Virus record (IMG/VR): IMGVR_UViG_2563366929_000005
Origin: a virus
Taxonomy: Duplodnaviria > Heunggongvirae > Uroviricota > Caudoviricetes
Strand: one strand, 5' to 3'
Length of the DNA: 39,640 nt
Shown: positions 1-39,640 of the stretch, in pieces
How positions within the stretch are numbered: position 1 is the stretch's first letter
How the letters are laid out: every line of letters begins with the position of its first letter
Program-made: the position numbers and the translations under genes
The notes under the pieces: model-generated
The model's database searches: none
What the model was told of the DNA's origin: nothing
What the model saw: only the letters and a program-made list of their open reading frames with translations

Positions 1-1236
1 ATGGCGCTGTCTGATGCGTGGTTGCGTTCAGTCGTTGGAAAGGAACGTGATAAGGTTTTGGTTAAATCCGATCGTGATGGTCTGTCTGTCAGAGTATCAC
101 CGAAAGGTCGCGTAGTGTTCCAATATCGTTATCAATGGGCAGGGAAAGGTGAGCGCCTTGATATCGGAACTTACCCGGCAACTGGATTAAAAGAGGCCAG
201 AGAAGAAGTTATCCGTCTCCGTGGTGAACTCGAGTCAAACCGCAATCCACGATTAGTCAAGCAGGCTGAAAAACGAAAAGCTACTGAAGCCATGACGGTA
301 GAGTCTGTGATCCGTGCCTGGTATGAAGCATATTGTGTAAAAAATAAAAAAGGTTCTGAACAGATACTCCGCTCGTTTGAGCTGCACCTGTTCTCTAAAA
401 TCGGGAATATCCCTCACGATGCAGCTACATTGCATGATTGGTTAGAAGTCCTGGAGCCTCTTAGCACCAAGACTCCAGCAATAGTAGACCGATTGCTAAT
501 TAACGCAAAGCAGGCCCATGTCTGGGCGTATAAGAGAAAGCTCATTGAAACTCGCCCACTGTCGGATATCACGGGTAAAGATATGGATATCCGTAAAGGT
601 CAGAAAAAACGGTTTCTGACACATGATGAAATTAACATCCTTTATGCTGCGATCGATGGTTCTCGAATGGTTCCTAAATACCGAGCCTTCATTAAACTAT
701 TGCTGCATTTTGGTTGCCGTAGTTCAGAGCTAATTACTGCTAGGGTGGATGATTTTGATTTCATAAATAAGGTATGGACTGTACCACCAGAACGACATAA
801 GACTGGGGACATAACAGGCGAACCGCTAAAGCGGCCCATTATTGAACCGGTTGAAGAGCTTATAAAATACGCTATCTCTATGAACAACGGTTCCGATATG
901 CTTTTTACTAAGGAAGGAAGCAGGGAGCCAGTTGGTCGGACATCATTGCAGTCGCTGCCTTACAATTTAATGCAGTTCGCATGGCGACGTTTGGGGTATC
1001 AATTTCCTCATTGGTCTCTTCATGATTTGAGACGAACAGCACGAACAAACTTTTCTGATCTTACTGCTCCTCATATTGCTGAAATAATGCTCGGTCATAA
1101 ACTGCCAGGTGTATGGCAAGTTTATGATAAGAGCGATTATCTAGAAGAACAGCGTAAAGCTTACTGGGCATGGTGGGAGAGGGTTGAATCGATCGTTACT
1201 TGTACTGACTTAATCTCCAACGGACAGTTTGCGTAG
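1..1236 (+). CDS. int: Tyrosine integrase, P4-like (DUF4102-type N-terminus)
   Basis: 411-aa ORF. N-terminus (LSDAWLRS..DGLSVRVSPKGRVVFQYRY) is typical of P4-family integrases. C-terminus has HDLRRTARTN (HxxR) and a terminal Tyr region (GHKLPGVWQVYDKSDY). Confidence 0.95.
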   Translation: MALSDAWLRSVVGKERDKVLVKSDRDGLSVRVSPKGRVVFQYRYQWAGKGERLDIGTYPATGLKEAREEVIRLRGELESNRNPRLVKQAEKRKATEAMTVESVIRAWYEAYCVKNKKGSEQILRSFELHLFSKIGNIPHDAATLHDWLEVLEPLSTKTPAIVDRLLINAKQAHVWAYKRKLIETRPLSDITGKDMDIRKGQKKRFLTHDEINILYAAIDGSRMVPKYRAFIKLLLHFGCRSSELITARVDDFDFINKVWTVPPERHKTGDITGEPLKRPIIEPVEELIKYAISMNNGSDMLFTKEGSREPVGRTSLQSLPYNLMQFAWRRLGYQFPHWSLHDLRRTARTNFSDLTAPHIAEIMLGHKLPGVWQVYDKSDYLEEQRKAYWAWWERVESIVTCTDLISNGQFA

Positions 1237-1394
1237 CCAGAGCGTAATCATATCTGCCAGTCCGCTGCGGATACCTTGTGTACTGGGTTTTTAGCCAGAC
1301 TACGTTAACCGGTAGCTTCAGTATTTGGGGGGGCGGCAGGAGTTTGATGGTTTATTGGGTTACTGTGGGACTAAGGATGTAGGGATGCCAATCA

Positions 1395-2528
1395 ATGAAT
1401 TATGAAAAATATCATAGCACAAACAGAAGCAAGGGTTTGCGAACCTTCTGCTACTTAATTTATTATGTGCAGGTGATTTTTAATGTGATGAAGTGTTTTA
1501 TGACTCGCGGAAACTTTGATTTTATAAACTCTAACGTGGTTTTCTCAGAAGCCGATAAGTCATTGTGGATTGATCTCATTAACACCGATTGTATTTGGTA
1601 TGATATGATAATTAATCCTCCTGATGATATAAGAACAAATAAGATAATAAAGAACTATCTCAGAATTATGGAAAAATATACGAGGGAAAGCTGTGAAAAG
1701 AGATTTATTTATTTCTTAGGTTCAAGAAAAAAAGTAAGGTTTTCAACCAAGAAACAGCCTAGGTATAACCCATTCACAAAAAATATAGTATTCACTCTGT
1801 TGATTGGCAAAGAAGAGCGAAAGCTTCGGATAAAATATTCCTTTTGCACGTTTACGCAGAATGGGGTAGTGAAGGTAACTCCAAATGTTAGAGTAACTGA
1901 GAAGTTTCTCTACATTGAATATGAAAATGGCAATTTATGTGTGATGTCAGTTCATGACTTCGTAAACGGACATTATATTGATTTAGGAATTCATACAGAA
2001 GTGCATTACGTAGGATATACACGTCATCCGCATCGGCGCCCTGTTGATTTTATTCACCGTGGCTTATCAAAGATGCTGTATAGCGTTTCAAATGACGATA
2101 ATGATTTTTTTGTTTGTTTTAGTATATTTAATCCAAGGATTATATCTCTGAATAATAAATGTAATGTGGTCTTTAATATTTCAAATTCTCTACTGGATGA
2201 AATTGATGTTGATAATGAGGGGAGAATTATTGAAAACTGCTTAATACGTTACTTTGATCCTAAGCTTCAAGATGATGACAAGGAAAGTAAAAGGTCAGAT
2301 TTAAATAAAATGTTTATGGACCTGGTGGAAAATAAAAAAATTAAAAAAATATACGTTAATTTTCAATATGAAAGGAATAATGAGTATTTCTGCTTTTACT
2401 CTAAAGTTGTTCCGCCGAAATTTCATCATTTCTTTGTGTTGGATTTTTCTGATGGCAAGATAAATATTGATAGAGACCAGGATATGATGACTCAGATGGC
2501 ATTGTGTATGGGGTATTATAATTATTAA
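1395..2528 (+). CDS. AT-rich orphan protein with a central GIY-YIG-like nuclease motif (candidate defence or homing-type cargo)
   Basis: 377-aa ORF, visibly much lower GC than int or xis. Motif string GHY-x10-YVGYT-x4-RR-x5-H ... EGRIIENCLIRYFDPKLQ (aa about 192-292) resembles GIY-x10-11-YIG..R..H..E..N. The start codon is uncertain (Met1, Met32 or Met36). Confidence 0.65.
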   Translation: MNYEKYHSTNRSKGLRTFCYLIYYVQVIFNVMKCFMTRGNFDFINSNVVFSEADKSLWIDLINTDCIWYDMIINPPDDIRTNKIIKNYLRIMEKYTRESCEKRFIYFLGSRKKVRFSTKKQPRYNPFTKNIVFTLLIGKEERKLRIKYSFCTFTQNGVVKVTPNVRVTEKFLYIEYENGNLCVMSVHDFVNGHYIDLGIHTEVHYVGYTRHPHRRPVDFIHRGLSKMLYSVSNDDNDFFVCFSIFNPRIISLNNKCNVVFNISNSLLDEIDVDNEGRIIENCLIRYFDPKLQDDDKESKRSDLNKMFMDLVENKKIKKIYVNFQYERNNEYFCFYSKVVPPKFHHFFVLDFSDGKINIDRDQDMMTQMALCMGYYNY

Positions 2529-2737
2529 TATTTCGCTTGATACCAACTCAAAATCTTTTTTGTCGCATCCATTGTGGATTAATATTCAGAGGTAAGGGGT
2601 ATCTGCGGAATTTATATTTTGCAGGATGAGCATACAATACATGATATAACATCTGTTTTTGGCACAGAGCATATAGTCAGATTATGTTTAGTTCTGTGCC
2701 ATAGATGGATACTATCTCACCTCTTGGCTAACTCTCA

Positions 2738-2932
2738 TTACTCAATAATTCCAGCAAATCTGTATATTTTGCGTGATGCCCATTTATTTGGGCAGGATTT
2801 GATATCAGGATCTGGAAAATCAGGCCTGTATTTCTGGCCAGTTCTCCTGTTTACGCTGTTCCAGCGAAGAACAGTCGATACTGAAACGCCACAGAAGTCG
2901 GCGACTTGTTTAGTTGTCATTAAGTTGTTCAT
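2738..2932 (-). CDS. xis: Excisionase / AlpA-family HTH DNA-binding protein
   Basis: 64 aa. MTTKQVADFCGVSVSTVLRW is an AlpA/MerR-type HTH. It is the last gene of the leftward operon next to int, and its start abuts the stop of the upstream gene. Confidence 0.8.
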   Translation of the reverse strand: MNNLMTTKQVADFCGVSVSTVLRWNSVNRRTGQKYRPDFPDPDIKSCPNKWASRKIYRFAGIIE

Positions 2933-3552
2933 TACTTCACCTCCTGCGGCGGCTCCGGTAGCGGCATCCAGTGGGTTACTTTCGATGCCGGTTCTTCCCC
3001 ATCGTCAGTAACTGCCCACCATTTGTTTCTCGACCAATCGTAATACCCTTCGAAGGTATCGCACTCAGTCCAGCCGTAAGACTTACCCCAACACCAAACA
3101 TACTGTTTATCGTCCGGCATTCGCTCACTACAGCTTATCCAACCATCCGGAGTTACCGGAGAGTTGCCCGACAGCTCGTTCAACTTGTAAGACTGGCTTA
3201 CAGGTTCGGCACCATGAAGCATGGCGGCGCGGCAGGCGTTCCAGCCTTCATCAAAGCCGACTATGCCATTATTTAAAGACGGACGAACATCTGGCACCAT
3301 CGGCACTGGCTTGGCTATATATAGCGGCTGAACATACCAGCCCTTTGATAACCAACTGTCAGCAATGTTTTTACTCCGTGTTATTGCCGGAATACCTAAG
3401 CCATTGTCTGAATGCAGCCATGCCACCGGTTCTGCTTTCAGCGAGGCTAACGCTATTTCATAAGCTCGGTGCTCAATATTGTCTCGCACGTCCAAGCTGC
3501 CTATGCGCTCTTTGATTTCTTTAATCAGTTCTTTGTCGGTGAAAGTGGTCAT
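2932..3552 (-). CDS. DUF551-domain early protein
   Basis: 206 aa. C-terminal WISCSERMPDDKQ...VTHWMPLPEPP is the characteristic DUF551 signature. The gene is translationally coupled to its neighbours. Confidence 0.8.
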   Translation of the reverse strand: MTTFTDKELIKEIKERIGSLDVRDNIEHRAYEIALASLKAEPVAWLHSDNGLGIPAITRSKNIADSWLSKGWYVQPLYIAKPVPMVPDVRPSLNNGIVGFDEGWNACRAAMLHGAEPVSQSYKLNELSGNSPVTPDGWISCSERMPDDKQYVWCWGKSYGWTECDTFEGYYDWSRNKWWAVTDDGEEPASKVTHWMPLPEPPQEVK

Positions 3553-3553
3553 C

Positions 3554-3883
3554 TCACTCTCCTTTGATGCGAATGCCAGCGACGCGTAGTGCGTGTTCTA
3601 AGTCAATCAGGCAAAGCCAACTGCCATTTTCTTTAGGTATCATGACATGCCGCTTATTAGCATTTATTGGGTGCCCATATCGAAGGTCGTAGCGAGTCGG
3701 TAATTGAACTTCCCTCGCTTCCAGTTCTGTAATGCGTTTGTTTTTAGCTTCTAGTTCATCCAGCAGCGCCAGCACAACCTGCGGTGTGACTTTCATACGA
3801 AATGCCAGCAATTTTTGTGGTGTGGCTACTATTTTTATTGCTTCTGCCGCCTCACGCAGTACCTGATAGTCAATCTTGTTCAC
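3554..3883 (-). CDS. Hypothetical early protein (Ead/Ea22-like coiled-coil)
   Basis: 109-aa ORF with a 4-nt overlap to the upstream gene. It has a coiled-coil segment (LLDELEAKNKRITELEARE). Confidence 0.65.
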   Translation of the reverse strand: MNKIDYQVLREAAEAIKIVATPQKLLAFRMKVTPQVVLALLDELEAKNKRITELEAREVQLPTRYDLRYGHPINANKRHVMIPKENGSWLCLIDLEHALRVAGIRIKGE

Positions 3884-4119
3884 TGGTTGCCTCCTTTACG
3901 GATCTGCGCTGCGATGCACGAAAAAAAAGACTCTCGCGTATGACTGTTAAGAGCTGGCGCGAACGCCGCGTTAAGAACGGCAGCATCACAGCCGTCATCG
4001 ATATAGAGCGCAATTTTTTTCTCCAGGCGTGCTTTGGCTTCCTGCAACTGCATACCCCGGCACGCACGCGGGATATACTCAGCAATTTGAGCGATAGATT
4101 TTTCGTTCTGTTTAAACAT
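3880..4119 (-). CDS. Hypothetical early protein
   Basis: 79-aa ORF. It is chosen over the alternative-frame ORF 3870-4232 because it fits the chain of start/stop overlaps in the operon and has an ordinary composition. Confidence 0.55.
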   Translation of the reverse strand: MFKQNEKSIAQIAEYIPRACRGMQLQEAKARLEKKIALYIDDGCDAAVLNAAFAPALNSHTRESFFSCIAAQIRKGGNQ

Positions 4120-4315
4120 GCTTCACCTCGATAGGCTTGATGGTATCGATCAGCAGTCGGCGGCGAGTATTTTCTGCAAAGTGGCGGCGTCCGTTTTCTT
4201 TGTGGTAAAACTCGTTTTTTCCGACGACCCACATCCGCTTTGTCTGGTGCAGTTTTTTTACCTGCGGACCGTCTCGGGTGATAACAATTCCTGTATGAGT
4301 TTTTATCACGCTCAT
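4112..4315 (-). CDS. Hypothetical early protein
   Basis: 67-aa ORF with coupled overlaps on both sides (4312-4315 and 4112-4119). Confidence 0.55.
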   Translation of the reverse strand: MSVIKTHTGIVITRDGPQVKKLHQTKRMWVVGKNEFYHKENGRRHFAENTRRRLLIDTIKPIEVKHV

Positions 4316-4674
4316 TTCTTATTCTCCGGTGCTTTCGGCATTACTGCCCAGTGAGTGATATTGACGTTTTCAAGGTCCCCGACCTGAAATGTCCACTGCC
4401 ATTCTCCGGTTTCTTTTTGTCCCCAGGTGTACCAGAGAGAACGCCAGCCAATTAGCCAGCCTTCTCCGTTAGCATCAAATAACAGAACACTTTCATTTGC
4501 TGGCGGCAGTTCAGCTGACACTGGTATTATTTTGTTTTCCAGTGCCGCACATTTAGCTTCAAGCGCATCGAATTTACGTACCAGGTACTCAGCATTTGTT
4601 TCGTTCACTTTCAGATCTCGCGGTACACATTTCCCGCGAAGAAACCCTTCCATTTCGAAAACATTCATGCGCAT
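4312..4674 (-). CDS. YfdS-like protein with a DUF551-like C-terminus
   Basis: 120 aa. C-terminus reads NITHWAVMPKAPE. Size and position match the yfdS slot of a CPS-53-type yfdPQRS block. Confidence 0.7.
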   Translation of the reverse strand: MRMNVFEMEGFLRGKCVPRDLKVNETNAEYLVRKFDALEAKCAALENKIIPVSAELPPANESVLLFDANGEGWLIGWRSLWYTWGQKETGEWQWTFQVGDLENVNITHWAVMPKAPENKK

Positions 4675-5201
4675 TTGCGTAACTCCGATAACTCGTTAAA
4701 ACGTTCCATAAACATCCCGTAGGCATGGCCCGGTGCCAGTGGAATCACGTTGAACATCTCTGTTGCCGGGATGCCTTCCAGTACAGGCCAGAAAGAGCCA
4801 TCATCAAGCCCGAGATCGCGGCGTTCGGTTGCCAGCATGATGAGATCGGCATATTTCACAGGCGTGCTCATAACCGGGGGTAACCCGTATTTCTCACGGA
4901 TTACGGCATCTATTTTTTCTTCCATCCGTTTATAGTCAGGAAGAAGGCGTTTCAGTGGAGCGGGGATGTCCTGGCAATACGCTTCTGTTGCATCATGCAT
5001 TAACGCTTCAAAAGCAAATTCCTGCGGCACCAGCTGGCTGCAAAGCACCGCATGTTGGGCGACGCTGTAGAAGTGAGAAAGATGACCGGCAAAGCGACAG
5101 ATATTTGAAAGGGAAACCGCGATATCGTTAATAACGATGTCATCTTTATTTATCTTGTCATAATAAAAATGCTTCCCGGAAAAAGTTTTAATAAATGACA
5201 T
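4665..5201 (-). CDS. yfdR: HD-domain 5'-deoxynucleotidase (YfdR-like)
   Basis: 178 aa counted from MSFIKTF, with a GGAGA Shine-Dalgarno upstream. HD-superfamily metal motifs are present (..SVAQHAV.. and ..ALMHDATEAY..). The longer track ORF start (5228) is rejected. Confidence 0.8.
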   Translation of the reverse strand: MSFIKTFSGKHFYYDKINKDDIVINDIAVSLSNICRFAGHLSHFYSVAQHAVLCSQLVPQEFAFEALMHDATEAYCQDIPAPLKRLLPDYKRMEEKIDAVIREKYGLPPVMSTPVKYADLIMLATERRDLGLDDGSFWPVLEGIPATEMFNVIPLAPGHAYGMFMERFNELSELRKCA

Positions 5202-5328
5202 TTTGTTCTCCACGTATATGCGCTGCACCGCGCTGAATTTGGGTAAAAGGAAGCCCTCACCATCCGGTGATTATTGAGTTAATTACGTTTCCATAAATGC
5301 CCCCGCAGGGGCATTTGCAGTAATGAAA

Positions 5329-6153
5329 TCAGGCGGTGAAAGTACCAATAAAGGTTTCTACTTTGCTGTCTTTGAATTTCTCAACAAGCAGATCACGAAA
5401 TTCGTTAGCCATATCTTCCTGCACCGCTTCCAGCTGAATAATGCGCAGAACCAGTACAGGACGATCGCCAGTGATAATGCTGAGGCGTAATTTAAACGGA
5501 CGTTCTTTCAGACCTTCAAACGGAACGCATTTAAATTCAAATGCCACTGGCATAATGTCTTTGGTCTTCGCTTCGACAGATTCCATCAGGGAGCGTTTGC
5601 CGCTGAAGTCATTATCTTCAAAATCAGCGGTCTGGTTTGCTTCAATCGTGATTTTACGGATTGCCGCAGCCGCTTTTGTTGCCTGAATGGCGTCACCATT
5701 AGCATCAAAGCCCACAAGGTAGTCGGCCCAGTCTTCAATCCATTCTGCCAGTGATTTCTGGGAGTTACGCTCGCCGTTAACAGACAACAGGGCAGAGAAC
5801 GGTGCTGTCTTTTTCAGTTTGAGAGTGGCGGTGTTATCTGCGTGACCTGGTTCATCAATAGTACCCAGGTTAAGCACACTGACGGCACGCATATTATCAG
5901 CATCGATAAAGCAGCGGGTGCCTTCATCTGCAAGATCTTTAGAATAACGGGTAAAGTCATCGATGCTGGCAGTGGAAAGCGCACCACGGAAACGGAAGCG
6001 ATTTAAATTAAATTTTTCCAGATCATGAATGCGGAAATTCTCAGGCAATGCCACAGCATCGGCACCAATCTTACTGATAATTTCATTAACACCCTGAGCA
6101 GAAATAAGGGCATGGATTTGATTAATTGCGGTTGCGTCTAAGTTCTGAGACAT
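5329..6153 (-). CDS. yfdQ: YfdQ-family (DUF2303) protein
   Basis: 274-aa ORF. Size, sequence character and position between the YfdP-like and YfdR-like genes match the family. Confidence 0.8.
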
Positions 6154-6218
6154 AATAAGTCCTCACTATATTAAGATATTCAGTGATGAGATAAATAATC
6201 AGTTAATTAAGAACGATA

Positions 6219-6581
6219 TTAATGACCTGCTGCGCGGAGTTTTCCGTCAGGTTCACCGGCAAGAGTCAGTAATTGTCCCTGGTCTTCCTGCAGAATAGTC
6301 AGGCGACCACCGCGATTGACATACATCGGCGTTTCGGTGGTGTCTTCTTCAGAAATTTTCCCGCGGTTAGTCGGGCGAACATATGAGAGTTTGTGTTTGA
6401 TTTTCACACGGTTCTCATCAAACGGTTCGATTTCCAGGTTGAGCGAGACCTTACCTTTGGTTTTCGTGTTCATCACACCGGAAGCGACTTCACTGAGAAC
6501 TGCGCCGATTTTGGTTTCAAATACGCCGCCGTCCAGCTCCCCGATAAATGCCTGCACATCAGTACTGCGTTCGCTAGCCAT
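6219..6581 (-). CDS. YfdP-like early protein
   Basis: 120 aa counted from MASERSTDVQ, with a GAGGAG Shine-Dalgarno just upstream. The N-terminal 62 codons of the track ORF run through structured non-coding leader and are rejected. Confidence 0.7.
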   Translation of the reverse strand: MASERSTDVQAFIGELDGGVFETKIGAVLSEVASGVMNTKTKGKVSLNLEIEPFDENRVKIKHKLSYVRPTNRGKISEEDTTETPMYVNRGGRLTILQEDQGQLLTLAGEPDGKLRAAGH

Positions 6582-6629
6582 TTTGCTGCTCCTCATCATA
6601 TCGACCCTGCAAGGTCGGTTGGTTTCTCC

Positions 6630-6763
6630 ACAAAACAGAGAAGAACACCTGCGGTGGCAGCCGCCCGGATGGATTGGGTTATGAGCCCGTCGTCCGGTGA
6701 TGCTCTTCTCTGTTTTGTAAAAAGAGCGGTACCAGCCGGAAGCAAGTGTACAAACTGGTACCG
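6630..6763 (-). promoter_or_regulatory. Two large RNA stem-loops in the leftward-operon leader (candidate processive-antitermination or leader RNA)
   Basis: Perfect 15-bp inverted repeat ACAAAACAGAGAAGA (6630-6644) / TCTTCTCTGTTTTGT (6704-6718). Perfect 9-bp inverted repeat CGGTACCAG (6727-6735) / CTGGTACCG (6755-6763). A boxA-like CGCTCTTTTTAC (minus strand, 6717-6728) lies between them. Confidence 0.4.
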
Positions 6764-7052
6764 CCAAAGCAGTGGCTGTTGTGGTGACCGGTGCTGATCT
6801 CCGGCTTGCGGTTATTTCAGACTCTCACGGGCGTTTAATTGCCCCGCCGAACAGCTCTTTTCCGCAATAGCTGCAATGTCTTTCGCGCATCAGCCTGCGC
6901 ATTCACCACAACGCTAAGGATTCTCTCTGGTTGAAAATACTTAGCTGTTATGTGCCTGCTTTTAGCCACATCAGGCGAGGTGGACCTGGTTATTCCCCAA
7001 CAACAAGGATTTGGTTATTATGTAACCCTCCCCAACAACGATAAGGATTTAT

Positions 7053-7142
7053 ATGGATCTATGTGTAGATAAGTATGAGGAGAGGCATGTGCCGTTAAGA
7101 CAAAAGCCTCCAGTTCCTCCAAAACCACCCAAGGAAAACTGA
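7053..7142 (+). CDS. Proline-rich micro-ORF A (29 aa): MDLCVDKYEERHVPLRQKPPVPPKPPKEN
   Basis: ATG preceded by TAAGGATTTAT. The stop lies 7 nt before the 2-TM gene. It shares an H-V-P..PPxPP(K)PP core with micro-ORFs B and C. It is below the ORF-track cutoff. Confidence 0.4.
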   Translation: MDLCVDKYEERHVPLRQKPPVPPKPPKEN

Positions 7143-7149
7143 GACTAAT

Positions 7150-7644
7150 ATGACCAGAGACGATTATAAATTTTATGTTCACTACTCTTATGTATTGGAG
7201 AAGATGAATTACACGTTGTTAACTCGCATTGATAAATTAATAACGTTGATGTTAATCGTTCTCGGTTTTTCAGTTTTCGCCCCGTACAGTAATTTATTTA
7301 TTTTCGGTTTGTTTGTTGCCGTACTTTCGGTTCTTCAGTTGGTCTATCAGTTTGGCCAAGAGGCTGGAATGTCTAAAGAGCAAGCGAGGCATTACAAAAG
7401 ACTGCTGATTGAGTCTGATACCCTTCCTGAAGATCAGTTGCAAGCTAGGTATTTAAAAATCCAAGATACTGATAGTAATCCATGGAAATCACTTGAACGA
7501 GCGGCTTTCATTCGGGCCTGTATTTTTGCTGGTGTTCCAACTAAGTACGATTTAACAACCAAAGAAAAATTTATAGCTTGGTGTGCGGGAGATCTACCTC
7601 TAGAGAATGAACTAACGGATATTAATGATGACCAACAAGCATAA
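7150..7644 (+). CDS. Two-TM helical-hairpin membrane protein (SLATT-like topology), candidate superinfection-exclusion or abortive-infection effector
   Basis: 164 aa. TM1 is LITLMLIVLGFSVFA and TM2 is LFIFGLFVAVLSVLQLVY, separated by a 4-aa loop and followed by an amphipathic soluble tail. The gene is AT-rich, on the opposite strand to the early-left operon, and has its own terminator downstream. Confidence 0.7.
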   Translation: MTRDDYKFYVHYSYVLEKMNYTLLTRIDKLITLMLIVLGFSVFAPYSNLFIFGLFVAVLSVLQLVYQFGQEAGMSKEQARHYKRLLIESDTLPEDQLQARYLKIQDTDSNPWKSLERAAFIRACIFAGVPTKYDLTTKEKFIAWCAGDLPLENELTDINDDQQA

Positions 7645-7699
7645 TCCAGTTCACGGACATGTACCTCCGAAGCCGAAACCACCGAAACCGAAGAAATGA
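7625..7699 (+). CDS. Proline-rich micro-ORF B (24 aa): MMTNKHNPVHGHVPPKPKPPKPKK
   Basis: ATG preceded by CGGATATTA. It overlaps the last 20 nt of the 2-TM gene in the +1 frame. The core is HVPPKPKPPKP. Confidence 0.35.
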   Translation: MMTNKHNPVHGHVPPKPKPPKPKK

Positions 7700-7718
7700 G
7701 ACATAATAGGATTGGATA

Positions 7719-7787
7719 ATGAGTCGACCAATAGAGCCTTTTCATATTCCACCTCGTCCCAGGCCACCAGATCCAGGCCCAAAGTGA
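7719..7787 (+). CDS. Proline-rich micro-ORF C (22 aa): MSRPIEPFHIPPRPRPPDPGPK
   Basis: ATG preceded by TAGGATTGGATA (an AGGA Shine-Dalgarno with 7-nt spacing). The core is HIPPRPRPPDP. The terminator hairpin starts 25 nt downstream. Confidence 0.4.
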   Translation: MSRPIEPFHIPPRPRPPDPGPK

Positions 7788-7801
7788 GGGTTACTGATTT
7801 T

Positions 7802-7810
7802 TAAAGAGCG
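7802..7810 (-). promoter_or_regulatory. boxA-like element (CGCTCTTTA) of a candidate nutL
   Basis: The minus strand reads CGCTCTTTAAAAATCAGTAACCCTCACTTTGGGCC about 100 nt downstream of the putative pL. Compare lambda nutR, recalled as CGCTCTTAAAAATTAAGCCCTGAAGAAGGGC. The boxB-like hairpin is weak (3 bp). Confidence 0.4.
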
Positions 7811-7811
7811 A

Positions 7812-7834
7812 AGCGTCCGGTAGGGCGCTTTTTT
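7812..7834 (+). terminator. Intrinsic terminator of the plus-strand accessory mini-operon
   Basis: AGCGTCC-GGTA-GGGCGCT hairpin (one G.U pair) followed by TTTTTT. Confidence 0.65.
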
Positions 7835-7917
7835 GGTACTAACGAATCATCCTGGACTTCATATGCCCCAGGCGGCTACTTCGTGGGCGTCCTGCCTGTT
7901 CGTTATCTTTGATATAA

Positions 7918-7946
7918 AATCTAACTTAACTTAGTTTTAATGGCAA
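7918..7946 (-). promoter_or_regulatory. Putative pL promoter with an overlapping OL operator
   Basis: The minus strand reads TTGCCA-17 nt-TAGATT. The spacer contains ACTAAGTTAAGTTAGA, a 12/16 match to the OR palindrome ACTAAGTAATCTTAGT. Confidence 0.5.
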
Positions 7947-7981
7947 GAGAAAACACCAAACTTTTCTTAGTTCGGTGTTTT
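7945..7981 (-). terminator. Hairpin downstream of the repressor gene (probable cI terminator)
   Basis: AAAACACC (7950-7957) pairs with GGTGTTTT (7974-7981). On the minus strand the stem is followed by a T-rich CTCTT. Confidence 0.5.
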
Positions 7982-8000
7982 GGTTAGAGAAAAGGGGGGG

Positions 8001-8627
8001 CTAGAGTTCGTATTGAACTCCTTTGACTACACCAATGATGAGGCAATTACCATTGATCGGGATGTTGGGGTACCGGGGATTTAATGGCACTAAAAACTTT
8101 TGAGGGCCATCGATAACTAATTTTTTTACTGTGGCTTCGTTTGTTCCATCAAGTCTAGCGATGACTATTTTTCCATGCCGGGGTTCTGCATCAGGATCTA
8201 CAATCACTGTTGCGCCTTCTGGTATTGTTGGGAGGCCGTTAGGGTTAGTCATGGAGTCGCCTTTAACCTCCAATGCAAATGAGTTATCACCAATCTTTAA
8301 TGATGTATCTACCCACTTGTCTACTTCACTAAACACTTCTGCTGTCCTGCACTCAGTAAACTGCCCAGCCTGAACCCACGAGATTACAGGAACTCTGCGC
8401 ATGTTTGTGACGAGTTTGCCTTCAAACTCCGCACCATAAAGAATGTAATCTATTGACGTATTGAAGAACTTCGCTAATTTTGAAAGTGCTTCCCCACCAG
8501 GGACATTGATGTCTTTCTCCCAGTACCCCACAGCAACGTCACTTACTCCACAAAATTTACCCAATTCTTTCTGGGACGTTCTGGTAACTCTTCTCAGAGC
8601 TTTTATACGCTGACCAACCGTTTCCAT
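8001..8627 (-). CDS. cI: CI-like prophage repressor (HTH_XRE N-terminus plus S24 LexA-type autopeptidase C-terminus)
   Basis: 208 aa. The HTH is QKELGKFCGVSDVAVGYWEKD. There is an Ala-Gly cleavage region (VQAGQF), a Ser motif (GDSM) and a Lys motif (TVKKL). The gene is divergent from the cro-like gene. Confidence 0.9.
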   Translation of the reverse strand: METVGQRIKALRRVTRTSQKELGKFCGVSDVAVGYWEKDINVPGGEALSKLAKFFNTSIDYILYGAEFEGKLVTNMRRVPVISWVQAGQFTECRTAEVFSEVDKWVDTSLKIGDNSFALEVKGDSMTNPNGLPTIPEGATVIVDPDAEPRHGKIVIARLDGTNEATVKKLVIDGPQKFLVPLNPRYPNIPINGNCLIIGVVKGVQYEL

Positions 8628-8648
8628 AGGAGCACCATTTCTTTAATT

Positions 8649-8698
8649 ACTAAGTAATCTTAGTTTTTATTGACCTAAGATAGATTGATAATTAACAT
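8649..8698. promoter_or_regulatory. OR operator palindrome plus putative PR promoter
   Basis: A perfect 16-bp inverted repeat ACTAAG-TAAT-CTTAGT lies at 8649-8664. A candidate PR has TTGACC (8670-8675), a 17-nt spacer and TAACAT (8693-8698), upstream of cro. Confidence 0.55.
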
Positions 8699-8724
8699 CT
8701 AATAAAACTTAGTTTGGAGGGCAT

Positions 8725-8925
8725 ATGACGACTGACGATATCGAAAGCTACTTCGGCAGCATTGAGAAAGTTGCTGCTTTTTTCGGCATAACAACTGAAG
8801 CCGTTTATCAGTGGCGAAACCGTCCTGGCCAGTTAATTCCAAAAGGACGTGCAGCAGAGGCTGCATATAGAACTTGCGGACGGTTGCCATTTAAACCTGA
8901 GCTTTATGAAAAATCTAATGGATAA
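8725..8925 (+). CDS. cro: Cro-like / YdaS-family HTH regulator
   Basis: 66 aa. KVAAFFGITTEAVYQWRN is an HTH. It is the first rightward gene opposite the repressor, with a GGAGGG Shine-Dalgarno. Confidence 0.8.
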   Translation: MTTDDIESYFGSIEKVAAFFGITTEAVYQWRNRPGQLIPKGRAAEAAYRTCGRLPFKPELYEKSNG

Positions 8926-9547
8926 ATCGATTTACAGAAACCACAGATATGAGGGCTTAAACGTGGGTAAAGAACCTGAATGGAAAGTTGATAAGCAACC
9001 AGCATGGCTGGTGGCAGCAATACGAAGAACGATTGCTGATTTACCTCATGGCTATGAGGAAGCAGCAGAAATTCTTGGTTTGTATAAATCTGATGATATC
9101 ACCCCAGCAAAAGATCAATTGCATAACAGACTGCGTAGCGGTGGGGATCAAATTTTTCCACTTGAGTGGGCCATGGTTTTACAGGATGCCAGTGGTACCA
9201 GGCATGTAACGGATGCAATAGCCCGTCGTAGTAATGGGGTGTTTGTGCCGCTGGTGGTCATTGATGACATTGACAATGGTGACATTAATCAGCGGCTGAT
9301 GGAGTCAATAGAATGGATTGGCAAGCATTCCCAGTACTTACGCAAGGCAACTGCTGATGGAGTTATTGACCAAGCTGAGCGTGAGCAAATCGAAGAGAAC
9401 AGCTACCAAGTAATGGCGAAGTGGCAGGAGCATTTAACACTGTTATTTCGTGTTTTTTGTGCGCCGGAAAAGAGTAACGCCCGCGAGTGTGCAGCTCCGG
9501 GCGTCGTGGCGTCGATTGCTTCTGGTTGTGGAGAAACTAACGCATGA
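8918..9547 (+). CDS. CII-like regulatory protein (CP76/YmfL-like)
   Basis: About 209 aa counted from MDKSIY (alternative ATG at 8906), overlapping the cro stop. The pattern ..[26 protein letters not shown].. is typical of the phage CII (CP76) family. Its position after cro fits. Confidence 0.6.
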
Positions 9548-9882
9548 ACAGTTTAACAACACACTACCGTCGCTCGCAACTGATTGCGCTTCCTGTGCCG
9601 GGTGGAAAAGCGAAGGTGGAGTATTGCTATGCAGTGAATGTACCAGGTGACAGGGAAATTGTAACCCACAGCTTTGCAGAGTGGGCTGTGGGTGATTTCA
9701 ACCGGCAGAAGGAGACAGTCCTTTGCGACAAGTTAACCGCTGGTTCAAAGATCACTACGGAGTGCCCGTCAGAGTCATTCGTTGGGAGCCGGAAACACAA
9801 CGGGTTATCTACCTCCGTGAAGGCTATGAACATGAATGCTTCAGTCCGCTCGAACAGTTTCGTCGTAAATTCAGGGAAATAG
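9544..9882 (+). CDS. Hypothetical protein (the 3' half is doubtful)
   Basis: 112-aa ORF coupled to the upstream stop (ATGA). Its last 160 nt overlap a better-supported ORF in another frame. Confidence 0.3.
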
Positions 9883-9935
9883 AGGTCGGTCATGAGCCTG
9901 TTAATGACATCCCAGCCCATTGTGATAAATCGTGA
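9723..9935 (+). CDS. DUF4222-like small protein (TTG start)
   Basis: 70 aa. A strong AAGGAG Shine-Dalgarno sits 9 nt upstream of TTG. The sequence [33 protein letters not shown] resembles the DUF4222 family common in lambdoid phages. Confidence 0.55.
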
Positions 9936-10884
9936 TCTTGCATGCCGTATTGGTCTGAATGAGGCAATTGTGTTGCAGCAGCTTCATTACTGGCTGAATG
10001 AAACGAATTCAGGCACTGAGCATGGCGGAATTCGCTGGGTTTATAACACGACAGAACAGTGGCTGGAGCAGTTTCCGTTCTGGTCAGAGTCCACTCTGAA
10101 ACGCACATTTGCAAGCCTGAAATCACTTGGGGTTTTGCGTCGCGAGCAACTCAATAAATCGAAGCGTGACATGACCAACTTCTACACGATCAACTATGAA
10201 AGTGAGCTTTTAGAAGAGGTCAAAGTGAACGAATCCATCAGGTCAAAATGCACTTCTCCATCGGGTCAAAGTGACCTGATGGATGGGCGCAAAATGACAC
10301 GATCCATTGGTTCAAAACGACACGCTGTCATCGGGTCAAAATGGCCCAATGATCTTACAGAGAATACAACAGAGATTACTACAGAGAATAAAACCTCTTC
10401 TCGTCCGGACGCTTCGCAACCGGACACGCAAACGGCTGAACAGGATTTTTTAACTCGCCATCCTGATGCGGTTGTATTCAGCCCTAAAAAGCGCCAGTGG
10501 GGGACGCAGGATGATTTGACCTGCGCACAGTGGCTCTGGAAAAAAATCATCGCCCTGTACGAGCATGCCGCCGAATGTGACGGCGAGGTGGTTCGTCCCA
10601 AAGAACCGAACTGGACAGCATGGGCAAACGAAATTCGCCTGATGTGTGTGCAGGATGGTCGTACTCATAAACAAATCTGCGAGATGTACAGCCGCGTCAG
10701 TCGCGATCCGTTCTGGTGCCGTAACGTGCTCAGCCCGTCGAAGCTGCGGGAAAAATGGGATGAGCTTTCCCTGCGCTTATCGCCGTCCGTCAGCACGTAC
10801 ACCGAAAAACGCGAAGACCCGTACTTCAAAGCCAGTTACGACAACGTGGACTACAGCCAGATCCCGGCAGGATTCAGGGGGTGA
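9892..10884 (+). CDS. Replication initiator (O-like) with an internal origin
   Basis: 330 aa with an N-terminal wHTH-like region. The iteron array lies inside the coding sequence, as in lambda O. Confidence 0.85.
   Translation: MSLLMTSQPIVINRDLACRIGLNEAIVLQQLHYWLNETNSGTEHGGIRWVYNTTEQWLEQFPFWSESTLKRTFASLKSLGVLRREQLNKSKRDMTNFYTINYESELLEEVKVNESIRSKCTSPSGQSDLMDGRKMTRSIGSKRHAVIGSKWPNDLTENTTEITTENKTSSRPDASQPDTQTAEQDFLTRHPDAVVFSPKKRQWGTQDDLTCAQWLWKKIIALYEHAAECDGEVVRPKEPNWTAWANEIRLMCVQDGRTHKQICEMYSRVSRDPFWCRNVLSPSKLREKWDELSLRLSPSVSTYTEKREDPYFKASYDNVDYSQIPAGFRG
10218..10343 (+). repeat. Origin iterons: six copies of GGTCAAA[AG]TG-like repeats at 23-bp periodicity
   Basis: Perfect copies start at 10218, 10241, 10264 and 10334. 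Degenerate copies start at about 10287 and 10309. Confidence 0.8.
10357..10390 (+). repeat. Three 12-bp-spaced ACAGAGAWTA repeats next to the iterons (probable unwinding or ori accessory region)
   Basis: ACAGAGAATA at 10357, ACAGAGATTA at 10369 and ACAGAGAATA at 10381. Confidence 0.5.
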
Positions 10885-11375
10885 TCATGAGTCTTTTGAA
10901 TGACGTTCAGAAATTCATTGAAGCCCATCCGGGGTGTACTTCCGGAGACATTGCGGATGCTTTTGCAGGTTACTCACGACAGCGCGTTCTGCAGTCAGCA
11001 AGCAAGTTACGTCAGAGTGGGCGTGTGGCTCACCGTTGTGAAGGGGATACACGCAGACATTTCCCGCGGCTGACTGAGATACCGCAGGAGCCGGAACCGC
11101 AACCAGTTCGTGAATCCAGACCTGTGCGCAATTTCTATGTCGGCACTAACGATCCCCGGGTGATTTTGTGCCTGACCCGCCAGGCGGAAGAACTGGAGTC
11201 CAGGGGCTTATACCGTCGTGCTGCAACGGTGTGGATGGCGGCATTCCGTGAAAGCCACTCCCAGCAAGAGCGAAACAATTTTCTTGCGCGTCGTGAGCGG
11301 TGTTTACGGAAAAGCAGCAAGCGCGCTGTATCGGGTGAAGAGTGGTATCTGTCAGGGAATTACGTGGGGGCTTAA
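10881..11375 (+). CDS. PerC/Pch-family-like transcriptional regulator (N-terminal wHTH-like region plus PerC-like C-terminus)
   Basis: 164 aa. AEELESRGLYRRAATVWMAAF...ERNNFLARRERCLRK resembles the PerC signature (LE..GLWRRAA..W....RR..C). Confidence 0.55.
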   Translation: MIMSLLNDVQKFIEAHPGCTSGDIADAFAGYSRQRVLQSASKLRQSGRVAHRCEGDTRRHFPRLTEIPQEPEPQPVRESRPVRNFYVGTNDPRVILCLTRQAEELESRGLYRRAATVWMAAFRESHSQQERNNFLARRERCLRKSSKRAVSGEEWYLSGNYVGA

Positions 11376-11701
11376 TGACGACGTTAACTCAATGCCAGCA
11401 GCAGGTGCTGGATATGCTGATTTCTTACCAGAAAGAACGTGGCTTCCCGCCAACCAATCAGGAGGTGGCTACCATGCTGGGATACCGTTCAGTGAATGCA
11501 GCGGTGGAGCATCTTCGCGCACTGGAGAAAAAAGGCGTCATCACGATAAAGCGTGGCGTGGCCCGGGGCATCACGCTTCATACCGCGGTGAAGGACGACG
11601 ACAGCGAGGTGGCCGGGATTATCCGCGCACTGCTTGCTGGTGAGGAAAACGCCAGGCTGCGTGCAGCCCACTGGTTACATGAGAGGGGGCTGAAAGTATG
11701 A
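11375..11701 (+). CDS. LexA DNA-binding-domain-only protein (no S24 peptidase domain)
   Basis: 108 aa counted from MTTLTQCQQQVLDML (TAATG overlap). It aligns by eye with E. coli LexA residues 1-70: LT..QQ.V.D.I....G.PPT..E.A..LG.RS.NAA.EHL.AL..KGVI.I..G..RGI.L. Confidence 0.8.
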   Translation: MTTLTQCQQQVLDMLISYQKERGFPPTNQEVATMLGYRSVNAAVEHLRALEKKGVITIKRGVARGITLHTAVKDDDSEVAGIIRALLAGEENARLRAAHWLHERGLKV

Positions 11702-12087
11702 AGCTGATTCTGCCTTTTCCACCCAGCGTGAACACCTACTGGCGACACCCCAACAAAGGGGCATTTGCTGGTAAGAGCCTGATAAGCGCGGCGGGGCGAA
11801 AATTCCAGAGTGCGGCGTGCACAGCAATAGTTGAGCAGTTACGTCGTCTGCCGAAACCAACGTCGGCACCTGCTTCAGTGGAGATCGTGTTGTTTCCTCC
11901 GGATAACCGGATCCGCGATCTGGACAACTATAACAAGGCGCTGTTTGACGCCCTGACCCACGCGGGTGTGTGGGAAGACGACAGCCAGGTGAAAAGAATG
12001 CTGGTGGAGTGGGGACCGGTTATCCCGGAAGGGAAGGTCGAGATCACTATCAGTAAGTACGAGAAAACTGCGGGTGCAGCCGCCTGA
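11698..12087 (+). CDS. rusA: RusA Holliday-junction resolvase
   Basis: 129 aa. The RusA signature is present: LPFPPSVNTYWR...RDLDNYNKALFDALTHAGVWEDDSQV. Confidence 0.95.
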   Translation: MKLILPFPPSVNTYWRHPNKGAFAGKSLISAAGRKFQSAACTAIVEQLRRLPKPTSAPASVEIVLFPPDNRIRDLDNYNKALFDALTHAGVWEDDSQVKRMLVEWGPVIPEGKVEITISKYEKTAGAAA

Positions 12088-12106
12088 TTAAGAGGAGAAA
12101 CGAAGT

Positions 12107-12904
12107 ATGAATAATCTGATGGTCATTGATGGTATTGAAGTTCGTCGTGATGCTTATGGTCGTTACAGCCTGAACGATCTGCACAGGGCTGCCGGTTCTC
12201 TGGATAAGCATAAGCCTGCATTCTGGCTCCGCAATGAGCAAACTGAACGTTTAATAAGCGAGTTGCAGATTTGCAACTCGGTCAATATAGAGCCAGTTAA
12301 CGTTATTCGTGGCGGAAATAACCAGGGGACGTATGTCTGCAAAGAACTGGTGTATGCCTATGCAATGTGGATCAGTCCGTCATTCCATCTGAAGGTGATC
12401 CGTACTTTCGATACGGTAACCAGCGCACCGGAAAAATTATCCGGGCAGGCTGCTGACAAGATGCAGGCTGGTGTGATTCTGCTGGACTTTATGCGTCGGG
12501 AGTTAAACCTGTCTAACTCATCTGTGCTTGGTGCCTGTCAGAAACTCCAGGAGGCTGTTGGCTTACCGAATCTGGCACCGCGCTATGCCATTGATGCTCC
12601 TGCCGATGCACCCGATGGCTCAAGTCGCCCCACGCTGTCGCTAAGTGCACTGCTGAAACAGTATGGTATCCGCCTGACGGCTAATCAGGCATATCACCAG
12701 ATGGTGAAGCTGGGGATCGTCGAGCAGCGCGAACGATACAGCCGTACCGCGATTAACAACATCAAAAAATTCTGGTCGCTGACGGCGAAAGGCTGCATGT
12801 TCGGCAAGAACATCACCAGTCCTGCAAATCCGCGCGAGACGCAGCCGCACTTCTTCGAATCCCGATTCCCTGAGCTGTTAAAGCTGCTCGATACCGTTCA
12901 TTGA
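12107..12904 (+). CDS. KilA-N domain protein (putative antirepressor-type)
   Basis: 265 aa with an N-terminal KilA-N pattern: YSLNDLHRAAG...KPAFWLRNEQT...GTYVCKELVYAYAMWISPSFHLKVI. Confidence 0.85.
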   Translation: MNNLMVIDGIEVRRDAYGRYSLNDLHRAAGSLDKHKPAFWLRNEQTERLISELQICNSVNIEPVNVIRGGNNQGTYVCKELVYAYAMWISPSFHLKVIRTFDTVTSAPEKLSGQAADKMQAGVILLDFMRRELNLSNSSVLGACQKLQEAVGLPNLAPRYAIDAPADAPDGSSRPTLSLSALLKQYGIRLTANQAYHQMVKLGIVEQRERYSRTAINNIKKFWSLTAKGCMFGKNITSPANPRETQPHFFESRFPELLKLLDTVH

Positions 12905-12905
12905 G

Positions 12906-13901
12906 GTGACCGTGAGAGCACTACTGACCCCTGAAATTGCCCCGCGTATGGGGATCGTATTGTTCAGACCAGGTTCAGAGCTGATGCCCCTGTTTATGCA
13001 GGGGCGTGTCCTGCTGGAGCCTGAGCCGGAACGTTATTCATCTTTCGCCAGTGGTGCCGTTCCGGCGGCATCACAACCGCTGGCGGATGATCCTGCCGTT
13101 CGGGCCGTGTTCCGCAATGAGGCAGTGATCCGTCGTGCTGGTGGCGTGGAATGTCTTGAAAGCTGGTTACTTCGTGAAAAAGGCTGCCAGTGGCCTCATT
13201 CCGACTGGCACAGCGAGAACATGACCACAATGCGGCACGCTCCGGGCGCAATCCGTCTGTGCTGGCACTGCGATAACCAGTTGCGCGATCAGTTCACGGA
13301 ACGGCTGGAATCAATGGCAACGGATAACTGTGCCCGCTGGGTGTTATCTGTTGTGCGCCGTGATCTCGGTTTTGATGACAGTCACGTTGTGACAATGCCG
13401 GAACTGTGCTGGTGGCTGGTTCGTAATGACCTGGCGGATGCCTTACCGGAAAGTGCAGCCCGTAAGGCACTGAGATTACCGAAGCCTGTTGTGCCGTCTG
13501 TCACCCGGGAGAGTGACCTTGTTCCTTCGGTTCCTGCCACCAGCATTATCCAGGATAAAGCGAAAAAGGTGCTGGCGCTGAAAGTGGATCCGGAGTCGCC
13601 GGAGTCTTTTATGTTACGCCCAAAACGTCGCCGCTGGGTTAATGAAAAGTACACGCGCTGGGTTAAGACACAGCCGTGTGCATGTTGTGGAAAGCCAGCT
13701 GATGATCCCCACCACCTGATAGGCCACGGTCAGGGGGGAATGGGTACAAAAGCGCATGACCTCTTTGTGTTGCCTTTGTGCAGAAAGCATCACGACGAGC
13801 TGCATGCGGATACCGTGGCATTTGAAGAGAAGTATGGCTCCCAGCTGGAGCTGATATTTCGTTTTATCGATCGTGCGCTGGCAATTGGCGTGCTGGCCTG
13901 A
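12906..13901 (+). CDS. DUF968 (YdfU-like) protein with a C-terminal Cys/His HNH-like motif
   Basis: 331 aa with a GTG start. The C-terminus reads QPCACCGKPADDPHHL...LPLCRKHHDELH. Confidence 0.8.
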   Translation: MTVRALLTPEIAPRMGIVLFRPGSELMPLFMQGRVLLEPEPERYSSFASGAVPAASQPLADDPAVRAVFRNEAVIRRAGGVECLESWLLREKGCQWPHSDWHSENMTTMRHAPGAIRLCWHCDNQLRDQFTERLESMATDNCARWVLSVVRRDLGFDDSHVVTMPELCWWLVRNDLADALPESAARKALRLPKPVVPSVTRESDLVPSVPATSIIQDKAKKVLALKVDPESPESFMLRPKRRRWVNEKYTRWVKTQPCACCGKPADDPHHLIGHGQGGMGTKAHDLFVLPLCRKHHDELHADTVAFEEKYGSQLELIFRFIDRALAIGVLA

Positions 13902-13918
13902 TTTTGTGGAGAAAGTTG

Positions 13919-14299
13919 ATGCGTGATATTCAGATGGTTCTTGAACGCTGGGGGGCATGGGCTGCAAGTGGTAACACCGGGGTGGACTATTCTCCGATCG
14001 CTGCCGGATTCAAAGGACTTTTACCATCTGCCACTAAACCACGTCCGGCCTGCTGCGATGATGACGGACTTATCATTGAAAACTGTCTTGCTCGTCTGAA
14101 GCAGAAAAAACCTGAGGAGTATTCGCTTCTCATTGCTCATTATTTGTTGCGAATATCAAAAAGACAGATAGCCAGGACGAGAAAGAAAAGCGAAAAAGCA
14201 ATACGAATTGAGATGCAGATAGCCGAAGGGTTTATTGACGGATGTTTGTCTGTGCTGGGGGTAAGACTGGAGATGGACGACTGGCTGCTAAAAAAGTAA
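13919..14299 (+). CDS. Q: Late-gene antiterminator Q (QuuD/phage-82 type)
   Basis: 126 aa counted from MRDIQMVLERWGAWAA..IAAGFKGL. This closely resembles my recollection of the DLP12 QuuD N-terminus. The upstream TTG in the track ORF is rejected. Confidence 0.9.
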   Translation: MRDIQMVLERWGAWAASGNTGVDYSPIAAGFKGLLPSATKPRPACCDDDGLIIENCLARLKQKKPEEYSLLIAHYLLRISKRQIARTRKKSEKAIRIEMQIAEGFIDGCLSVLGVRLEMDDWLLKK

Positions 14300-14367
14300 A
14301 AAATGATTAGTGCGGTCCGCAAAAAGTATGTCAGTATGTTAAGAGTGGTTACTTCGCCACACAGCTT

Positions 14368-14392
14368 AAACCCGCCGCGAGCGGGTTTTTTT
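14368..14392 (+). terminator. tR'-like intrinsic terminator downstream of Q (expected target of Q antitermination)
   Basis: AAACCCGC-CGCGA-GCGGGTTT hairpin followed by a T7 run. Confidence 0.75.
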
Positions 14393-14400
14393 ATGGCTGA

Positions 14401-14729
14401 ACGTTAAATGCGCTGGTGGTTGTGAATGCCGACTGCGGCGGTATTTTGGCGTGACGGCGCAGGTGCCGTATACCGATGTCTGGACGCATAAACCGGTGCA
14501 GTTCTATCCCGGGAAACATCCGTGCGAAAAACCGGCAGAAATGCTGCAGCAGATAATCAGCGCTAGCAGTCGTCCGGGTGACCTGATTGCAGATTTTTTC
14601 ATGGGGTCGGGTTCGACAGTGAAAGCGGCACTGGCGCTCGGGCGTCGTGCAATTGGCGTTGAGCTGGAGACTGAACGTTTTGAGCAGACGGTTCGGGAAG
14701 TACAGGATTTAGTCAGCCAGAACGGATGA
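14401..14729 (+). pseudogene. Remnant of a DNA (N6-A/N4-C type) methyltransferase
   Basis: The C-terminal 92 aa carry HPCEKP and DFFMGSGST (AdoMet motif I of beta-class MTases). An N-terminal-like stub ..LVVVNADCGGILA* (14401-14454) is in another frame. No DPPY-type catalytic motif is present. Confidence 0.7.
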
Positions 14730-14769
14730 TATTGAAGAATTAATTACGCGTCGTTATTATGCGGCTCCC

Positions 14770-14845
14770 GGCCCTTTAGCTCAGTGGTGAGAGCGAGCGA
14801 CTCATAATCGCCAGGTCGCTGGTTCAAATCCAGCAAGGGCCACCA
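14770..14845 (+). tRNA. ileZ: tRNA-Ile2 type (anticodon CAU; would read as Met without lysidine)
   Basis: The cloverleaf folds by eye: acceptor GGCCCTT/AAGGGCC, anticodon loop CTCATAA, T-loop TTCAAAT, encoded CCA. It closely resembles E. coli ileX. Confidence 0.9.
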
Positions 14846-14852
14846 TCACATA

Positions 14853-14929
14853 CCGCCATTAGCTCATCAGGATAGAGCACCAGCCTTCGAAGCTGGTTGC
14901 GCGGGGTTCGAGTCCTCGATGGCGGTCCA
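14853..14929 (+). tRNA. argN: tRNA-Arg (anticodon UCG)
   Basis: Acceptor CCGCCAT/ATGGCGG, anticodon stem CCAGC/GCTGG with loop CTTCGAA, T-arm GGGGTTCGAGTCCTC, encoded CCA. Confidence 0.85.
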
Positions 14930-14942
14930 TTATCTGTACCCT

Positions 14943-15019
14943 GCGTTGTTAGCTCAACCGGACAGAGCAATTGCCTTCTAAGCAATCGGTCACTGGTTCG
15001 AATCCAGTACAACGCGCCA
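14943..15019 (+). tRNA. argO: tRNA-Arg (anticodon UCU)
   Basis: Acceptor GCGTTGT/ACAACGC, anticodon stem ATTGC/GCAAT with loop CTTCTAA, T-arm CTGGTTCGAATCCAG, encoded CCA. Confidence 0.85.
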
Positions 15020-15033
15020 GACTTATTTTTCCC

Positions 15034-15059
15034 GGCTCGCTTTTGCGGGCCTTTTTTTT
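15034..15059 (+). terminator. Intrinsic terminator after the tRNA cluster
   Basis: GGCTCGC-TTTT-GCGGGCC hairpin (one G.U pair) followed by a T8 run. Confidence 0.6.
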
Positions 15060-15460
15060 AAATGTCTCACAATTCAGACGGTTGACAGTTGTCTGTTTTG
15101 CGGGGAGTTTGTTAAAAGAAACTGGCATGGTGAATCCCCCTGTGCGGATGGGCAATCAGCGAGTAGGTATATGGGATAATCGCGGATTCAGGTGCTGGTA
15201 CTGAATTCACCGGGAGGCACCCGGCACCATGCAGTTGACTGAAACCATGTATACTCTCAGGCCCCACGCACATGTGTTGGGGCCTTTTTACATGCAAAAA
15301 AAAGCCCGCATATGGATACGGGCGGCAAGGAACAAAAAACGTGAAGTGATCTATTCAGCCAGTGGATAATACCCTGACGTTACCATATTGCGCAATCGCG
15401 CATTCTTTCTTTTTCGCTCCCCTTATAACTACGCCATCCGTTCGCTGCGGAGGTGAGGCT

Positions 15461-15676
15461 ATGAAATCCATGGACAAAATTTCAACGGGCATTGCCTACG
15501 GCACCTCCGCAGGCAGTGCTGGCTACTGGTTTTTACAGTGGCTTGATCAGGTCAGTCCGTCACAGTGGGCTGCGATTGGTGTACTGGGGAGTCTGGTTCT
15601 GGGCTTCCTGACTTATCTGACAAATCTGTACTTCAAAATCAGAGAAGACAAGCGTAAGGCTGCACGGGGAGAGTAA
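15461..15676 (+). CDS. Class II holin, S21-type pinholin with a dual-start motif
   Basis: 71 aa: [28 protein letters not shown]...[36 protein letters not shown]. Two TMDs. Met1/Met4 form the dual start. A GGAGGTGAGG Shine-Dalgarno lies upstream. The upstream part of the track ORF is rejected. Confidence 0.9.
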
Positions 15677-15680
15677 TTCA

Positions 15681-16031
15681 ATGACTCAAAACTATGAACT
15701 GATTGTGAAAGGGATCCGCAATTTTGAGAATAAAGTTACGGTAACTTTAGCGTTACGGGACAAAAAACGCTTTGACGGTGAAATTTTTGACCTGGACATC
15801 TCGCTGGACCGTGTTGAAGGTGCCGCGCTGGGGTTTTATGAGGCAGCAGCCAGAAGGAGCATCAGACAGGTCTTCCTGGATGTTGCTGCCGGGTTATGTG
15901 AAGGGGATGAGCAGTCGCCGGAAAAGCGCCCCGTAATTTTAGAGGCGCAGAATGTGTGGATAACCTACAAAGGAAAGCTACCAGGAAGAATTACTGGTTC
16001 TCTGAAGACTCCTCCGGAATCACAACCTTAA
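15681..16031 (+). CDS. DUF1327 (YdfR-like) protein inserted between holin and endolysin
   Basis: 116 aa. NYELIVKGIRNFENKVTVTLALRDKKRFDGEIFDLDISLDRVEGAALGFYEAAARRS matches my recollection of the Qin YdfR family. Confidence 0.7.
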   Translation: MTQNYELIVKGIRNFENKVTVTLALRDKKRFDGEIFDLDISLDRVEGAALGFYEAAARRSIRQVFLDVAAGLCEGDEQSPEKRPVILEAQNVWITYKGKLPGRITGSLKTPPESQP

Positions 16032-16094
16032 GTCACTGACCGGAACAGATAAACCTGTCCGTGGGCAGAAACCGATAAATCCTGATAAATATCC

Positions 16095-16628
16095 ATGAAC
16101 GCAAAAATCAGATACGGCCTGTCGGCTGCCGTTCTGGCACTGATTGCCGTCGGTGCGCCCGCGCCTGATATTCTCGACCAGTTTCTGGATGAAAAAGAAG
16201 GTAACCACACAACGGCATACCGCGATGGTTCCGGCATCTGGACCATCTGTCGGGGTGCCACGATGGTGGATGGAAAACCCGTTTTTCCCGGTATGAAACT
16301 GTCGAAGGAAAAATGCGACCAGGTCAACGCCATTGAGCGTGATAAGGCGCTGGCATGGGTGGAGCGCAATATTAAAGTACCACTGACCGAACCACAAAAA
16401 GCGGGTATCGCGTCATTTTGTCCCTATAACATTGGCCCCGGTAAGTGTTTTCCATCGACGTTTTATAAGCGGCTGAATGCTGGTGATCGTAAGGGCGCAT
16501 GCGAGGCGATTCGCTGGTGGATAAAAGATGGTGGGCGCGATTGCCGCATACGTTCAAATAACTGCTATGGACAGGTTATTCGTCGTGACCAAGAAAGCGC
16601 ATTAGCCTGTTGGGGAATAGATCAGTGA
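16095..16628 (+). CDS. R: SAR endolysin (T4-lysozyme-like, GH24)
   Basis: 177 aa. The N-terminal signal-anchor-release segment is [17 protein letters not shown]. The catalytic E-x8-D-x5-T is [16 protein letters not shown]. Confidence 0.9.
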
Positions 16629-17092
16629 GCAGAGTCGCCGCGATTATTTATGCTCTGGTTATCTGCATCATCGTCTGCCTGTCGTGGGCGGTCAATCATT
16701 ACCGTGATAACGCCATCACCTACAAAGAACAGCGTGATAAAAAAGTCAGTGAGCTGAAGCAGCTGACCGCCACCATCGCTGACATGCAGCAGCGTCAGCG
16801 TGATGTTGCTGCGCTCGATGCAAAGTACTCGAGAGAATTAGCCAATGCGAAAGCTGAAAATGAAACTCTGCGCGCTGATGTTGCCGCTGGTCGTAAGCGC
16901 CTGCGGGTCAATGCCAGTTGCTCCGCAGCCGTGCGTGAAGCCACCGGACCCACCAGCGTGGATAATGCAACCAGCCCCAGACTGGCAGACACCGCTGAAC
17001 GGGATTATTTCACCCTCAGAGAACGGTTGATGACGATGCAGAAGCAACTGGAAGGGGCACAGCTATACATTCGTGAGCAATGTCTCAGATAA
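16625..17092 (+). CDS. Rz: i-spanin Rz
   Basis: GTG start overlapping the endolysin stop. [34 protein letters not shown].. is close to lambda Rz. Confidence 0.9.
16845..17030 (+). CDS. Rz1: o-spanin Rz1 (lipoprotein) embedded in Rz in the +1 frame
   Basis: 61 aa. The lipobox is LVVSAC. The proline-rich mature part [30 protein letters not shown] is close to lambda Rz1. Confidence 0.85.
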
Positions 17093-17247
17093 AAACCGGC
17101 CAAGGATAATCCGCTAAAGATTCGCCGGTGGCGAAAGAGAGCCAAGGTGTCAACCTACGCTATTACTTATGATAATGCAACAGACGAAGCGGGACATATT
17201 GGCGCATAACAAATCAGTGCAGGCTAACTGCAGGAAGAACTTAGGGC

Positions 17248-17514
17248 GTGAACGTAGAAAACCTAAGTAACGCACATTACATCTATAACGAGATGAAAGA
17301 GCTACAGCGACAGAAAGGTATACTGGAAAGTGGTGCAGGGCTTGGTGTGACAATCCAGTCTGCCTATCAATATAGTGCTTTTCTTGAGGCCATACGCCCG
17401 CATGCAGTTGCTGAACTTAACAGCCGTATTGAGGAAAAGAAATCCGCGCTGGTTAATTTGGGTGCTTCCTTCTCTATATACGAGCATAATAAGGCGGGTT
17501 GGAAACCCGCCTAA
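17248..17514 (+). CDS. Hypothetical protein (GTG start) downstream of the lysis cassette
   Basis: 88-aa ORF with no recognisable motif. It ends inside a hairpin shared with the convergent gene. Confidence 0.45.
   Translation: MNVENLSNAHYIYNEMKELQRQKGILESGAGLGVTIQSAYQYSAFLEAIRPHAVAELNSRIEEKKSALVNLGASFSIYEHNKAGWKPA
17493..17511. terminator. Hairpin between convergent genes (probable terminator for the minus-strand moron)
   Basis: GGCGGGTT-GGA-AACCCGCC, an 8-bp stem. On the minus strand it is followed by TTATTAT. Confidence 0.45.
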
Positions 17515-17519
17515 AGCAC

Positions 17520-18059
17520 TTAGAAACTGCGTGGAGCTGTGGAAAGAATGGATGCCAGTTCTTCCTTCGATAAATCCCAGCTTCGATTTACAGCGTCAAT
17601 TTTCTTAAACTCATCAAGCATTGCGTTATAGAGATGTTCTGTACGTGAATGAGTATTGGCAATGGGCTGTTTCTGTTCGGGGAAGCGATCAATTTTCTGA
17701 TATGCCTCAATGATACTGAAGTAATCGCATTCATTATTACCGTCGAAACCTGGGAGCTGAATTGCCCCATCATGTATTTTTAGATGATGGTCACGGACTA
17801 ATTCTTTTTGCTCGTCATCACTAAGTTTCCTGAAAGCATTGGAAAGTCCGCGATACATATTCAAGACAGCAGTAACAAAATCACGATCTTCTTTACTTGG
17901 TTCGTCAACATCCAAATGTGAATATTCGGCCTTGATAACCCAATCATTACCAGATGACACAGCATATTTAACAAGCTGTGGATCAATATCAGTTTCGATA
18001 CCTAGGTGGATGGCAATGTCACATAACAAAATGGTATTGATTTTATCTTTAATATCCAT
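17520..18059 (-). CDS. YfbU-family-like protein (reverse-oriented, low-GC moron)
   Basis: 179 aa. By-eye similarity to E. coli YfbU: ..EDRDFVTAVLNMYRGLSNAF.. versus EETCRTIIDIMEMYHAL; ..GFDGNNE..YF.. versus GFDAATE..YL; and a C-terminal LSKEEL versus LSANEI. It is on the opposite strand to the late operon. Confidence 0.65.
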   Translation of the reverse strand: MDIKDKINTILLCDIAIHLGIETDIDPQLVKYAVSSGNDWVIKAEYSHLDVDEPSKEDRDFVTAVLNMYRGLSNAFRKLSDDEQKELVRDHHLKIHDGAIQLPGFDGNNECDYFSIIEAYQKIDRFPEQKQPIANTHSRTEHLYNAMLDEFKKIDAVNRSWDLSKEELASILSTAPRSF

Positions 18060-18197
18060 GAGTTAACCCTCTGAAGTAAAAAGTAATATCTACACCCGTT
18101 GGCTCATGAAGTCTATTGATCTGTCTCATATCAGCAGCAAATCTATTCCATGGAGATACTCAATGCAGGTCACCTTTGATTTATATAAGGGCGAAAC

Positions 18198-18548
18198 ATG
18201 CCAGCACTAATCCCACGCGCCTGCCGTAAGCGTGGATGTGCAGGTACAACCACAGACAGTTCTGGTTACTGCGATAAACATCGTGGCGAAGGATGGGTAC
18301 AGCATCAACGCGGACTGAGCCGCCACCAGCGTGGCTATGGCTCGAAATGGGATGCCATACGTGCGCGCATACTGAAGCGTGATAATCATCTGTGTCAGAA
18401 CTGCCTGCGCAATGGGAGAGCCGTTGAAGCCAGAACTGTGGACCACATCATTCCGAAAGCTCATGGTGGCACGGATGCAGACAGTAACCTGCAGAGTCTG
18501 TGCTGGCCCTGTCATAAAGCAAAAACAGCGCGCGAACGCATCAATTGA
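18198..18548 (+). CDS. HNH endonuclease (HK97 gp74-type, terminase-associated)
   Basis: 116 aa. HLCQNC...VDHIIPKAHGGTDADSNLQSLCWPCHKAKT. It lies immediately upstream of the small terminase gene. Confidence 0.9.
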   Translation: MPALIPRACRKRGCAGTTTDSSGYCDKHRGEGWVQHQRGLSRHQRGYGSKWDAIRARILKRDNHLCQNCLRNGRAVEARTVDHIIPKAHGGTDADSNLQSLCWPCHKAKTARERIN

Positions 18549-18695
18549 TAACAGCTCCCATCTGCAGGGGAGGGGCGGGTCAAATCTCTGCAACCCTGGC
18601 TGTTCAGTACCGCCGCCTGACCTTTCCTCGCATCGCCGCAGGTTCGAAAACTTTTTTTTGGAATGTGATTAAATGATTGATAGGTAAAACCGATT

Positions 18696-19178
18696 ATGTC
18701 TGGACCCCCGAAAACCCCGCCACGCCTGCATTTGATACGAGGCAACCCCTCAAAGCGGCCAGTTAAAGACCTCAAAAAAACCGCTAAAAAGGATGAAAAA
18801 GGTCTCCCTAAAATTCCGCAACATTTAGGGGCGCAGGGGAAGTACTGGTTCAGGCGAATGGCGGAAGAGCTGAATGCGGAAGGGATCATTTCTCAGCTTG
18901 ATGCGCGTGCGCTTGAGCTACTGGTGGAAGCCTATACCGAATACCGGCATCACTGCGAAACACTCGATGTTGAGGGGTACACCTACCGCTCGGAAACGCA
19001 GAACGGTGATGTGCTGATTAAGGCACACCCAGCTGCTGCGATGAAAGCGGATGCCTGGAAGCGGATCCGGGCGATGCTTGCAGAATTTGGTATGTCACCG
19101 GCAAGCCGGGCAAAAGTAAATACCGCCGGACCGGATAATGTTGATCCGCTGGCAGAGCTTTTAAAAGCGAGAGACTGA
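18696..19178 (+). CDS. Terminase small subunit (P27/HK97 gp1 family)
   Basis: 160 aa. The pattern ..LIRGNPSKRP...P..L...G...W..........G....D...L..L..AY..Y.. is present, and the gene is coupled to TerL (TGATG). Confidence 0.9.
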   Translation: MSGPPKTPPRLHLIRGNPSKRPVKDLKKTAKKDEKGLPKIPQHLGAQGKYWFRRMAEELNAEGIISQLDARALELLVEAYTEYRHHCETLDVEGYTYRSETQNGDVLIKAHPAAAMKADAWKRIRAMLAEFGMSPASRAKVNTAGPDNVDPLAELLKARD

Positions 19179-20935
19179 TGGCAAAAGTGGCTGACGGGAT
19201 CCGCTACGCCGAACGTGTTGTTGCAGGAGAAATTGTTGCTGGCGAATTTGTCCGCCTGGCCTGCCAGCGTTTTCTTGATGATCTGAAGTACGGCGAAAAG
19301 CGGGGGATTTATTTCAGTGAACCCCGTGCGCAGCACATCCTGAATTTCTACAAATTTGTGCCTCATGTAAAAGGGGCACTGGCAGGCCAGCCCATTGAGT
19401 TGATGGACTGGCATGTATTTATCCTCATTAATATTTTTGGTTTTGTCATTCCGCTGGTCAATGAAGAAACCGGGGAAGTTGTCATGCGCAGCGATGGCAG
19501 CGGACGTCCGGTGATGGTGCGCCGGTTCCGGACGGCGTACAACGAAGTCGCCCGTAAAAACGCAAAATCAACCCTGTCATCGGGTATCGGCCTGTATATG
19601 ACGGGGGCAGATAGTGAAGGCGGAGCTGAGGTGTATTCAGCCGCAACCACGCGTGACCAGGCCAGAATCGTGTTTGAAGACGCCAAAAATATGGTCAGAA
19701 AAGCCCGGTCGACACTCGGGCGGTTGTTTGATTTCAACAAGCTGGCGATTTACCAGGAGCAGAGCGCATCAAAATTTGAACCGCTTTCCTCGGATGCAAA
19801 CAACCTGGACGGTCTGAACATCCACTGCGCCATTATTGATGAGCTGCATGCACATAAAACCCGCGACGTGTGGGACGTTCTGGAGACGGCAACCGGTGCC
19901 CGTCTGCAGTCTCTGTTATTTGGCATCACCACGGCTGGCTTTAACAAGGAAGGGATTTGTTACGAGCAGCGTGATTACGCCATCAAGGTATTGCGAGGCT
20001 ATAACAGCGACGTGGAGGGCGCGGTAAAAGACGACTCCTACTTTGCGATCATTTACACGCTCGATGAGGGAGATGATCCGTTTGATGAAACGGTCTGGCA
20101 GAAAGCGAATCCTGGCCTGGGCATCTGTAAACGCTGGGATGATCTGCGTCGTCTGGCGAAAAAAGCGAAGGAGCAGGTCTCTGCGCGGGTGAATTTTTTT
20201 ACCAAACACATGAATGTGTGGGTCACTGCCGAATCTGCCTGGATGGATATGATTAAGTGGGAGAAGTGCGAATACATTGCTCCACAACATGAGCTGAAAA
20301 CATATCCCATGTGGGTCGGCGTCGACCTTGCTCATAAGATTGATATCTGTGCGGCGGCAAAACTCTGGCGAACCGATAACGGACATGTTCATGCTGATTT
20401 TAAATTCTGGCTTCCGGAAGGACGGCTGGAACGATGCTCGCGGCAGCAGGCAGAACTTTACCGGAAGTGGGCGGAGATGGATAAGCTCATCCTGACGGAT
20501 GGTGATGTTATCGATCATGCTCAGATAAAAAGTGACTTACTGGAATGGATTGGCGGTGAAAACCTCAGGGAACTGGGATTTGACCCGTGGAGCGCAATGC
20601 AGTTCAGCCTGGCACTGGCTGAAGAAGGGATACCGCTGGTGGAGGTTCCGCAGACGGTCCGCAATCTGTCAGAGGCCATGAAGGAAACGGAATCACTGGT
20701 TTATGCCGGGCGTTTCCATCACAGCAATCATCCGGTCATGAACTGGATGATGTCTAACGTTACTGTAAAACCGGACAAAAACGACAACATCTTCCCGAAT
20801 AAATCCACGCCGGAAGCCAAAATCGACGGCCCTGTTGCGCTTTTTACAGCCATGAGCCGCTTTCTGGTAAATGGCGGGGGCGTGAATGACTTTCTGTCCA
20901 CGCTTGATCCTGATGAGGACTTGTTAATTCTGTGA
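19178..20935 (+). CDS. Terminase large subunit
   Basis: 585 aa. Walker A-like ARKNAKST, a Walker B-like hydrophobic stretch (HCAIIDELH) and a C-terminal nuclease region. Confidence 0.95.
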   Translation: MAKVADGIRYAERVVAGEIVAGEFVRLACQRFLDDLKYGEKRGIYFSEPRAQHILNFYKFVPHVKGALAGQPIELMDWHVFILINIFGFVIPLVNEETGEVVMRSDGSGRPVMVRRFRTAYNEVARKNAKSTLSSGIGLYMTGADSEGGAEVYSAATTRDQARIVFEDAKNMVRKARSTLGRLFDFNKLAIYQEQSASKFEPLSSDANNLDGLNIHCAIIDELHAHKTRDVWDVLETATGARLQSLLFGITTAGFNKEGICYEQRDYAIKVLRGYNSDVEGAVKDDSYFAIIYTLDEGDDPFDETVWQKANPGLGICKRWDDLRRLAKKAKEQVSARVNFFTKHMNVWVTAESAWMDMIKWEKCEYIAPQHELKTYPMWVGVDLAHKIDICAAAKLWRTDNGHVHADFKFWLPEGRLERCSRQQAELYRKWAEMDKLILTDGDVIDHAQIKSDLLEWIGGENLRELGFDPWSAMQFSLALAEEGIPLVEVPQTVRNLSEAMKETESLVYAGRFHHSNHPVMNWMMSNVTVKPDKNDNIFPNKSTPEAKIDGPVALFTAMSRFLVNGGGVNDFLSTLDPDEDLLIL

Positions 20936-21093
20936 AACAGCTTATTACTGATATGACCGGGCTGATCGGTTTCGGTTTGCTCACTGCTGGCGTTTATCTG
21001 TATGCAGGTCTGCCAGCGTCTCTGATGCTGTCGGGCTGTTTGTTGCTGCTTTATGCACTGGTGGTGTCCATGAGGAGAAAACATGCTTCTTGA
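20932..21093 (+). CDS. Small hydrophobic (2-TM) protein between terminase and portal
   Basis: 53 aa from a GTG overlapping the TerL stop (alternative ATG at 20953): VKQLITDMTGLIGFGLLTAGVYLYAGLPASLMLSGCLLLLYALVVSMRRKHAS. It is below the track cutoff. Confidence 0.35.
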   Translation: MKQLITDMTGLIGFGLLTAGVYLYAGLPASLMLSGCLLLLYALVVSMRRKHAS

Positions 21094-22309
21094 TGCTCTG
21101 TTTCGCAGTGAGCCTCTGGAAAATCCCTCGGTTCCGGTAACCGGAGAGGCCGCTGAGACGGATAATATTTTTGCCCGGGATGTGTATGTCAGTCCGGAAA
21201 CATCCATGAAGCTGGCTGCTGTCTATGCCTGTATTTATGTTATTTCATCCAGTGTGGCTCAGATGCCCCTGCATGTGATGCGAAAAACGAATGAGCATGT
21301 TCAGCCGGCACGCGATCACCCGTTGTTCTGGCTCGTTCATGATGAACCTAATGCCTGGCAGACCAGCTATAAGTGGCGGGAACTGAAGCAGCGTCATGTG
21401 CTGGGGTGGGGCAATGGTTATACGTGGGTAAAACGTAATCGTCGTGGCGAGGTTACCAGTCTTGAATGCTGTATGCCATGGGAAACCACGTTACTTAACA
21501 CCGGAGGGCGTCATACCTACGGTGTGTATAACGAAGAGGGTGCATTTGCGGTAAGTCCGGACGACATGATCCATATCAGGGCGCTGGGAAACAATCAGAA
21601 AATGGGACTGAGTCCGATCATGCAGCATGCTGAAACCATTGGTATGGGAATGAGTGGTCAGCAGTATACCAGTGCTTTTTTTAACGGTAATGCCCGTCCT
21701 GCCGGGATTATTTCTGTGAAAAATGAACTGAACGAACAGAGTTGGAGCAGGCTCAAGAATATGTGGCAGCGGGCGGTGACAGCGCTTCGCAGTCAGGAAA
21801 ATAAAACCATGCTGCTGCCTGCGCAACTGGATTACCGCGCTCTGACAGTTTCTCCGGTGGATGCTCAGATCATTGATATGACCAAGCTGAACCGGTCGAT
21901 GATTGCCGGGATTTTTAATGTCCCGGCGCACATGATTAATGACCTGGAAAAAGCCACATTTTCGAATATTACGCAGCAGGCGATTCAGTTTGTTCGCTAC
22001 ACGATGATGCCCTGGGTTGCGAACTGGGAGCAGGAGCTTAACCGTCGCCTGTTTACCCGTACAGAACGGGCTGCCGGGTATTACGTTCGTTTCAACCTCA
22101 CGGGGTTGCTCCGTGGGACCCCACAGGAGCGTGCGCAGTTCTATCACTTTGCCATTACAGATGGCTGGATGAGCCGGAATGAAGCCAGGGCATTTGAGGA
22201 TATGAACCCGGTTGACGGTCTGGATGAAATGCTGGTCAGCGTAAATGCAGCAAATCCGTTGAATAACTTTAAAGATACGAAAGGCAAAGAGGAAAAGAAC
22301 GATGAATGA
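21083..22309 (+). CDS. Portal protein (HK97 family)
   Basis: 408 aa with an AGGAGA Shine-Dalgarno. Position and sequence character are those of HK97-family portals. Confidence 0.95.
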   Translation: MLLDALFRSEPLENPSVPVTGEAAETDNIFARDVYVSPETSMKLAAVYACIYVISSSVAQMPLHVMRKTNEHVQPARDHPLFWLVHDEPNAWQTSYKWRELKQRHVLGWGNGYTWVKRNRRGEVTSLECCMPWETTLLNTGGRHTYGVYNEEGAFAVSPDDMIHIRALGNNQKMGLSPIMQHAETIGMGMSGQQYTSAFFNGNARPAGIISVKNELNEQSWSRLKNMWQRAVTALRSQENKTMLLPAQLDYRALTVSPVDAQIIDMTKLNRSMIAGIFNVPAHMINDLEKATFSNITQQAIQFVRYTMMPWVANWEQELNRRLFTRTERAAGYYVRFNLTGLLRGTPQERAQFYHFAITDGWMSRNEARAFEDMNPVDGLDEMLVSVNAANPLNNFKDTKGKEEKNDE

Positions 22310-22901
22310 CCGTGAAACGCGCTGTTACAGCGGGGAGGTGCGGGCGGAACAATATGATAATGCCCCGACCCACATTCTGGGCTATGGCTCGGTATTTAAC
22401 AGTCGTTCAGAACCTCTGTGGGGATTTCGTGAAATCATCAAGCCGGGGGCTTTTGATGATGTACTGAATGATGATGTACGTGGCTTGTTTAATCATGATC
22501 CTAATTTCATTCTCGGACGAAGTTCTGCCGGCACGTTGTCATTGTCGGTGGATGAACGCGGTTTACGTTATGACATTGTTGCACCGGATACTCCGACTAT
22601 TTGTGACCTGGTGCTGTCTCCAATGTTGCGTGGTGACATTAATCAGTCCTCGTTCGCGTTTCGTGTCGCCCGTGACGGAGAGAGCTGGTATGAAGACGAC
22701 GAGGGGATTGTTATCCGGGAAATCACGCGCATTTCTCGTCTGTATGACGTCAGCCCGGTGACATATCCGGCCTATCAGGACGCAGACTCTGGTGTCCGCT
22801 CAATGAAAGCCTGGCAGGAAGCGCGGGCGAGTGGTGCGCTGAAGAAAGCTGTTAACGAACGAATGGCGCGTGAGCGTCTTTTGACCCTTCTTAATGCATA
22901 A
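22302..22901 (+). CDS. Prohead maturation protease (HK97 family)
   Basis: 199 aa. GYGSVFNSRSE...FNHDPNFILGR.. is typical of the HK97 gp4-type protease. The gene lies between portal and capsid. Confidence 0.9.
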   Translation: MNDRETRCYSGEVRAEQYDNAPTHILGYGSVFNSRSEPLWGFREIIKPGAFDDVLNDDVRGLFNHDPNFILGRSSAGTLSLSVDERGLRYDIVAPDTPTICDLVLSPMLRGDINQSSFAFRVARDGESWYEDDEGIVIREITRISRLYDVSPVTYPAYQDADSGVRSMKAWQEARASGALKKAVNERMARERLLTLLNA

Positions 22902-22915
22902 GGATACTACTGACG

Positions 22916-24133
22916 ATGAAACTTCATGAGATGAAGCAAAAACGAAACACCATTGCAAAGGATATGCGTGCACTGCATGAAAAAATTGGTGATAACGCAT
23001 GGACTGATGAGCAACGGGCAGAGTGGAACAGGGCGAAAGCTGAGCTGGATGCGCTGGATGAGCAAATCGCCCGTGAAGAAGAGTTGCGCCGTCAGGATCA
23101 GGCATATGTGGATGAGTCCGGGCCGGAAGAGCGCCAGAATAATGAGGCGGAGAACGGGAAAAAGGCGGTGGAAGAGAAGCGCGCTGCGGCATTTAACCGT
23201 TTTCTGCGTGCCGGATTTGCAGAACTGAATGCTGAAGAGCGTAATCTGATGCGTGAACTGCGGGCTCAGAGTGTAACAACGGATTCTCAGGGCGGATATA
23301 CGGTGCCCACGCAGATGCGTAACAAAATCATTGACACCATGAAGGCTTATGGCGGGATTGCCAGTGTGGCGCAACTTCTGACCACATCAACCGGGCAGGA
23401 TATCACCTGGTCAACGTCTGATGGCACGACTGAAGAGGGCGAACTGCTGGCGGAAAATACAGCCGCAACGGAACAGGATGTGACGTTCGGGACCGCTATT
23501 CTGGGGGCTAAAAAGCTGTCATCAAAAATAATTCGTGTGTCCAATGAGCTGCTCCAGGACAGTGGGGTGGATATTGAATCTTATCTGGCAAACCGTATTG
23601 CCCAGCGTATTGGTCGTGGAGAGGCAAAATATCTGGTTCAGGGGACCGGAACGGGATCACCGTTACAGCCAAAAGGGCTGGCAGCGTCGGTGACGGGAAC
23701 CATCCAGACTGCAGCCTCTGCCGCTTTCACCTGGAAAGAAATGAATGCCCTGAAACATGCCATTGATCCGGCATATCGTGGTGGGCCGAAATACCGCTGG
23801 GCATTCAATGATGCCACATTGCAGACTATTGAAGAGATGGAGGATGGACAGAAACGCCCGTTATGGCTGCCGGATATTGCAGGCGGTACGCCGGCTACTG
23901 TGCTGGGGATCCCTTATGTTATTGATCAGGCTATTGACGGGATTGGTACCGGAAAAAAATTCATTTTCCTGGGGGATTTCAACCGCTTTATCATTCGCCG
24001 CGTTACTTATATGGAACTGAAACGTCTGGTTGAGCGTTATGCTGAGTTTGATCAGGTGGCATTTCTGGCTTTCCATCGTTTTGACTGTGTGCTGGAAGAT
24101 GTGGCAGCCATCAAGGCGCTCACTGGCAAATAA
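22916..24133 (+). CDS. Major capsid protein (HK97 fold) with an N-terminal delta/scaffold domain
   Basis: 405 aa. A coiled-coil delta domain of about 100 aa precedes the capsid core. Confidence 0.95.
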   Translation: MKLHEMKQKRNTIAKDMRALHEKIGDNAWTDEQRAEWNRAKAELDALDEQIAREEELRRQDQAYVDESGPEERQNNEAENGKKAVEEKRAAAFNRFLRAGFAELNAEERNLMRELRAQSVTTDSQGGYTVPTQMRNKIIDTMKAYGGIASVAQLLTTSTGQDITWSTSDGTTEEGELLAENTAATEQDVTFGTAILGAKKLSSKIIRVSNELLQDSGVDIESYLANRIAQRIGRGEAKYLVQGTGTGSPLQPKGLAASVTGTIQTAASAAFTWKEMNALKHAIDPAYRGGPKYRWAFNDATLQTIEEMEDGQKRPLWLPDIAGGTPATVLGIPYVIDQAIDGIGTGKKFIFLGDFNRFIIRRVTYMELKRLVERYAEFDQVAFLAFHRFDCVLEDVAAIKALTGK

Positions 24134-24154
24134 CCACTCGTTGTTCAGTTACAG

Positions 24155-24177
24155 ACCGCGCCGACGCGGTTTTTTTA
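24155..24177 (+). terminator. Terminator-like hairpin after the capsid gene
   Basis: ACCGCG-CCGA-CGCGGT hairpin followed by a T7 run. Confidence 0.6.
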
Positions 24178-24209
24178 TGCCCGCACAGTGTTGCGGGCAG
24201 GAGTTTCTG

Positions 24210-24527
24210 ATGGCAGCAATAGTGGAAAAACTCAGGGCGCAGTGCCGTATTGATACAGATGATGCAACTGATGATGAGTTACTGATGCTGTATTTCCGGG
24301 CTGCCTGCCGCAAGGCAGAAAATTTTATCAACCGTAAGCTTTATGAGGAGACGGTGCCAGAAGGTGATCCTGAAGGGGTGCTTATAGCTGATGATGTTTT
24401 GCTGGCGCTCATGTTGCTGGTCGGGCACTGGTACGAAAACCGGGAAAATTCCTCAGATGTCAGCAAGGCACCAGTCCCGTTTGGTTTTTCTTCTCTTCTG
24501 GAGCCTTATCGTTTTATTCCTTTGTAG
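24210..24527 (+). CDS. Head-tail connector (gp6-like)
   Basis: 105 aa counted from MAAIVEKLRAQCRID, with a GCAGGAG Shine-Dalgarno. The pattern ..LK..lRid...dD..l..li.aA is typical of gp6-like connectors. The upstream part of the track ORF is rejected. Confidence 0.8.
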   Translation: MAAIVEKLRAQCRIDTDDATDDELLMLYFRAACRKAENFINRKLYEETVPEGDPEGVLIADDVLLALMLLVGHWYENRENSSDVSKAPVPFGFSSLLEPYRFIPL

Positions 24528-24535
24528 GAGGAGAC

Positions 24536-24874
24536 ATGCAGGCGGGCAGATTACGTGATCGCGTAATTATTCTGAATGTCACCACCGCCCGCTCTCCGTC
24601 AGGGCATCCGGTGGAGACGGTGACGGAGGGAGCTACCGTATGGGCAGAAGTTAAGGGTATCAGCGGGAGGGAGATAATCTCAGGCGGAGCAGAAACCGCT
24701 CAGGCTACGGTCAGAGTCTGGATGAGATTCCGGCGCGATGTGACAGCGACTTCACGTCTGAAAGTGCTGACCGGTGCATTCAAAGGCGCGATTCTGGGTA
24801 TAGAAGGTCCACCAATACCGGATGCACGCGCTACCCGGCTTGAAATGCTCTGCAGCCTGAAGGGAAATGTGTGA
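24536..24874 (+). CDS. Head closure / head-tail adaptor protein
   Basis: 112 aa. MQAGRLRDRVIIL.........G.......WAEV.. is the typical head-tail joining family pattern. Confidence 0.8.
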   Translation: MQAGRLRDRVIILNVTTARSPSGHPVETVTEGATVWAEVKGISGREIISGGAETAQATVRVWMRFRRDVTATSRLKVLTGAFKGAILGIEGPPIPDARATRLEMLCSLKGNV

Positions 24875-25320
24875 TGGATTTCAGTCTTGATTTTTCCGGC
24901 CTGGCGGATATTGCACGGGATTTGGAGGCGCTCAGCAGGGCAGAAAACAATAAGGTTCTGCGCGATGCCACCCGTGCCGGTGCTGAAGTTATGCGGGATG
25001 CAGTTGTTGAACGTGCGCCGGAGCGAACCGGGAAACTGAAGAAAAATGTGGTTGTTCTCACTCAGCGTTCAAAGCGTCGGGGGGAAATTATCTCGGGTGT
25101 CCACATTCGCGGACGGAACCTGCGAACCGGAAACAGTGATAACAGCATGAAAGCCAGCGATCCCCGAAATGCATTTTACTGGCGCTTTGTGGAGCTGGGA
25201 ACGATAAACATGCCCGCGCATCCATTCATTCGTCCGGCTTTCGATACGACAGAGGAGCTGGCGGCGCAGGTTGCCATACAGCGAATGAATCAGGCTATTG
25301 ATGAGGTCTTAAGTAAATGA
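24874..25320 (+). CDS. HK97 gp10-family tail-proximal protein
   Basis: The ATG overlaps the upstream TGA. ..RAPERTGKLKKN...YWRFVELGT..MPAHPFIRPAF is the gp10-family signature. Confidence 0.85.
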   Translation: MDFSLDFSGLADIARDLEALSRAENNKVLRDATRAGAEVMRDAVVERAPERTGKLKKNVVVLTQRSKRRGEIISGVHIRGRNLRTGNSDNSMKASDPRNAFYWRFVELGTINMPAHPFIRPAFDTTEELAAQVAIQRMNQAIDEVLSK

Positions 25321-25661
25321 GGGAGGGCACACTGTATTCCCTGTTGTCTCAGCTGGCCGGAGGACAGGTTTATCCTTATGTGGTCCCGCTGACGGAGGGA
25401 AAGCCTGCGGTATCTCCGCCGTGGCTGGTGTTTTCTGTGGTGTCTGACACGGCATCTGATGTGCTTGATGGGCAGGCTGAATCCAGAATTACCGTGCAGA
25501 TCGATGTCTGGGCGACAGTACCTGATGACGCAGATAATATTCGTGAGCAGGCGCTTGATGCGGTAAGAAAACTGGCACCCTCCGTTATTTCTAAAACGCA
25601 GGGGTATGATCCTGACTCCCGTCTGAGCAGAGCCACGCTTGAATTTCAGGTAATAGCCTGA
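25317..25661 (+). CDS. Tail completion/terminator-type protein (DUF3168-like)
   Basis: 114 aa with an ATGA overlap. ..VYPYVVP......P.lVFSVVSD is a DUF3168-like pattern. The gene lies directly upstream of the tube gene. Confidence 0.7.
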   Translation: MREGTLYSLLSQLAGGQVYPYVVPLTEGKPAVSPPWLVFSVVSDTASDVLDGQAESRITVQIDVWATVPDDADNIREQALDAVRKLAPSVISKTQGYDPDSRLSRATLEFQVIA

Positions 25662-25720
25662 GGTCGTTAATGATTTACCCACCCGCCGCTGGCGGGTTTT
25701 TTTATTTTCAGGAGACGAGT

Positions 25721-26425
25721 ATGTCCTCTAATTTTGAGCGTTCGCAACTGACGAAAATTATGATTTCGTCTGCACCGGTAACAGCAGAAACCCTGGATTC
25801 TGCCAGCTATCTTGGCCTGAGCTGTACAATCAAAGAGGTGCAGTTTACCGCAGGACAAAAGCAGGATATTGATGTCACCACGCTGTGTTCTGTTGAGCAG
25901 GAAAATATTAACGGCCTTGGGGCTGCTTCAGAGATTTCCATGTCAGGCAACTTTTATCTGAATGCTGCCCAGAACGCGTTGCGCAGTGCCTATGACAATG
26001 ACACCACGTATGGCTTTAAAGTTATTTTTCCGTCAGGCAACGGATTTACCTTTATGGCAGAGGTGCGTCAGCATACCTGGTCTGCAGGAACCAATGGTGT
26101 TGTGGCTGCAACGTTTTCCCTGCGTCTGAAAGGTAAACCTGTGCTGACGACAGAGCCGCTGAAAGTGAAGGTCGATTTAAAAAGCACGCTGCGGGTTTCT
26201 TCCGGAGCGAAACTTGAAATGGCGGTTGAGGCTGCGGGTGGTGTGCCGCCTTATTCTTATGCCTGGAAAAAAGGTGGTTCTCCTGTTTCCGGACAGACGG
26301 CGGCAACGTTCAGTAAGGCATCAGCAGCATCCGGTGATGCCGGTGCGTATACCTGCGAGATTTCTGATTCAGCAAGCCCTGTTAACAAGGTGACCTCCAC
26401 TTCCTGCACTGTAACCGTCAGTTAA
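25721..26425 (+). CDS. Major tail tube protein with a C-terminal Ig-like domain
   Basis: 234 aa counted from MSSNFERSQ, with a CAGGAGA Shine-Dalgarno. The upstream track codons span a terminator hairpin. The C-terminus PPYSYAWKKGG...GAYTCEISD is an Ig-like signature. Confidence 0.85.
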   Translation: MSSNFERSQLTKIMISSAPVTAETLDSASYLGLSCTIKEVQFTAGQKQDIDVTTLCSVEQENINGLGAASEISMSGNFYLNAAQNALRSAYDNDTTYGFKVIFPSGNGFTFMAEVRQHTWSAGTNGVVAATFSLRLKGKPVLTTEPLKVKVDLKSTLRVSSGAKLEMAVEAAGGVPPYSYAWKKGGSPVSGQTAATFSKASAASGDAGAYTCEISDSASPVNKVTSTSCTVTVS

Positions 26426-26811
26426 TGAGGATGGATGTGATGACTAAAAATATCCGTAATCTGGCACTGGCAACGATGTCGGGGTTTCGCCATAAAACCG
26501 TTGATGTGCCTGAATGGGAGGGAGCAACGGTTGTGTTACGGGAACCTTCTGCAGAAGCCTGGTTGCGCTGGCAGGAGATCGTTAAAGCAAAAGATGATGA
26601 GACACCGTTATCCGTTGCGGAGCGCGCCCGCCGAAATCTGGAGGCAGATGTTGAACTGTTCATTGATGTTCTGTGTGATACCGGACTGCAACCCGTATTT
26701 TCAGAGGATGATCGTGAACAGGTGATTGCCGTGTATGGCCCGGTGCATGCGCGGCTTCTTCGGCAGTCTCTGGAACTGATCAGTGATGCCGGCGAGGTTA
26801 AAAAAAAGTAG
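26425..26811 (+). CDS. G: Tail assembly chaperone G-like
   Basis: 128 aa (an alternative start at 26440 has a better Shine-Dalgarno). The gene ends in the slippery run GTT AAA AAA AAG TAG. Confidence 0.8.
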   Translation: MRMDVMTKNIRNLALATMSGFRHKTVDVPEWEGATVVLREPSAEAWLRWQEIVKAKDDETPLSVAERARRNLEADVELFIDVLCDTGLQPVFSEDDREQVIAVYGPVHARLLRQSLELISDAGEVKKK

Positions 26812-27113
26812 CGCTTCCGGGGATGCGTTTTCTGATGATGCTGGCGCTCAGGATGGGGCGCACATTGTCAGAGTTACGCCGGGAAATGTCCGCATCAGAA
26901 ATCATGATGTGGGCAGAATTTGACAGGTTCAGCCCGCTGGGTGACGAGCGGGCTGATATCCGGGCTGCCCAGATTGTTTCAGCTGTTTACGGTGCGCAGG
27001 GGGTCAAAGTGCCACTGAATGATGCGCTTCTTCAGTGGGAGCAGGAGCAGACAGAAGGCGTCTCAGATCCATTTGCCGGACTGGAAAACGCGCTTTTAAT
27101 AGTGTCTCAGTGA
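26425..27113 (+). CDS. Tail assembly chaperone GT-like fusion made by a programmed -1 frameshift
   Basis: An A8 run lies at 26800-26807. The -1 frame is open from 26805 (K V A L P G M R F L..) through to the stop at 27111-27113. The arrangement is conserved upstream of the tape measure gene. Confidence 0.7.
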
Positions 27114-27153
27114 GTCAACATAACCGCTTCGGCGGTTTTTTTTCGTCCGGAGA

Positions 27154-30100
27154 ATGAGTGTGGCGACATTACGTGAACTGATTATTAAAATCTCGGCAAA
27201 TTCCCGGTCATTCCAGTCAGAGATCTCCCGGGCTTCGCGTATGGGGCAGGATTACTACCGTACCATGCAGAACGGAGGCCGACAGTCCGCTGCTGCATCC
27301 CGTGAAATGCGGCGTGCACTGGCAGAAGTGACGGATCAGATAAATACAGCTAAATCTTCGGCACTGAACATGGCGGGGGCATTTGCCGGGGCTTTTGCTA
27401 CCGGTCATCTTATTTCTCTCGCCGATGAGTGGAATTCAGTAAATGCCCGTCTGAAGCAGGCCTCACAGTCCAGTGATGATTTTCAGTCATCACAGCGTGA
27501 ATTAATGGCGATCAGCCAGAGAACGGGGACGGCTTTTTCTGATAACGCCAGCCTTTTTGCCCGCTCTGCAGCTTCCATGCGGGAGTATGGTTACAGTTCT
27601 GAGGAGGTACTGAAAGTCACCGAGGCGATCTCCACGGGCCTGAAATTATCCGGTGCCAGTACAGCAGAAGCCAGTTCGGTGATCACGCAGTTCAGTCAGG
27701 CTCTGGCGCAGGGAGTGCTGCGCGGTGAAGAGTTTAACTCGGTGAATGAGAACGGCGATCGTGTTATTCGTGCTCTGGCTGCGGGAATGGGAGTTGCCCG
27801 TAAGGATCTGAAGGCCATGGCGGATAACGGAAAGTTGACCGCCGATAAGGTTGTTCCTGCACTGATTAGTCAGCTTGGGGCATTACGTGATGAATATGCG
27901 GCAATGCCTGATACGGTTTCATCCTCTGCAACCAAAGTTGAAAACGCCTTTATGGCCTGGGTTGGTGGTGCGAACGAGGCAAGCGGAGTGACGAAGACGC
28001 TCTCCGGTGTGCTGAATGGTATTGCAGGCAATATTGACACCGTGGCAACCGCTGCCGGTGCTCTGGTTGCCGTCGGGGTAGCCCGATATTTTGGCAATAT
28101 GGCGTCGTCTGCTGGATCTGCAACTGCCGGATTAATTACTGCAGCCAGAAACGAAGTGGCTCTTGCTGAAGTGCAACTTCGGGGGACACAGATAGCAACC
28201 GCCAGGGCGCGTGCGGCGGTTTATCGTGCGCAACAGGCGGTTGTTGCTGCTCGCGGTACCGAAAGGCAGGCCGCAGCAGAAGCGAAGCTGACAGCTGCCC
28301 AGGTGTCACTTACCCGTAATATTGCGGCCAGAACAGCGGCACAGACAACGCTGAATAATGTTACGTCAGTGGGGAGTCGTTTATTAAGTGGCGCGCTGGG
28401 GCTGGTTGGTGGTGTGCCGGGACTCGTCATGCTGGGGGCTGCGGCCTGGTACACGATGTATCAGAATCAGGAGCAGGCCAGAGAATCTGCACGCCAGTAT
28501 GCCGCAACAATCGACGAAATTCGCCAGAAAACGTCGGCAATGTCGCTTCCTGAAGCGTCAGATAATGAGGAAAAGACGCGACAGGCACTGAAGGAGCAAA
28601 ACAGGTTAATTGACGAGCAGAAAAGTAAGATTAAATCCTTACAGGAAAAAATTGCTGGCTATCAGTATGTGCTGGCAAACCCGGGCTGGACAACCGATAA
28701 CGGTTTTATGATTAACCACATGACGTCGGTAAAAACTGTCACAGAAGGGCTTGCAGAAGCAACAAATCAACTGGCAGTTGAACAGTCTCGCCTCACTCAA
28801 ATGCAGGGCAAAGCGCAATCCATTCAGGATGTGCTTGCCGGGCTGGAGGAGCGACGGGTGGCGTTGATCCGTCAACAGGCAGCGGAACAAAACAAAGCGT
28901 ATCAGTCCCTGTTGATCATGAATGGGCAGCATACCGAGTTTAATCGCCTTCTCGGGCTCGGTAATGAATTACTTCAGCAGCGACAGGGGCTGGTGAATGT
29001 ACCGTTACGGCTACCACAGGCAACCCTGGATGATAAACAGCAGACCGCACTGAATAACAGCGAGCGCGAACTGGCTCTGTCCCGCCTGAAGGGGGAAGCT
29101 CGTGAGCGTGCCCGCCTGGGTTATGCTGCGGATGATCTCGGCTTTGTGGGAGAGGCGTATCAGACAGCAAGACTGAATTATATAAATAACTCACTGGATG
29201 CATGGCGAAATAACCAGGCAAATAAACCCAAAGCGCATAAAAAGACCGAAGCGGAAAAAACAGAGGATATTTATAAACGGCTGATTAAACAGCAAAAAGA
29301 ACAGATAGCACTGGCAGGGCAGAATACTGAACTGGCTAAGATGAAATATCAGGTCAGTCAGGGCGAATTATCAACCCTGTCAGAAGCGCAGAAAAAAACG
29401 CTTTTGCAGAATGCAGCACTTATCGACCAGAAAAAGATTCGTGAGCAGCTTGCTGCGTATGAGAGCAGTCTGGCGGACAGTAATGCCAGTGTCAGAGCAT
29501 CAAATGAGGCTCAGTTACTGGGATATGGTGAAGGCTCACGGATGCGTGAACGACTTCAGGAAATGTGGAGCATCCGGCAGGAGTTTGAGCAGAAAAATAA
29601 CGAGCTACTGAGACAGTATCAGGCCGGAGAAATTGAAGAAGCCCTGTGGAAACAGGAGAAAGAGCTGAATAAAAAATATCTGGAAGAGCGTCTCAGCGAT
29701 CAGCAGGATTATTATGCAAAGGCTGATGCTTTACGCAGTAACTGGAATGCCGGGCTCAAAGAGGGGCTGACGAACTGGGCAGACAGTGCCACCGATTATG
29801 CTTCGCAGGCGGCAGATGCTGTCGTTTCCACGATGGACGGGCTGGTATCAAATATTTCCGATGCACTGGCCGGGAATGTTGTGGACTGGAGGAACTGGGG
29901 GAGTTCAGTTCTCCGGGAAGTTTCAAAAATTCTGATGAATGCAGCCATTGTTAACGGACTGAAATCACTCTCCGGTGCCGGAGGGTGGCTTGGTACGGTC
30001 GGCGGATGGATTTCGGGGGCAGTGGCAAACGCAAAAGGTGGTGTTTACACATCGGCAAATCTGAGTGCGTACAGCAACAGCATTGTGGACACGCCCACGT

Positions 30101-30387
30101 ACTTTGCGTTTGCAAAAGGGGCCGGGCTGATGGGGGAAGCCGGACCTGAAGCCATTATGCCCCTGACCCGGGCGGCGGATGGCTCGCTGGGCGTACGCGC
30201 GGTGGGCAGTATGAACGGCAGTGCCGGTCTGGTGTATTCCCCGGTCTACCACATCGCCATTCAGAATGACGGGGCTAACGGACAGATAGGGCCGGAGGCG
30301 GCAGGCAGTCTTGTGCAGCTGATTGACCAGCGGGTGCAGGCGGTGATGCTGTCCATGCGACGTGACGGAGGAATGCTGAGTGGCTGA
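27154..30387 (+). CDS. H: Tail tape measure protein
   Basis: 1077 aa, alanine- and coiled-coil-rich, with Gly-rich hydrophobic stretches. It lies between the chaperones and M. Confidence 0.95.
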   Translation: MSVATLRELIIKISANSRSFQSEISRASRMGQDYYRTMQNGGRQSAAASREMRRALAEVTDQINTAKSSALNMAGAFAGAFATGHLISLADEWNSVNARLKQASQSSDDFQSSQRELMAISQRTGTAFSDNASLFARSAASMREYGYSSEEVLKVTEAISTGLKLSGASTAEASSVITQFSQALAQGVLRGEEFNSVNENGDRVIRALAAGMGVARKDLKAMADNGKLTADKVVPALISQLGALRDEYAAMPDTVSSSATKVENAFMAWVGGANEASGVTKTLSGVLNGIAGNIDTVATAAGALVAVGVARYFGNMASSAGSATAGLITAARNEVALAEVQLRGTQIATARARAAVYRAQQAVVAARGTERQAAAEAKLTAAQVSLTRNIAARTAAQTTLNNVTSVGSRLLSGALGLVGGVPGLVMLGAAAWYTMYQNQEQARESARQYAATIDEIRQKTSAMSLPEASDNEEKTRQALKEQNRLIDEQKSKIKSLQEKIAGYQYVLANPGWTTDNGFMINHMTSVKTVTEGLAEATNQLAVEQSRLTQMQGKAQSIQDVLAGLEERRVALIRQQAAEQNKAYQSLLIMNGQHTEFNRLLGLGNELLQQRQGLVNVPLRLPQATLDDKQQTALNNSERELALSRLKGEARERARLGYAADDLGFVGEAYQTARLNYINNSLDAWRNNQANKPKAHKKTEAEKTEDIYKRLIKQQKEQIALAGQNTELAKMKYQVSQGELSTLSEAQKKTLLQNAALIDQKKIREQLAAYESSLADSNASVRASNEAQLLGYGEGSRMRERLQEMWSIRQEFEQKNNELLRQYQAGEIEEALWKQEKELNKKYLEERLSDQQDYYAKADALRSNWNAGLKEGLTNWADSATDYASQAADAVVSTMDGLVSNISDALAGNVVDWRNWGSSVLREVSKILMNAAIVNGLKSLSGAGGWLGTVGGWISGAVANAKGGVYTSANLSAYSNSIVDTPTYFAFAKGAGLMGEAGPEAIMPLTRAADGSLGVRAVGSMNGSAGLVYSPVYHIAIQNDGANGQIGPEAAGSLVQLIDQRVQAVMLSMRRDGGMLSG

Positions 30388-30721
30388 GATAAAAACGCTG
30401 CATCTGGTCCCGCGTGAAGGGATGCAGGTGAGTGAGAAACCGTCGGTGGTGAGGGTTCGGTTTGGTGACGGTTATGAACAGCGCCGCCCCACAGGACTGA
30501 ATCCTCAACTGAAGACGTTTCAGGCGGTGTTCCGGGTGACGGATGAGTCAACCCGGCGCTGGCTGGATGAATTTTTATCCTGGCATGGTGGTTACCGTGC
30601 CTTTTTGTGGCGACCGCCGAAACATAACCGGACGGTGAGGGTGGTGTGTCGGGAGTGGAGCGTCACGGATAACGCCCGGTACAGTGATTTCAGCTGTACG
30701 ATTGAGCAGGTGGTGAACTGA
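30380..30721 (+). CDS. M: Minor tail protein M
   Basis: 113 aa with a GTG start, lambda M-like (..VRFGDGYEQR...F....W..FL..H.G...F.W..P). Confidence 0.9.
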   Translation: MAEIKTLHLVPREGMQVSEKPSVVRVRFGDGYEQRRPTGLNPQLKTFQAVFRVTDESTRRWLDEFLSWHGGYRAFLWRPPKHNRTVRVVCREWSVTDNARYSDFSCTIEQVVN

Positions 30722-31419
30722 TGCAGGATATCCGACAGGAAACACTGAATGAATGCACCCGTGCGGAGCAGTCTGCCAGCGTGGTGCTCTGGGAAATCGA
30801 TCTGACAGAGGTTGGTGGAGAACGTTATTTTTTCTGTAATGAGCAGAACGAAAAAGGTGAGCCGGTCACCTGGCAGGGGCGACAGTATCAGGCATATCCC
30901 ATTCAGGGGAGTGGTTTCGAACTGAATGGCAAAGGCACCAGTACGCGCCCCACGCTGACGGTTTCTAACCTGTACGGCATGGTCACCGGGATGGCGGAAG
31001 ATCTGCAGAGTCTGGTCGGCGGAACGGTGGTCCGGCGTAAGGTTTACGCCCGTTTTCTGGATGCGGTGAACTTCGTCAACGGAAACAGTGACGCCGATCC
31101 GGAGCAGGAGGTGATCAGCCGCTGGCGCATCGAGCAGTGCAGCGAACTGAGCGCGGTGAGTGCCTCCTTTGTACTGTCCACGCCGACTGAAACGGATGGC
31201 GCTGTTTTTCCGGGACGTATCATGCTGGCCAACACCTGCACCTGGACCTATCGCGGCGATGAGTGCGGTTATCGCGGTCCGGCGGTCGCGGATGAATATG
31301 ACCAGCCGACGTCCGATATCACGAAGGATAAATGCAGCAAATGCCTGAGCGGCTGTAAGTTTCGCAATAACGTCGGCAACTTTGGCGGCTTCCTTTCTAT
31401 TAACAAACTTTCGCAGTAA
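30721..31419 (+). CDS. L: Minor tail protein L
   Basis: 232 aa, close to lambda L, including the C-terminal Cys cluster CTWTYRGDECGY...CSKCLSGCKFR. Confidence 0.95.
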   Translation: MQDIRQETLNECTRAEQSASVVLWEIDLTEVGGERYFFCNEQNEKGEPVTWQGRQYQAYPIQGSGFELNGKGTSTRPTLTVSNLYGMVTGMAEDLQSLVGGTVVRRKVYARFLDAVNFVNGNSDADPEQEVISRWRIEQCSELSAVSASFVLSTPTETDGAVFPGRIMLANTCTWTYRGDECGYRGPAVADEYDQPTSDITKDKCSKCLSGCKFRNNVGNFGGFLSINKLSQ

Positions 31420-31423
31420 TCCC

Positions 31424-32167
31424 ATGACAGAGACAGAATCAGCGATTCTGGCGCACGCCCGGCGATGTGCGCCAGCGGAGTCGTGCGGCTTCGTAGTGAG
31501 AACGCCGGAGGGGGAAAGATATTTTCCCTGCGTGAATATCTCCGGTGAGCCGGAGGCGTATTTCCGGATGGCTCCGGAGGACTGGCTGCAGGCAGAGATG
31601 CAGGGTGAGATTGTGGCGCTGGTCCACAGCCACCCCGGTGGTCTGCCCTGGCTGAGTGAGGCCGACCGGCGGCTGCAGGTGCAGAGTGATTTGCCGTGGT
31701 GGCTGGTCTGCCGGGGGGCGATTCATAAGTTCCGCTGTGTGCCGCATCTCACCGGGCGGCGCTTTGAGCACGGGGTGACGGACTGTTACACGCTGTTCCG
31801 GGATGCTTATCATCTGGCGGGGATTGAGATGCCGGATTTTCATCGCGAGGATGACTGGTGGCGTCACGGTCAGAATCTCTATCTGGATAATCTGGAGGCC
31901 ACAGGGCTGTATCAGGTGCCGTTGTCATCAGCACAACCGGGCGATGTGCTGCTGTGCTGTTTTGGTTCATCGGTGCCGAATCATGCCGCCATTTACTGTG
32001 GTGATGGCGAGCTGCTGCACCATATTCCTGAACAACTGAGCAAACGAGAGAGGTATACCGACAAATGGCAGCGACGCACACACTCCCTCTGGCGTCACCG
32101 GGCATGGCACGCATCTGCCTTTACGGGGATTTGCAACGATTTGGCCGCCGCATCGACCTTCGTGTGA
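31424..32167 (+). CDS. K: Tail tip assembly protein K (MPN/JAB plus NlpC/P60)
   Basis: 247 aa counted from MTETESAIL. The JAB motif is HSHPGG and the NlpC/P60 Cys is in GVTDCYTLFRD. Confidence 0.95.
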   Translation: MTETESAILAHARRCAPAESCGFVVRTPEGERYFPCVNISGEPEAYFRMAPEDWLQAEMQGEIVALVHSHPGGLPWLSEADRRLQVQSDLPWWLVCRGAIHKFRCVPHLTGRRFEHGVTDCYTLFRDAYHLAGIEMPDFHREDDWWRHGQNLYLDNLEATGLYQVPLSSAQPGDVLLCCFGSSVPNHAAIYCGDGELLHHIPEQLSKRERYTDKWQRRTHSLWRHRAWHASAFTGICNDLAAASTFV

Positions 32168-32736
32168 AAACGGGGGCCGAAGCCATCCGGGCGCTGGCCA
32201 CACAGCTCCCGGCGTTTCGTCAGAAACTGAGCGACGGCTGGTATCAGGTGCGTATTGCCGGGCAGGATGTCAGCACGTCCGGATTAACGGCGCAGTTACA
32301 TGAGGCTCTGCCTGACGGCGCTGTGATTCATATTGTTCCCAGAGTCGCCGGGGCCAAGTCAGGTGGTGTATTCCAGATTGTCCTGGGAGCAGCCGCCATT
32401 GCCGGATCATTCTTTACTGCCGGAGCCACCCTTGCAGCATGGGGGGCAGCCATTGGGGCCGGTGGTATGACCGGCATCCTGTTTTCTCTCGGTGCCAGTA
32501 TGGTGCTCGGTGGTGTGGCGCAGATGCTGGCACCGAAAGCCAGAACTCCCCGTACACAGACAACGGATAACGGTAAGCAGAACACCTATTTCTCCTCACT
32601 GGATAACATGGTTGCCCAGGGCAATGTTATGCCTGTTTTGTATGGTGAAATGCGCGTGGGGTCACGTGTGGTATCTCAGGAGATCAGCACGGCAGACGAA
32701 GGGGACGGTGGTCAGGTTGTGGTGATTGGTCGATGA
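32065..32736 (+). CDS. I: Tail tip assembly protein I
   Basis: 223 aa. It overlaps the K 3' end as in lambda and has a Gly/Ala-rich hydrophobic centre. Confidence 0.9.
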   Translation: MAATHTLPLASPGMARICLYGDLQRFGRRIDLRVKTGAEAIRALATQLPAFRQKLSDGWYQVRIAGQDVSTSGLTAQLHEALPDGAVIHIVPRVAGAKSGGVFQIVLGAAAIAGSFFTAGATLAAWGAAIGAGGMTGILFSLGASMVLGGVAQMLAPKARTPRTQTTDNGKQNTYFSSLDNMVAQGNVMPVLYGEMRVGSRVVSQEISTADEGDGGQVVVIGR

Positions 32737-32796
32737 TGCAAAATATTTTATGTGAAACCGCCTGCAGGCGGTTTTGTCGTTTATGGAGCATGACGA

Positions 32797-35700
32797 ATGG
32801 GTAAAGGCAGCAGTAAGGGGCATACCCCGCGCGAAGCGAAGGACAACCTGAAATCTACGCAGTTGCTGAGTGTGATTGATGCCATCAGTGAAGGGCCGAT
32901 TGAAGGTCCGGTGGATGGATTAAAAAGCGTGCTGCTGAACAGTACGCCGGTGCTGGACACTGAGGGGAATACCAACATCTCCGGTGTCACGGTGGTGTTC
33001 CGGGCAGGTGAGCAGGAGCAGACTCCGCCGGAGGGATTTGAATCCTCCGGCTCCGAGACGGTGCTGGGTACGGAAGTGAAATATGACACGCCGATCACCC
33101 GGGCCATCACGTCGGCAAACATTGACCGACTGCGTTTTACCTTCGGCGTGCAGGCACTGGTGGAAACCACCTCAAAGGGGGACAGGAATCCGTCGGAAGT
33201 CCGCCTGCTGGTTCAGATACAACGTAACGGTGGCTGGGTGACGGAAAAAGACATCACCATTAAAGGCAAAACCACCTCACAGTATCTGGCCTCGGTGGTG
33301 GTGGGTAACCTGCCGCCGCGCCCGTTTAATATCCGGATGCGCAGGATGACGCCGGACAGCACCACAGACCAGTTGCAGAACAAAACGCTCTGGTCGTCAT
33401 ACACCGAAATCATCGATGTGAAACAGTGCTACCCGAACACGGCACTGGTCGGCGTGCAGGTGGACTCGGAGCAGTTCGGCAGCCAGCAGGTGAGCCGTAA
33501 TTATCATCTTCGCGGGCGCATTCTGCAGGTGCCGTCGAACTATAACCCGCAGACGCGGCAATACAGCGGTATCTGGGACGGAACGTTTAAGCCAGCATAC
33601 AGCAACAACATGGCATGGTGTCTGTGGGATATGCTGACCCACCCGCGCTACGGCATGGGGAAACGTCTTGGTGCGGCGGATGTGGATAAATGGGCGCTGT
33701 ATGTCATCGGCCAGTATTGCGACCAGTCGGTGCCGGACGGTTTTGGCGGTACGGAGCCGCGCATCACCTGTAATGCGTACCTGACCACACAGCGTAAGGC
33801 GTGGGATGTGCTCAGTGATTTCTGCTCGGCGATGCGCTGTATGCCGGTATGGAACGGGCAGACGCTGACGTTCGTGCAGGACCGACCATCAGATAAGGTG
33901 TGGACCTATAACCGCAGTAATGTGGTGATGCCGGATGATGGCGCGCCGTTCCGCTACAGCTTCAGCGCCCTGAAGGACCGTCATAATGCCGTTGAGGTGA
34001 ACTGGATTGATCCGGATAACGGCTGGGAGACGGCGACAGAGCTTGTGGAGGACACGCGGGCCATTGCCCGTTACGGTCGTAACGTCACGAAGATGGATGC
34101 TTTTGGCTGTACCAGCCGGGGGCAGGCACACCGCGCCGGGCTGTGGCTGATTAAAACAGAACTGCTGGAAACGCAGACCGTGGACTTCAGCGTGGGCGCA
34201 GAAGGGCTTCGCCATGTACCGGGGGATGTCATTGAAATCTGCGATGATGACTATGCGGGTATCAGCATCGGCGGGCGCGTGCTGGCGGTGAACAGCCAGA
34301 CCCGGACGCTGACGCTCGACCGTGAAATCACGCTGCCATCCTCCGGTACCACGCTGATAAGCCTGGTTGACGGAAGTGGTAATCCGGTCAGCGTGGAGGT
34401 CCAGTCCGTCACCGACGGCGTGAAGGTAAAAGTGAGCCGTGTTCCTGACGGCGTTGCCGGATACAGCGTGTGGGGGCTGAAGCTGCCGACGCTGCGCCAG
34501 CGCCTGTTCCGCTGCGTGAGTATCCGTGAGAACGATGACGGCACGTATGCCATCACCGCCGTGCAGCATGTACCGGAAAAAGAAGCCATCGTGGATAACG
34601 GGGCGCACTTTGACGGTGACCAGAGCGGCACGGTGAATGGTGTCACGCCGCCAGCAGTGCAGCATCTGACCGCCGAAGTCACTGCAGACAGCGGGGAATA
34701 TCAGGTGCTGGCGCGCTGGGACACGCCGAAGGTGGTGAAGGGCGTGAGCTTCCTGCTTCGCCTGACCGTGGCAGCGGACGATGGCAGTGAGCGGCTGGTC
34801 AGCACGGCCAGGACGACGGAAACCACATACCGCTTCACACAACTGGCTCTGGGGAACTACAGGCTGACAGTCCGGGCGGTAAATGCGTGGGGACAGCAGG
34901 GCGATCCGGCGTCGGTATCGTTCCGGATTGCCGCACCGGCAGCGCCATCGCGGATTGAGCTGACGCCTGGCTATTTTCAGATAACCGCCACGCCGCATCT
35001 TGCGGTTTATGATCCGACTGTACAGTTTGAGTTCTGGTTCTCGGAAAAGCGGATTGCGGATATCAGGCAGGTTGAAACCGCAGCCCGCTATCTTGGCTCG
35101 GCGCTGTACTGGATAGCTGCCAGTATCAATATCAAACCGGGCCATGATTATTATTTTTATATCCGCAGTGTGAATACTGTTGGCAAATCGGCATTTGTGG
35201 AGGCTGTTGGCCAGCCGAGTGATGATGCATCCGGCTATCTGGATTTTTTCAAAGGAGAGATAGGGAAAACCCATCTGGCTCAGGAGTTGTGGACGCAGAT
35301 TGATAACGGTCAGCTTGCGCCTGATCTGGCTGAAATCAGGACGTCCATTACGAATGTCAGCAATGAAATCACGCAGACCGTCAATAAAAAACTGGAAAAT
35401 CAGAGCGCGGCAATCCAGCAGATACAGAAAGTTCAGGTTGATACAAATAATAACCTGAACAGCATGTGGGCCGTGAAACTGCAGCAGATGAAGGACGGAC
35501 GCCTTTATATTGCGGGTATCGGAGCCGGTATTGAGAATACGCCAGCAGGTATGCAGAGTCAGGTGCTTCTGGCTGCTGACCGGATTGCGATGATTAATCC
35601 TGCGAATGGCAACACAAAGCCGATGTTTGTTGGTCAGGGCGATCAGATATTCATGAACGAAGTGTTCCTGAAATACCTGACGGCTCCCACCATTACCAGC

Positions 35701-36276
35701 GGCGGTAATCCTCCGGCATTTTCCCTGACACCGGACGGGCGGCTGACGGCGAAAAATGCCGATATCAGCGGTAACGTGAATGCGAACTCCGGGACGCTCA
35801 ATAATGTCACCATTAACAAGAACTGTGTCATCAGAGGGAAACTGTCTGCAAACCAGATTGAAGGCGATCTCGTTAAAACAGTGGGTAAGGCTTTCCCCCG
35901 TGACTCCCGTGCACCGAAGCGTTGGCCATCAGGAACCATTACCGTCAGGGTTTATGACGATCAGCCGTTTAACCGGCAGATTGTTATTCCGGCGGTGGCT
36001 TTCAGCGGTGCCAGACATGAGCGGGAGAACAGCGATACTTATTCGTCATGCCGCCTGATAGTGAAGAAAAATGGTGCTGAAATTTATAACCGTACCGCGA
36101 TGGATAATACGCTGGTTTACAGTGGTGTTATTGATATGCCTGCTGGTCGCGGCGACATGACGCTGGAGTTTTCTGTATCAGCATGGTGGGTAAATGGCTG
36201 GTACCCCACAGCAAGTATCAGCGATTTGCTGGTTGTTGTGATGAAGAAAGCCACTGCAGGCATCACGATTAGCTGA
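32797..36276 (+). CDS. J: Central tail fibre / host-specificity protein J
   Basis: 1159 aa, lambda J-like throughout, including the FN3-like repeats and a C-terminal receptor-binding region. Confidence 0.95.
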
Positions 36277-36295
36277 ATTTTATAACCCATATACG

Positions 36296-36319
36296 GGCGC
36301 CAGAAATGGCGCCTTTTTT
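36296..36319 (+). terminator. Terminator-like hairpin after J
   Basis: GGCGCC-AGAAAT-GGCGCC hairpin followed by a T6 run. Confidence 0.6.
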
Positions 36320-36343
36320 ATTGCAGAAAAGCGAGAGGTAATT

Positions 36344-36943
36344 ATGCGTAAATTATGTGCAGCCATTTTGTCCGCAGCCATCTGTCTGTCCGTATCCGGT
36401 GCGCCTGCATGGGCGTCTGAACATCAGTCCACACTGAGCGCGGGGTATCTTCATGCCCGTACGAACGCTCCCGGCAGCGATAATCTGAACGGGATTAACG
36501 TGAAATACCGTTATGAGTTTACGGACGCGCTGGGGCTGATTACGTCCTTCAGTTATGCCAATGCTGAGGATGAGCAAAAAACGCACTACAGCGATACCCG
36601 CTGGCATGAAGATTCCGTGCGTAACCGCTGGTTCAGCGTGATGGCGGGGCCGTCTGTACGCGTGAATGAATGGTTCAGCGCGTATGCGATGGTGGGTGTG
36701 GCTTACAGCCGTGTGTCGACTTTCTCCGGGGATTATCTCCGCGTAACTGACAACAAGGGGAAAACGCACGATGTGCTGACCGGAAGTGATGACGGTCGCC
36801 ACAGCAACACCTCTCTGGCGTGGGGGGCTGGCGTGCAGTTTAACCCGACCGAATCCGTGGCCATTGATATTGCTTATGAAGGCTCCGGCAGTGGCGACTG
36901 GCGCACTGACGGTTTCATCGTGGGTGTCGGTTATAAGTTCTGA
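36344..36943 (+). CDS. lom: Ail/Lom-family outer-membrane beta-barrel protein
   Basis: 199 aa. It has a signal peptide (..SVSGAPAWA), alternating beta-strand patterns and a C-terminal GVGYKF. Confidence 0.9.
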   Translation: MRKLCAAILSAAICLSVSGAPAWASEHQSTLSAGYLHARTNAPGSDNLNGINVKYRYEFTDALGLITSFSYANAEDEQKTHYSDTRWHEDSVRNRWFSVMAGPSVRVNEWFSAYAMVGVAYSRVSTFSGDYLRVTDNKGKTHDVLTGSDDGRHSNTSLAWGAGVQFNPTESVAIDIAYEGSGSGDWRTDGFIVGVGYKF

Positions 36944-36970
36944 TTAGCCAGGTAACACAGTGTTATGACA

Positions 36971-36996
36971 GCCCGCCGGTTCAGGCGGGCTTTTTT
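36971..36996 (+). terminator. Terminator-like hairpin after lom
   Basis: GCCCGCC-GGTTCA-GGCGGGC hairpin followed by a T6 run. Confidence 0.65.
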
Positions 36997-37007
36997 GTGG
37001 AGTGGAT

Positions 37008-39068
37008 ATGGCAGCAGTAAAAATCTCAGGTGTGCTGAAAGATGGTGCGGGAAAACCAATACAGAACTGCACTATTCAACTGAAGGCAAAGCGTAACAGC
37101 ACCACGGTACTGGTGAACACGGTGGCCTCTGAAAATCCGGATGAAGCCGGGCGTTACAGTATGGACGTTGAGTATGGTCAGTACAGCGTCACCCTGCTGG
37201 TTGAAGGTTTTCCACCTTCACATGCCGGGACCATTACCGTCTATGAAGGTTCCAGACCAGGTACGCTGAATGATTTTCTCGGTGCCATGACGGAGGATGA
37301 TGCCCGTCCGGAGGCACTGCGCCGTTTTGAGCTGATGGTGAATGAAGTGGCACGTCATGCCGGAGCGTCATCACAGAGTGCAGCGGCGGCAAAGAAATCC
37401 GAAACGGCAGCGGCATCATCGAAGAACGCGGCGAAAACCTCAGAAACGAATGCAGCTAACAGCGCACAGGCGGCAGCGGCCTCGCAGACTGCATCGGCAA
37501 ACTCCGCGACAGCAGCCAAAAAATCAGAAACCAGCGCGAAAAATAGCGAGACAGCCACAAAGGCCAGCGAAAAAAACGCAAAATCCAGCCAGACGGCAGC
37601 GAAAACCAGTGAGACGAATGCCAAAGACAGTGAAGCCAACGCAAAGGTGAGCGAAACAGCGGCGGCGAACTCGGCGAAAGCATCGGCAGCAAGCCAGGCG
37701 GCAGCAAAAGCAAGTGAAGATGCTGCCAGAGAATACGCAAACCAGACAGCAGAGCCGTACAGATATGTTTTACAGCCGCTGCCGGATGTGTGGATACCCT
37801 TTAATGATTCGCTGGATATGATTACGGGCTATTCTCCGGGTTATAAAAAAGTGAAGATTGGTGATAATGTGGTTCAGGTTGCCAGTGATAAACAGGTTAA
37901 TTTCAGTCGCGCATCAACGGCAACATATATCAACAAATCTGGCGAACTGAAAACGGCGGAAATTAATGAGCCACGATTTGAAAAAGAAGGTTTATTGATT
38001 GAAGGTCAGCGAACCAACTACATGTTGAATTCAGCAACTCCAGCTTCTTGGGGTAAATCTGCAAATATGAATGTCGCTGAGGTTGGAACTGATAGTTTTG
38101 GTTTTACTTATGGAAAGTTTGTTTGTAATGAATCATTAATTGGGCAAAGTACAACCCTTAATATGGCAGTAGTTTCAACCTCGGGGGCTGTCGATGTATC
38201 AGGCGATAATAAGTGTGTGACGACATCGTGCAGATTTAAAACGGATTTGGAACTCCTGTTAAGGATCAGGTTTGAAGCCTTCGATGGCAGCGCTTCATCT
38301 AATCTTGGATATGCCATTGTTAATACGCGGTCTTTATTGGTTGAAATCACCGGTGTAGCTGCCGACAGGCTCACCGCACGAGTTAACAAAGATGAAGCTA
38401 CGGGCTGGATTTTTGTAGAGGCAACGATTCAAGCAAGTAAAGAAACTTACATAACCTCTGCAATACAATACGCACCAAAAAAAGGTGGTGTCGTTGAATC
38501 TGGTGACTATATTTATTTGGCCACCCCTCAGGTTGAGGATGGTTCGTGTGTATCATCTTTTATTATATCAGGAACGACGGCGGCGACGCGCGCAAGCGAT
38601 ATGGTGACAGTTCCGATTAAGAATAATCTTTATAATCTTCCTTTTACGGTTCTTTGTGAGGTACATAAGAACTGGTATAAAACGCCAAATGCAGCACCGC
38701 GTGTTTTTGACACATACCGGCATCAGGCAGATGCGGGGATCGTAATGGGGTTTGGTTCATCAGGTGGGTACGACGGTTTTCCGTATTGTGATATAGGTGG
38801 TTCAGACCGACGAATAAATGAAAATGCCGGGCTGGAAAAAATGCTTATTGGTATGCGGGTAAAGTCCGAACGGTCCACATGTGTAGTCAGTAACGGTAAG
38901 TTAAGCAGCGAAACTAAAACCAAATGGGAATATATCCGGAGTACAGCAACCATTCGCATTGGTGGACAAACTACAGCAGGATTACGCCATTTATTTGGGC
39001 ATGTGAGGAATTTTCGTCTCTGGCATAAAGAGCTAACAGATGCGCAGCTTGGGGAGGTTGTGGAGTGA
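37008..39068 (+). CDS. stf: Side tail fibre (lambda Stf-like N-terminus, Ala/Ser/Lys repeat shaft, divergent distal domain)
   Basis: From MAAVKISGVLKDGAGKPIQNCTIQLKAKRNSTT.. the sequence is close to the lambda Stf N-terminus. The shaft has SETxAxxSxxxA repeats. The distal half, from about 37750, has lower GC. Confidence 0.85.
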   Translation: MAAVKISGVLKDGAGKPIQNCTIQLKAKRNSTTVLVNTVASENPDEAGRYSMDVEYGQYSVTLLVEGFPPSHAGTITVYEGSRPGTLNDFLGAMTEDDARPEALRRFELMVNEVARHAGASSQSAAAAKKSETAAASSKNAAKTSETNAANSAQAAAASQTASANSATAAKKSETSAKNSETATKASEKNAKSSQTAAKTSETNAKDSEANAKVSETAAANSAKASAASQAAAKASEDAAREYANQTAEPYRYVLQPLPDVWIPFNDSLDMITGYSPGYKKVKIGDNVVQVASDKQVNFSRASTATYINKSGELKTAEINEPRFEKEGLLIEGQRTNYMLNSATPASWGKSANMNVAEVGTDSFGFTYGKFVCNESLIGQSTTLNMAVVSTSGAVDVSGDNKCVTTSCRFKTDLELLLRIRFEAFDGSASSNLGYAIVNTRSLLVEITGVAADRLTARVNKDEATGWIFVEATIQASKETYITSAIQYAPKKGGVVESGDYIYLATPQVEDGSCVSSFIISGTTAATRASDMVTVPIKNNLYNLPFTVLCEVHKNWYKTPNAAPRVFDTYRHQADAGIVMGFGSSGGYDGFPYCDIGGSDRRINENAGLEKMLIGMRVKSERSTCVVSNGKLSSETKTKWEYIRSTATIRIGGQTTAGLRHLFGHVRNFRLWHKELTDAQLGEVVE

Positions 39069-39343
39069 GAGATTTCACGTTGCGTTTCAGTGATAAAGCA
39101 GATTTCAGGGCATTTCTCAGGAAACTTAACTGGGAAGAGGACGAAGAGCTGCAGAATGCCGTTCTGGTTGATGAGATTGGTTTTACGTTCAGGGAGACAG
39201 ATGTTTCTGATGACGGAGAACCAGAATACACGCGAAACGAAGGGTACTTTGTTAATATCCGTCTTCTTGACGATGGATTTGATGATTCCGTGTTCCGTGA
39301 GTGGGTGGTTACACCAGAGCGCCCGCTCAGGGAGTGGTTTTAA
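39065..39343 (+). CDS. Hypothetical acidic protein downstream of the tail fibre
   Basis: 92-aa ORF with a GTG start overlapping the fibre stop (GTGA). No motif is recognised. Confidence 0.5.
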   Translation: MRDFTLRFSDKADFRAFLRKLNWEEDEELQNAVLVDEIGFTFRETDVSDDGEPEYTRNEGYFVNIRLLDDGFDDSVFREWVVTPERPLREWF

Positions 39344-39352
39344 GGATAGCAG

Positions 39353-39640
39353 ATGGATATCACGTCGATACTTCATGCGCTTTGTGCCGTGGCGGTGCAG
39401 GTACTGGCTGGTCTTTTTACCGGAAACTGGGCTTACGGGGCGATAGCCGGTTGTACGTTCTTCATTGCGCGTGAACACACCCAGGCAGAATATCGCTGGA
39501 TTGAAATGTTCGGGCATGGCAAGCGGATTAACATGCCGTGGTGGGGCGGTTTTGATCCACGTGCGTGGGATGTGGCAAGCCTGATGGATTTTGCTGTGCC
39601 GGTGGTGGCGTGTCTGCTGATCTGGATGTTGATCCGTTAA
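39353..39640 (+). CDS. Hypothetical small membrane protein
   Basis: 95 aa. Hydrophobic N-terminal segments (LCAVAVQVLAGLF, YGAIAGCTFFIA) and a hydrophobic C-terminal segment (FAVPVVACLLIWMLI). The stop falls at the end of the window. Confidence 0.5.
   Translation: MDITSILHALCAVAVQVLAGLFTGNWAYGAIAGCTFFIAREHTQAEYRWIEMFGHGKRINMPWWGGFDPRAWDVASLMDFAVPVVACLLIWMLIR

What the first reader, a model, noticed from the sequence alone, without database searches (positions are those of the whole stretch)
1395..2528. Very AT-rich orphan gene between int and xis with a cryptic GIY-YIG-like core
A 377-aa ORF with far lower GC than int and xis sits in the int-proximal cargo slot of the prophage, a common site for defence and moron genes. 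Reading by eye, aa 192-292 contain GHY-x10-YVGYT, then RR, then H, and about 55 residues later EGRIIENCLIRYFDPKLQ. This matches the spacing logic of GIY-x10-11-YIG..R..H/Y...E...N nucleases. The flanking N- and C-terminal regions match nothing I recognise. The gene could be a single-gene nuclease-based anti-phage or anti-plasmid system, or a free-standing homing-endonuclease-like gene. The latter usually carries the GIY-YIG domain at the N-terminus, which this one does not.
Basis: partly seen in the sequence, partly recalled or inferred. Interest (0 to 1): 0.7.

Follow-up and report, generated by a model that had tools for sequence, protein, structure and literature searches.

The report
Orphan prophage gene, likely anti-phage nuclease
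An AT-rich, uncharacterised gene next to the integrase of an E. coli prophage belongs to a rare stand-alone protein family that sits among anti-phage defence genes in many bacteria and carries a nuclease-like (GIY-YIG-type) motif, so it is a plausible but untested new single-gene phage-defence protein.

The parts
1500..2528 (+). The gene proper: 342-aa protein (RefSeq WP_225092812.1; the 377-aa form is UniProt A0A193M1C9), member of phrog_7779
   Evidence: start supported by the family-wide N-terminal MxRG
1395..1499 (+). 35-codon upstream extension of the ORF, probably untranslated
   Evidence: Not covered by phrog_7779 and absent from homologues. PGAP start is at 1500.
1237..1499 (+). Spacer between int and the gene, with a sigma-70-like site TTGCGA-18-TATTAT at 1437-1466 that could be the gene's own promoter
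   Evidence: The number of promoter-like sites is not above the shuffled expectation, so this is only a candidate.
1701..1715 (+). R-F-I-Y71-F strand. Y71 is lost together with the YVG/R/H/E set, which makes it a candidate for the missing 'GIY' tyrosine.
   Evidence: (strand 69-77); the splice test was inconclusive
1737..1994 (+). [not shown]
2004..2063 (+). H-Y170-V-G172-Y-T174-x2-P177-x2-R180-x5-H186-x-G188: the conserved GIY-YIG-like 'YIG...R...H' segment. The Y-to-R spacing is 10, as in I-TevI Y17-R27.
2103..2105 (+). D202, the most conserved residue of the family (97%). It is retained even in members that lost the motif.
2184..2270 (+). N229 plus the helix E240-G-R-I-I-E245...Y251-F252...Q257: candidate catalytic Glu / metal-site helix
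2400..2435 (+). C-terminal conserved S301...H310-x-F312 in a small beta module. It is retained in motif-lost members, so it is structural or a second site.
1..1236 (+). Context: tyrosine integrase with Arm-DNA-binding domain. The prophage sits at the yjjG/prfC site.
2738..2932 (-). Context: 64-aa HTH (HTH_17/MerR-like, sub-threshold) excisionase-like gene that bounds the slot
   Evidence: annotated 'DNA-binding protein' in some genomes

Best explanation
The gene at 1500-2528 is a horizontally acquired, stand-alone accessory gene (a 'moron') in the integrase-proximal cargo slot of a lambdoid/CPS-53-like prophage. Its product most likely protects the lysogen from other phages or mobile DNA.

Proposed mechanism (inferred, not shown): a single compact protein carries a divergent GIY-YIG-type phosphodiesterase site. 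That site is built from Y170 (the 'YIG' Tyr), R180, H186, a Glu of the E240/E245 helix, N229/Q257 and probably Y71 from an upstream strand. The beta-rich module (aa ~80-165) and the N- and C-terminal parts would provide target recognition or regulation. On infection the protein would cut invading nucleic acid, or the cell's own in an abortive-infection mode.

Shown: the gene is real and conserved; the family is stand-alone; it is associated with defence genes; the slot is variable; and one discrete set of conserved polar residues is co-lost. Inferred: nuclease chemistry, GIY-YIG ancestry and the anti-phage phenotype.
For: - **Real, conserved, single-architecture family.** 47 homologues at E down to 1e-231. 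216 representatives in an exhaustive search, all about 300-345 aa with no fusions.
- **No conserved neighbour.** None recurs in about 50 loci.
- **Defence neighbourhood.** Robbsia has BrxR, BilABCD, the gene, then 2 RVT_1 genes. Among 150 ORFs within +-2 genes there are SngA, AriAB (1.9e-193), DitA/B, QatC, AbiEii, PD-Lambda-3_B, CBASS TRIP13/effectors, MADS and PDC-S05. Klebsiella has type I R-M plus ScoMcrA-HNH. Salmonella has Dcm/DUF4928/Vsr on a conjugative element. Proteus has ABC-3C plus an integrase. One Pseudomonadales locus has CcdAB/PIN.
- **Variable slot.** The slot between the same int and DUF551/yfdR at yjjG/prfC alternatively holds AbiU (2.6e-111) or three other orphan genes.
- **Foreign composition.** GC is 0.32 against 0.50 for the window.
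- **Motif.** YVGxT-x5-R-x5-H is invariant in A1, with the same Y-to-R spacing (10) as I-TevI.
- **Co-loss.** In 14/97 members lacking Y170/R180/H186, residues Y71, N229, E240, E245 and Q257 are also lost (kept 0.07-0.36). R76, R80, D202, Y251, F252, S301, H310 and F312 are kept (0.93-1.0).
Against: - No experiment exists, and no paper mentions the protein.
- The window protein and the main-clade consensus give no PF01541 hit. The best natural consensus scores 18.2-18.6 bits, below the 22.6 cutoff.
- hhalign is non-significant against the T4 set (P 0.025), the TevI/EndoII set (P 0.014) and a 128-sequence Seg-type GIY-YIG profile (P 0.37).
- Foldseek finds nothing against PDB or BFVD.
- There is no conserved Tyr at the canonical GIY position. 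The alternative Y71 is about 100 residues away, and the splice test did not separate it from a scrambled control.
- The putative core does not fold on its own (pLDDT 60).
- Defence association is guilt by association. Some loci (Arcobacter, Budviciaceae, Serratia) show no recognisable defence neighbours.
- PADLOC, which includes Uzume, PD-T4-3 and PD-Lambda-1, gives no hit.
Confidence: 0.5

Rival explanations
1. It is a defence or inter-MGE conflict protein, but the conserved site is not a GIY-YIG nuclease. In this reading the protein is a new fold with different chemistry (another hydrolase, a nucleotide- or NAD-directed enzyme, or a non-enzymatic sensor/effector), and the YVG..R..H resemblance is convergent.
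For: - The confident AF2 model has no significant structural neighbour.
- All profile tests for GIY-YIG are sub-threshold.
- The core does not fold autonomously.
- The most conserved residues (D202, R76, R80, H310) lie outside the GIY-YIG-like set and persist when that set is lost.
- The defence context is the same as for the main hypothesis.
Against: - PF01541 is the only Pfam family that recurs.
- The Y-to-R spacing, the downstream His and the acidic helix match the GIY-YIG pattern.
- These residues are lost as one set.
Confidence: 0.27
2. It is a prophage accessory gene whose role is not immunity. It could be a lysogenic-conversion or fitness factor, a toxin-like addiction module, or a DNA-processing enzyme that serves the element itself (for example recombination or repair).
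For: - The int-proximal slot of such prophages also carries non-defence morons (established knowledge, e.g. O-antigen modification genes in Sf6/P22-like phages).
- Several loci show no recognisable defence neighbours.
- Toxin-antitoxin genes lie nearby in one locus.
Against: - Defence proteins are strongly represented among immediate neighbours in many unrelated taxa.
- AbiU occupies the identical slot in another strain.
- There is no conserved partner such as an antitoxin.
- The family occurs in non-phage islands as well as prophages.
Confidence: 0.15
3. It is a free-standing homing-endonuclease-like selfish gene that spreads by cutting empty sites.
For: It has a GIY-YIG-like motif, an AT-rich foreign composition, and a position between conserved phage genes.
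Against: - There is one copy per genome, and all 62 copies are chromosomal.
- Homologues sit in many unrelated bacterial islands rather than next to one cognate target gene.
- There is no NUMOD/IENR/HTH DNA-binding tail, and the architecture is unlike the 120 Seg/Tev-type proteins retrieved.
- The slot holds unrelated alternative cargo, typical of a defence hotspot.
Confidence: 0.05

Closest known systems
GIY-YIG nuclease superfamily (Pfam PF01541 / clan CL0418; I-TevI, T4 EndoII, UvrC)
   Same: - A conserved Y-V/I-G-x-T strand is followed by an Arg exactly 10 residues after the Tyr, as in I-TevI Y17/R27, and then by a His.
- A conserved Glu-bearing helix lies downstream, followed by Asn/Gln.
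- PF01541 is the only recurrent weak Pfam hit (9/97 members).
   Different: - There is no conserved Tyr 10-11 residues upstream of YVG. The only co-varying Tyr (Y71) is about 100 residues upstream.
- The core sits in the middle of a 342-aa compact protein and does not fold alone.
- All profile and Foldseek scores are below significance.
- The Glu lies 70-75 residues after the YIG Tyr, against 58 in I-TevI.
PD-T4-3 / CMoRE (single-protein type IV restriction enzyme with an N-terminal GIY-YIG domain and a C-terminal 5hmC sensor; PMC12923530)
   Same: It is a single-gene system of E. coli mobile elements, with a (putative) GIY-YIG-type catalytic site joined to a domain of otherwise unknown fold. 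The expected logic is the same: sensor plus nuclease in one polypeptide.
   Different: - No sequence match to the PADLOC PD-T4-3 model.
- CMoRE has a canonical, separately folding N-terminal GIYxY-YIG domain joined by a flexible linker. Here the motif is internal and integrated.
- The target and trigger are unknown here.
Uzume (UzuA) and PD-Lambda-1, other single-gene systems reported to contain a GIY-YIG-like domain (bioRxiv 10.1101/2024.10.26.620412; DefensePredictor table)
   Same: Both are single-gene defence systems. In a UzuA representative the GIY-YIG (SegE-type) domain is also internal or C-terminal (residues ~186-282).
   Different: - No PADLOC hit to either model even at E<=10.
- UzuA's domain is recognised at 99% HH probability as SegE_GIY-YIG. 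This family shows no similarity to a Seg-type profile (P 0.37).
AbiU (AIPR family) and other cargo of the same prophage slot
   Same: It occupies exactly the same position (int | cargo | xis/DUF551 | yfdR at yjjG/prfC) in E. coli YJ4, and it is a single-gene abortive-infection protein.
   Different: The sequence and size are unrelated (566 aa, AIPR domain).

Membership tests
GIY-YIG nuclease superfamily (PF01541 / CL0418) | 'GIY' tyrosine in strand beta-1, 10-11 residues upstream of the YIG tyrosine | tested here: not met
The family consensus at these positions is 'x'. An alternative Tyr (Y71, RFIYF) co-varies with the site, but it is about 100 residues away and the splice test was inconclusive.
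GIY-YIG nuclease superfamily (PF01541 / CL0418) | 'YIG' motif (Y-I/V-G) in strand beta-2 | tested here: met
   Y170-V-G172 is invariant in A1 and 85-89% conserved in A2, rising to 99% in motif-intact members. It lies in predicted strand 166-174.
GIY-YIG nuclease superfamily (PF01541 / CL0418) | Catalytic Arg about 10 residues after the YIG tyrosine, followed by His/Tyr | tested here: met
   R180 is at Y170+10, the same spacing as I-TevI Y17-R27 read from the T4 record. H186 follows. Both are invariant in A1. hhalign aligns R180 with the EndoII Arg.
GIY-YIG nuclease superfamily (PF01541 / CL0418) | Catalytic Glu in a downstream helix and a metal-site Asn about 15 residues later | tested here: inconclusive
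   E240 and E245 lie in helix 237-252, with N229, Q257 and a consensus N260. All are conserved and co-lost with Y170/R180. No profile alignment reaches this part; PF01541 hits stop at profile position 50 of 78.
GIY-YIG nuclease superfamily (PF01541 / CL0418) | Significant profile match to the family model | tested here: not met
   The window protein gives no hit. 9/97 members give weak hits, best E 1.8e-4. The best natural consensus scores 18.2-18.6 bits against a cutoff of 22.6. hhalign P values are 0.014-0.37.
GIY-YIG nuclease superfamily (PF01541 / CL0418) | GIY-YIG fold (three-stranded sheet flanked by helices) in a structure comparison | tested here: inconclusive
   [not shown]
Known single-gene GIY-YIG defence systems (PD-T4-3/CMoRE, PD-Lambda-1, Uzume) | Match to the system's HMM (PADLOC-DB 2.0) | tested here: not met
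   0 PADLOC families even at E<=10.
GIY-YIG homing endonucleases (Seg/Tev type) | N-terminal catalytic domain plus a C-terminal DNA-binding module (NUMOD/IENR/HTH); insertion next to a cognate target gene in phage genomes | tested here: not met
   The motif is internal. No NUMOD or related Pfam hits were found. There is no similarity to a 128-sequence Seg/Tev profile. There is one chromosomal copy per genome in varied bacterial islands.
Anti-phage defence system (operational definition) | Genomic association with known defence genes or defence hotspots | tested here: met
   This is qualitative: an exact per-locus enrichment statistic could not be computed with the tools.
Anti-phage defence system (operational definition) | Protection against phage when expressed | not testable with these tools
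   This needs plaque or EOP assays. No published test was found.

The most novel reading that the evidence does not exclude
The family is a previously undescribed single-protein immune effector with a new overall fold. In this reading a GIY-YIG-type active site is assembled discontinuously. The 'GIY' tyrosine (Y71) comes from a strand about 100 residues upstream, and a DUF971-like beta module is inserted into the canonical GIY-YIG hairpin, probably as a built-in sensor or regulator. A natural subset of members (about 14%) has shed the catalytic set while keeping a second conserved site (R76, R80, D202, H310).
Probability: 0.3. Interest if true: 0.7.

Novelty: new variant of a known kind. Interest (0 to 1): 0.55.

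Why it matters
If confirmed, this would add a compact (342-aa) single-gene anti-phage system that no current defence catalogue detects: PADLOC, Pfam and NCBIfam all miss it. It is present in about 1% of complete E. coli genomes and scattered across Gamma-, Beta- and Epsilon-proteobacteria. It would also show an unusual, structurally embedded version of the GIY-YIG nuclease site. Finally, it marks the int-xis slot of yjjG/prfC prophages as a defence hotspot whose other orphan occupants (331, 239 and 413 aa) are further candidates. The value is moderate rather than exceptional, because many candidate single-gene nuclease defences are already known or predicted.

Tried and rejected
1. **377-aa reading.** Rejected in favour of the start at 1500.
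2. **'GHY' as the first half-motif.** Rejected because it is not conserved.
4. **Foldseek.** PDB and BFVD gave no significant hits. AFDB50 was not available.
5. **PDB sequence and profile searches.** These returned only chance hits.
6. **hhalign against real GIY-YIG alignments built from T4 and a large database search.** Results were marginal or null. The retrieved set was dominated by Seg-type enzymes that lack the Arg, so it was a poor probe.
7. **Splicing the RFIYF strand onto the YVG segment to test the 'split GIY-YIG' idea.** The real strand scored best for the main consensus, but a scrambled Tyr strand scored higher for clade 2, so the test does not discriminate.
8. **Multi-gene system.** Rejected because no neighbour family recurs.
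9. **PD-(D/E)XK or HNH readings of the conserved residues.** Considered by eye and dropped. There is no (D/E)xK after D202, no beta-beta-alpha-Me spacing and no supporting hit.
10. **Weak NNH2 (NACHT N-terminal helical) hit.** At E 0.05, and in only 2 of 97 members, it was treated as chance.
11. **Literature and accession searches.** Searches for the protein, phrog_7779 and phage PhiR63_1 found nothing.

Full report
**Observation**

The window carries ORF 1395..2528 (+), 377 aa. GC is 0.320 for the gene, against 0.447 for the integrase (1-1236), 0.415 for the small HTH gene at 2738-2932 (-) and 0.502 for the whole window.

The upstream gene is a tyrosine integrase with an Arm-DNA-binding domain. 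The downstream one is a 64-aa HTH_17/MerR-like excisionase-type protein, followed by DUF551. So the description of the gene's position is correct.

**Gene boundaries**

phrog_7779 (342 positions, function unknown) matches aa 36-377 end to end at E 1e-246. PGAP annotates a 342-aa protein, WP_225092812.1, which corresponds to window 1500-2528. Homologues begin at the aligned M-x-R-G, with M1 present in 92 of 97 members.

A sigma-70-like site (TTGCGA-18-TATTAT, 1437-1466) lies just upstream of ATG 1500. Such sites are no more frequent here than in shuffled sequence. No terminator-like site follows the stop codon.

**What is known about the protein**

Nothing is known. Pfam, NCBIfam and PADLOC give no hit. 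PDB sequence and profile searches give only chance hits. No paper in the library mentions its accessions, the PHROG or the matching phage record. It does not appear in the stored, truncated supplements of the DefensePredictor study, either by accession or by peptide string.

The DNA occurs in 62 of 5,426 complete E. coli genomes, always once and always chromosomal, mostly at 99% identity or more. It also occurs in one phage record, PhiR63_1 from ECOR13. The 90% cluster has 753 member sequences. The 342-aa and 377-aa forms asked about were each seen on at least 1,000 contigs, which is the counting limit.

**The family**

A word-indexed search found 47 relatives. An exhaustive profile search of 1.84 billion representatives found 216 with E<1e-3, of which 125 have E<1e-30. 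All full-length members are about 300-345 aa, and no fusion to another domain was seen.

Members occur in Enterobacterales, Vibrio, Halomonas, Pseudomonas, Burkholderiales and Campylobacterales, with a few in other phyla. All-against-all comparison of flanking ORFs in about 50 loci found no neighbouring gene family present in more than 5 loci. This is therefore a stand-alone gene, not part of an operon-encoded system.

**Context**

The prophage sits at the yjjG/prfC site. In other E. coli strains the same site, the same integrase family and the same DUF551/yfdR side enclose different cargo:
- a 566-aa AIPR protein that matches PADLOC AbiU at 2.6e-111 (strain YJ4);
- a 331-aa orphan on the opposite strand (Rb-3, UTI89);
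- a 239-aa orphan (FHI_NMBU_10);
- a 413-aa orphan (11PC).

This is the signature of a cargo or defence hotspot.

Elsewhere the homologues lie in the following settings:
- Robbsia: between BrxR-BilABCD and two reverse-transcriptase genes.
- Klebsiella: next to a type I R-M system and a ScoMcrA-like HNH protein.
- Salmonella: next to a Dcm methylase, DUF4928 and Vsr on a conjugative element.
- Proteus: next to an ABC-3C system on an integrase-bearing island.
- A Pseudomonadales genome: next to CcdAB and a PIN protein.

A scan of 150 ORFs lying within two genes of homologues in 44 genomes gave strong PADLOC matches. These included SngA, AriAB (1.9e-193), DitA/DitB, QatC, AbiEii, PD-Lambda-3_B, CBASS TRIP13 and nuclease effectors, MADS proteins and PDC-S05. 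By my rough count at least about 15 of the 150 are defence proteins; the tool does not give an exact per-protein count.

A few loci (Arcobacter, Budviciaceae, Serratia) show nothing recognisable. The guilt-by-association case for a defence role is good but qualitative.

**Structure**

With the 42-sequence alignment, AlphaFold2 gives a confident single-body model (pLDDT 90.2, pTM 0.88). Its elements, in order:
- an N-terminal helical part;
- a strand at 69-77;
- a beta-rich stretch up to about residue 150;
- helix 151-157;
- strand 166-174 (HYVGYT);
- helix 187-195;
- a long hairpin at 201-228;
- helices 237-252 and 255-279;
- a small C-terminal beta module.

A model of residues 141-282 alone collapsed (pLDDT 60). 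The putative core is therefore not an autonomous domain. The overall fold has no close known relative.

**Is the core GIY-YIG?**

Evidence for:
- The segment H-Y170-V-G172-x-T174-x2-P177-x2-R180-x5-H186-x-G188 is invariant across 42 sequences down to 31% identity. So are D202, N229, E240, Y251, F252 and Q257.
- The Tyr-to-Arg spacing of 10 equals that of I-TevI (Y17, R27), read from the T4 record.
- When 97 diverse members were scanned one by one against Pfam at E<=10, PF01541 (GIY-YIG) was the only family hit by more than two members. It was hit by 9, with best E 1.8e-4.
- On a sub-clade consensus the hit covers profile positions 13-50, which is the YIG-Arg-His part.
- hhalign against I-TevI plus EndoII aligns YVGYT..R180 with EndoII YIGKT..R.

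Evidence against:
- All these scores are sub-threshold: 18.2-18.6 bits against a cutoff of 22.6, and hhalign P values of 0.014-0.025.
- The window protein and the main-clade consensus give no hit.
- A 128-sequence profile of bona fide Seg/Tev enzymes gives nothing (P 0.37). Those enzymes mostly lack the Arg, so they are a poor probe.

**Co-loss analysis**

14 of the 97 members lack Y170, G172, R180 and H186. In those 14, retention of seven other conserved residues is 0.07-0.43, against 0.75-0.99 in the remaining members. The seven are Y71, T174, G188, N229, E240, E245 and Q257. In contrast, W33, R76, R80, G103, D153, F154, D202, Y251, F252, S301, H310 and F312 are retained at 0.86-1.0.

The protein thus has one discrete, dispensable set of polar residues that matches the GIY-YIG catalytic inventory (two Tyr, Arg, His, Glu, Asn/Gln). 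It also has a second conserved set that is structural or forms another site.

The set includes Y71 of the strand R-F-I-Y-F, which suggests that strand supplies the missing 'GIY' tyrosine, with the beta-rich module inserted in the hairpin. I tested this by splicing that strand onto the YVG segment. For the main consensus the real strand scored best against PF01541 (22.3 bits, against 13.5-17.3 for controls and no hit without a strand). For clade 2 a scrambled Tyr-containing strand scored higher (25.1 against 22.7). The test is therefore inconclusive. The 14 sequences come from only a few sub-clades, so they are not independent events.

**Comparison with known systems**

Single-gene defence systems with GIY-YIG domains exist. 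PD-T4-3/CMoRE is a type IV restriction enzyme with a separately folding N-terminal GIYxY-YIG domain and a C-terminal 5hmC sensor. PD-Lambda-1 and Uzume are the others. This protein matches none of their models and differs in architecture.

It works, at most, like them: sensor and nuclease in one polypeptide. It is not a member of those families. It also fails the formal membership tests for PF01541 on score and on the first half-motif.

**Verdict**

The defence-cargo interpretation is well supported by context. The GIY-YIG interpretation is plausible (roughly even odds) but not established. The homing-endonuclease alternative is unlikely.

My estimates are about 0.7 that the gene is a defence or conflict gene and about 0.5 for the full statement (defence through a divergent GIY-YIG-like nuclease site). 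It is best classed as a new variant of a known kind, the single-protein nuclease-type defence. There is a real chance (about 0.3) that it represents a new fold with a discontinuously assembled GIY-YIG site.

Noticed in passing
window 7150-7644 (+): A second low-GC (0.378) orphan ORF of 164 aa lies between yfdP and the cI-like repressor. It has two hydrophobic, membrane-like segments and no Pfam hit. Its position next to the repressor is typical of superinfection-exclusion or moron genes. PGAP annotates it as a hypothetical protein (WP_001513551.1).
   Followed up: partly
L056 2091-3086 (-), L057 2010-2729 (+), L059 1909-3150 (+): Three other orphan proteins (331, 239 and 413 aa) occupy the same int-xis slot in other E. 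coli strains. None has a Pfam or PADLOC hit. A fourth alternative in the slot is AbiU (L055 1981-3681). The orphans are further candidate defence genes.
   Followed up: partly
alignment A2 (family members such as P0105, P0117, P0124, P0140, P0145, P0147, P0170, P0176): About 14% of family members have lost the whole Y71/Y170/R180/H186/N229/E240/E245/Q257 set. They keep R76, R80, D202, Y251-F252, S301 and H310. They may be catalytically dead or re-purposed paralogues.
   Followed up: partly
L001 4470-4538 (just left of window position 1): A 69-nt pseudo-CDS fragment lies between yjjG and the integrase in every strain examined. It is presumably the remnant or duplicate of the 5' end of the target gene (prfC) at attL. 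I did not verify this.
   Followed up: no
hit H22 (NZ_CM128544.1, E. coli MMC-J-0091): In one genome the region is interrupted by an IS1 family transposase: the match is split into two pieces spanning 2,281 bp instead of 1,504 bp.
   Followed up: no
L038, L041, L053 (Pantoea eucrina, Providencia sp., Enterobacter bugandensis): These three loci share a syntenic block of at least eight flanking gene families around the homologue. This suggests one mobile island carries the gene between genera.
   Followed up: no
L002 (phage PhiR63_1) 2851-3216: In the only phage record with this gene, the xis/DUF551 side is replaced by a different 121-aa hypothetical gene placed directly before yfdR. The right-hand boundary of the slot is therefore also mosaic.
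   Followed up: no

Follow-up and report, generated by a model that had tools for sequence, protein, structure and literature searches.

Introduction

In the lambdoid phage HK022, which lacks N, the early operons are headed by cis-encoded structured RNAs, putL and putR, each of which is composed of two tandem stem-loops within about 70 nt. These RNAs lie just downstream of the early promoters and ahead of the terminators that they suppress, and they act without protein factors, an activity lost in mutants of the rpoC zinc-binding domain. RNase III sites are found in the leader of lambda N and between the cistrons of the T7 early mRNAs, where they are formed by simple hairpins with internal loops. 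Mimics and relatives of tRNA are also known from bacteria and phages, including the mimic of the tRNA-Thr anticodon arm in the thrS operator, the stable RNAs encoded in the tRNA cluster of T4 and the tRNA-like domains cut by RNase P.

Two published systems stand closest to the locus described here. The small RNA sRNA-17, of 193 nt, was characterized by Northern blot and 5′/3′ RACE in the mEp460-like prophage of E. coli K1 RS218 (Sun et al. 2020, PMC7719688). For phage LLS, no N gene was found and a put-like antitermination was speculated upon by the authors, with no site named (PMC12315714).

The present analysis was carried out on the early-left leader in a stretch of 39,640 nucleotides (IMG/VR record IMGVR_UViG_2563366929_000005, Caudoviricetes), the whole of which is called the window below. 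In the original prediction, made from the letters of the window, this leader was described as carrying large tandem stem-loops with a boxA-like motif, and a put-like antitermination RNA of the HK022 type, an RNase III processing site, a transcription attenuator and a small-RNA gene were offered as candidates.

Results

Prophage setting and layout of the early-left leader

The leader is part of an N-less lambdoid prophage of the SfV/mEp460 type. An identical copy of this prophage, adjoining yjjG, is present in E. coli MS8345, and no N gene is contained in its RefSeq annotation. The repeats had been placed before the first leftward gene, taken to be yfdP-like, and by the same annotation yfdP does head the early-left operon. 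The features used below are as follows.

8725, plus strand, cro
8001-8627, minus strand, gene of a LexA-type/cI-type repressor
7918-7946, minus strand, probable pL (TTGCCA-17-TAGATT), just left of the repressor gene
7842-7903, minus strand, pL-proximal conserved RNA of about 62 nt, ACGAACAGGCAGGACGCCCACGAAGUAGCC...GGAUGAUUCGU
7150-7644, opposite strand, ORF of 164 aa between pL and the leader
6720-6913, minus strand, sRNA-17, 193-194 nt, a prophage sRNA assigned to the STnc100 family, located by the published primers and probe
6719-6764, minus strand, sRNA-17 terminator, with a 10-bp G+C-rich stem (6755-6764 / 6726-6735), a 19-nt loop and UCUUUUU (6725-6719)
6625-6723, minus strand, three-way-junction RNA of roughly 100 nt, defined by the MFE fold, the covariance model R1 and covariation
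6602-6617, minus strand, small hairpin CGACC-UUGCAG-GGUCG, between the junction and the Shine-Dalgarno sequence
6589-6594, minus strand, Shine-Dalgarno sequence GAGGAG
6219-6581, minus strand, yfdP, first early-left gene (RefSeq annotation of the identical prophage)
leftward from 6581, minus strand, early-left operon yfdP-yfdQ-yfdR-yfdS and onward
15096-15295, canonical STnc100, after Q and the tRNAs (Rfam match)

The arrangement of operators and promoter around the probable pL is the same in LLS. No clear intrinsic terminator was seen further downstream in the early-left operon of the window.

The first hairpin is the terminator of sRNA-17

The first inverted repeat is present as predicted, with a stem of 10 bp instead of the 9 bp given before (6726-6735 / 6755-6764, 100% complementary). 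Together with the following UCUUUUU it is the intrinsic terminator and the 3′ end of sRNA-17; it was missed by a simple terminator scanner, the loop limit of which is 8 nt. The published full-length primers, the RACE primers (Table S2) and the Northern probe of sRNA-17 have exact matches at 6720-6913 of the window. A full-length primer was designed from the 3′ RACE result, and as mapped by sequence identity its end falls at 6720, after four U. For this hairpin the small-RNA gene was thus the right one of the candidates. No -10 element was found upstream of the published 5′ end of sRNA-17, which is therefore read as processed, and no credible -35/-10 pair was found between the terminator and the long helix (P1) of the junction.

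The body of sRNA-17 consists of a closing helix, GUUGUGGUGA (6912-6903) with UCACCACAAC (6787-6778), around internal hairpins, followed by the terminator. Its SfV homologue was aligned, terminator included, to model positions 1-206 of STnc100 in Rfam (RF02076) with E = 2.3e-7 and a score of 39.5 bits, below the gathering score of 47 bits, and the copy in the window gave no STnc100 match at E <= 10. sRNA-17 has the architecture of STnc100, in which a closing helix (GUGGUGA...UCACCAC) surrounds hairpins, CCGG..CCGG among them, and a terminator follows, and CACCGGGAGGCACCCGGCACCA is common to SfV, ST64B and STnc100. Judged by these sequence features, sRNA-17 is best classed as a relative of STnc100 below the curated threshold. 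The two differ in location, as the canonical copy lies after Q and the tRNAs, whereas the sRNA-17 copy lies in the early-left leader. Among 28 diverged leaders, 27 carry a different G+C hairpin with U5-7 at the same place, the exception being the Mixta prophage. The sRNA-17/STnc100 terminator is the part of the motif that is already known.

In the published work, the sRNA-17 mutant retains the CmR cassette, and the strongest 'targets' were yfdP (96-fold) and yfdR (PMC7719688). These are the genes just downstream of the sRNA-17 terminator. Because of this position and of the retained cassette, their induction in the mutant is more likely a cis effect, namely read-through.

Structure of the three-way-junction RNA

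The second inverted repeat is also present, as a perfect 15-bp stem (6630-6644 / 6704-6718) around a 59-nt interior, and with G-U pairs included this stem extends to 25 bp. That the interior is partly self-complementary was correctly noticed and understated, as it forms two defined helices, which with the long stem make up a three-way junction. Its elements, all on the minus strand, are as follows.

6699-6723 with 6625-6649, P1, 25 bp, with the perfect core 6704-6718 / 6630-6644
A6698 and A6650, the joining nucleotides J12 and J31, respectively
6691-6697 with 6665-6671, P2 (CCGGACG / CAUCCGG)
6672-6690, apical loop of P2, 19 nt, ACGGGCUCAUAACCCAAUC
6661-6664 with 6651-6654, P3 (GCGG / CCGC)

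A folding energy of -96.3 kcal/mol was obtained for the minus-strand RNA of 6570-6800, compared with -68.1 +/- 4.9 for 200 shuffles (z = -5.8, none of the 200 as good), in agreement with the earlier judgement that such stems do not arise by chance. The apical loop of P2 is almost invariant and contains a mini-hairpin, GGG-CUCAUAA-CCC; the variants seen are CUCAUUA in ST64B and CUCAUUC in Phi06_2987, and in the Klebsiella/Raoultella-type copies (class B, below) the 3′ arm reads UCC instead of CCC. The third hairpin that had been pointed out, CGACC/GGTCG (6602-6606 / 6613-6617), is also there, about 8 nt from the Shine-Dalgarno sequence GAGGAG. In homologous leaders it is kept with other stems (GGCGG/CCGCC, GCCCC/GGGGC, GCGCC/GGCGC) and a loop of the UGCAG type, even where the first gene is a different one.

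Conservation and spread of the junction

The covariance model R1 was built from 18 early-left (class A) copies and the remaining copies were aligned by Infernal, since P3 was misplaced in a joint MAFFT alignment of classes A and B. R1 matches the window at 6643-6705 on the minus strand with 89.4 bits, the single copy there; it recovered every copy, one per locus, and gave no match in HK022 or in K-12 CPS-53. By a pattern scan of viral contigs, 126 copies were obtained, 53 of them distinct, and further copies were obtained by a scan of one genome per species; in the latter, about 50 chance matches in unrelated phyla were seen, as expected for 17 fixed bases, of which only two (L176 and L200) looked non-random. 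The 53 distinct sequences come from Escherichia, Shigella, Salmonella, Citrobacter, Enterobacter, Kosakonia, Leclercia, Phytobacter, Erwinia, Mixta, Pantoea, Klebsiella and Raoultella. The junction is present in 2488 of 5426 complete E. coli genomes (about 46%), O157:H7 included, with up to five copies per genome, and at the copies in eight matches listed either no annotation or only 'hypothetical protein' is given.

The comparison of homologous leaders by folding and covariation, which the original prediction had proposed as a check, gave conserved stems with strong covariation. In the alignment of the 53 distinct sequences, 95.9% of the cells are paired and changes on both sides are found in 16 of the 21 pairs, with P1, P2 and P3 each supported; none of 500 shuffles reached this, and the slid controls were at most 47% paired. 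The gathering pattern fixes most of the loop, so that the loop invariance in this alignment is partly imposed; in BLAST-derived matches the loop does vary. G-U pairs account for about 9% of the cells by our own count, and therefore the fold exists only on the minus (gene) strand. A palindrome at the DNA level or a MITE was rejected on the basis of these strand-specific G-U pairs and of the compensatory changes. The GGG/YCC mini-helix of the loop shows no variation beyond G-C to G-U. The long P1 is 92% paired over its 25 positions in 35 distinct early-left variants, often with one fixed mismatch.

Nothing was found over the junction in Rfam, either in gathering mode (the window and six loci) or at E <= 10 (6400-7200 and a class B copy). 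A literature search with the core sequence of the junction (as DNA, RNA and reverse complement) returned no matching paper, and among the papers found for yfdP, STnc100 and put, only those on sRNA-17, Pas/STnc100 (a preprint) and LLS were relevant. The published data on sRNA-17 (PMC7719688) do not address the junction. PasB was considered as its possible identity and rejected, since PasB lies among structural genes. As judged from sequence comparison, the junction is best described as a new and widespread family of structured RNA.

Genomic contexts of the junction

The order in the early-left leaders is terminator, junction, GGAGAAAC, small hairpin and Shine-Dalgarno sequence. The first gene after them varies, being yfdP, a yfdR-like gene, an ORF of 305 aa (putatively rdgC-like, by reading alone) or an excisionase-like followed by an integrase-like ORF. 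In the Mixta prophage, a terminator, the operators and TTGATT-17-TATAGT come after the repressor gene, the junction lies about 25 nt further on and yfdP comes next, with neither an sRNA nor a leader terminator.

By BLAST against phages, the interior of the junction was also found in Klebsiella and Pantoea phages at another genomic place. In the Klebsiella/Raoultella-type phages (class B), Q (PF06323), pR′ and tR′ are followed by one to four tRNAs and then by the junction, with a terminator about 100 nt further on and the holin gene behind it. P1 is only 6-7 bp long in these copies, and 6 nt (GAUAAU) separate the junction from the CCA of the last tRNA, whichever tRNA that is, a spacing equal to that between the tRNAs. 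In Pantoea, the junction lies after a terminator and before an STnc100-like segment. Elsewhere in the collection, one contig (L102) carries both versions of the junction, the early-left and the class B one.

The 'tandem' stem-loops of the original prediction, regarded there as one element, are accordingly two modules, the junction and the sRNA, which occur independently of each other in other phages. In all contexts the junction is placed behind a repressed promoter, a terminator or tR′, and this placement would fit an expression in lytic growth only, after derepression or antitermination.

The boxA-like string and the put comparison

The boxA-like string between the two repeats, CGCTCTTTTTACAAAA, is present, and it consists of the 3′ arm of the first hairpin, followed by the U-tract and by the beginning of the long helix. 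In homologues GCTCTTTTT is replaced by GTCCTTTTT, GCACTTTTTTT, CACCTTTTTT or GCCCTTTTT, with only the succession of stem arm, U5-7 and AC being kept, and boxA was rejected on this ground. No boxB-like (small GNRA-like) hairpin was seen on reading the region. The attenuator that had been suggested finds no alternative pairing to the 25-bp P1, and the Shine-Dalgarno sequence is not sequestered.

Membership in the HK022 put family, another of the earlier candidates, was contradicted by both sequence and shape. The putL and putR sequences were taken from the HK022 genome; R1 gave no match in the immunity region that contains them, no HK022 record was among the matches listed for a BLAST of the phage collection with the junction, and in place of two tandem hairpins there is a three-way junction with a long closing helix. 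Like putL and putR, the junction is a structured RNA, encoded in cis, that heads an early operon of an N-less lambdoid phage. They also differ in that the junction usually follows a terminator and is found in the tRNA arrays of late leaders as well. In the window it lies about 1.2 kb from pL, after the leader terminator and with no strong terminator downstream; in Mixta it lies just downstream of pL.

The position of putL in HK022, directly after pL, is occupied in the window by the pL-proximal RNA, which has the invariant AGGCAGGACGCCCACGAAGUAGCC and two covarying stems and which also heads the early-left operons of SfV, ST64B, phiNP, mEp237, SPN3UB, YeP1 and ZF40. ACGAAC...GGAUGA is the only sequence it has in common with HK022 put, and no Rfam match was obtained for it at E <= 10 (7780-7960). 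It is a better candidate than the junction for an antiterminator that carries pL transcripts past the sRNA-17 terminator. It cannot be the whole answer, because LLS, mEp460 and the Mixta prophage are without it.

Likeness of the loop to initiator tRNA

Within the apical loop, the 14-nt string CGGGCUCAUAACCC matches exactly the anticodon arm of the E. coli initiator tRNA, in the sequence which we take to be that of tRNA-fMet, and it is the sole 14-mer shared by the window and this tRNA. The same 19-mer as in the junction loop was found in a truncated tRNA-fMet-like gene of an unrelated MAG, which hints at a possible descent of the loop from a tRNA. For tRNA and tmRNA, no Rfam match was obtained at E <= 10 with the window copy or the class B copy, and the junction was not called by ARAGORN in standard mode; in the relaxed mitochondrial mode only noise on the wrong strand was returned. 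With regard to an acceptor-like helix followed by CCA, the class B copies end in RCCA (17 of 18 variants) and the copy in the window is without CCA. The direct repeat GCCAGAUA flanks the element on both sides at two loci (L050 and L221), and because of this the RCCA may be a duplicated 3′ end of a tRNA. A pairing of the loop with the start region of the first gene was also considered; it works in phiNP (UAUGAGC) and fails in the window, and it was rejected.

Discussion

The explanation we favour, and hold tentatively, is that the leader combines an insulating sRNA-17 terminator with a lytic-phase junction module, which would be cut from a precursor and would act through its loop. Under this explanation, transcription arriving from the right would be stopped at the sRNA-17 terminator before the early-left genes, and the junction in the window would be made only by polymerases that read through this terminator, presumably on lytic-phase pL transcripts. 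The junction would be an autonomous module, with the P2 hairpin and its almost invariant 19-nt loop as the working part and with P1 and P3 as freely varying scaffolds. In early-left leaders P1 (at least 20 bp) would be cut by RNase III and the junction thereby released; in tRNA arrays of the Klebsiella type the release would be made by the tRNA-processing nucleases. By the same cut in the leader, sRNA-17 and the mRNA would be parted and the yfdP message would gain a new 5′ end close to the small hairpin, and the released junction RNA, expected to be a discrete species of roughly 70-90 nt, would act via its loop on a host or phage factor. The RNase III site of the original prediction fits into this scheme: the enzyme needs an uninterrupted RNA duplex about two helical turns long (at least 20 bp), P1 has 25 bp in the window, and as modelled this helix may be such a site, which is a live possibility.

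The excision and the action in trans are opposed by the fact that a purely cis role in processing, stability or protection against Rho accounts just as well for a junction that heads the operon. In such a role, P1 and the U-tract would be cut by RNase III or RNase E, which would part sRNA-17 from the mRNA; the compact fold would shield the long untranslated leader from Rho, and the 5′ hairpin left behind would stabilize the early-left mRNA, with no product in trans. We consider this doubtful as the complete account, yet it has much in its favour, as the junction heads the operon regardless of the first gene, directly follows upstream 3′-end points (a terminator or a tRNA), has a helix of at least 20 bp preserved by compensatory change and is accompanied by a conserved small hairpin before the Shine-Dalgarno sequence; the contig with both junction versions also fits an element that is needed in cis at each operon. 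The RNase III sites in the lambda N leader and the T7 early mRNAs are precedents, being like P1 in the long and nearly perfect helix (at least 20 bp) just before the first early gene, where a cut would separate two RNAs. Those sites, however, are simple hairpins, whereas P1 encloses a conserved junction, the loop of which is invariant in sequence, and the relatives with a short P1 cannot be RNase III substrates. The cis role also leaves unexplained why a 19-nt loop is almost invariant beside three varying helices, and why in late leaders the short-P1 version occupies a position typical of a tRNA gene. A new class of put-like RNA, which as a nascent transcript would bind polymerase and resist termination or pausing across the early-left operon without N, is unlikely in our judgement. 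Its attraction is that N is neither annotated in the prophage of the window nor found in LLS (PMC12315714), that the element stands at the operon head whatever gene follows, that in Mixta it lies about 25 nt from pL as putL does, that polymerase could make contact with the invariant loop and that a strong terminator before the lysis genes comes after the class B junction. Against it, the junction resembles putL and putR in neither sequence nor architecture and is placed after the leader terminator in 27 of 28 early-left leaders, the operon of the window has no clear intrinsic terminator for it to overcome, the class B copies belong to Q-dependent transcripts, in which no further antitermination is needed, and the pL-proximal position in the window is held by the other conserved RNA.

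What the loop would act upon is a further question, to which its resemblance to initiator tRNA gives one specific and quite improbable answer, namely that with the junction the phage makes a mimic of the anticodon arm of initiator tRNA, which would be set free from lytic-phase transcripts and serve as a small, stable decoy or competitor RNA. Candidate partners would be a VapC-type toxin that cleaves tRNA-fMet in abortive-infection defence, or the 30S P site and the initiation factors. The junction presents the loop CUCAUAA on a GGG/CCC stem as in the initiator tRNA, and its class B copies are of tRNA size, keep the spacing of tRNA genes and end in RCCA; unlike a tRNA, it has no D or T loop, and the copy in the window has a P1 of 25 bp and no CCA. 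The same match to the tRNA-fMet anticodon arm, the placement in tRNA arrays with flanking direct repeats and the occurrence of the 19-mer in the truncated tRNA-fMet-like gene of an unrelated MAG could also come from a decaying tRNA pseudogene or a recombination relic without function. This is very improbable, as purifying selection on the fold is shown by the compensatory changes, which affect three helices and span at least 13 genera, the loop has been preserved between flanks that diverge to about 60% (yfdP identity) and the junction is present in 46% of complete E. coli genomes. Hardly any credence is given to a nut-type site (boxA with a hairpin) for N/Nus antitermination or to an attenuator or riboswitch for yfdP. 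A resemblance of CGCUCUUUUUACAA to boxA CGCUCUUUAACAA and the common use of three-way junctions before genes as aptamers speak for such readings; the boxA letters vary among homologues, by which boxA is already refuted, no boxB-like hairpin was seen and no N is annotated in the identical prophage, the 25-bp P1 has no competing pairing and is too stable to switch, the Shine-Dalgarno sequence is free, the strands at the junction are of just 0-2 nt with the conservation in the apical loop, the downstream genes are mutually unrelated and no Rfam match was obtained.

The published sRNA-17 is to be re-read as an STnc100 relative, with its strongest 'targets' lying directly beyond its own terminator. 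The junction is among the commonest unannotated structured RNAs in E. coli, its support by covariation is very strong, and its likeness to initiator tRNA was unexpected. Should the decoy reading be true, a new RNA-based counter-defence or takeover of translation would be carried by about half of E. coli genomes. For phages of the SfV, ST64B, mEp460 and LLS types, which have no N protein, the parts of the early-left leader are now defined, namely the pL-proximal RNA, the STnc100-type sRNA with its terminator and the three-way-junction RNA, each of which can be deleted or mutated.

Conserved RNA downstream of the probable early-left promoter

The following features were located near pL, the probable early-left promoter.

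Window 7842-7903, minus strand: conserved RNA of about 62 nt, directly downstream of pL
Window 7796-7828, minus strand: hairpin AAGCG..CGCUU followed by CGCUCUUUAAAAAUC
Window 7150-7644, plus strand: 164-aa ORF between pL and the early-left leader, on the opposite strand

The pL-proximal RNA was found at the head of the early-left operons of SfV, ST64B, phiNP, mEp237, SPN3UB, YeP1 and ZF40, with AGGCAGGACGCCCACGAAGUAGCC invariant among the homologues. Its stem CCNGG/CCNGG covaries, with double changes in all five of the five pairs, and covariation was also detected in the outer stem. No match to the RNA was obtained in Rfam, and the sequence common to it and the HK022 antiterminator RNAs putL and putR is limited to ACGAAC..GGAUGA. 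The pL-proximal RNA is a candidate put analogue.

The string CGCUCUUUAAAAAUC is nearer to boxA than the boxA-like string of the original prediction; it is absent from the SfV homologue. Transcripts from pL would be antisense to the 164-aa ORF, given its position and strand; the ORF has no Pfam match and looks like a moron insertion.

STnc100-family RNAs, associated repeats and other RNAs

Window 15096-15295, plus strand: canonical STnc100 (133 bits)
Window 6908-6922, 6997-7011 and 7035-7049, plus strand: three direct repeats ACAACG(C/A)TAAGGATT
L002 7169-7357 (SfV) and L127 6232-6420 (ST64B), plus strand: isrK and C4 antisense RNA (P1/P7 immI-type) in the early-right region

The canonical STnc100 is located downstream of Q and is closely preceded by three tRNA genes (14770-15019) as well as a terminator; two STnc100-family RNAs are therefore carried by one phage, one preceding the late genes and the other the early-left genes. 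For sRNA-17, the published prophage sRNA related to STnc100, the 5' strand of the closing helix, AAUCCUUAGCGUUGU (RNA strand), has two further copies upstream, which could serve as alternative pairing partners or protein-binding sites. Unlike SfV and ST64B, the window contains neither isrK nor the C4 antisense RNA.

Boundaries, distribution and possible origin of the junction

Window 5229-5328, minus strand: G+C hairpin AUGCCCCUGCGGGGGCAU in the yfdQ-yfdR spacer
L102 6060-6124 and 14614-14682, both plus strand: two versions of the three-way-junction RNA on one viral contig
L176 2560-2615, minus strand: hairpin with a 9-bp stem and 19-nt loop ACGGGCUCAUAACCCAAUC, between two small ORFs of an Acidobacteriaceae MAG
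L200 3660-3730, plus strand: tRNA-fMet-like gene of Gammaproteobacteria MAG DTU037

The spacer hairpin is similar to the small hairpin 3' of the junction, and it is also the point where the junction meets yfdR in some phages, which suggests that these small hairpins mark module boundaries. On L102, the long-P1 junction precedes yfdP and the short-P1 junction follows NinG-Q; the presence of both versions on one strand implies a rearranged or composite prophage. The defective prophage CPS-53 of E. coli K-12 has kept yfdP-yfdT and lost the junction, its yfdO-yfdP intergenic region giving no match to the junction covariance model R1, and this loss may be the reason why the element escaped K-12-based transcript maps.

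The L176 hairpin, far beyond Enterobacterales, scored 35.8 bits with R1 and its loop is identical to the 19-nt junction loop; it may be a chance occurrence or a distant relative. Both the variable loop and the T arm's 5' half are missing from the L200 gene, and the deletion yields CGGGCUCAUAACCCAAUCC, the same 19-mer as the junction loop, which suggests a route by which the motif could have originated from an initiator tRNA.

Follow-up and report, generated by a model that had tools for sequence, protein, structure and literature searches.

A two-transmembrane protein and three proline-rich micropeptide genes in an exchangeable, repressor-adjacent cassette of a lambdoid prophage

The virus sequence analysed here (the window, 39,640 nt, IMG/VR record IMGVR_UViG_2563366929_000005) carries beside its repressor a conserved combination of genes without a described counterpart: a 164-residue protein with two transmembrane segments (the 2TM protein) and three unannotated genes for proline-rich peptides. 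Comparison of related loci shows that these ORFs exist and that, in prophages across Enterobacterales, peptides and 2TM protein are conserved together in the same orientation. The block that encodes them can be exchanged, and is best described as an accessory ('moron') cassette of a lambdoid prophage of SfV/SfIV type. What might such a cassette do? We tentatively favour the reading that it is expressed in the lysogen and that its four ORFs form a coupled module for phage exclusion, in which polyproline micropeptides would gate a membrane effector. Our literature search found no description of a 2TM/micropeptide module, and a paper on Salmonella prophage transcriptomes does not cover Fels-2, in which the module also occurs.

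Layout and control signals of the cassette

An earlier note on this DNA had described an AT-rich unit on the plus strand, lying between OL/pL and the gene that comes first in the leftward direction. That unit is present, with GC at 0.36-0.41 over 7000-7750 against 0.50-0.55 over 6400-7000 in a composition scan, and the features that the note described were all found at, or close to, the positions it gave. Its left border, drawn at 6994, has to be moved, since the conserved leader reaches left to about 6952, and the 164-aa gene, which it took for the whole content of the block, is accompanied by three more conserved small ORFs that it had overlooked. The cargo thus comprises pepU, the 2TM gene, pepD1 and pepD2. 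The features of the region are:

6952 to 7052, plus strand: conserved cassette leader with putative promoter, about 100 nt, kept where the DNA further upstream is unrelated
7053 to 7142, plus strand: pepU, 29 aa, MDLCVDKYEERHVPLRQKPPVPPKPPKEN; Shine-Dalgarno AAGGA 5 nt before the ATG
7150 to 7644, plus strand: 2TM gene, 164 aa; ORF with an identical RefSeq CDS, WP_001513551.1, hypothetical protein
7625 to 7699, plus strand: pepD1, 24 aa, basic, MMTNKHNPVHGHVPPKPKPPKPKK; its first 20 nt lie over the end of the 2TM ORF, in a different frame
7719 to 7787, plus strand: pepD2, 22 aa, MSRPIEPFHIPPRPRPPDPGPK; AGGA 9 nt before the ATG
7810 to 7834, plus strand: intrinsic terminator; 9-bp stem (7810-7818/7823-7831), U-run to 7834, -14.2 kcal/mol
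7921 to 7934: operator-like palindrome CTAACTTAACTTAG, overlapping the pL-like promoter
7946 to 7918, minus strand: pL-like promoter TTGCCA-17-TAGATT from a promoter scan, convergent to the cassette
7950 to 7981, minus strand: cI terminator hairpin, folding at -15.6 kcal/mol

The view of the block as a discrete plus-strand transcription unit, adjacent to the repressor and convergent to pL, is supported. RefSeq places yfdP on one side of the 2TM CDS and a LexA-family repressor on the other, both on the minus strand, and annotates only the 164-aa ORF within the block; in lambdoid, P2-like and other contexts alike, the module is oriented counter to the flanking lytic genes. The palindrome in the pL-like promoter resembles CTAAGTAATCTTAG (8650-8663) in the cI-cro interval. 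An Rfam scan of 6400-8100 gave no match. We also considered a lambda-like nutL on the minus strand and rejected it: a single exact boxA-like decamer (7801-7810) lies within the count expected by chance, and no convincing boxB, nutR counterpart or N-like ORF was found.

The leader contains an inverted repeat (GCCTG, 6954-6958; CAGGC, 6972-6976), followed by a putative promoter with a -35-like TTCCCC (6993-6998), a 17-nt spacer and a -10 element TATTAT (7016-7021), from which transcription would start near 7028. With its weak -35 this promoter was missed by a consensus promoter scan; across loci, the -10 element always reads TAnnnT (TAATCT, TATTAT, TATAAT, TAGTCT, TATTCT, TAATAT). Two direct repeats, CCCCAACAAC..AAGGATT, occupy 6995-7011 and 7033-7049, the second being the source of the pepU Shine-Dalgarno, and the leader motif reads TATTCCCCAACAACAAGGATT. 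RNAalifold found no consensus RNA structure among 19 leaders, and a riboswitch or other structured-RNA reading of the leader was dropped on that ground. The AAGGAUU repeats might have been CsrA sites, but with the -10 element at its predicted place the mRNA would contain just one of them, and that reading was dropped. At the other end of the unit, folding confirmed the clean intrinsic terminator that had been placed at 7812-7834; the complementary strand, which has no U-run, reaches only -7.6 kcal/mol, and the terminator thus works in one direction. A pattern scan for terminators had not listed this hairpin, which folding revealed. The terminator lies within the right flank common to SfIV and PhiR29_1 and is conserved in Pectobacterium too.

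An exchange slot with unrelated cargos

Is the block a presence/absence cassette, as comparison with homologous prophages had been proposed to reveal? SfIV and PhiR29_1 match the window at 6500-7047 and 7796-7904, and the cargo between these flanks is unrelated. The same leader heads at least five unrelated cargo types, and a leader and terminator common to at least five unrelated cargos at one slot mark a true exchange cassette. Among the alternative cargos is a secreted protein that resembles LprI (E = 0.006), and PADLOC found no match for the other cargos of the slot. An argument from a 'defence hotspot' is therefore one of position, given the PADLOC nulls for both the 2TM protein and the alternative cargos.

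The 2TM protein

Kyte-Doolittle hydropathy gives two hydrophobic segments, centred on residues 30-40 and 49-62, with TM segments at about residues 30-44 and 49-67. An AF2 model (pLDDT 75) shows helices 3-42 and 48-88 as a hairpin, broken at 43-47, followed by four short helices. The two-TM hairpin claimed for this protein thus proves correct on both hydropathy and the long helical hairpin of the AlphaFold model, and the protein is predicted to sit in the inner membrane with both termini inside (N-in/C-in) and with a small helical domain in the cytoplasm. The sense frame of the gene is open in all 24 homologous loci checked. Antisense ORFs over the 2TM gene, annotated in Fels-2 and vB_YenM_42.18, are not conserved in the 24 loci and were rejected for that reason, and GenBank annotations of Fels-2 and a Yersinia phage put genes on the wrong strand here.

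The family is large: there are 72 close homologs, clustering at 50% identity gives 228 groups, and every member is a standalone protein of about 150-190 aa. At least 1,000 contigs encode the identical 164-aa protein, and relatives are frequent in Klebsiella, Salmonella, Enterobacter and plant pathogens. Every database record labels the 164-aa protein hypothetical, and its partner genes hardly ever carry an annotation. Scans against Pfam, NCBIfam, PADLOC and PHROG returned no informative family for the 2TM protein, 16 relatives, 120 members of the deep family or the peptides; the PHROG matches of the 2TM protein (6315/23697) are of unknown function. PADLOC-DB v2 gave no defence family for the 2TM protein at E up to 10, and PDB sequence and fold searches recovered generic helical hairpins only.

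The earlier note had likened the topology of the protein to SLATT-type effectors and to RexB/SieB-like exclusion proteins, and had proposed a comparison with holins as well. The SLATT comparison stands as far as architecture goes, since hydropathy and AF2 give two adjacent TM helices in a helical domain, the structural hallmark of SLATT; it is not borne out by sequence profiles or by a signal-enzyme partner, and the fold matches are weak. No SLATT profile in Pfam or NCBIfam was matched by the 2TM protein or its 16 relatives at E up to 10; among 120 diverse family members one matches SLATT_4 (E = 0.041), and a profile search of the family gave no match with a SLATT Pfam annotation. Foldseek against BFVD names SLATT in five of the eight top matches of the model, giant-virus proteins with non-significant scores (E 0.2-0.7, probability 0.84-0.97, TM-score 0.45-0.56), and two homologs carry SLATT names in UniProt. 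We found no SMODS, SLOG, TIR or reverse transcriptase partner or fusion; the neighbours of the 2TM gene are phage early genes and the micropeptides.

The comparison with exclusion proteins and holins gave no family match of any kind (Pfam at E up to 10, PADLOC, PHROG). For SieA, RexB and SieB, Pfam was null at E up to 10 and PHROG gave families of unknown function only; for holins, antiholins and spanins the sole match was to a PHROG Rz-like spanin at E = 0.42, and the 2TM gene sits in the immunity region, away from the lysis genes. What holds of the overall interpretation offered before is therefore the discrete unit, the cassette and the two-TM topology, and the resemblance to SLATT, RexB/SieB and holin families is weak or unsupported.

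The proline-rich micropeptides

All three peptides share a core of His-aliphatic-Pro followed by polyproline (HVPLRQKPPVPPKPP, HVPPKPKPP, HIPPRPRPP), and inspection of their sequences revealed no lipobox or signal sequence. Same-strand Pro-rich ORFs stand beside the 2TM gene in 66 IMG/VR loci and three genomes. Among 33 distinct loci, 31 have an upstream Pro-rich ORF, with the motif [YF]-E-E-[RK]-H-x-P...PP.P across loci, and 26 have downstream H-phi-P-P-x-P-[RK]-P-P peptides, at least two of them in 11 loci. The pepD2 type, M[ST][KR]PIEPFH[VI]PP.P.PP, recurs in the loci L041, L043, L044, L061-L064 and L067. Peptides are also found at distant relatives (L076, L077, L202) and in Fels-2, a Yersinia P2-like phage, a Providencia phage and phage EKP1; in Fels-2 and the Yersinia phage, FH[VI]L.. 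versions lie upstream of the 2TM gene. The motif matches 43 times in 22.7 kb of module windows, always on the gene strand, against twice in 188 kb elsewhere, an enrichment of about 170-fold.

In pepD1-type genes, the Pro and Arg codons are wobble-saturated with the amino acids kept, and across the peptides synonymous codons turn over with His, Pro and Arg retained; codon comparison thus shows selection on the peptides at the amino-acid level. In Pectobacterium a peptide is fused in frame to the 2TM C-terminus (P0013; six contigs, two prophage contexts), peptides are fused to one another in three loci (L005, L039, L062), and two more contain internal duplications (L077, L202). The pepU stop codon, TGA at 7140-7142, lies 7 nt ahead of the 2TM ATG, and in about 20 loci the stop of the pepU-type ORF falls inside the 2TM Shine-Dalgarno (TGAGG-N6-ATG). 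As a short upstream ORF with consecutive prolines, pepU contains the diprolyl motifs PPV, PPK and PPK. It is near neutral here, with an acidic tail in most homologs, and pepD is strongly basic.

Some relatives have no such partners. A Salmonella 2TM subfamily adjacent to sopE2 (27% identity, more than 1,500 member sequences) has no Pro-rich peptides, and the very distant members L203 and L204 have no Pro-rich ORFs. In a strict toxin-antitoxin pair the toxin gene should not be kept without its antidote; these peptide-less relatives show that the 2TM protein can persist on its own and so speak against such a relation. With a labile antidote, moreover, the prophage would put its own induction at risk. 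An AF2 model of the naturally occurring fusion of 2TM protein and peptide gave no confident docking pose, with a pLDDT of only 64 for the Pro-rich tail.

Possible function

The scheme that we favour, tentatively as stated above, would run as follows. During repression of pL the unit would be expressed in lysogens, where the module probably acts against other phages; the defence role is suggested by position. Since the stop codon of pepU falls at or within the ribosome-binding site of the 2TM gene, translation of pepU would deliver ribosomes to the 2TM start, and translation of all three peptides should require EF-P because of their diprolyl motifs. Free in the cytoplasm, peptides of polyproline-II type could then bind the cytoplasmic face of an oligomeric 2TM assembly and gate a membrane effector of SLATT-like kind, by which superinfecting phages would be excluded or their infections aborted. 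Once the prophage is induced, convergent transcription from pL would silence the unit.

Known systems offer partial parallels. In lambda rexAB and lambda/P22 sieB, the repressor-proximal slot houses lysogen-expressed exclusion genes, and RexB is an inner-membrane channel protein. The cassette shares with RexAB and SieB a position beside cI and OL/pL, a membrane protein and presumed expression in the lysogen. RexB, however, has four TM segments and a soluble sensor, RexA, whereas the 2TM protein is partnered by micropeptides, and the 2TM unit has its own promoter and terminator, runs convergent to pL and matches neither family. With SLATT effectors such as SLATT-5 of DRT10/UG17 it has in common a small two-TM hairpin, flanking cytoplasmic helices and residence on mobile elements, but its partners are polyproline micropeptides in place of a nucleotide cyclase, TIR or reverse transcriptase. 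SLATT proteins are the required effectors, the toxic output, of the DRT10 defence system (bioRxiv 10.64898/2026.04.29.721553).

How do these parallels bear on simpler accounts? That the 164-aa ORF is the sole annotated gene in the block would suit the earlier note's picture of a single-gene, two-TM exclusion protein of RexB/SieB type with small ORFs present by chance, yet comparative data already contradict it, the peptides being conserved, strand-specific and about 170-fold enriched, and neither Pfam nor PHROG linking the protein to RexB, SieB or another exclusion family; we regard that account as highly improbable. Nor need the module be a defence system at all: it could serve lysogenic conversion or a housekeeping membrane function, for instance in envelope or stress physiology or in the timing of lysis and lysogeny. 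Neither the module nor the alternative cargos beside it, one of which is the LprI-like secreted protein, match a known defence family, and a peptide-less homolog is fixed beside the virulence gene sopE2 in Salmonella. A non-defence role nevertheless strikes us as unlikely, since position and orientation mirror those of classical exclusion genes, cassettes turn over rapidly at the slot, as is typical of conflict genes, and the fold affinity of the 2TM protein, weak as it is, is only to SLATT effectors.

Another possibility is that the Pro-rich ORFs act in cis only, as sensors in the nascent chain: ribosomes would pause on the diprolyl or acidic stretches according to EF-P, Pro-tRNA or Mg2+, and the pause would set the level of the 2TM protein, so that the amount of toxin would follow the condition of the translation apparatus. 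The placement of pepU directly ahead of the 2TM gene, with a stop codon within or beside that gene's ribosome-binding site, would suit such a sensor, as would at least six diprolyl motifs in 75 codons, runs of PPPPP to PPPPPPP in distant homologs, and conservation N-terminal of the proline run (YEERH, PIEPFH), as in arrest peptides. There are precedents among the latter: the Pro-rich leaders mgtL and mgtP, like RAPP-type arrest peptides, are short Pro-rich ORFs with Asp/Glu that closely precede a gene for a membrane protein. They work, however, by transcription attenuation or by exposure of the ribosome-binding site through mRNA refolding, and RNAalifold shows no conserved mRNA structure to remodel in the present module, which has peptide copies downstream as well. 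A further precedent is toiL, a uORF through which the stalling of ribosomes is sensed and the topAI-yjhQ toxin operon of a prophage is controlled (PMC12121999); it too is a short ORF directly before a prophage toxin-type gene, where stalling controls expression, but it is antibiotic-sensing, involves Rho and is not polyproline, and it has neither downstream paralogous peptides nor a fusion to the regulated protein. The one to three further copies downstream of the 2TM gene, where nothing is left to regulate, the fusions of peptides to the 2TM C-terminus and to each other, and the opposite charge of pepU and pepD all speak against action in cis only, and we consider it rather unlikely, if credible.

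The micropeptides could instead be the effectors, phage-encoded analogues of proline-rich antimicrobial peptides (PrAMPs) that bind the ribosome exit tunnel or DnaK, with the 2TM protein as anchor, exporter or immunity factor. The conserved core H-[VI]-P-P-[KR]-P-R-P-P invites the comparison: pepD2 (FHIPPRPRPP), with PRPRPP after an aromatic/His-aliphatic pair, resembles oncocin (YLPRPRPP) and apidaecin (YIPQPRPP), and pepD1 reads GHVPPKPKPP. Like the micropeptides, oncocin, metalnikowin and apidaecin have 18-30 residues and are rich in Pro, Arg and Lys; their PRP/PRPRPP core follows an aromatic-aliphatic pair. The functional core of PrAMPs is reported to be a PRP motif beside an aromatic residue, with Lys able to substitute for the central Arg, and PrAMPs expressed intracellularly are reported to inhibit E. 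coli (PMC10862732). The likeness nonetheless covers a short stretch of low complexity, in which an additional residue separates PRP from the aromatic position and His takes the place of the Tyr that is important in the antimicrobial peptides. PrAMPs are, moreover, animal host-defence peptides imported via SbmA, whereas those of the module are phage-encoded and cytoplasmic; constitutive production would be self-toxic to the lysogen; there is no exporter, leader or immunity gene; and pepU types are C-terminally acidic and have no PRP. An effector role of this kind therefore seems quite improbable to us. A bolder proposal, which we find doubtful, would make the micropeptides a new class of phage peptide that works through the ribosome, as PrAMP-like tunnel binders or by EF-P-dependent arrest, and opens a SLATT-like pore, so that the module would be a translation-sensing abortive-infection switch.

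If the coupled module that we favour does exclude phages, it would represent a defence architecture in which polyproline peptides of 20-30 residues are integral parts, and it would raise the directly testable question of whether phages read or hit the ribosome by means of peptides that depend on EF-P or resemble PrAMPs. Beyond this cargo, the portable pair of leader and terminator flags a slot of cargo exchange that could be mined for more small accessory genes of unknown function.

Proline-rich micropeptides around the two-TM gene

What the earlier note missed, in describing a single exclusion gene for a two-transmembrane (2TM) protein, is three short ORFs on the same strand, here called pepU, pepD1 and pepD2.

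Features of the locus
6219-6581, minus: yfdP-like first leftward gene
7053-7142, plus: pepU, MDLCVDKYEERHVPLRQKPPVPPKPPKEN; AAGGA 5 nt ahead of its ATG, stop 7 nt ahead of the 2TM ATG
7150-7644, plus: 2TM ORF, encoding 164 aa
7625-7699, plus: pepD1, MMTNKHNPVHGHVPPKPKPPKPKK; overlaps the end of the 2TM ORF
7719-7787, plus: pepD2, MSRPIEPFHIPPRPRPPDPGPK; ends 22 nt ahead of the terminator stem
7946-7918, minus: promoter-like TTGCCA-17-TAGATT, from a promoter scan
8001-8627, minus: repressor

In all three peptides a Pro-x-Pro-Pro stretch comes after a His-aliphatic-Pro element, and Pfam and PHROG have no family for them. Diprolyl motifs are linked to EF-P-dependent synthesis; six or more of them occur across the three window peptides, whose synthesis should therefore depend on EF-P. 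The pepU stop falls inside the 2TM ribosome-binding site in about 20 loci (..TGAGG-N6-ATG), the window junction reads TGA-GACTAAT-ATG, and the arrangement appears to be the classic layout of termination-reinitiation coupling.

Among relatives at 55-100% identity (66 IMG/VR loci and 3 genome loci), Pro-rich ORFs recur on the same strand and at the same positions in nearly all. The upstream peptide follows ..[YF]EE[RK]H.P....PP.P, usually with an acidic tail, and the downstream peptides, of one to three basic types, follow ..H[VIA]PP.P[RK]PP.P...; 31 of 33 distinct loci have the upstream peptide, 26 of 33 at least one downstream peptide and 11 of 33 at least two. The same pattern is seen in distant or unrelated contexts.

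Upstream peptides in other contexts
Fels-2: MSDSDNFHVLPRPAPAPKPEPGQDKK, with a strong ribosome-binding site
Yersinia P2-like phage: ..FHILHKPAPPEEKK..
Providencia phage and phage EKP1: annotated 38-48-aa ORFs with PPPP
L076 (profile E 1e-26): ..DHAPIYRTPPPPPPPRSD
L077 (profile E 1e-16): two [ND]HAP..MPA.PP repeats
L202: two HATRLP..PPP repeats

A regular expression for the motif found 43 matches in the 22.7 kb of module windows, every one of them on the strand of the gene, against only two in all six frames of the remaining 188 kb of locus DNA. At the DNA level, 28 distinct cores draw on each of the four Pro codons and on both Arg codon families, yet keep the His, Pro and Arg residues; because these cores were chosen by the motif itself, positional recurrence is the stronger evidence. 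In the Pectobacterium protein P0013, the downstream peptide is in frame and forms the 2TM C-terminus (..MAKPPVDGHIPPRPRPPAPPKAQN), a type of fusion seen on six contigs that represent two prophage contexts, and peptides are fused to one another in loci L005, L039 and L062. Both kinds of fusion argue that the peptides are made, and that they would work jointly with the 2TM protein from the cytoplasmic side.

The 2TM protein family

Hydropathy centres the hydrophobic segments on residues 30-40 and 49-62, in agreement with the two TM helices proposed earlier, and in an AlphaFold2 model (pLDDT 75) helices 3-42 and 48-88 make up a long helical hairpin, with four short helices after it. A check for frame-breaking changes in the 164-aa ORF found the sense frame open in 24 of 24 homologous loci, the antisense frames not. 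The family, with 72 close homologs and 228 clusters at 50% identity, consists solely of standalone proteins of 150-190 aa, and the exact sequence occurs on at least 1,000 contigs. No model in Pfam, NCBIfam or PADLOC matches the protein or its relatives, the PHROG families that it matches are of unknown function, and PDB searches return generic helical hairpins only. SLATT_4 is touched by one of 120 diverse members (E = 0.04), no match in a deep profile search bears a SLATT annotation, and giant-virus SLATT proteins rank first in Foldseek against viral models at E 0.2-0.7. Given the missing family match and the weak Foldseek values, the SLATT-type resemblance suggested in the earlier note is reasonable as a description of topology rather than of family membership; RexB, SieB and holins gave no match.

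A 158-aa Salmonella subfamily (L206/L207 2501-2977; 27% identity, more than 1,500 member sequences, also in S. bongori) adjoins sopE2 and a metallophosphatase in a setting that looks like a prophage remnant, and no Pro-rich ORFs were found around it.

A counter-oriented exchange cassette

GC content is 0.36-0.41 across 7000-7750 against 0.50-0.55 immediately to the left, as expected of the AT-rich block described earlier. RefSeq lists the identical 2TM CDS, in a prophage of E. coli, as a hypothetical protein flanked by yfdP and a LexA-family repressor, then cro. The promoter-like site at 7946-7918(-) overlaps a palindrome (7921-7934) that resembles the one in the cI-cro interval (8650-8663), which makes the proposed leftward early promoter pL, convergent to the unit, credible. 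The intrinsic terminator holds up in folding, with a 9-bp stem (7810-7818/7823-7831) and U-run at -14.2 kcal/mol; the opposite strand reaches only -7.6 kcal/mol without a U-run, so termination would be one-directional.

A boxA-like string, CGCTCTTTAA(AAA), lies at 7801-7810(-), some 110 nt downstream from the pL-like site, and overlaps the A-tract 5' of the terminator; Pectobacterium L200 and the distant L077 have similar strings at the corresponding position. The window contains no other exact copy, a count compatible with chance, and neither a boxB nor a nutR counterpart nor an N-like ORF turned up with it. Between the leader and the first leftward gene, roughly 370 bp (6581-6950) are without a convincing ORF, contain a perfect 10-bp inverted repeat (GCGGTACCAG/CTGGTACCGC, 6726-6764) and are 84% identical in SfIV-like phages.

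The leader ahead of pepU (6952-7052, about 100 nt) is conserved even where farther-upstream DNA is unrelated, with the consensus GTGCCTG..CCACATCAGGC..GGTGGATCC..TATTCCCCAACAACAAGGATT..TAnnnT..CCCCAACAAC..AAGGA..ATG. The hexamer 17 nt past TTCCCC is TATTAT in the window and TAATCT, TATAAT, TAGTCT, TATTCT or TAATAT elsewhere; since it always reads TAnnnT, a -10 signature, we place the predicted cassette promoter at 6993-7021 and expect transcription to start near 7028. Its weak -35 explains why a consensus promoter scan missed it.

Leader repeats CCCCAACAAC..AAGGATT at 6995-7011 and 7033-7049 (also 6906-6922) change together between loci: for example, L020 and L045 combine CAGTCAGGAAT with AGTCATAAGGA, and L060 has CAGCA in both repeats. 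This suggests that one factor reads both, or that gene conversion acts between them. After the first repeat (AAGGATTT) comes a minimal start-stop ORF, ATG-TAA (7020-7025), which overlaps the predicted -10 region and is confined to this leader variant, other loci reading TAATCTGG. Despite two compensatory changes (L067, L069) in an upstream inverted repeat, GCCTG/CAGGC, RNAalifold found no RNA structure in the leader.

That the block is a presence/absence cassette is borne out by SfIV and PhiR29_1, whose homology covers 6500-7047 and 7796-7904 with unrelated cargo between. Scanning IMG/VR for the leader core returned at least 120 stretches, and the 80 listed ones that we analysed hold at least five unrelated cargo types, none with a PADLOC match.

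Cargo types behind the leader
micropeptide-2TM module
SfIV p36-like protein, ~145 aa
coiled-coil and double zinc-ribbon protein, ~160 aa
78-aa protein
secreted LprI-like protein, ~170 aa

Some part of 6900-7900 is present in 1,927 of 5,426 complete E. coli genomes, and only 51 have this cargo. Alternative small cargos with the same leader and terminator fill the slot (window 7053-7790) in L079, L085, L080, L130 and L121.

In every context examined the module opposes its neighbours: between early-left genes and repressor in lambdoid prophages, inside the early lytic operon in P2-like phages, and between lysis genes and Q in phage EKP1. Such counter-orientation is the mark of an accessory gene that is expressed independently. 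In GenBank, Fels-2 (L002 2914-3318, 3407-3640) and vB_YenM_42.18 (L003 2797-3462) have hypothetical genes on the minus strand where the 2TM homolog lies, and neither the plus-strand 2TM gene nor its upstream peptide is annotated; these wrong-strand ORFs are probably mis-annotations.

Possible functions

What might such a unit do? We lean, short of calling it probable, towards a membrane effector that would be expressed in the lysogen, with its production and activity tied to the polyproline micropeptides, and that would exclude or abort superinfecting phages. We favour this explanation because of the unit's position and orientation, the cassette turnover at the slot, the weak SLATT affinity of the hairpin together with the role of SLATT proteins as required effectors of DRT10 (bioRxiv 10.64898/2026.04.29.721553), the physical interaction that the fusions imply, and the charge complementarity between pepU, whose tail is acidic in most loci, and pepD (pI 10.7). 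Against it, neither the module nor its sister cargos have known defence homology, and a non-defence membrane function, which we consider unlikely, is the corresponding alternative. Peptide-less homologs, above all the Salmonella subfamily beside sopE2, are stably kept, which also counts against the favoured explanation and disfavours a strict toxin/antidote pair; a labile antidote would, moreover, threaten the prophage's own induction.

The peptides might instead act in cis only, as sensors of stalling like toiL (PMC12121999), the model for this alternative; set beside the fusions to the 2TM protein, we regard it as doubtful, a little less so than a non-defence role. It seems quite improbable that they are PrAMP-like binders of the ribosome or DnaK, a reading prompted by the PRPRPP core after an aromatic-aliphatic pair, which resembles oncocin and apidaecin; those peptides require their PRP motif and are active when E. 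coli produces them within the cell (PMC10862732). With the peptides recurring beside the gene, the single-gene reading of the earlier note has become very hard to credit.

Full-text literature searches found no description of such a micropeptide-2TM module. A prophage accessory membrane effector is of a known kind and the micropeptide component is new; at the far end of the possibilities, the peptides may define a new ribosome-linked mechanism.

What the first reader, a model, noticed from the sequence alone, without database searches (positions are those of the whole stretch)
7053..7787. Three paralogous cationic proline-rich micro-ORFs flanking the 2-TM gene
Three short ORFs lie below the ORF-track cutoff. 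A (7053-7142) is MDLCVDKYEERHVPLRQKPPVPPKPPKEN. B (7625-7699) is MMTNKHNPVHGHVPPKPKPPKPKK. C (7719-7787) is MSRPIEPFHIPPRPRPPDPGPK. All end in an H-[VI]-P ... PP[KR/V]P[KR/P]PP core. The three cores use different codons (A cct cca gtt cct cca aaa cca ccc; B cct ccg aag ccg aaa cca ccg; C cca cct cgt ccc agg cca cca). This points to conservation at the peptide level rather than a simple DNA repeat. Each ORF is preceded by a related GGAT(T)-plus-AT-rich spacer before its ATG. PPxP and PPP strings are classic EF-P-dependent ribosome stall sites. The PRPRPP/PKPKPP cores also resemble the ribosome-tunnel-binding cores of eukaryotic proline-rich antimicrobial peptides (oncocin and apidaecin types) and TonB-like spacers. 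Three hypotheses follow: stall-based leader or sensor peptides controlling the membrane protein, intracellular ribosome-targeting toxic peptides, or partners or antidotes of the 2-TM protein. I do not know of a described phage module with this composition.
Basis: partly seen in the sequence, partly recalled or inferred. Interest (0 to 1): 0.85.

Follow-up and report, generated by a model that had tools for sequence, protein, structure and literature searches.

The report
Proline-rich microgenes around prophage SLATT gene
Three tiny proline-rich genes flanking a small membrane-protein gene in an E. coli prophage are real, conserved genes that travel with that protein in every related phage examined, forming an undescribed cassette whose peptides resemble animal ribosome-blocking antimicrobial peptides.

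Summary
ORFs A (7053-7142), B (7625-7699) and C (7719-7787) exist as described. Each has an ATG and a Shine-Dalgarno-like site.

In 67 related loci the 2-TM protein is only 55-100% identical. All but one of those with readable upstream flank keep an upstream A-type micro-ORF, and every locus keeps 1-3 downstream ones. The shared core is H-[VI]-P-P-[KR]-P-R-P-P. Synonymous sites are saturated (pS 0.75-0.83) while pN is 0.20-0.34.

Ten distant 2-TM lineages (23-37% identity) keep only the upstream micro-ORF.

In 2.9 million viral contigs, 39 of 41 matches to the motif lie beside this gene.

The 2-TM protein is a divergent SLATT-domain protein, a predicted pore-forming effector of defence systems.

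The cassette is self-contained cargo between a conserved leader and a terminator in a swappable prophage slot next to the repressor gene.

Best reading (about 0.45): the peptides are translated cytoplasmic partners that control the SLATT effector in a toxin/antitoxin-like or abortive-infection module. This is inferred, not shown.

Rivals are cis-acting stall or coupling leaders (0.2) and intracellular ribosome-targeting peptides like proline-rich antimicrobial peptides, PrAMPs (0.13).

No family, defence-system model or paper that I searched describes the module.

The parts
6954..7052 (+). Conserved non-coding leader of the cargo slot: GCCTGC-TTTTAGCCACATCAGGC...TATTCCCCAACAACAAGGATT...CCCCAACAAC...AAGGA. 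Its second CCCCAACAAC..AGGA unit supplies the SD of ORF A. It belongs to the phage slot, not to the cassette.
   Evidence: It is nearly invariant across loci whose 2-TM proteins are 55-70% identical. It is present with a different cargo in SfIV and other phages. It has no Rfam match and is no more structured than shuffled sequence.
7053..7142 (+). Micro-ORF A, 29 aa, upstream proline-rich microprotein (..YEERH-V-P-LRQ-K-PP-V-PP-K-PP..). It ends 7 nt before the 2-TM ATG.
   Evidence: ATG with AGGA 5 nt upstream. It has 31 unique peptide variants in 67 loci, with pN 0.34 and pS 0.83. It is present upstream of distant 2-TM homologues at 23-37% identity. Its stop overlaps or adjoins the 2-TM SD.
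7150..7644 (+). 164-aa inner-membrane protein with two TM helices, N and C termini cytoplasmic. It is a divergent SLATT-domain (SLATT_4-like) protein, phrog_6315.
   Evidence: PHROG hit 9e-64. AF2 gives a helical hairpin plus 4 helices, pLDDT 76. Top BFVD structural matches are SLATT proteins, prob 0.96-0.99 but weak E-values. Of 123 distant family members, 47 hit NCBIfam SLATT_4 (best 1.2e-5) and 15 hit SLATT_1. The family has 498 clusters at 50% identity.
7625..7699 (+). Micro-ORF B, 24 aa (23 from the second ATG), cationic, core H-V-P-P-K-P-K-P-P. It overlaps the 3' end of the 2-TM gene in another frame.
   Evidence: It stays intact where the 2-TM stop is lost and the 2-TM frame reads through (L018 and P0002). 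In Pectobacterium a related downstream-type peptide (core HIPPRPRPP, closer to the window's ORF C), at the position B holds here, is fused in frame to the 2-TM C-terminus.
7719..7787 (+). Micro-ORF C, 22 aa, core P-I-E-P-F-H-I-P-P-R-P-R-P-P-D-P.
   Evidence: ATG with AGGA 7 nt upstream. The 'PIEPFH' subtype is conserved in loci with 55-64% identical 2-TM proteins, with pN 0.12 and pS 0.67.
7810..7836 (+). Intrinsic terminator closing the cassette: a 9-bp stem GAAGCGUCC/GGGCGCUUU (one G-U pair in the stem and a closing G-U pair), loop GGUA, then a T run.
   Evidence: Seen in the sequence and in the MFE fold. The same hairpin closes the slot in SfIV and in Pectobacterium loci.

Best explanation
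The region is a self-contained prophage cargo operon: leader, micro-ORF A, a SLATT-like 2-TM inner-membrane protein, micro-ORFs B and C, then a terminator.

All three micro-ORFs are genuine translated genes. They encode 21-30-residue, polyproline-II-type cytoplasmic microproteins with the core H-phi-P-P-[KR]-P-R-P-P.

These peptides are the cognate partners of the SLATT protein. A is made in obligatory translational coupling with it, because A's stop lies on or next to its SD. The downstream cationic paralogues add further copies.

I propose that the peptides bind the cytoplasmic face of the SLATT protein and hold this predicted pore-forming effector in check, as an antitoxin-like brake supplied in excess. 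When peptide supply or binding is disturbed, for example by an infecting phage, the SLATT protein permeabilises the membrane. The outcome would be abortive infection or exclusion that benefits the lysogen.

Shown:
- the genes are real;
- selection acts at the peptide level;
- the peptides are linked to the SLATT-like gene wherever both were looked for;
- the layout gives translational coupling;
- the cassette has cargo (moron) status.

Inferred:
- physical binding of peptide to the SLATT protein;
- the direction of control (brake rather than activator);
- toxicity of the SLATT protein;
- a defence role.
For: 1. Every micro-ORF has ATG plus an AGGA-type SD.
2. Selection is purifying at the peptide level: A type pN 0.34 / pS 0.83, downstream cores pN 0.20 / pS 0.75.
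3. 67 related loci carry an A-type micro-ORF. Every related locus with downstream flank has 1-3 downstream ones. Ten distant 2-TM lineages (23-37% identity, in four different prophage slots) keep an upstream Pro-rich micro-ORF ending 4-20 nt before the ATG.
4. In IMG/VR, 39 of 41 matches to the degenerate motif lie beside the SLATT-like gene. In metagenomes, all 17 low-GC micro-ORF matches do too.
5. A natural in-frame fusion of the peptide to the 2-TM C-terminus is present in at least 4 Pectobacterium assemblies. Peptide-peptide fusions and an internal motif duplication show the motif is modular and its valency varies.
6. A's UGA lies inside ..TGAGGTG-N4-ATG, with an 8-nt gap, in 18 of 35 unique sequences.
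7. There are 2-4 motif copies per SLATT gene, and the small gene sits upstream. That is the usual antitoxin position and dosage (my inference).
8. SLATT proteins are predicted pore-forming toxins and are required effectors in DRT10 defence. The family bridges to SLATT_4 and SLATT_1 models.
9. The cassette lies in the repressor-proximal hotspot that holds rexAB and bstA in other phages. It is swapped for other cargo between the same leader and terminator in SfIV.
Against: - There is no direct evidence of binding. In the AF2 model of the natural fusion the Pro-rich tail has pLDDT 46-61, so the model says nothing about docking.
- No expression data exist, and no sigma-70 promoter was recognised upstream on the + strand.
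- Fusion is rare: 1 of 249 family proteins held. The fused gene keeps an internal SD and ATG, so it is weak Rosetta-stone evidence.
- Pro-rich peptides tend to resist proteolysis, which does not suit a labile antitoxin.
- PADLOC models give no hit, so a defence role rests on context and on the SLATT analogy only.
- The window protein itself does not reach any SLATT model threshold.
Confidence: 0.45

Rival explanations
1. Cis-acting translational control. The micro-ORFs matter through the act of being translated. Pro-rich nascent chains slow or arrest the ribosome, dependent on EF-P or through interaction with the exit tunnel. For A, a ribosome paused near or at its stop covers the SD of the SLATT gene and so gates translation of a toxic membrane protein.
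For: - A is universal, lies upstream, and ends 4-20 nt before the 2-TM ATG. Its UGA is embedded in the SD in most loci.
- All three window ORFs carry XPPX motifs.
- The conserved residues lie within 13-16 residues of the C-terminus, so they are inside the exit tunnel at termination, as in known arrest peptides.
- Arg/Pro-rich sequences have a general propensity to interact with the tunnel (PMC13233979).
Against: - Three A-type variants, including Fels-2, have no PP at all.
- B and C lie downstream of the only long gene and are followed by a terminator, so they have nothing to regulate in cis.
- There is no excess or alternative RNA structure at the A/2-TM junction (z 0.16) or around B-C (z 0.18).
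- The distance from the last PP to A's stop varies from 2 to 7 codons.
- The variable copy number (1-3) of independent downstream paralogues is easier to explain by a function of the peptide product.
Confidence: 0.2
2. Intracellular PrAMP-like effectors. B, C and perhaps A are phage-encoded analogues of apidaecin or oncocin. Made in the cytoplasm, they bind the ribosomal exit tunnel (or DnaK) and shut down translation. The SLATT protein would be a co-effector, a release route or an immunity partner.
For: - The downstream consensus phi-P-P-[KR]-P-R-P-P-x-P contains the P-x-P-R-P-P-x-P string of apidaecins (YIPQPRPPHPRL; Bombus YIPPPRPPHPRL). Window C contains the PRPRPP of oncocin and metalnikowin, preceded by an aromatic residue.
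- Peptide length (21-30 aa) and net charge (+1 to +6) are in the PrAMP range.
- Several variants end ..PRPPAPKG, close to ..PRPPHPRL.
Against: - The type II hallmark, a penultimate Arg that contacts the release factor, is not conserved. The penultimate residue is P, K or G in 32 of 46 variants and R in 2.
- The distance from core to C-terminus varies.
- The universal partner, the A type, is neutral to acidic.
- The peptides were not found without the SLATT-like gene, and one is fused to it. That is unexpected for a free ribosome ligand.
- Constitutive expression in a lysogen would poison the host.
- Low-complexity Pro/Arg similarity can be convergent.
Confidence: 0.13
3. Lysogenic-conversion mimicry. 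The cassette protects the lysogen against host-derived proline-rich antimicrobial peptides. The membrane protein might interfere with the SbmA-type import route, and the mimic peptides might compete for the intracellular target.
For: The only support is the PrAMP-like sequence and the occurrence in animal-, insect- and plant-associated Enterobacterales such as Salmonella, Klebsiella, Sodalis and Pectobacterium.
Against: Nothing links the cassette to SbmA. SLATT proteins are known as effectors of conflict systems, not as transporter inhibitors. Distant members carry only a degenerate upstream peptide that is not PrAMP-like.
Confidence: 0.04
4. The micro-ORFs are chance open frames in non-coding spacers, or by-products of a conserved DNA or RNA element.
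For: The ORFs are very short and unannotated in RefSeq. The antisense frame of Pro/Lys/Arg-rich sequence is also often open, in 34 of 46 cases.
Against: - DNA is saturated at synonymous sites while the peptide is kept.
- ATG and SD are present throughout.
- Only the Pro frame is always open.
- No RNA family or structure signal was found.
- The association holds across very divergent loci and four different genomic slots.
Confidence: 0.02

Closest known systems
SLATT-domain effectors of nucleotide- or RT-based defence systems (CBASS-type SMODS/SLOG operons; DRT10/UG17 RT-ncRNA-SLATT)
   Same: A small 2-TM helical-hairpin protein with flanking cytoplasmic helices, carried on mobile elements and prophages. 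It is a predicted membrane-permeabilising executioner that needs a separate control component.
   Different: No nucleotide cyclase, SLOG, TIR or reverse transcriptase is present. The only partners are 21-30-aa proline-rich micro-ORFs. The window protein itself is below every curated SLATT threshold.
Proline-rich antimicrobial peptides of insects and mammals (apidaecin, oncocin, metalnikowin, Bac7)
   Same: Similar size, cationic Pro/Arg(Lys) composition, and the shared strings PRPRPP and P-x-P-R-P-P-x-P preceded by an aromatic/hydrophobic pair.
   Different: Those are secreted animal peptides cut from precursors and imported into bacteria. These are leaderless cytoplasmic ORFs of a prophage, tied to a membrane protein, with no conserved penultimate Arg and a variable C-terminus. 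Ribosome binding is untested.
Polyproline or arrest leader ORFs (Salmonella mgtP/mgtL-type proline-codon leaders; TnaC, SecM, ApdA/RAPP arrest peptides). Named from my own knowledge and PMC12992588 and PMC7897499, listed.
   Same: A short upstream ORF with prolines, conserved at the peptide level near its C-terminus, ending on the ribosome-binding site of the next gene.
   Different: Paralogues also sit downstream of the gene. Some upstream variants lack PP. No attenuator-like RNA structure is present.
Two-gene toxin-antitoxin and abortive-infection cargo next to the prophage repressor (lambda rexAB, BTP1 bstA)
   Same: The cassette occupies the repressor-proximal mosaic hotspot, is self-contained with its own terminator, and pairs a membrane component with a small partner.
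   Different: It has no sequence relationship to these systems. It is transcribed convergently to cI. The partner is a set of microproteins of under 30 aa, not a folded protein.

Membership tests
[quoted passage not shown] | Two adjacent TM helices forming a hairpin, flanked by cytoplasmic helices | tested here: met
   AF2 model: helices 3-42 and 47-88 form a hairpin, followed by 4 helices, pLDDT 76. The hydrophobic segments and positive-inside charges are read from the sequence.
[quoted passage not shown] | Significant match to a curated SLATT profile | tested here: inconclusive
   The window protein has no Pfam or NCBIfam hit. Close relatives hit only SLATT_4/5 at E of about 0.06. By transitivity the test is met: 47 of 123 family members found with the family profile hit NCBIfam SLATT_4 (best 1.2e-5), 15 hit SLATT_1 (4.5e-5) and 3 hit SLATT_fungal. 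None hit the Pfam SLATT models at E<=0.01.
[quoted passage not shown] | Structural similarity to SLATT proteins | tested here: inconclusive
[quoted passage not shown] | Operon partner that makes a nucleotide or DNA signal (SMODS, SLOG, TIR, RT) | tested here: not met
   Between leader and terminator there are only the micro-ORFs.
Proline-rich antimicrobial peptides, type II (apidaecin, drosocin) | Penultimate Arg and a defined C-terminus that trap the release factor | tested here: not met
   The requirement is stated in PMC13233979. Among 46 variants the penultimate residue is P 14, K 11, G 7 and R 2. The distance from His to the C-terminus ranges from 11 to 43 residues, mostly 13-16.
Proline-rich antimicrobial peptides, type I (oncocin, Bac7) | PRP-repeat core with an N-terminal aromatic/hydrophobic pair that enters the peptidyl-transferase centre | tested here: inconclusive
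   The strings F-H-[VI]-P-P-R-P-R-P-P and Y-L-P-R-P-R-P-P are similar. The resemblance is at sequence level only.
Proline-rich antimicrobial peptides (any type) | Binding in the ribosomal exit tunnel and inhibition of translation | not testable with these tools
   This needs in vitro translation, toeprinting or cryo-EM.
Proline-rich antimicrobial peptides (any type) | Secreted host-defence peptide of an animal, processed from a precursor | tested here: not met
   These are leaderless 21-30-codon ORFs with their own SD in prophages of Enterobacterales.
EF-P-dependent polyproline stall or leader peptide | Consecutive prolines (XPPX) in every member | tested here: not met
   Present in window A, B and C and in all 46 downstream variants. 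Absent from 3 of 31 A-type variants.
EF-P-dependent polyproline stall or leader peptide | Position upstream of the regulated gene, with coupling to its ribosome-binding site or to an RNA switch | tested here: inconclusive
   For A: the stop lies in or next to the 2-TM SD with an 8-nt gap in 18 of 35 sequences, but there is no excess structure. For B and C: not met, because a terminator follows.
Type II toxin-antitoxin-like pair | Small upstream gene translationally coupled to a toxic product | tested here: inconclusive
   The layout fits. Toxicity and neutralisation cannot be tested here. The small gene has no DNA-binding domain.
Known anti-phage defence systems (PADLOC-DB v2) | Match of the component protein to a system model | tested here: not met
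   The 2-TM protein has no hit at E<=1.

The most novel reading that the evidence does not exclude
A temperate phage encodes its own apidaecin/oncocin-like peptides. They are made inside the cell and bind the ribosomal exit tunnel, in trans or on their own ribosome at termination. Together with a SLATT pore they shut down an infected cell. This would be the first PrAMP-type translation inhibitors of viral or bacterial origin, and a case of convergence, or shared logic, between animal innate immunity and prophage-encoded immunity.
Probability: 0.12. Interest if true: 0.92.

Novelty: new variant of a known kind. Interest (0 to 1): 0.72.

Why it matters
Genes of 21-30 codons are invisible to annotation pipelines. 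RefSeq annotates none of the three here.

This case gives a family of such genes with unusually clear comparative proof of function and an invariant partner in every locus examined. That makes it a tractable model for how microproteins control a membrane effector.

SLATT proteins are widespread but mechanistically obscure executioners of bacterial immune systems. A version whose only regulators are short polyproline peptides would be the simplest SLATT system known. It could show what gates the pore.

The peptides also carry the core strings of animal ribosome-targeting antimicrobial peptides. Even a modest chance that they touch the ribosome, DnaK or EF-P-dependent translation is worth a direct test.

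The module occurs in prophages of E. coli, Salmonella, Klebsiella, Enterobacter, Pectobacterium and others, in about 1% of complete E. coli genomes. It sits in a conserved leader/terminator slot that exchanges cargo.

Tried and rejected
- **Peptide family searches.** Pfam, PHROGs and PADLOC scans of the peptides and of the 2-TM protein gave no hit for the peptides. Only phrog_6315 (unknown function) matched the protein.
- **Peptides in the 5.8-billion protein index.** The query was too short, and a 44-aa concatenate found no candidate. This is uninformative, because P0013 shares words with the query yet was not returned.
- **The search for related loci with the peptide alignment.** I replaced it with a degenerate DNA pattern (after a first pattern with too few fixed bases).
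- **The same pattern on metagenomes.** It is swamped by chance matches in GC-rich DNA: 107 of 124 matches. The bare pattern is therefore not specific outside low-GC phage DNA.
- **AF2 of the natural 2-TM-peptide fusion.** The tail has low confidence, so nothing can be said about docking.
- **RNA explanations.** No Rfam family matched over 6700-8100. Neither the leader, the A/2-TM junction nor the B-C region folds better than shuffled sequence. A riboswitch or attenuator reading is rejected.
- **Programmed frameshift joining B to the 2-TM protein.** Considered and dropped. The relative frame of the first downstream ORF differs between loci, and no slippery site is evident.
- **Opposite-strand genes.** These are annotated in Fels-2 and in a Yersinia phage. 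I rejected them as the conserved feature, because the plus-strand protein is the one conserved across loci.
- **Promoter.** The sigma-70 scan found none on the + strand. How the cassette is transcribed stays open.
Full report
**1. The observation**

- A, 7053-7142, 29 aa.
- B, 7625-7699, 24 aa.
- C, 7719-7787, 22 aa.
- All are on the + strand around a 164-aa gene at 7150-7644.

B starts 20 nt before the stop of that gene, in another frame. Each ORF has an ATG preceded by AGGA or GGA at 5-8 nt.

In the six-frame translation of the whole window, H[VILMA]PP.P.PP occurs only at B and C. A looser version occurs only at A, B and C.

'Cationic' is right for B (+6) and C (+2). It is not right for the A type as a family, whose median net charge is -1.

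**2. Context**

The window is an E. coli prophage of the SfV/SfIV/CPS-53 kind.
- The identical 1-kb region occurs in 51 of 5,426 complete E. coli genomes. Its two ends alone occur in about 1,900.
- RefSeq annotates only the 164-aa gene, as hypothetical.
- The cassette lies between the leftward early genes (yfdP, yfdQ, yfdR) and the LexA-family cI repressor (8001-8627, minus strand). It is transcribed towards cI.
- In SfIV and other phages only the first ~150 nt and last ~100 nt of the region are conserved.
- In SfIV the same ~100-nt leader and the same terminator hairpin enclose an unrelated gene and no proline-rich ORF.

So the slot (leader plus terminator) belongs to the phage backbone, and A, the 2-TM gene, B and C are exchangeable cargo. 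The repressor-proximal region of lambdoid phages is a known mosaic hotspot. It holds rexAB in lambda and bstA in BTP1 (PMC8585504).

**3. Are the micro-ORFs real genes?**

I collected 3 genome loci and 64 IMG/VR loci encoding relatives of the 164-aa protein. Identity is 55-100%, with one at 32%.

Upstream micro-ORF:
- 67 loci carry an A-type micro-ORF, including the four distant phage loci of section 4. Every related locus with readable upstream flank has one except L065.
- There are 31 distinct peptides. The pattern is ..YEE[KR]-H-[MVL]-P-x(2-4)-[KR]-P-x-x-P-P-K...
- The exception, L065, has only a 14-codon remnant, MPPEPKQGYQDAKR.

Downstream micro-ORFs:
- Every locus has one to three downstream micro-ORFs: two in 40 loci, one in 22, three in 5. 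There are 46 distinct peptides.
- Anchored on the His, the nine core columns read: H 37/41; V or I 33/41; P 41/41; P 34/41; K or R 31/41; P 41/41; R 37/41; P 41/41; P 31/41.

Evidence of selection on the peptide:
- Nearly all micro-ORFs have ATG plus an AGGA-type SD.
- Synonymous sites are saturated while the peptides are kept. For the A type, pN is 0.34 against pS 0.83. For downstream cores, pN is 0.20 against pS 0.75. Within the two orthologous subtypes the values are 0.12/0.67 and 0.14/0.74.
- Codon position 3 is the most variable.
- Only the Pro frame is open in all unique sequences. The other five frames are open in 0-74%.
- A-type and downstream-type profiles align on the His-anchored core (hhalign 90%, E 1.4e-6).

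**4. How tight is the link to the 2-TM gene?**

- More distant relatives of the 2-TM protein (23-37% identity) all carry an upstream micro-ORF of 26-64 codons. It has a Pro-rich C-terminal half, often H-[LV]-x-P or H-L-P-P, and ends 4-20 nt before the 2-TM start. None has downstream copies.
- These relatives are in Fels-2, a Yersinia P2-like phage, Providencia and Proteus phages, phage EKP1 and Phytobacter, Sodalis glossinidius, a Mu-like Salmonella prophage, Salinicola, and two metagenomic contigs.
- The modules sit in at least four different prophage slots: beside cI, between Q and the holin, in the P2/186-type early region, and in a Mu-like element. The pair 'Pro-rich micro-ORF + 2-TM gene' therefore moves as a unit.
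- Searching in the other direction, a degenerate DNA pattern for H-[VIM]-P-P-x-P-x-P-P-x-P found 41 stretches in 2.9 million viral contigs. Of these, 39 lie next to a relative of the 2-TM gene. The other 2 are chance matches in long GC-rich frames.
- In general metagenomes the bare pattern is not specific. 107 of 124 matches are mostly chance hits in DNA of 55-78% GC. All 17 low-GC micro-ORF matches have the 2-TM gene 500-650 nt upstream on the same strand.

**5. Layout details that bear on mechanism**

- In 18 of 35 unique sequences the gap between A's stop and the 2-TM ATG is exactly 8 nt. The junction reads ..ac-TGA-GGTG-nnnn-ATG. A's stop codon is thus part of the SD (GAGGUG) of the 2-TM gene. 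That is a classical translational-coupling arrangement.
- In the window the junction is aacTGAgactaatATG.
- The motif is modular. It is duplicated inside some A-type ORFs (HLPPKQMPQKPHLPPKQKPP). Downstream peptides are fused to each other in L004, L038, L052 and L060.
- In Pectobacterium the downstream peptide is fused in frame to the C-terminus of the 2-TM protein (P0013..AGDLPTEKESKMAKPPVDGHIPPRPRPPAPPKAQN). The identical 180-aa protein occurs in at least four assemblies. The internal SD and ATG are retained.
- Such fusion is rare, 1 of 249 family proteins held.
- Where the 2-TM stop is lost (L018, P0002), the 2-TM frame reads on into a non-Pro frame while ORF B stays intact.
- Three A-type variants, including the Fels-2 one, contain no consecutive prolines. 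Only the alternating P-x-P pattern remains.
- There is no excess RNA structure at the A/2-TM junction or across B-C, apart from the terminator.

**6. The 2-TM protein**

- It matches phrog_6315 (unknown function, 9e-64) and nothing in Pfam or PADLOC.
- AF2 (pLDDT 76) gives a long helical hairpin carrying the two hydrophobic segments, followed by four helices. From the charge distribution, both ends are cytoplasmic.
- The best BFVD structural matches are SLATT-domain proteins (probability 0.96-0.99, TM about 0.5), though with weak E-values. PDB searches were uninformative.
- A family profile finds 498 clusters among 1.84 billion representatives. All are single-domain proteins of about 150 aa.
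- Of 123 of these, 47 hit NCBIfam SLATT_4 (best 1.2e-5), 15 hit SLATT_1 and 3 hit SLATT_fungal. None hits the Pfam models.
- I therefore call it a divergent SLATT_4-like protein. Membership holds by transitivity and fold, but not by any curated threshold for the window protein itself.
- SLATT proteins are predicted pore-forming toxins. One is a genetically required effector of the DRT10 defence system (bioRxiv 10.64898/2026.04.29.721553).
- Here there is no cyclase, SLOG, TIR or reverse transcriptase.

**7. Mechanism: what I commit to**

Shown:
- The three ORFs are conserved coding genes.
- Selection acts on the peptide.
- The peptides accompany this SLATT-like gene in every locus examined, and the motif was not found in a comparable micro-ORF without it.
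- A is laid out for translational coupling with it.
- The unit is prophage cargo.

Inferred (confidence about 0.45):
- The peptides are cytoplasmic polyproline-II ligands of the SLATT protein and control it.
- Most probably they act as an antitoxin-like brake. The small gene is upstream, there are 2-4 motif copies per effector gene, and tethering to the effector's cytoplasmic C-terminus is tolerated.
- The module would serve abortive infection or exclusion in the lysogen.
- Because most of the peptides contain XPPX, their supply would also depend on EF-P and on ongoing translation. That could be how a disturbance is sensed.
- The direction of control and the trigger are guesses.

**8. Rivals**

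Cis-acting stall or coupling leader (0.2):
- It fits A's position and the SD overlap.
- It does not explain downstream paralogues that precede only a terminator, A variants without PP, or the absence of any RNA switch.

PrAMP-like intracellular ribosome or DnaK ligands (0.13):
- The resemblance is real. Compare phi-P-P-K-P-R-P-P-x-P and HIPPRPRPPDP with apidaecins YIPQPRPPHPRL and YIPPPRPPHPRL, Api137 YIPRPRPPHPRL, oncocin YLPRPRPPR and metalnikowin YRPRPRPP (sequences from PMC11678341).
- Arg/Pro-rich peptides have a general propensity for the exit tunnel (PMC13233979).
- Against it, the penultimate Arg that defines type II action is not conserved, C-termini vary, the universal A type is not cationic, and the peptides were not found free of the SLATT gene.

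Protection against host PrAMPs (0.04) and chance ORFs (0.02) are minor.

**9. Novelty**

- No Pfam, PHROG, NCBIfam or PADLOC model covers the peptides.
- RefSeq does not annotate them.
- Full-text searches on SLATT, proline-rich peptides, prophage small proteins and PrAMPs found no description of such a module.
- PrAMPs are described as encoded by mammals and insects.

I rate it a new variant of a known kind: a SLATT-effector cargo module with an unprecedented microprotein partner family. There is a minority chance of something categorically new, namely phage-encoded PrAMP-like inhibitors.

Noticed in passing
window 6954-7052 (+), and the equivalent stretch in L002 (SfIV) 3053-3153 and in L003-L066: A ~100-nt non-coding leader is far better conserved than the cargo it precedes. 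It is nearly invariant between loci whose 2-TM proteins are 55-70% identical, and it is also present in front of unrelated cargo in SfIV, Kati, PhiR29 and others. It contains a direct repeat TCCCCAACAAC(N0-4)AGGA x2. The second GGA is the SD of the first cargo gene. In L019 and L044 both copies change together (CAACAAC to CAACAGTC / CAATAGTC). The first unit reads ACAAGGAU, like a CsrA site, and the 5' part (TGCTTTTAG) is boxA-like; both readings come from memory and are untested. It has no Rfam hit, is no more structured than shuffled sequence, and has no recognisable sigma-70 promoter.
   Followed up: partly
window 7810-7836 and 7918-7990: The cassette's terminator hairpin is conserved as the right-hand border of the slot in SfIV and in Pectobacterium prophages. 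Between it and the end of cI there is a leftward promoter-like site (7946->7918, TTGCCA-17-TAGATT) and an inverted repeat AAACACC..GGTGTTT (about 7954-7983) that looks like the cI terminator. If that promoter is the early-left promoter, its transcript would run antisense through the whole cassette.
   Followed up: no
L070 (Fels-2, NC_010463) 2414-3140 and L071 (Yersinia phage vB_YenM_42.18) 2297-2962: In both deposited records the SLATT-like gene and its upstream micro-ORF are not annotated. ORFs on the opposite strand are called over the same DNA instead (STM2733.1 and STM2735; a 221-aa hypothetical protein). The plus-strand protein is the one conserved across phages, so these look like misannotations.
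   Followed up: partly
L018 622-1191 and protein P0002 (Enterobacter cloacae): In these close relatives the stop codon of the 2-TM gene is lost. The annotated protein runs on for 22-25 residues (..ESGSRTCSSEAETTETKELSGK) across ORF B in a different frame, while ORF B itself stays intact. This is an overlapping dual-coding stretch.
   Followed up: partly
L073 (phage EKP1, OM284015) 1-5369: The phage deposited as an Elizabethkingia phage carries a lambdoid late region (Q antiterminator, class II holin, lysozyme, Rz) and a SLATT-like module. The module's 2-TM protein and upstream micro-ORF are almost identical to those of a Phytobacter diazotrophicus prophage (L119). The stated host may be worth checking.
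   Followed up: no
family-wide (alignments A1 and A7): 21 of 28 close family members give weak hits (best E 0.0034) to TIGR04402, 'mobilome CxxCx(11)CxxC protein'. That hints at a related mobile-element family in which a zinc ribbon is fused to a similar 2-TM region, at the position where this family has a separate proline-rich micro-ORF.
   Followed up: no

Follow-up and report, generated by a model that had tools for sequence, protein, structure and literature searches.

The early-left (pL) leader of the lambdoid prophage analysed here—the window being the whole stretch of 39,640 nucleotides—appears, on comparative grounds, to pair a widespread unannotated structured RNA with a boxA of the rrn type, in a phage that has no N gene. 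The RNA, a predicted three-way junction of 67 nt (7838-7904, minus strand) that covaries among relatives and begins approximately 7 nt after the predicted transcription start, had been overlooked by an earlier reading made from the letters alone (the sequence-only reading). Together with the boxA it is the best candidate for how N-less phages pass terminators. For early antitermination in the lambdoid phages lacking N, such as SfV, ST64B, phiNP, LLS and the CPS-53-like ones, a genome paper from 2025 went no further than guessing a put-like mechanism (PMC12315714). The present analysis supplies objects that can be tested—a covarying RNA carried by some 1500 complete E. coli genomes and found in many genera of Enterobacterales, a phage-borne boxA of the rrn type and a conserved terminator.

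Prophage layout, early-left promoter and absence of N

The window represents a lambdoid prophage of the SfV / ST64B / CPS-53 type, its 201-nt stretch 7760-7960 being 100% identical to E. coli AR_0013 (NZ_CP032204.1, near 4.4148 Mb). The cI-type repressor gene (8001-8627, minus strand) encodes a helix-turn-helix and an S24 peptidase domain (Pfam Peptidase_S24 at 1.6e-27, HTH_3 at 3.5e-9; phrog_4, transcriptional repressor), and a P22-Cro-type gene (8725-8925, plus strand), followed by a CII/CP76-type gene, and the Q antiterminator (13904-14299) are also present. To the left of the immunity region, the yfdP-like gene (6219-6581, minus strand; phrog_204 at 1e-49) is the first conserved early-left gene, accompanied by yfdQ (5329-6153), yfdR (4665-5228) and other small genes of the same orientation; the yfdPQR assignments follow the annotation of relatives, together with matches to DUF2303 and YfbR-like/HD in this gene set. 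This early-left layout is shared with SfV, SfII, SfIV, ST64B, mEp460_4F5, vB_EcoM-689R6 and the CPS-53 remnant of K-12, the left operon of the relatives proceeding from pL through variable cargo to yfdPQR or recE.

Concerning the promoter, the sequence-only reading had proposed a pL with TTGCCA-17 nt-TAGATT on the minus strand, overlapping a palindrome that resembles OR, and both elements were recovered exactly there (7918-7946): TTGCCA occupies 7946-7941 and TAGATT 7923-7918, with the start predicted near 7911-7910. The OL operator TCTAACTTAACTTAGT (7921-7936) overlaps the -10 element and agrees with the two OR sites (8649-8664 and 8693-8713; 82% over 22 nt for one repeat), which have the sequence ACTAAG-N4-CTTAGT, the palindrome at 8649-8664 reading ACTAAGTAATCTTAGT. 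It should be noted that a promoter match at 9 of 12 positions is not significant by itself, four such matches having been observed against 5.5 expected in shuffled sequences. The assignment of pL/OL nevertheless appears sound, since no other minus-strand sequence in 6000-8000 reaches 9/12, it adjoins the terminator of the cI gene, OL matches OR, and the comparative data strengthen it: at the same cut-off, a promoter was found upstream of the leader RNA in 62 of the 127 distinct upstream sequences of relatives, including those with other immunities, in comparison with 2 of 120 control segments. The cI-gene terminator, lying directly upstream of pL (7950-7981, minus strand), is an inverted repeat whose hairpin (-15.0 kcal/mol) runs into a U-rich tail (CUCUU...), and its counterpart is present within 300 nt upstream of the leader RNA motif in 80 of 106 loci.

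The early-left operon seems to belong to a phage group that is naturally devoid of N rather than to one in which N has been lost. Lambda N, searched by phmmer and tblastn, had no match among the 4800 ORFs of 128 related loci or in the six-frame translation of the window, and no left-operon ORF of the window matched an N family in Pfam or PHROGs. A recurrent small arginine-rich ORF downstream of the leader was likewise not found, and no arginine-rich N gene was recognised in these searches, which a very divergent N could escape, N proteins being diverse. No N lies between the pL leader and yfdPQR or recE in SfV, SfII, SfIV, ST64B, mEp460_4F5 and at least 120 viral contigs, and among the phages with the same pL leader and no N at this place, SfV, SfIV, mEp460_4F5, vB_EcoM-689R6 and Kati are viable. 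The literature agrees: SfII, SfV and SfIV have been described as lacking cII, cIII and N (PMC3851460), and phage LLS, whose early-left operon most resembles that of ST64B and of phiNP, is reported to lack an N homologue, a put-like RNA being what it "may" use instead (PMC12315714).

The three-way-junction RNA of the leader

A sensitive BLAST comparison of 7735-7912 with phage genomes revealed that the widely conserved part of the leader is not boxA but a stretch of approximately 60 nt following pL. It is common to SfV, SfII, SfIV, ST64B, the Yersinia phages YeP1-3, Pectobacterium ZF40, Pantoea AH07, SPN3UB, mEp237 as well as Klebsiella and Citrobacter phages, and in each of them it is found about 120 nt past the stop codon of the repressor gene. 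The predicted fold on the minus strand consists of helix P1 (7904-7899 paired with 7846-7841), an invariant 22-nt core GGCAGGACGCCCACGAAGUAGC (7896-7875), helix P2 (7872-7868 paired with 7855-7851) closing a conserved loop (7867-7856), and an AUGA junction (7850-7847); a weakly supported pseudoknot between 7876-7873 and 7867-7865 is possible in this model. At least 120 IMG/VR contigs contain an exact copy of the core, GGCAGGACGCCCACGAAGTAGC, and they yield 103 distinct variants of the RNA.

Among these variants the core, the P2 loop (GGCRUAYGAA) and the AUGA junction are fixed, and the helices change on both sides. P1 is ACGAA/UUCGU in the window, and GCGAA/UUCGC, CCACC/GGUGG or GUCAUC/GAUGAC elsewhere; P2, being CCUGG/CCAGG in the window, is CCGGU/ACCGG, CCGAC/GUCGG, CUACC/GGUAG or CCCGA/UCGGG in other phages. 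An alignment of 56 sequences has 95.5% of its cells paired, with two-sided changes in 10 of the 11 variable pairs, and its covariation score of 0.61 compares with 0.17 for shuffled alignments and at most 0.12 for slid partners. In both helices, G.U pairs and C.A mismatches occur with about equal frequency, and the transcribed strand of the RNA is for that reason taken from the promoter and not from the pairs.

A covariance model of the RNA (R1) recovered the copy in the window (7907-7838) at 90 bits (E ~1e-27) and exactly one copy per phage; a second one in the pR operon, analogous to putR, was not found even with the search filters off. No Rfam 15 family matched 7700-7950 at E-values up to 10 in searches of 5 kb and 1.4 kb, and no description of the RNA was found in the searchable literature, a full-text search for the core sequence included. 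The region is present in 1505 of 5426 complete E. coli genomes (~28%), and among the matches listed there neither an RNA nor any other specific feature is annotated under it; one short match overlaps the coding sequence of a hypothetical protein. From a 16-mer scan, the first 100 of 120 genome stretches tested with the model contained 19 true matches, the 17 titled ones all originating from Enterobacterales—E. coli, Enterobacter, Leclercia, Kosakonia, Phytobacter, Pseudocitrobacter, Scandinavium, Pantoea, Serratia, Yersinia and Xenorhabdus. The core and the loops are kept across at least five families of this order, and a widespread structured RNA without annotation is what these comparisons indicate.

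With regard to its genomic context, a cI-type repressor ORF on the same strand lies just upstream of the RNA in 122 of 128 loci. Clustering of the 4800 ORFs within 5 kb on either side of the 128 loci found no co-conserved phage protein besides the repressor, and the genes downstream are yfdPQR in some loci and of the recE/kil type in others. Since P1 is located 12-23 nt past the -10 element in most loci (13 nt in the window), the RNA probably forms the 5' end of the pL transcript. The sequence diverges immediately past P1, the blocks of homology ending at 7838 or 7796, and the RNA therefore appears to have no conserved expression platform. A sigma-70 pause element like that of putL was not evident on inspection of the leader by eye.

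boxA, antisense cargo and the terminators ahead

Further along the same transcript, the sequence-only reading had recognised a lambda-like boxA followed by a boxB with a CCC/GGG stem, the whole string CGCTCTTTAAAAATCAGTAACCCTCACTTTGGGCC spanning 7810-7776 on the minus strand. The two parts fared differently. The boxA itself, CGCTCTTTAAAAAT (7797-7810, minus strand), is CGCTCTTA-like, as in a lambda-type nut site, and stands downstream of an early promoter; the corresponding sequence of lambda nutL is CGCTCTTAAAAAT, that of rrnH TGCTCTTTAACAAT and that of the relatives GCTCTTTAACAAT, and the lambda nut sequence given in the sequence-only reading agrees with nutL, which reads CGCTCTTAAAAATTAAGCCCTGAAGAAGGGC. 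Conservation in relatives, named as a check, is indeed observed: the exact string GCTCTTTAA is found downstream of the leader RNA at a fixed distance in 20 of 121 related loci, in comparison with none of 121 on the antisense control strand, so that ~17% of the loci with the RNA motif carry a boxA. Its occurrences fall into 12 different contexts, the sequence downstream continuing in at least six unrelated ways, and GCTCTTTAACAAT, the usual form in relatives, agrees with the rrnH boxA of E. coli K-12 at 13 of 13 positions. With the enterobacterial consensus being GCUCUUUAACAA, the copy in the window agrees at 12 of 13 positions, its single C to A difference from rrnH bringing it closer to lambda nutL. 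On these comparisons the boxA is real, beyond chance. It should be pointed out that the block of boxA and hairpin is near-identical among many loci, and its conservation may partly represent recent shared ancestry; the homology block common to hundreds of E. coli genomes stops at 7796, just beyond boxA.

In relatives the common arrangement is a hairpin AAGCGCCCUACAGGACGCUU, one base, and then GCTCTTTAACAATCTGG. The hairpin precedes boxA by 0-1 nt in 11 of the 12 contexts, the remaining one, a Xenorhabdus locus (L193), having a boxA downstream of the leader RNA without any hairpin; throughout the set boxA is invariant, and the loop and stem of the hairpin vary. The hairpin is not homologous to the rrn boxB. 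In the window it coincides with a strong intrinsic terminator on the plus strand, AAGCGUCC-GGUA-GGGCGCUU (7811-7836; -13.6 kcal/mol), followed by four further U (a run of six, including two paired in the stem), and the hairpin at 7830-7811 is better on the plus strand, a U.G pair there standing against a C.A mismatch on the minus strand. The proposed boxB, for its part, turned out to be the other strand of a weak plus-strand hairpin with a T run, GGCCCAAAGTGAGGGTT plus ACTGATTTTT (7776-7792), resembling a terminator. Its 3-bp stem and 7-nt loop differ from the 5-bp stem and GNRA-like pentaloop of a lambda-type boxB 3' of boxA, and instead of being conserved in relatives it is confined to loci with the same cargo gene (L010, L065), being absent from the other 10 boxA contexts. 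A GU-rich, boxC-like element was not found downstream of boxA.

The two plus-strand hairpins end the antisense transcription of the cargo before pL and cI. The cargo (moron) gene, coding for 164 amino acids (7150-7644, plus strand, antisense to the pL transcript), matches phrog_6315 at 9e-64 and has no match in Pfam or PADLOC; its product looks membrane-like. The minus-strand ORF at 7434-7745, regarded by the sequence-only reading as a shadow of the plus-strand genes, is best left in that role, having only a sub-threshold Pfam match and none in PHROGs, while overlapping the gene matched by phrog_6315. Other cargo occupies the same site in relatives, the segment from the pL leader to yfdP containing orf33 in SfV, orf35 and orf36 in SfIV, one minus-strand gene in mEp460_4F5 and two genes in 689R6. 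The locus thus shows a cargo hotspot beside pL that is insulated by one-directional terminators. Within the first 1.2 kb, antisense ORFs cover more than sense ORFs in all 10 distinct boxA loci versus 20 of the 87 loci without boxA, this measure of ORF cover being crude and the boxA loci partly related. Since boxA is known to shield long untranslated RNA from Rho (PMC7665894), its confinement to loci with antisense cargo fits that protective role.

Past boxA, the pL transcript of the window is antisense to the cargo gene, and no credible sense ORF is present along approximately 1.2 kb of it. Along this untranslated stretch the C>G composition typical of rut sites is modest, and sites of Rho-dependent termination are not predictable. 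The transcript then meets tL, a sense-strand intrinsic terminator upstream of yfdP (6719-6765, minus strand), composed of GGCGGUACCAG...CUGGUACCGC with a loop of 19 nt, followed by UCUUUUU, with a stability of about -21 kcal/mol. This terminator, recovered by a wider terminator scan and direct folding, is conserved in the yfdP loci, and its stems covary among relatives, e.g. GCGGCGUC/GACGCCGC and GCGGCACC/GGUGCCGC. In five loci with P1 of the GUCAUC type, another strong terminator lies on the sense strand, GCCCGUC...GGCGGGC with the tail CUUUUUU. Taken over 94 distinct loci, a strong sense-strand intrinsic terminator is present within 2.5 kb in 36 and an antisense one in 71, most loci being without a terminator right after the leader RNA motif. 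Directly after tL and upstream of yfdP lies a second conserved structured RNA (6622-6717, minus strand; alignment A2, 31 predicted pairs), which has no Rfam match and the 19-bp closing helix of which is rich in U.G pairs, pointing to the sense strand.

Proposed antitermination, its rivals and the known systems

Of the two readings offered earlier for the missing N, a different mechanism of antitermination proved the better one, its likely agent being the unseen leader RNA (7904-7838). The chance that the operon relies on N-independent processive antitermination by cis-acting leader RNA modules is judged close to even. According to this proposal, inactivation of the repressor would allow pL to fire, and the nascent 5' RNA would fold into the 67-nt junction, which might modify the elongation complex either by itself or by way of a host factor, as HK022 putL does from the same position. 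A second module some 30 nt further on, the hairpin followed by the rrn-type boxA, would in the antisense-cargo lineages load NusB/S10 and other Nus factors, in the manner of rrn operons and of the leaders of CRISPR arrays. The polymerase modified in this way would resist Rho over the untranslated stretch of ~1.2 kb and read through tL into yfdPQR and the remaining early-left genes.

Promoter and operator context, conservation and covariation of the RNA, its position near the start, the identity of boxA, the absence of N and the terminator ahead are matters of observation, and that either RNA module alters termination is what we infer. In favour of it, the RNA comes after a cI-type gene with its terminator and after a promoter, in the position of HK022 putL, which starts at the start of pL (PMC9378689), and the conserved sense-strand tL is an obstacle to be crossed. 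The lack of a conserved expression platform fits an element that acts on the polymerase and not on a downstream gene, and the lack of any co-conserved phage protein except the repressor points to a host partner. Against it, a sense terminator within 2.5 kb is seen in no more than the 36 of 94 loci, the RNA is unlike put in sequence and in fold, boxA accompanies it in ~17% of the loci, and the hairpin next to boxA is the better terminator on the opposite strand. With a single copy of the RNA, none being in the pR operon, transcription from pR would need another solution.

The other reading offered earlier, namely that the boxA and the weak boxB are remnants of a degenerate lambda-type nutL, N having been displaced or destroyed by the antisense cassette and the early-left operon left defective, hardly deserves credence any longer. 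The boxA and its spacer do resemble lambda nutL (CGCTCTTTAAAAAT in comparison with CGCTCTTAAAAAT), and a stem-loop follows at about the right distance; however, the comparison with related phages, suggested as a way to find the ancestral pL-nutL-N arrangement, gave no relative with N at the site, the phages isolated as viable particles included (PMC3851460), and lambda N is without a match in the ORFs of the 128 loci and in the window. Moreover, the supposed boxB, with its short stem and wide loop, is missing from the other boxA contexts and forms a plus-strand terminator, and most relatives have boxA in its rrn form with the conserved hairpin upstream, as in rrn, and not downstream, as in nut.

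Two further explanations would do without antitermination. An unlikely one considers the hairpin-boxA segment as the terminator end of the antisense moron, the likeness to boxA being functionless, and the junction RNA as a protector against RNase E or 5'-end-dependent decay, or as a means of tuning early-left expression, with no effect on termination. The hairpin is a strong terminator on the plus strand only, antisense terminators follow the motif in 71 of 94 loci, antisense cargo is found in all boxA loci, and structures at 5' ends are known stabilisers of mRNA. A stabiliser, however, needs a hairpin and not an invariant 22-nt core with conserved loops across at least five families of Enterobacterales; Xenorhabdus keeps boxA without the hairpin, boxA stays invariant where the loop and stem of the hairpin vary, and the conserved sense terminator would still have to be passed. 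It is rather improbable that the junction RNA has nothing to do with the control of elongation and is a riboregulator sensing a ligand or protein, a small ribozyme that cleaves itself, or the main part of a trans-acting small RNA transcribed from pL. Its size and architecture—about 65 nt, a three-way junction, nucleotides that do not vary in the junction and loops, and perhaps a pseudoknot—would suit a small riboswitch aptamer or ribozyme, and a transcript of ~100 nt could end at the hairpin where boxA is present; yet neither a conserved expression platform nor a conserved downstream gene exists, no Rfam riboswitch or ribozyme matches, and in most loci the motif is not immediately followed by a terminator.

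Returning to N-independent antitermination, a more specific proposal is put forward tentatively, as somewhat doubtful in its full form: the 67-nt RNA may represent a second class of polymerase-modifying antiterminator RNA after put, structurally unrelated to it, serving as the early antitermination device of the N-less lambdoid prophages of Enterobacterales, a large branch found in ~28% of complete E. coli genomes, with some lineages adding a boxA of the rrn type to get through antisense cargo and tL. Should the RNA act on RNA polymerase, it would be just the second class of factor-independent antiterminator RNA and a compact part for synthetic biology.

Among the known systems, the put RNAs of HK022 and HK639 are the closest in position: they are cis-acting structured RNAs of approximately 70 nt at the start of the pL transcript of N-less lambdoid phages (PMC9378689), the leader RNA likewise standing at the start of an early operon in such a phage. 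HK639 has a single annotated putL-like antiterminator RNA in its left operon, as is the case for the leader RNA here, and neither put nor the leader RNA has a conserved downstream partner gene. The folds differ, put consisting of two adjacent stem-loops, whereas in the leader RNA two hairpins are closed by a third helix. Since Rfam contains no put family, a put model (R2) was built from HK022 putL and putR and HK639 putL; with filters off it gave at most 5.1 bits in 6500-10000 of the window, it had no match in seven other motif-bearing phages, and the leader RNA model had none in HK022 or HK639. The putL annotated in the HK639 record is a put homologue, unlike the leader RNA. A likening of the leader to HK022 putL (CGAAC.GGC and the "loop" CAGGAUGA) was rejected, the bases in question belonging to P1 and P2 and covarying to unrelated sequences in relatives.

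The boxA module is best compared with the leaders of rrn operons and with boxA-only leaders such as those of CRISPR arrays, which share with it the boxA—identical in relatives (GCTCTTTAACAAT) and at 12 of 13 positions in the window—and a long untranslated transcript ahead (PMC7665894); in rrnH, too, a hairpin stands just upstream of boxA. In contrast to the rrn leaders, the hairpin here is no rrn-boxB homologue and at the same time terminates transcription of the opposite strand, boxC is missing, and the module belongs to a phage early operon, adjoining an unrelated structured RNA. The lambda nutL, finally, is similarly placed about 100 nt downstream of pL and has a boxA and an A-rich spacer that are nearly identical to those found here; what sets the lambda system apart is its boxB and its N, this phage and its relatives having neither an N gene nor a boxB of the type seen in lambda, P22 or phage 21.

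The interval between the pL leader and tL

Judged from the compared sequences, the interval between the pL leader and the terminator tL (6984-7837) is a cargo hotspot, as seen in the window, in three of the related loci (L001-L003) and in many IMG/VR loci. Its content in the relatives consists of unrelated small genes, namely orf33 in SfV, orf35 together with orf36 in SfIV, and, in 689R6, a pair of genes. Frequently the cargo lies antisense to the pL transcript and carries its own terminators directed toward pL, such antisense terminators being present at 71 of the 94 loci.

In the window, the cargo gene is located at 7150-7644 on the plus strand and its product of 164 residues belongs to phrog_6315 (function unknown). 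Two hydrophobic segments are predicted close to the N-terminus of this protein, for which no match was found in either Pfam or PADLOC; a role in superinfection exclusion or abortive infection is only a guess. The antisense strand of the same gene contains a boxA-like string, TGCTCTTTAGACA (7370-7382, minus strand), agreeing with the rrn boxA at 11 of 13 positions. It should be noted, however, that near-matches to the boxA 9-mer are not enriched across the window (11 observed versus 7.5 expected), and the string is therefore probably due to chance.

Concerning the minus strand on the tL side of the cargo gene, an ORF of 44 residues with a basic C-terminus (MAKSRHITAKYF..., 6984-6835) lies within a conserved block that is kept in approximately 33 loci. 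Beyond about 24 residues its reading frame diverges in the relatives, which suggests that the block has been conserved as nucleotide sequence and not as a coding one.

A second structured RNA between tL and yfdP

Directly 3' of tL, the minus strand contains a second conserved structured RNA (6622-6717), unannotated and without any match found in Rfam, accompanied by a hairpin immediately ahead of the yfdP start (6590-6620, minus strand). It is represented by 41 variants among the related loci compared, and consists of a closing helix of 19 bp with many U.G pairs, a covarying arm (CCGGA..UCCGG) and a hairpin of variable length. The tip of the arm, CGGGCUCAUAACCC, is identical at 14 of 14 positions to the anticodon arm of the E. 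coli initiator tRNA (metZ). Mimicry of a tRNA is nevertheless uncertain, since the arm loop differs among the relatives (CUCAUUA, CUCAUUC).

The record of phage HK639 (L129) has an 'M3-like RNA' annotated at 37910-37969, 3' of a cII-like gene; it is related neither to the pL leader RNA nor to the RNA at 6622-6717.

The pR operon and the tRNA genes beyond Q

Two ORFs of the pR operon, situated after the replication genes and before Q (10881-11701, plus strand), are of note: one is PerC-like and the other encodes a LexA DNA-binding domain. Just 3' of the Q antiterminator gene, the plus strand carries three genes for tRNAs at 14770-15019, namely Met(CAT), Arg(TCG) and Arg(TCT), the same placement as that of the tRNA genes in the Stx-type lambdoid phages.

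Follow-up and report, generated by a model that had tools for sequence, protein, structure and literature searches.

What might a lambdoid prophage do with a protein that reproduces the DNA-binding head of LexA, but ends where the self-cleaving peptidase domain should begin? Such a protein is encoded in the early region of the prophage that fills the window analyzed here (the whole stretch of 39,640 nucleotides, from the integrase gene through the tail fibers). In the sections below, the gene is placed in its operon, its two structural parts are described, and the possible operators and functions of its product are weighed.

A LexA-like gene in the early rightward region

The genes of the early region follow in the order cI, CII-like, O-like initiator, PerC-family, LexA-like, rusA, KilA-N, DUF968/HNH-like, and Q. 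The features needed here, with the integrase gene as the left boundary, are the following:

1..1236, integrase, first gene of the window
8001..8627, minus strand, cI repressor (Pfam HTH_3 and Peptidase_S24)
9892..10884, plus strand, O-like replication initiator (phrog_391, E=2e-101), beginning of the early-operon block to which the LexA-like gene belongs
10881..11375, plus strand, PerC-family (yfdN-like) gene, upstream of the LexA-like gene (Pfam PerC, E=9e-10)
11375..11701, plus strand, LexA-like coding sequence, 108 amino acids plus stop (open reading frame list and sequence)
11698..12087, plus strand, rusA, encoding a Holliday-junction resolvase, downstream of the LexA-like gene (Pfam RusA, E=7e-15)
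12906..13901, plus strand, DUF968/HNH-like gene (Pfam DUF968, E=2e-81)
13904..14299, plus strand, antiterminator Q (Pfam Phage_antitermQ, E=2e-52)

The LexA-like frame starts with ATG, and a Shine-Dalgarno-like run (GGGGG) is located 5–9 nucleotides 5′ of it. As read from the sequence, the gene overlaps both of its neighbors: the stop codon of the PerC-family gene shares letters with the ATG of the LexA-like gene (TAATG), and the stop codon of the latter with the ATG of rusA (ATGA). A promoter-like site directly 5′ of the LexA-like gene was not found, nor was a convincing terminator on the plus strand near it, where weak terminator-like matches are scattered across the region. Thus, the simplest reading is that the gene belongs to the early rightward (PR) operon. 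Its location between the replication gene and Q, and the overlapping starts and stops, are consistent with translational coupling within an early lytic operon; the LexA-like protein would then be made during lytic growth, via the PR operon.

The upstream neighbor (labeled “yfdN: PerC family” in RefSeq) is a PerC-family regulator in the window and a Dam methylase in many relatives, that is, a host-directed or accessory gene and not one of core replication. The DUF968/HNH-like gene and Q form the conserved downstream end of the module, in the same order in relatives. An earlier note on this DNA had set the LexA-like protein apart from the prophage's own repressor, which it took to be an S24 protein. 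This is what the cI gene encodes: beside the HTH_3 and Peptidase_S24 matches, its translation shows the Ala-Gly dipeptide (VQAGQ), the serine (in GDSM), and the lysine (in VKKL).

The N-terminal domain is a LexA winged helix-turn-helix

The first of the two structural parts of the protein is well defined:

11375..11578, plus strand, residues 1–68, LexA-type winged helix-turn-helix (BLASTP, AlphaFold2 model, superposition on 3jso)

The match to Pfam PF01726 (LexA_DNA_bind) reaches 69 bits (cut-off 23.7; E=2.9e-19) and covers all of the profile (positions 1–65 of 65). When compared with residues 1–68 of E. coli LexA by BLASTP, 35 of the 68 residues are identical (51%) in a gap-free alignment (E=2e-21). 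The PDB entries matched by sequence are 1lea and 3jso (E ~1e-15), and the nearest solved relatives are gammaproteobacterial LexAs (59.7 bits for that of E. coli vs 30 bits for that of Thermotoga maritima). An AlphaFold2 model of the monomer (mean pLDDT 84, pTM 0.57) superimposes on DNA-bound LexA (3jso) with an rmsd of 1.0 Å over 68 residues, and predicts helices at residues 6–22, 28–35, and 40–52, followed by a two-strand wing (56–58 and 66–68). The assignment of the ~70 N-terminal residues to the LexA fold, made in the earlier note by eye and extended there to the recognition-helix pattern RS.NAA.EHL, is therefore well founded: RSVNAAVEHL of the LexA-like protein aligns with RSPNAAEEHL of E. 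coli LexA.

LexA contacts DNA through S39, N41, A42, E44, and E45 (a list taken second-hand from PMC3091678). Four of these five residues (S39, N41, A42, and E45) are retained in the LexA-like protein, as is R64 of LexA, and the fifth is changed (E44 to V). Further changes with respect to LexA are R28 to N and P40 to V. In an alignment of the family, the DNA-contact positions are the most conserved ones, with S39 invariant and N41 nearly so; positions 44 and 45 are variable, E45 being replaced with L in Klebsiella, with T in Klebsiella phage Kp4866-6, and with D or G elsewhere. A valine at position 44 is not unique to the prophage protein; the genuine, full-length LexA of a gammaproteobacterium (P0200, Halothiobacillaceae bacterium) has one as well.

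The peptidase domain is absent

The protein ends at residue 108, and no Pfam match to Peptidase_S24 was found in it. The NCBIfam equivalog model for lexA (TIGR00498) is matched over positions 1–91 with a score of 67.4, below its cut-off of 110.95, which agrees with the earlier statement that a Ser/Lys peptidase domain is missing. Lacking the C-terminal S24 domain with the Ser/Lys dyad, the protein is not a member of LexA proper. Without a peptidase domain, RecA*-stimulated self-cleavage is structurally impossible; as regards self-cleavage, the protein is RecA-insensitive by its predicted architecture, as had been proposed.

The claim that no Ala-Gly is present has to be corrected, as the protein contains two such dipeptides, A80-G81 and A88-G89. 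The stretch LLAGEEN aligns with VAAGEPL of LexA, a hint that the homology extends across the former LexA hinge. The dipeptides are not conserved within the family (there are A88S alleles in E. coli, and other genera have other residues) and the catalytic domain is absent; hence, they do not constitute a self-cleavage site. In LexA, both the dimer interface and the surface contacting RecA* reside in the C-terminal S24 domain. Heterodimerization with LexA, which had also been considered earlier, is accordingly disfavored, as the domain by which LexA dimerizes is the one that the LexA-like protein lacks.

A conserved two-helix tail takes its place

What follows the winged helix-turn-helix is, in the AlphaFold2 model, a short linker of low confidence and then the second structural part:

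11594..11683, plus strand, residues 74–103, two-helix tail (helices 74–88 and 93–103; AlphaFold2 pLDDT 86–88, family conservation)

The hydrophobic pattern of this hairpin, with seven or eight conserved positions, is maintained in relatives down to 35–47% identity, and A97 and L101 are invariant. Relatives bearing the tail are found in Cronobacter, Kosakonia, Enterobacter, Cedecea, Klebsiella, Citrobacter, Salmonella, and phage mEp390. Searches for the identity of the tail (tail profile against the PDB, Pfam, PADLOC) returned no meaningful match. Klebsiella phage Kp4866-6 encodes, at the same gene position, a protein whose N-terminal domain is the same (66% identical) but whose C-terminal domain is unrelated and ~90 residues long. 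A small, exchangeable hairpin with conserved hydrophobic residues is as expected of an oligomerization module that replaces the C-terminal dimer interface of LexA. The tail, modeled here as part of a monomer, is therefore likely a dimerization element standing in for the S24 domain. Taken together, alignment and structure model are best explained by a small, sequence-specific DNA-binding protein of LexA descent, consisting of a winged helix-turn-helix and a two-helix tail.

The gene is widespread and under purifying selection

Over 52 distinct alleles, dN/dS averages ~0.05, which indicates strong purifying selection and, thus, a functional gene. This value and the conservation of the tail across genera rule out that the gene is a pseudogene or the remnant of a truncated lexA. 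Of 5426 complete E. coli genomes, 2233 (~40%) carry it, with a maximum of four copies per genome. Genes 94–100% identical are carried by SfV (orf42), SfII, SfIV, cdtI, mEp460, and Ayreon, and by many Stx2a, Stx2c, and Stx2k phages.

The family is already widely annotated. RefSeq names the product “LexA family transcriptional regulator”, and in PHROGs it belongs to phrog_362 (“transcriptional repressor”; E=7e-58, positions 1–106 of 106). The short-form prophage “LexA family transcriptional regulator” of Enterobacterales can be delimited by a length of ~105–135 amino acids, a LexA winged helix-turn-helix followed by the tail motif E-x3-(I/L)(I/L)-x2-(L/M)(L/I/V)...A-x2-(W/F/L)-L, and a site upstream of rusA/DUF968/Q; the LexA-like protein shows all of these features. 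Our literature search on this prophage family yielded no functional study, only a catalog entry: in a comparative paper (PMC8136144), the lysis-lysogeny genes include “pham 237, LexA family transcriptional regulator, pfam01726”, about which nothing more is said. The conserved tail is novel. The conservation of this tail, the fixed synteny with rusA, and the wide existing annotation had not been part of the earlier note.

SOS boxes in the window and near relatives

If the protein binds like LexA, its operators should resemble CTGT-N8-ACAG, for which the earlier note had proposed scanning the prophage. In the window, no SOS box rises above noise. Allowing an exact match or one mismatch, 19 matches were found in the 39.6 kb, compared with 13.3 expected, and the sole perfect one, at 22049, falls within a structural gene, and its spacer is rich in GC. 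With a position-specific scoring matrix based on E. coli SOS boxes, the best site of the 39.6-kb window scored 10.7 bits, which is below both the weakest true site used (13.5 bits) and the mean maximum of shuffled sequence (11.7 bits).

The loci of divergent relatives fall on either side. In approximately half of the divergent loci, among them those of mEp390, Cronobacter, Enterobacter, and Citrobacter, no SOS box was found within 10 kb. In the Klebsiella/Cedecea branch (~40% identical, with an N-terminal extension), the LexA-like gene is situated behind a strong SOS-box promoter, without a terminator between them. The order is SOS box, dinI, a 96-amino acid open reading frame, LexA-like gene in Klebsiella variicola and phage Kp4865-4, and SOS box, the same open reading frame, LexA-like gene in a Cedecea/Enterobacter prophage. 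The pairing in Klebsiella with dinI, a known damper of the SOS response, fits a role in switching SOS off, and a box preceding the LexA-like gene would allow autoregulation in the manner of LexA. The Klebsiella member behind the best SOS box has L for E45, so that this box may serve host LexA only.

Palindromes common to ten divergent loci were also enumerated. They comprised a terminator, poly-T/poly-A runs, origin-like repeats in the replication gene, and the SOS box ACTGT-N8-ACAGT; a few further matches were shared by four or five loci. This enumeration yielded no convincing non-SOS candidate for an alternative operator, and no notable inverted repeats other than the cI operators emerged when the window's early region was searched for them.

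Co-occurrence with phage SOS boxes reflects linkage

Some relatives of the prophage contain SOS boxes elsewhere. A strong box may lie within cI, where the linker of HTH and S24 domain is encoded (e.g., L023:7095-7114, with 18 of 20 consensus positions matched), or at the 5′ end of the gene for a late-region N6_N4 DNA methyltransferase (orf48 of SfV); in one relative, a strong box lies between rusA and the KilA-N gene (L007:10765). The LexA-like gene accompanies the boxes of cI and of the methylase closely: each of the 13 phage records in which cI contains an SOS box has it, as does each of the 27 E. coli/Shigella records in which the methylase has one, and it is found on 44 of the 50 IMG/VR contigs with a cI-internal box. 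As a control, the box-less cI allele of the window was followed in the same way, and it was linked to the LexA-like gene in 61 of 66 contigs. As the allele without a box is linked as tightly, the co-occurrence amounts to linkage within one phage lineage and is uninformative on function. In Citrobacter phage phiNP, the region examined contains a strong SOS box where the methylase gene begins and a second strong one within the repressor gene, and neither this region nor a collection-wide tblastn revealed a LexA-like gene. Co-occurrence with SOS boxes was, due to the control and to phiNP, discarded as functional evidence.

Possible functions of the LexA-like protein

The explanation tentatively preferred here, with somewhat less than even confidence, is that the gene encodes an uncleavable SOS-box repressor made in lytic growth and acting on promoters of the host and of co-resident elements. 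The protein would dimerize via its helical tail, recognize SOS boxes of the host type (CTGT-N8-ACAG, or close variants thereof), and repress from them without being removable by RecA. Expression would result from PR read-through upon prophage induction or infection, at a time when host LexA is already cleaved, and the LexA-like protein would re-impose repression on SOS-box promoters. As the prophage itself contains no SOS box, the targets would lie in the host chromosome and in co-resident elements, and could include LexA-controlled antirepressors, colicins, toxins, and error-prone polymerases. The strictest form of this proposal, a RecA-proof second LexA whose tail-mediated dimer occupies canonical SOS boxes and shuts down host SOS and LexA-controlled elements after the prophage's own induction, is possible but must be regarded as doubtful.

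Binding to CTGT-N8-ACAG boxes is plausible, as judged from the residues retained. In its favor are the four of five contact residues and R64, the occurrence of V44 in a full-length LexA, the gammaproteobacterial LexAs as nearest solved relatives, the SOS-box promoter context in Klebsiella and Cedecea, and the recurrence of the SOS box among ten divergent loci, together with a precedent: once freed, the N-terminal fragment of LexA still binds SOS boxes and represses to some extent, and needs to be cleared by ClpXP (PMC10584840). Against it are the lack of a box in the window and in approximately half of the divergent relatives, the variability of positions 44 and 45, and a second precedent, gp6 of the Bacillus thuringiensis tectivirus GIL01. 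This truncated LexA homolog recognizes the palindrome GaCACAnnTGTGaC and not the box of host LexA, and activates the late promoter P3 (PMC6182141).

From gp6 follows the main alternative, namely, that the LexA fold has been kept while specificity has diverged, so that the protein would act at an operator of its own, in phage or host, as a phage-specific repressor or activator outside the SOS regulon. This, too, may be the case, but we hold it to be rather unlikely. Beside gp6 and the distribution of SOS boxes just described, the changes at residues 28, 40, and 44 and the drift at positions 44 and 45 in the family speak for it. So does the identity to host LexA of just 51% although the hosts are all Enterobacterales, a value that also counts against an SOS-box mimic. 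Conversely, S39, N41, A42, and E45 are kept, no convincing alternative palindrome is common to the ten loci, among which it is the SOS box that recurs, and the early region offers no notable inverted repeat other than the cI operators. Moreover, late gene control, the task of gp6, is already provided by Q in the prophage.

A role in DNA handling instead of transcription is improbable. The winged helix-turn-helix would then serve the RusA/DUF968 recombination (nin) module, or replication, by targeting or bending DNA. What suggests it is gene order: the succession LexA-like gene, rusA, KilA-N or Ant, DUF968, Q is seen in relatives with as little as ~40% identity, even beside unrelated replication modules, and overlap with rusA is mirrored in mEp390 and Enterobacter prophages by overlap with the replication initiator gene, which the LexA-like gene follows directly. 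This fixed order may reflect a functional tie to the recombination genes, or may equally reflect module inheritance, which can account for synteny in mosaic lambdoid phages and whose tightness is illustrated by the cI control. In the Klebsiella loci, rusA is not adjacent to the LexA-like gene. One protein (P0154) joins a LexA-like N-terminus to a DUF968 C-terminus, but it is a singleton from one contig, probably the product of a deletion, and was dropped as a Rosetta stone. Finally, the residues conserved in the family are those of a sequence-specific recognition helix, which speaks against a role in DNA handling.

Highly unlikely is interference at the protein level, by a heterodimer with LexA or a RecA* decoy free of specific DNA binding: mobile elements do encode modulators of SOS that act in this way, such as GIL01 gp7 and the Hex protein of phage 434 (PMC3564112), and the TIGR00498 match together with the hinge-like LLAGEEN suggests homology beyond the DNA-binding domain, but the S24 domain with its interaction surfaces is gone, the Ala-Gly dipeptides are not conserved, and it is the DNA-contact positions that are conserved most.

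Significance and comparison with known systems

The SOS response governs prophage induction, the release of Shiga toxin and colicins, mutagenesis, and antibiotic tolerance. Should the uncleavable SOS-box repressor proposed above be real, very common prophages of E. coli and Shigella would provide an unrecognized second input into this response, a LexA look-alike that is at work precisely when LexA of the host is gone. Strain differences in SOS kinetics, and in which prophage wins after DNA damage, could be accounted for by such a protein, and a phage-imposed “SOS off” switch would shape induction hierarchies, mutagenesis, and toxin release. The carriers include Stx2 phages and Shigella serotype-converting phages, and the gene is found extremely often in E. 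coli, pathogenic as well as commensal. Even if specificity has drifted, a phage would for the second time, and independently of GIL01 gp6, have reused the DNA-binding head of LexA, here fitted with a helical tail and, in one Klebsiella phage, with a different C-terminal domain.

With E. coli LexA (1lea, 3jso), the protein shares the fold and half of the residues of the winged helix-turn-helix. It differs from LexA in that a 35-residue two-helix tail replaces the S24 peptidase and dimerization domain, in having no functional cleavage site, in the exchange of E44 for V, and in being encoded in a phage early operon instead of an autoregulated chromosomal gene. Non-cleavable LexA (Ind-) mutants keep the SOS response repressed after damage, which is the behavior proposed for the LexA-like protein.

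The nearest counterpart within the host is the autocleavage fragment of LexA (residues 1–84), in which the LexA DNA-binding domain likewise stands without the catalytic domain. The fragment is a poor dimer. In contrast to it, the LexA-like protein carries an additional conserved helical hairpin and ends in RGLKV; the LexA fragment is rapidly degraded in the cell by ClpXP and Lon (PMC3159453).

GIL01 gp6 resembles the LexA-like protein: both are encoded by phages, both have the DNA-binding but not the cleavage domain of LexA, and, as far as the operon structure suggests for the LexA-like protein, both are expressed early in lytic growth. The identity of gp6 to the LexA of its host is 44%. Unlike the LexA-like protein, gp6 consists of only 66 amino acids and has no tail, and it activates a late promoter, whereas late control in the prophage relies on antitermination by Q. 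BLASTP found no alignment between the two at E<=100, which rules out a kinship with gp6 and indicates that the two truncations of LexA arose independently.

As a mobile element-encoded protein, the LexA-like protein also joins the DinI homologs of prophages, PsiB of conjugative plasmids, and GIL01 gp7, which limit or reshape the SOS response of the host; in Klebsiella, it even shares an SOS-box-controlled unit with a prophage dinI. DinI, PsiB, and gp7 act through protein–protein contact, on RecA or LexA, whereas the LexA-like protein possesses a DNA-recognition domain.

SOS boxes and neighbors of the LexA-like gene

In prophages of Klebsiella and of Cedecea/Enterobacter, the LexA-like gene is placed behind an SOS-box promoter, the order being SOS-box promoter, (dinI), a 96-aa ORF and the LexA-like gene, and no terminator was found between promoter and LexA-like gene in these units. 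The conserved 96-aa ORF encodes a hypothetical protein whose sequence begins MPNTGYAIIRCDDG. The units are located as follows (L numbers denote loci of related phages and prophages):

L093:9491-10498, SOS-box promoter/LexA-like unit
L002:5293-6300, SOS-box promoter/LexA-like unit
L006:4531-5408, SOS-box promoter/LexA-like unit

The LexA-like protein of the L007 prophage is 100% identical to that of the window. An SOS box (TACTGTATTTATGAACAGTG; L007:10765-10784) lies there in the 150 bp that separate rusA from a variant KilA-N gene, whereas the corresponding spacer of the window comprises 20 bp and contains no SOS box. Furthermore, the PerC-like and LexA-like ORFs of L007 are fused into a single reading frame of 271 aa. 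In the window, the gene upstream of the LexA-like gene is the following:

10881..11375, PerC-family (yfdN-like) gene, 164 aa

Members of the PerC/Pch family are activators of the LEE virulence island in EPEC and EHEC; thus, two potentially host-directed regulators adjoin in the window.

Variant architectures of the LexA-type domain

In protein P0133 of Klebsiella phage Kp4866-6 (L219:4397-4873), the LexA-type N-terminal domain is 66% identical and the two-helix tail is replaced by an unrelated C-terminal domain of ∼90 residues, while the position of the gene, upstream of rusA, is unchanged. In P0154 (240 aa), a LexA-like N-terminal domain is fused to the HNH-like C-terminal part of DUF968; this fusion, a single member found on one contig, probably resulted from a deletion between neighboring genes. 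Two tandem LexA_DNA_bind domains per chain were observed in P0129, P0146, P0150-P0153, P0157-P0160, P0164, P0180, P0188, and P0213, at least one tandem protein stemming from a Planctomycetaceae MAG. Such proteins may be single-chain pseudo-dimers; the S24 domain is absent from P0129 and P0152, the two whose sequences were read.

Elements within repressor and initiator genes

The cI coding sequence of L023 (6631..7323, minus strand) contains a near-consensus (18/20) SOS box, TACTGTTTTTATATACAGTA, at L023:7095-7114, in the linker separating the HTH from the S24 domain. It occurs in SfII, in mEp460, and in several Stx2 phages, as well as in at least 120 IMG/VR contigs, and the repressor gene of Citrobacter phage phiNP carries a comparable one (L218:1196); the window's own cI lacks it. 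The box may act as a roadblock, an internal promoter, or an antisense promoter; a literature search returned nothing on it.

Five divergent prophages share a GGTTGC-N3-GCAACC palindrome, located inside their replication initiator genes, which are of the Phg_2220_C type:

L001:5593
L004:3185
L005:1781
L087:9593
L091:8292

It is probably part of a gene-embedded origin, and is not present in the window's O-like gene, which differs from Phg_2220_C-type initiators.

The late-region DNA methyltransferase

The ORF after Q in the window is a methyltransferase remnant, the 5′ part of the gene having been deleted together with its SOS box:

window 14451..14729, N6_N4 DNA methyltransferase remnant, C-terminal 84 residues (Pfam positions 137-220 of 221)
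L003:10899-11951, full-length methyltransferase for comparison, SfV orf48

The full-length gene, which opens with a strong SOS box (TACTGTAAAAATAAACAGTG), occurs in SfV, cdtI, mEp460, the Stx2c phages, Kosakonia prophages, and phiNP; this late-region methylase is therefore apparently under host LexA control.
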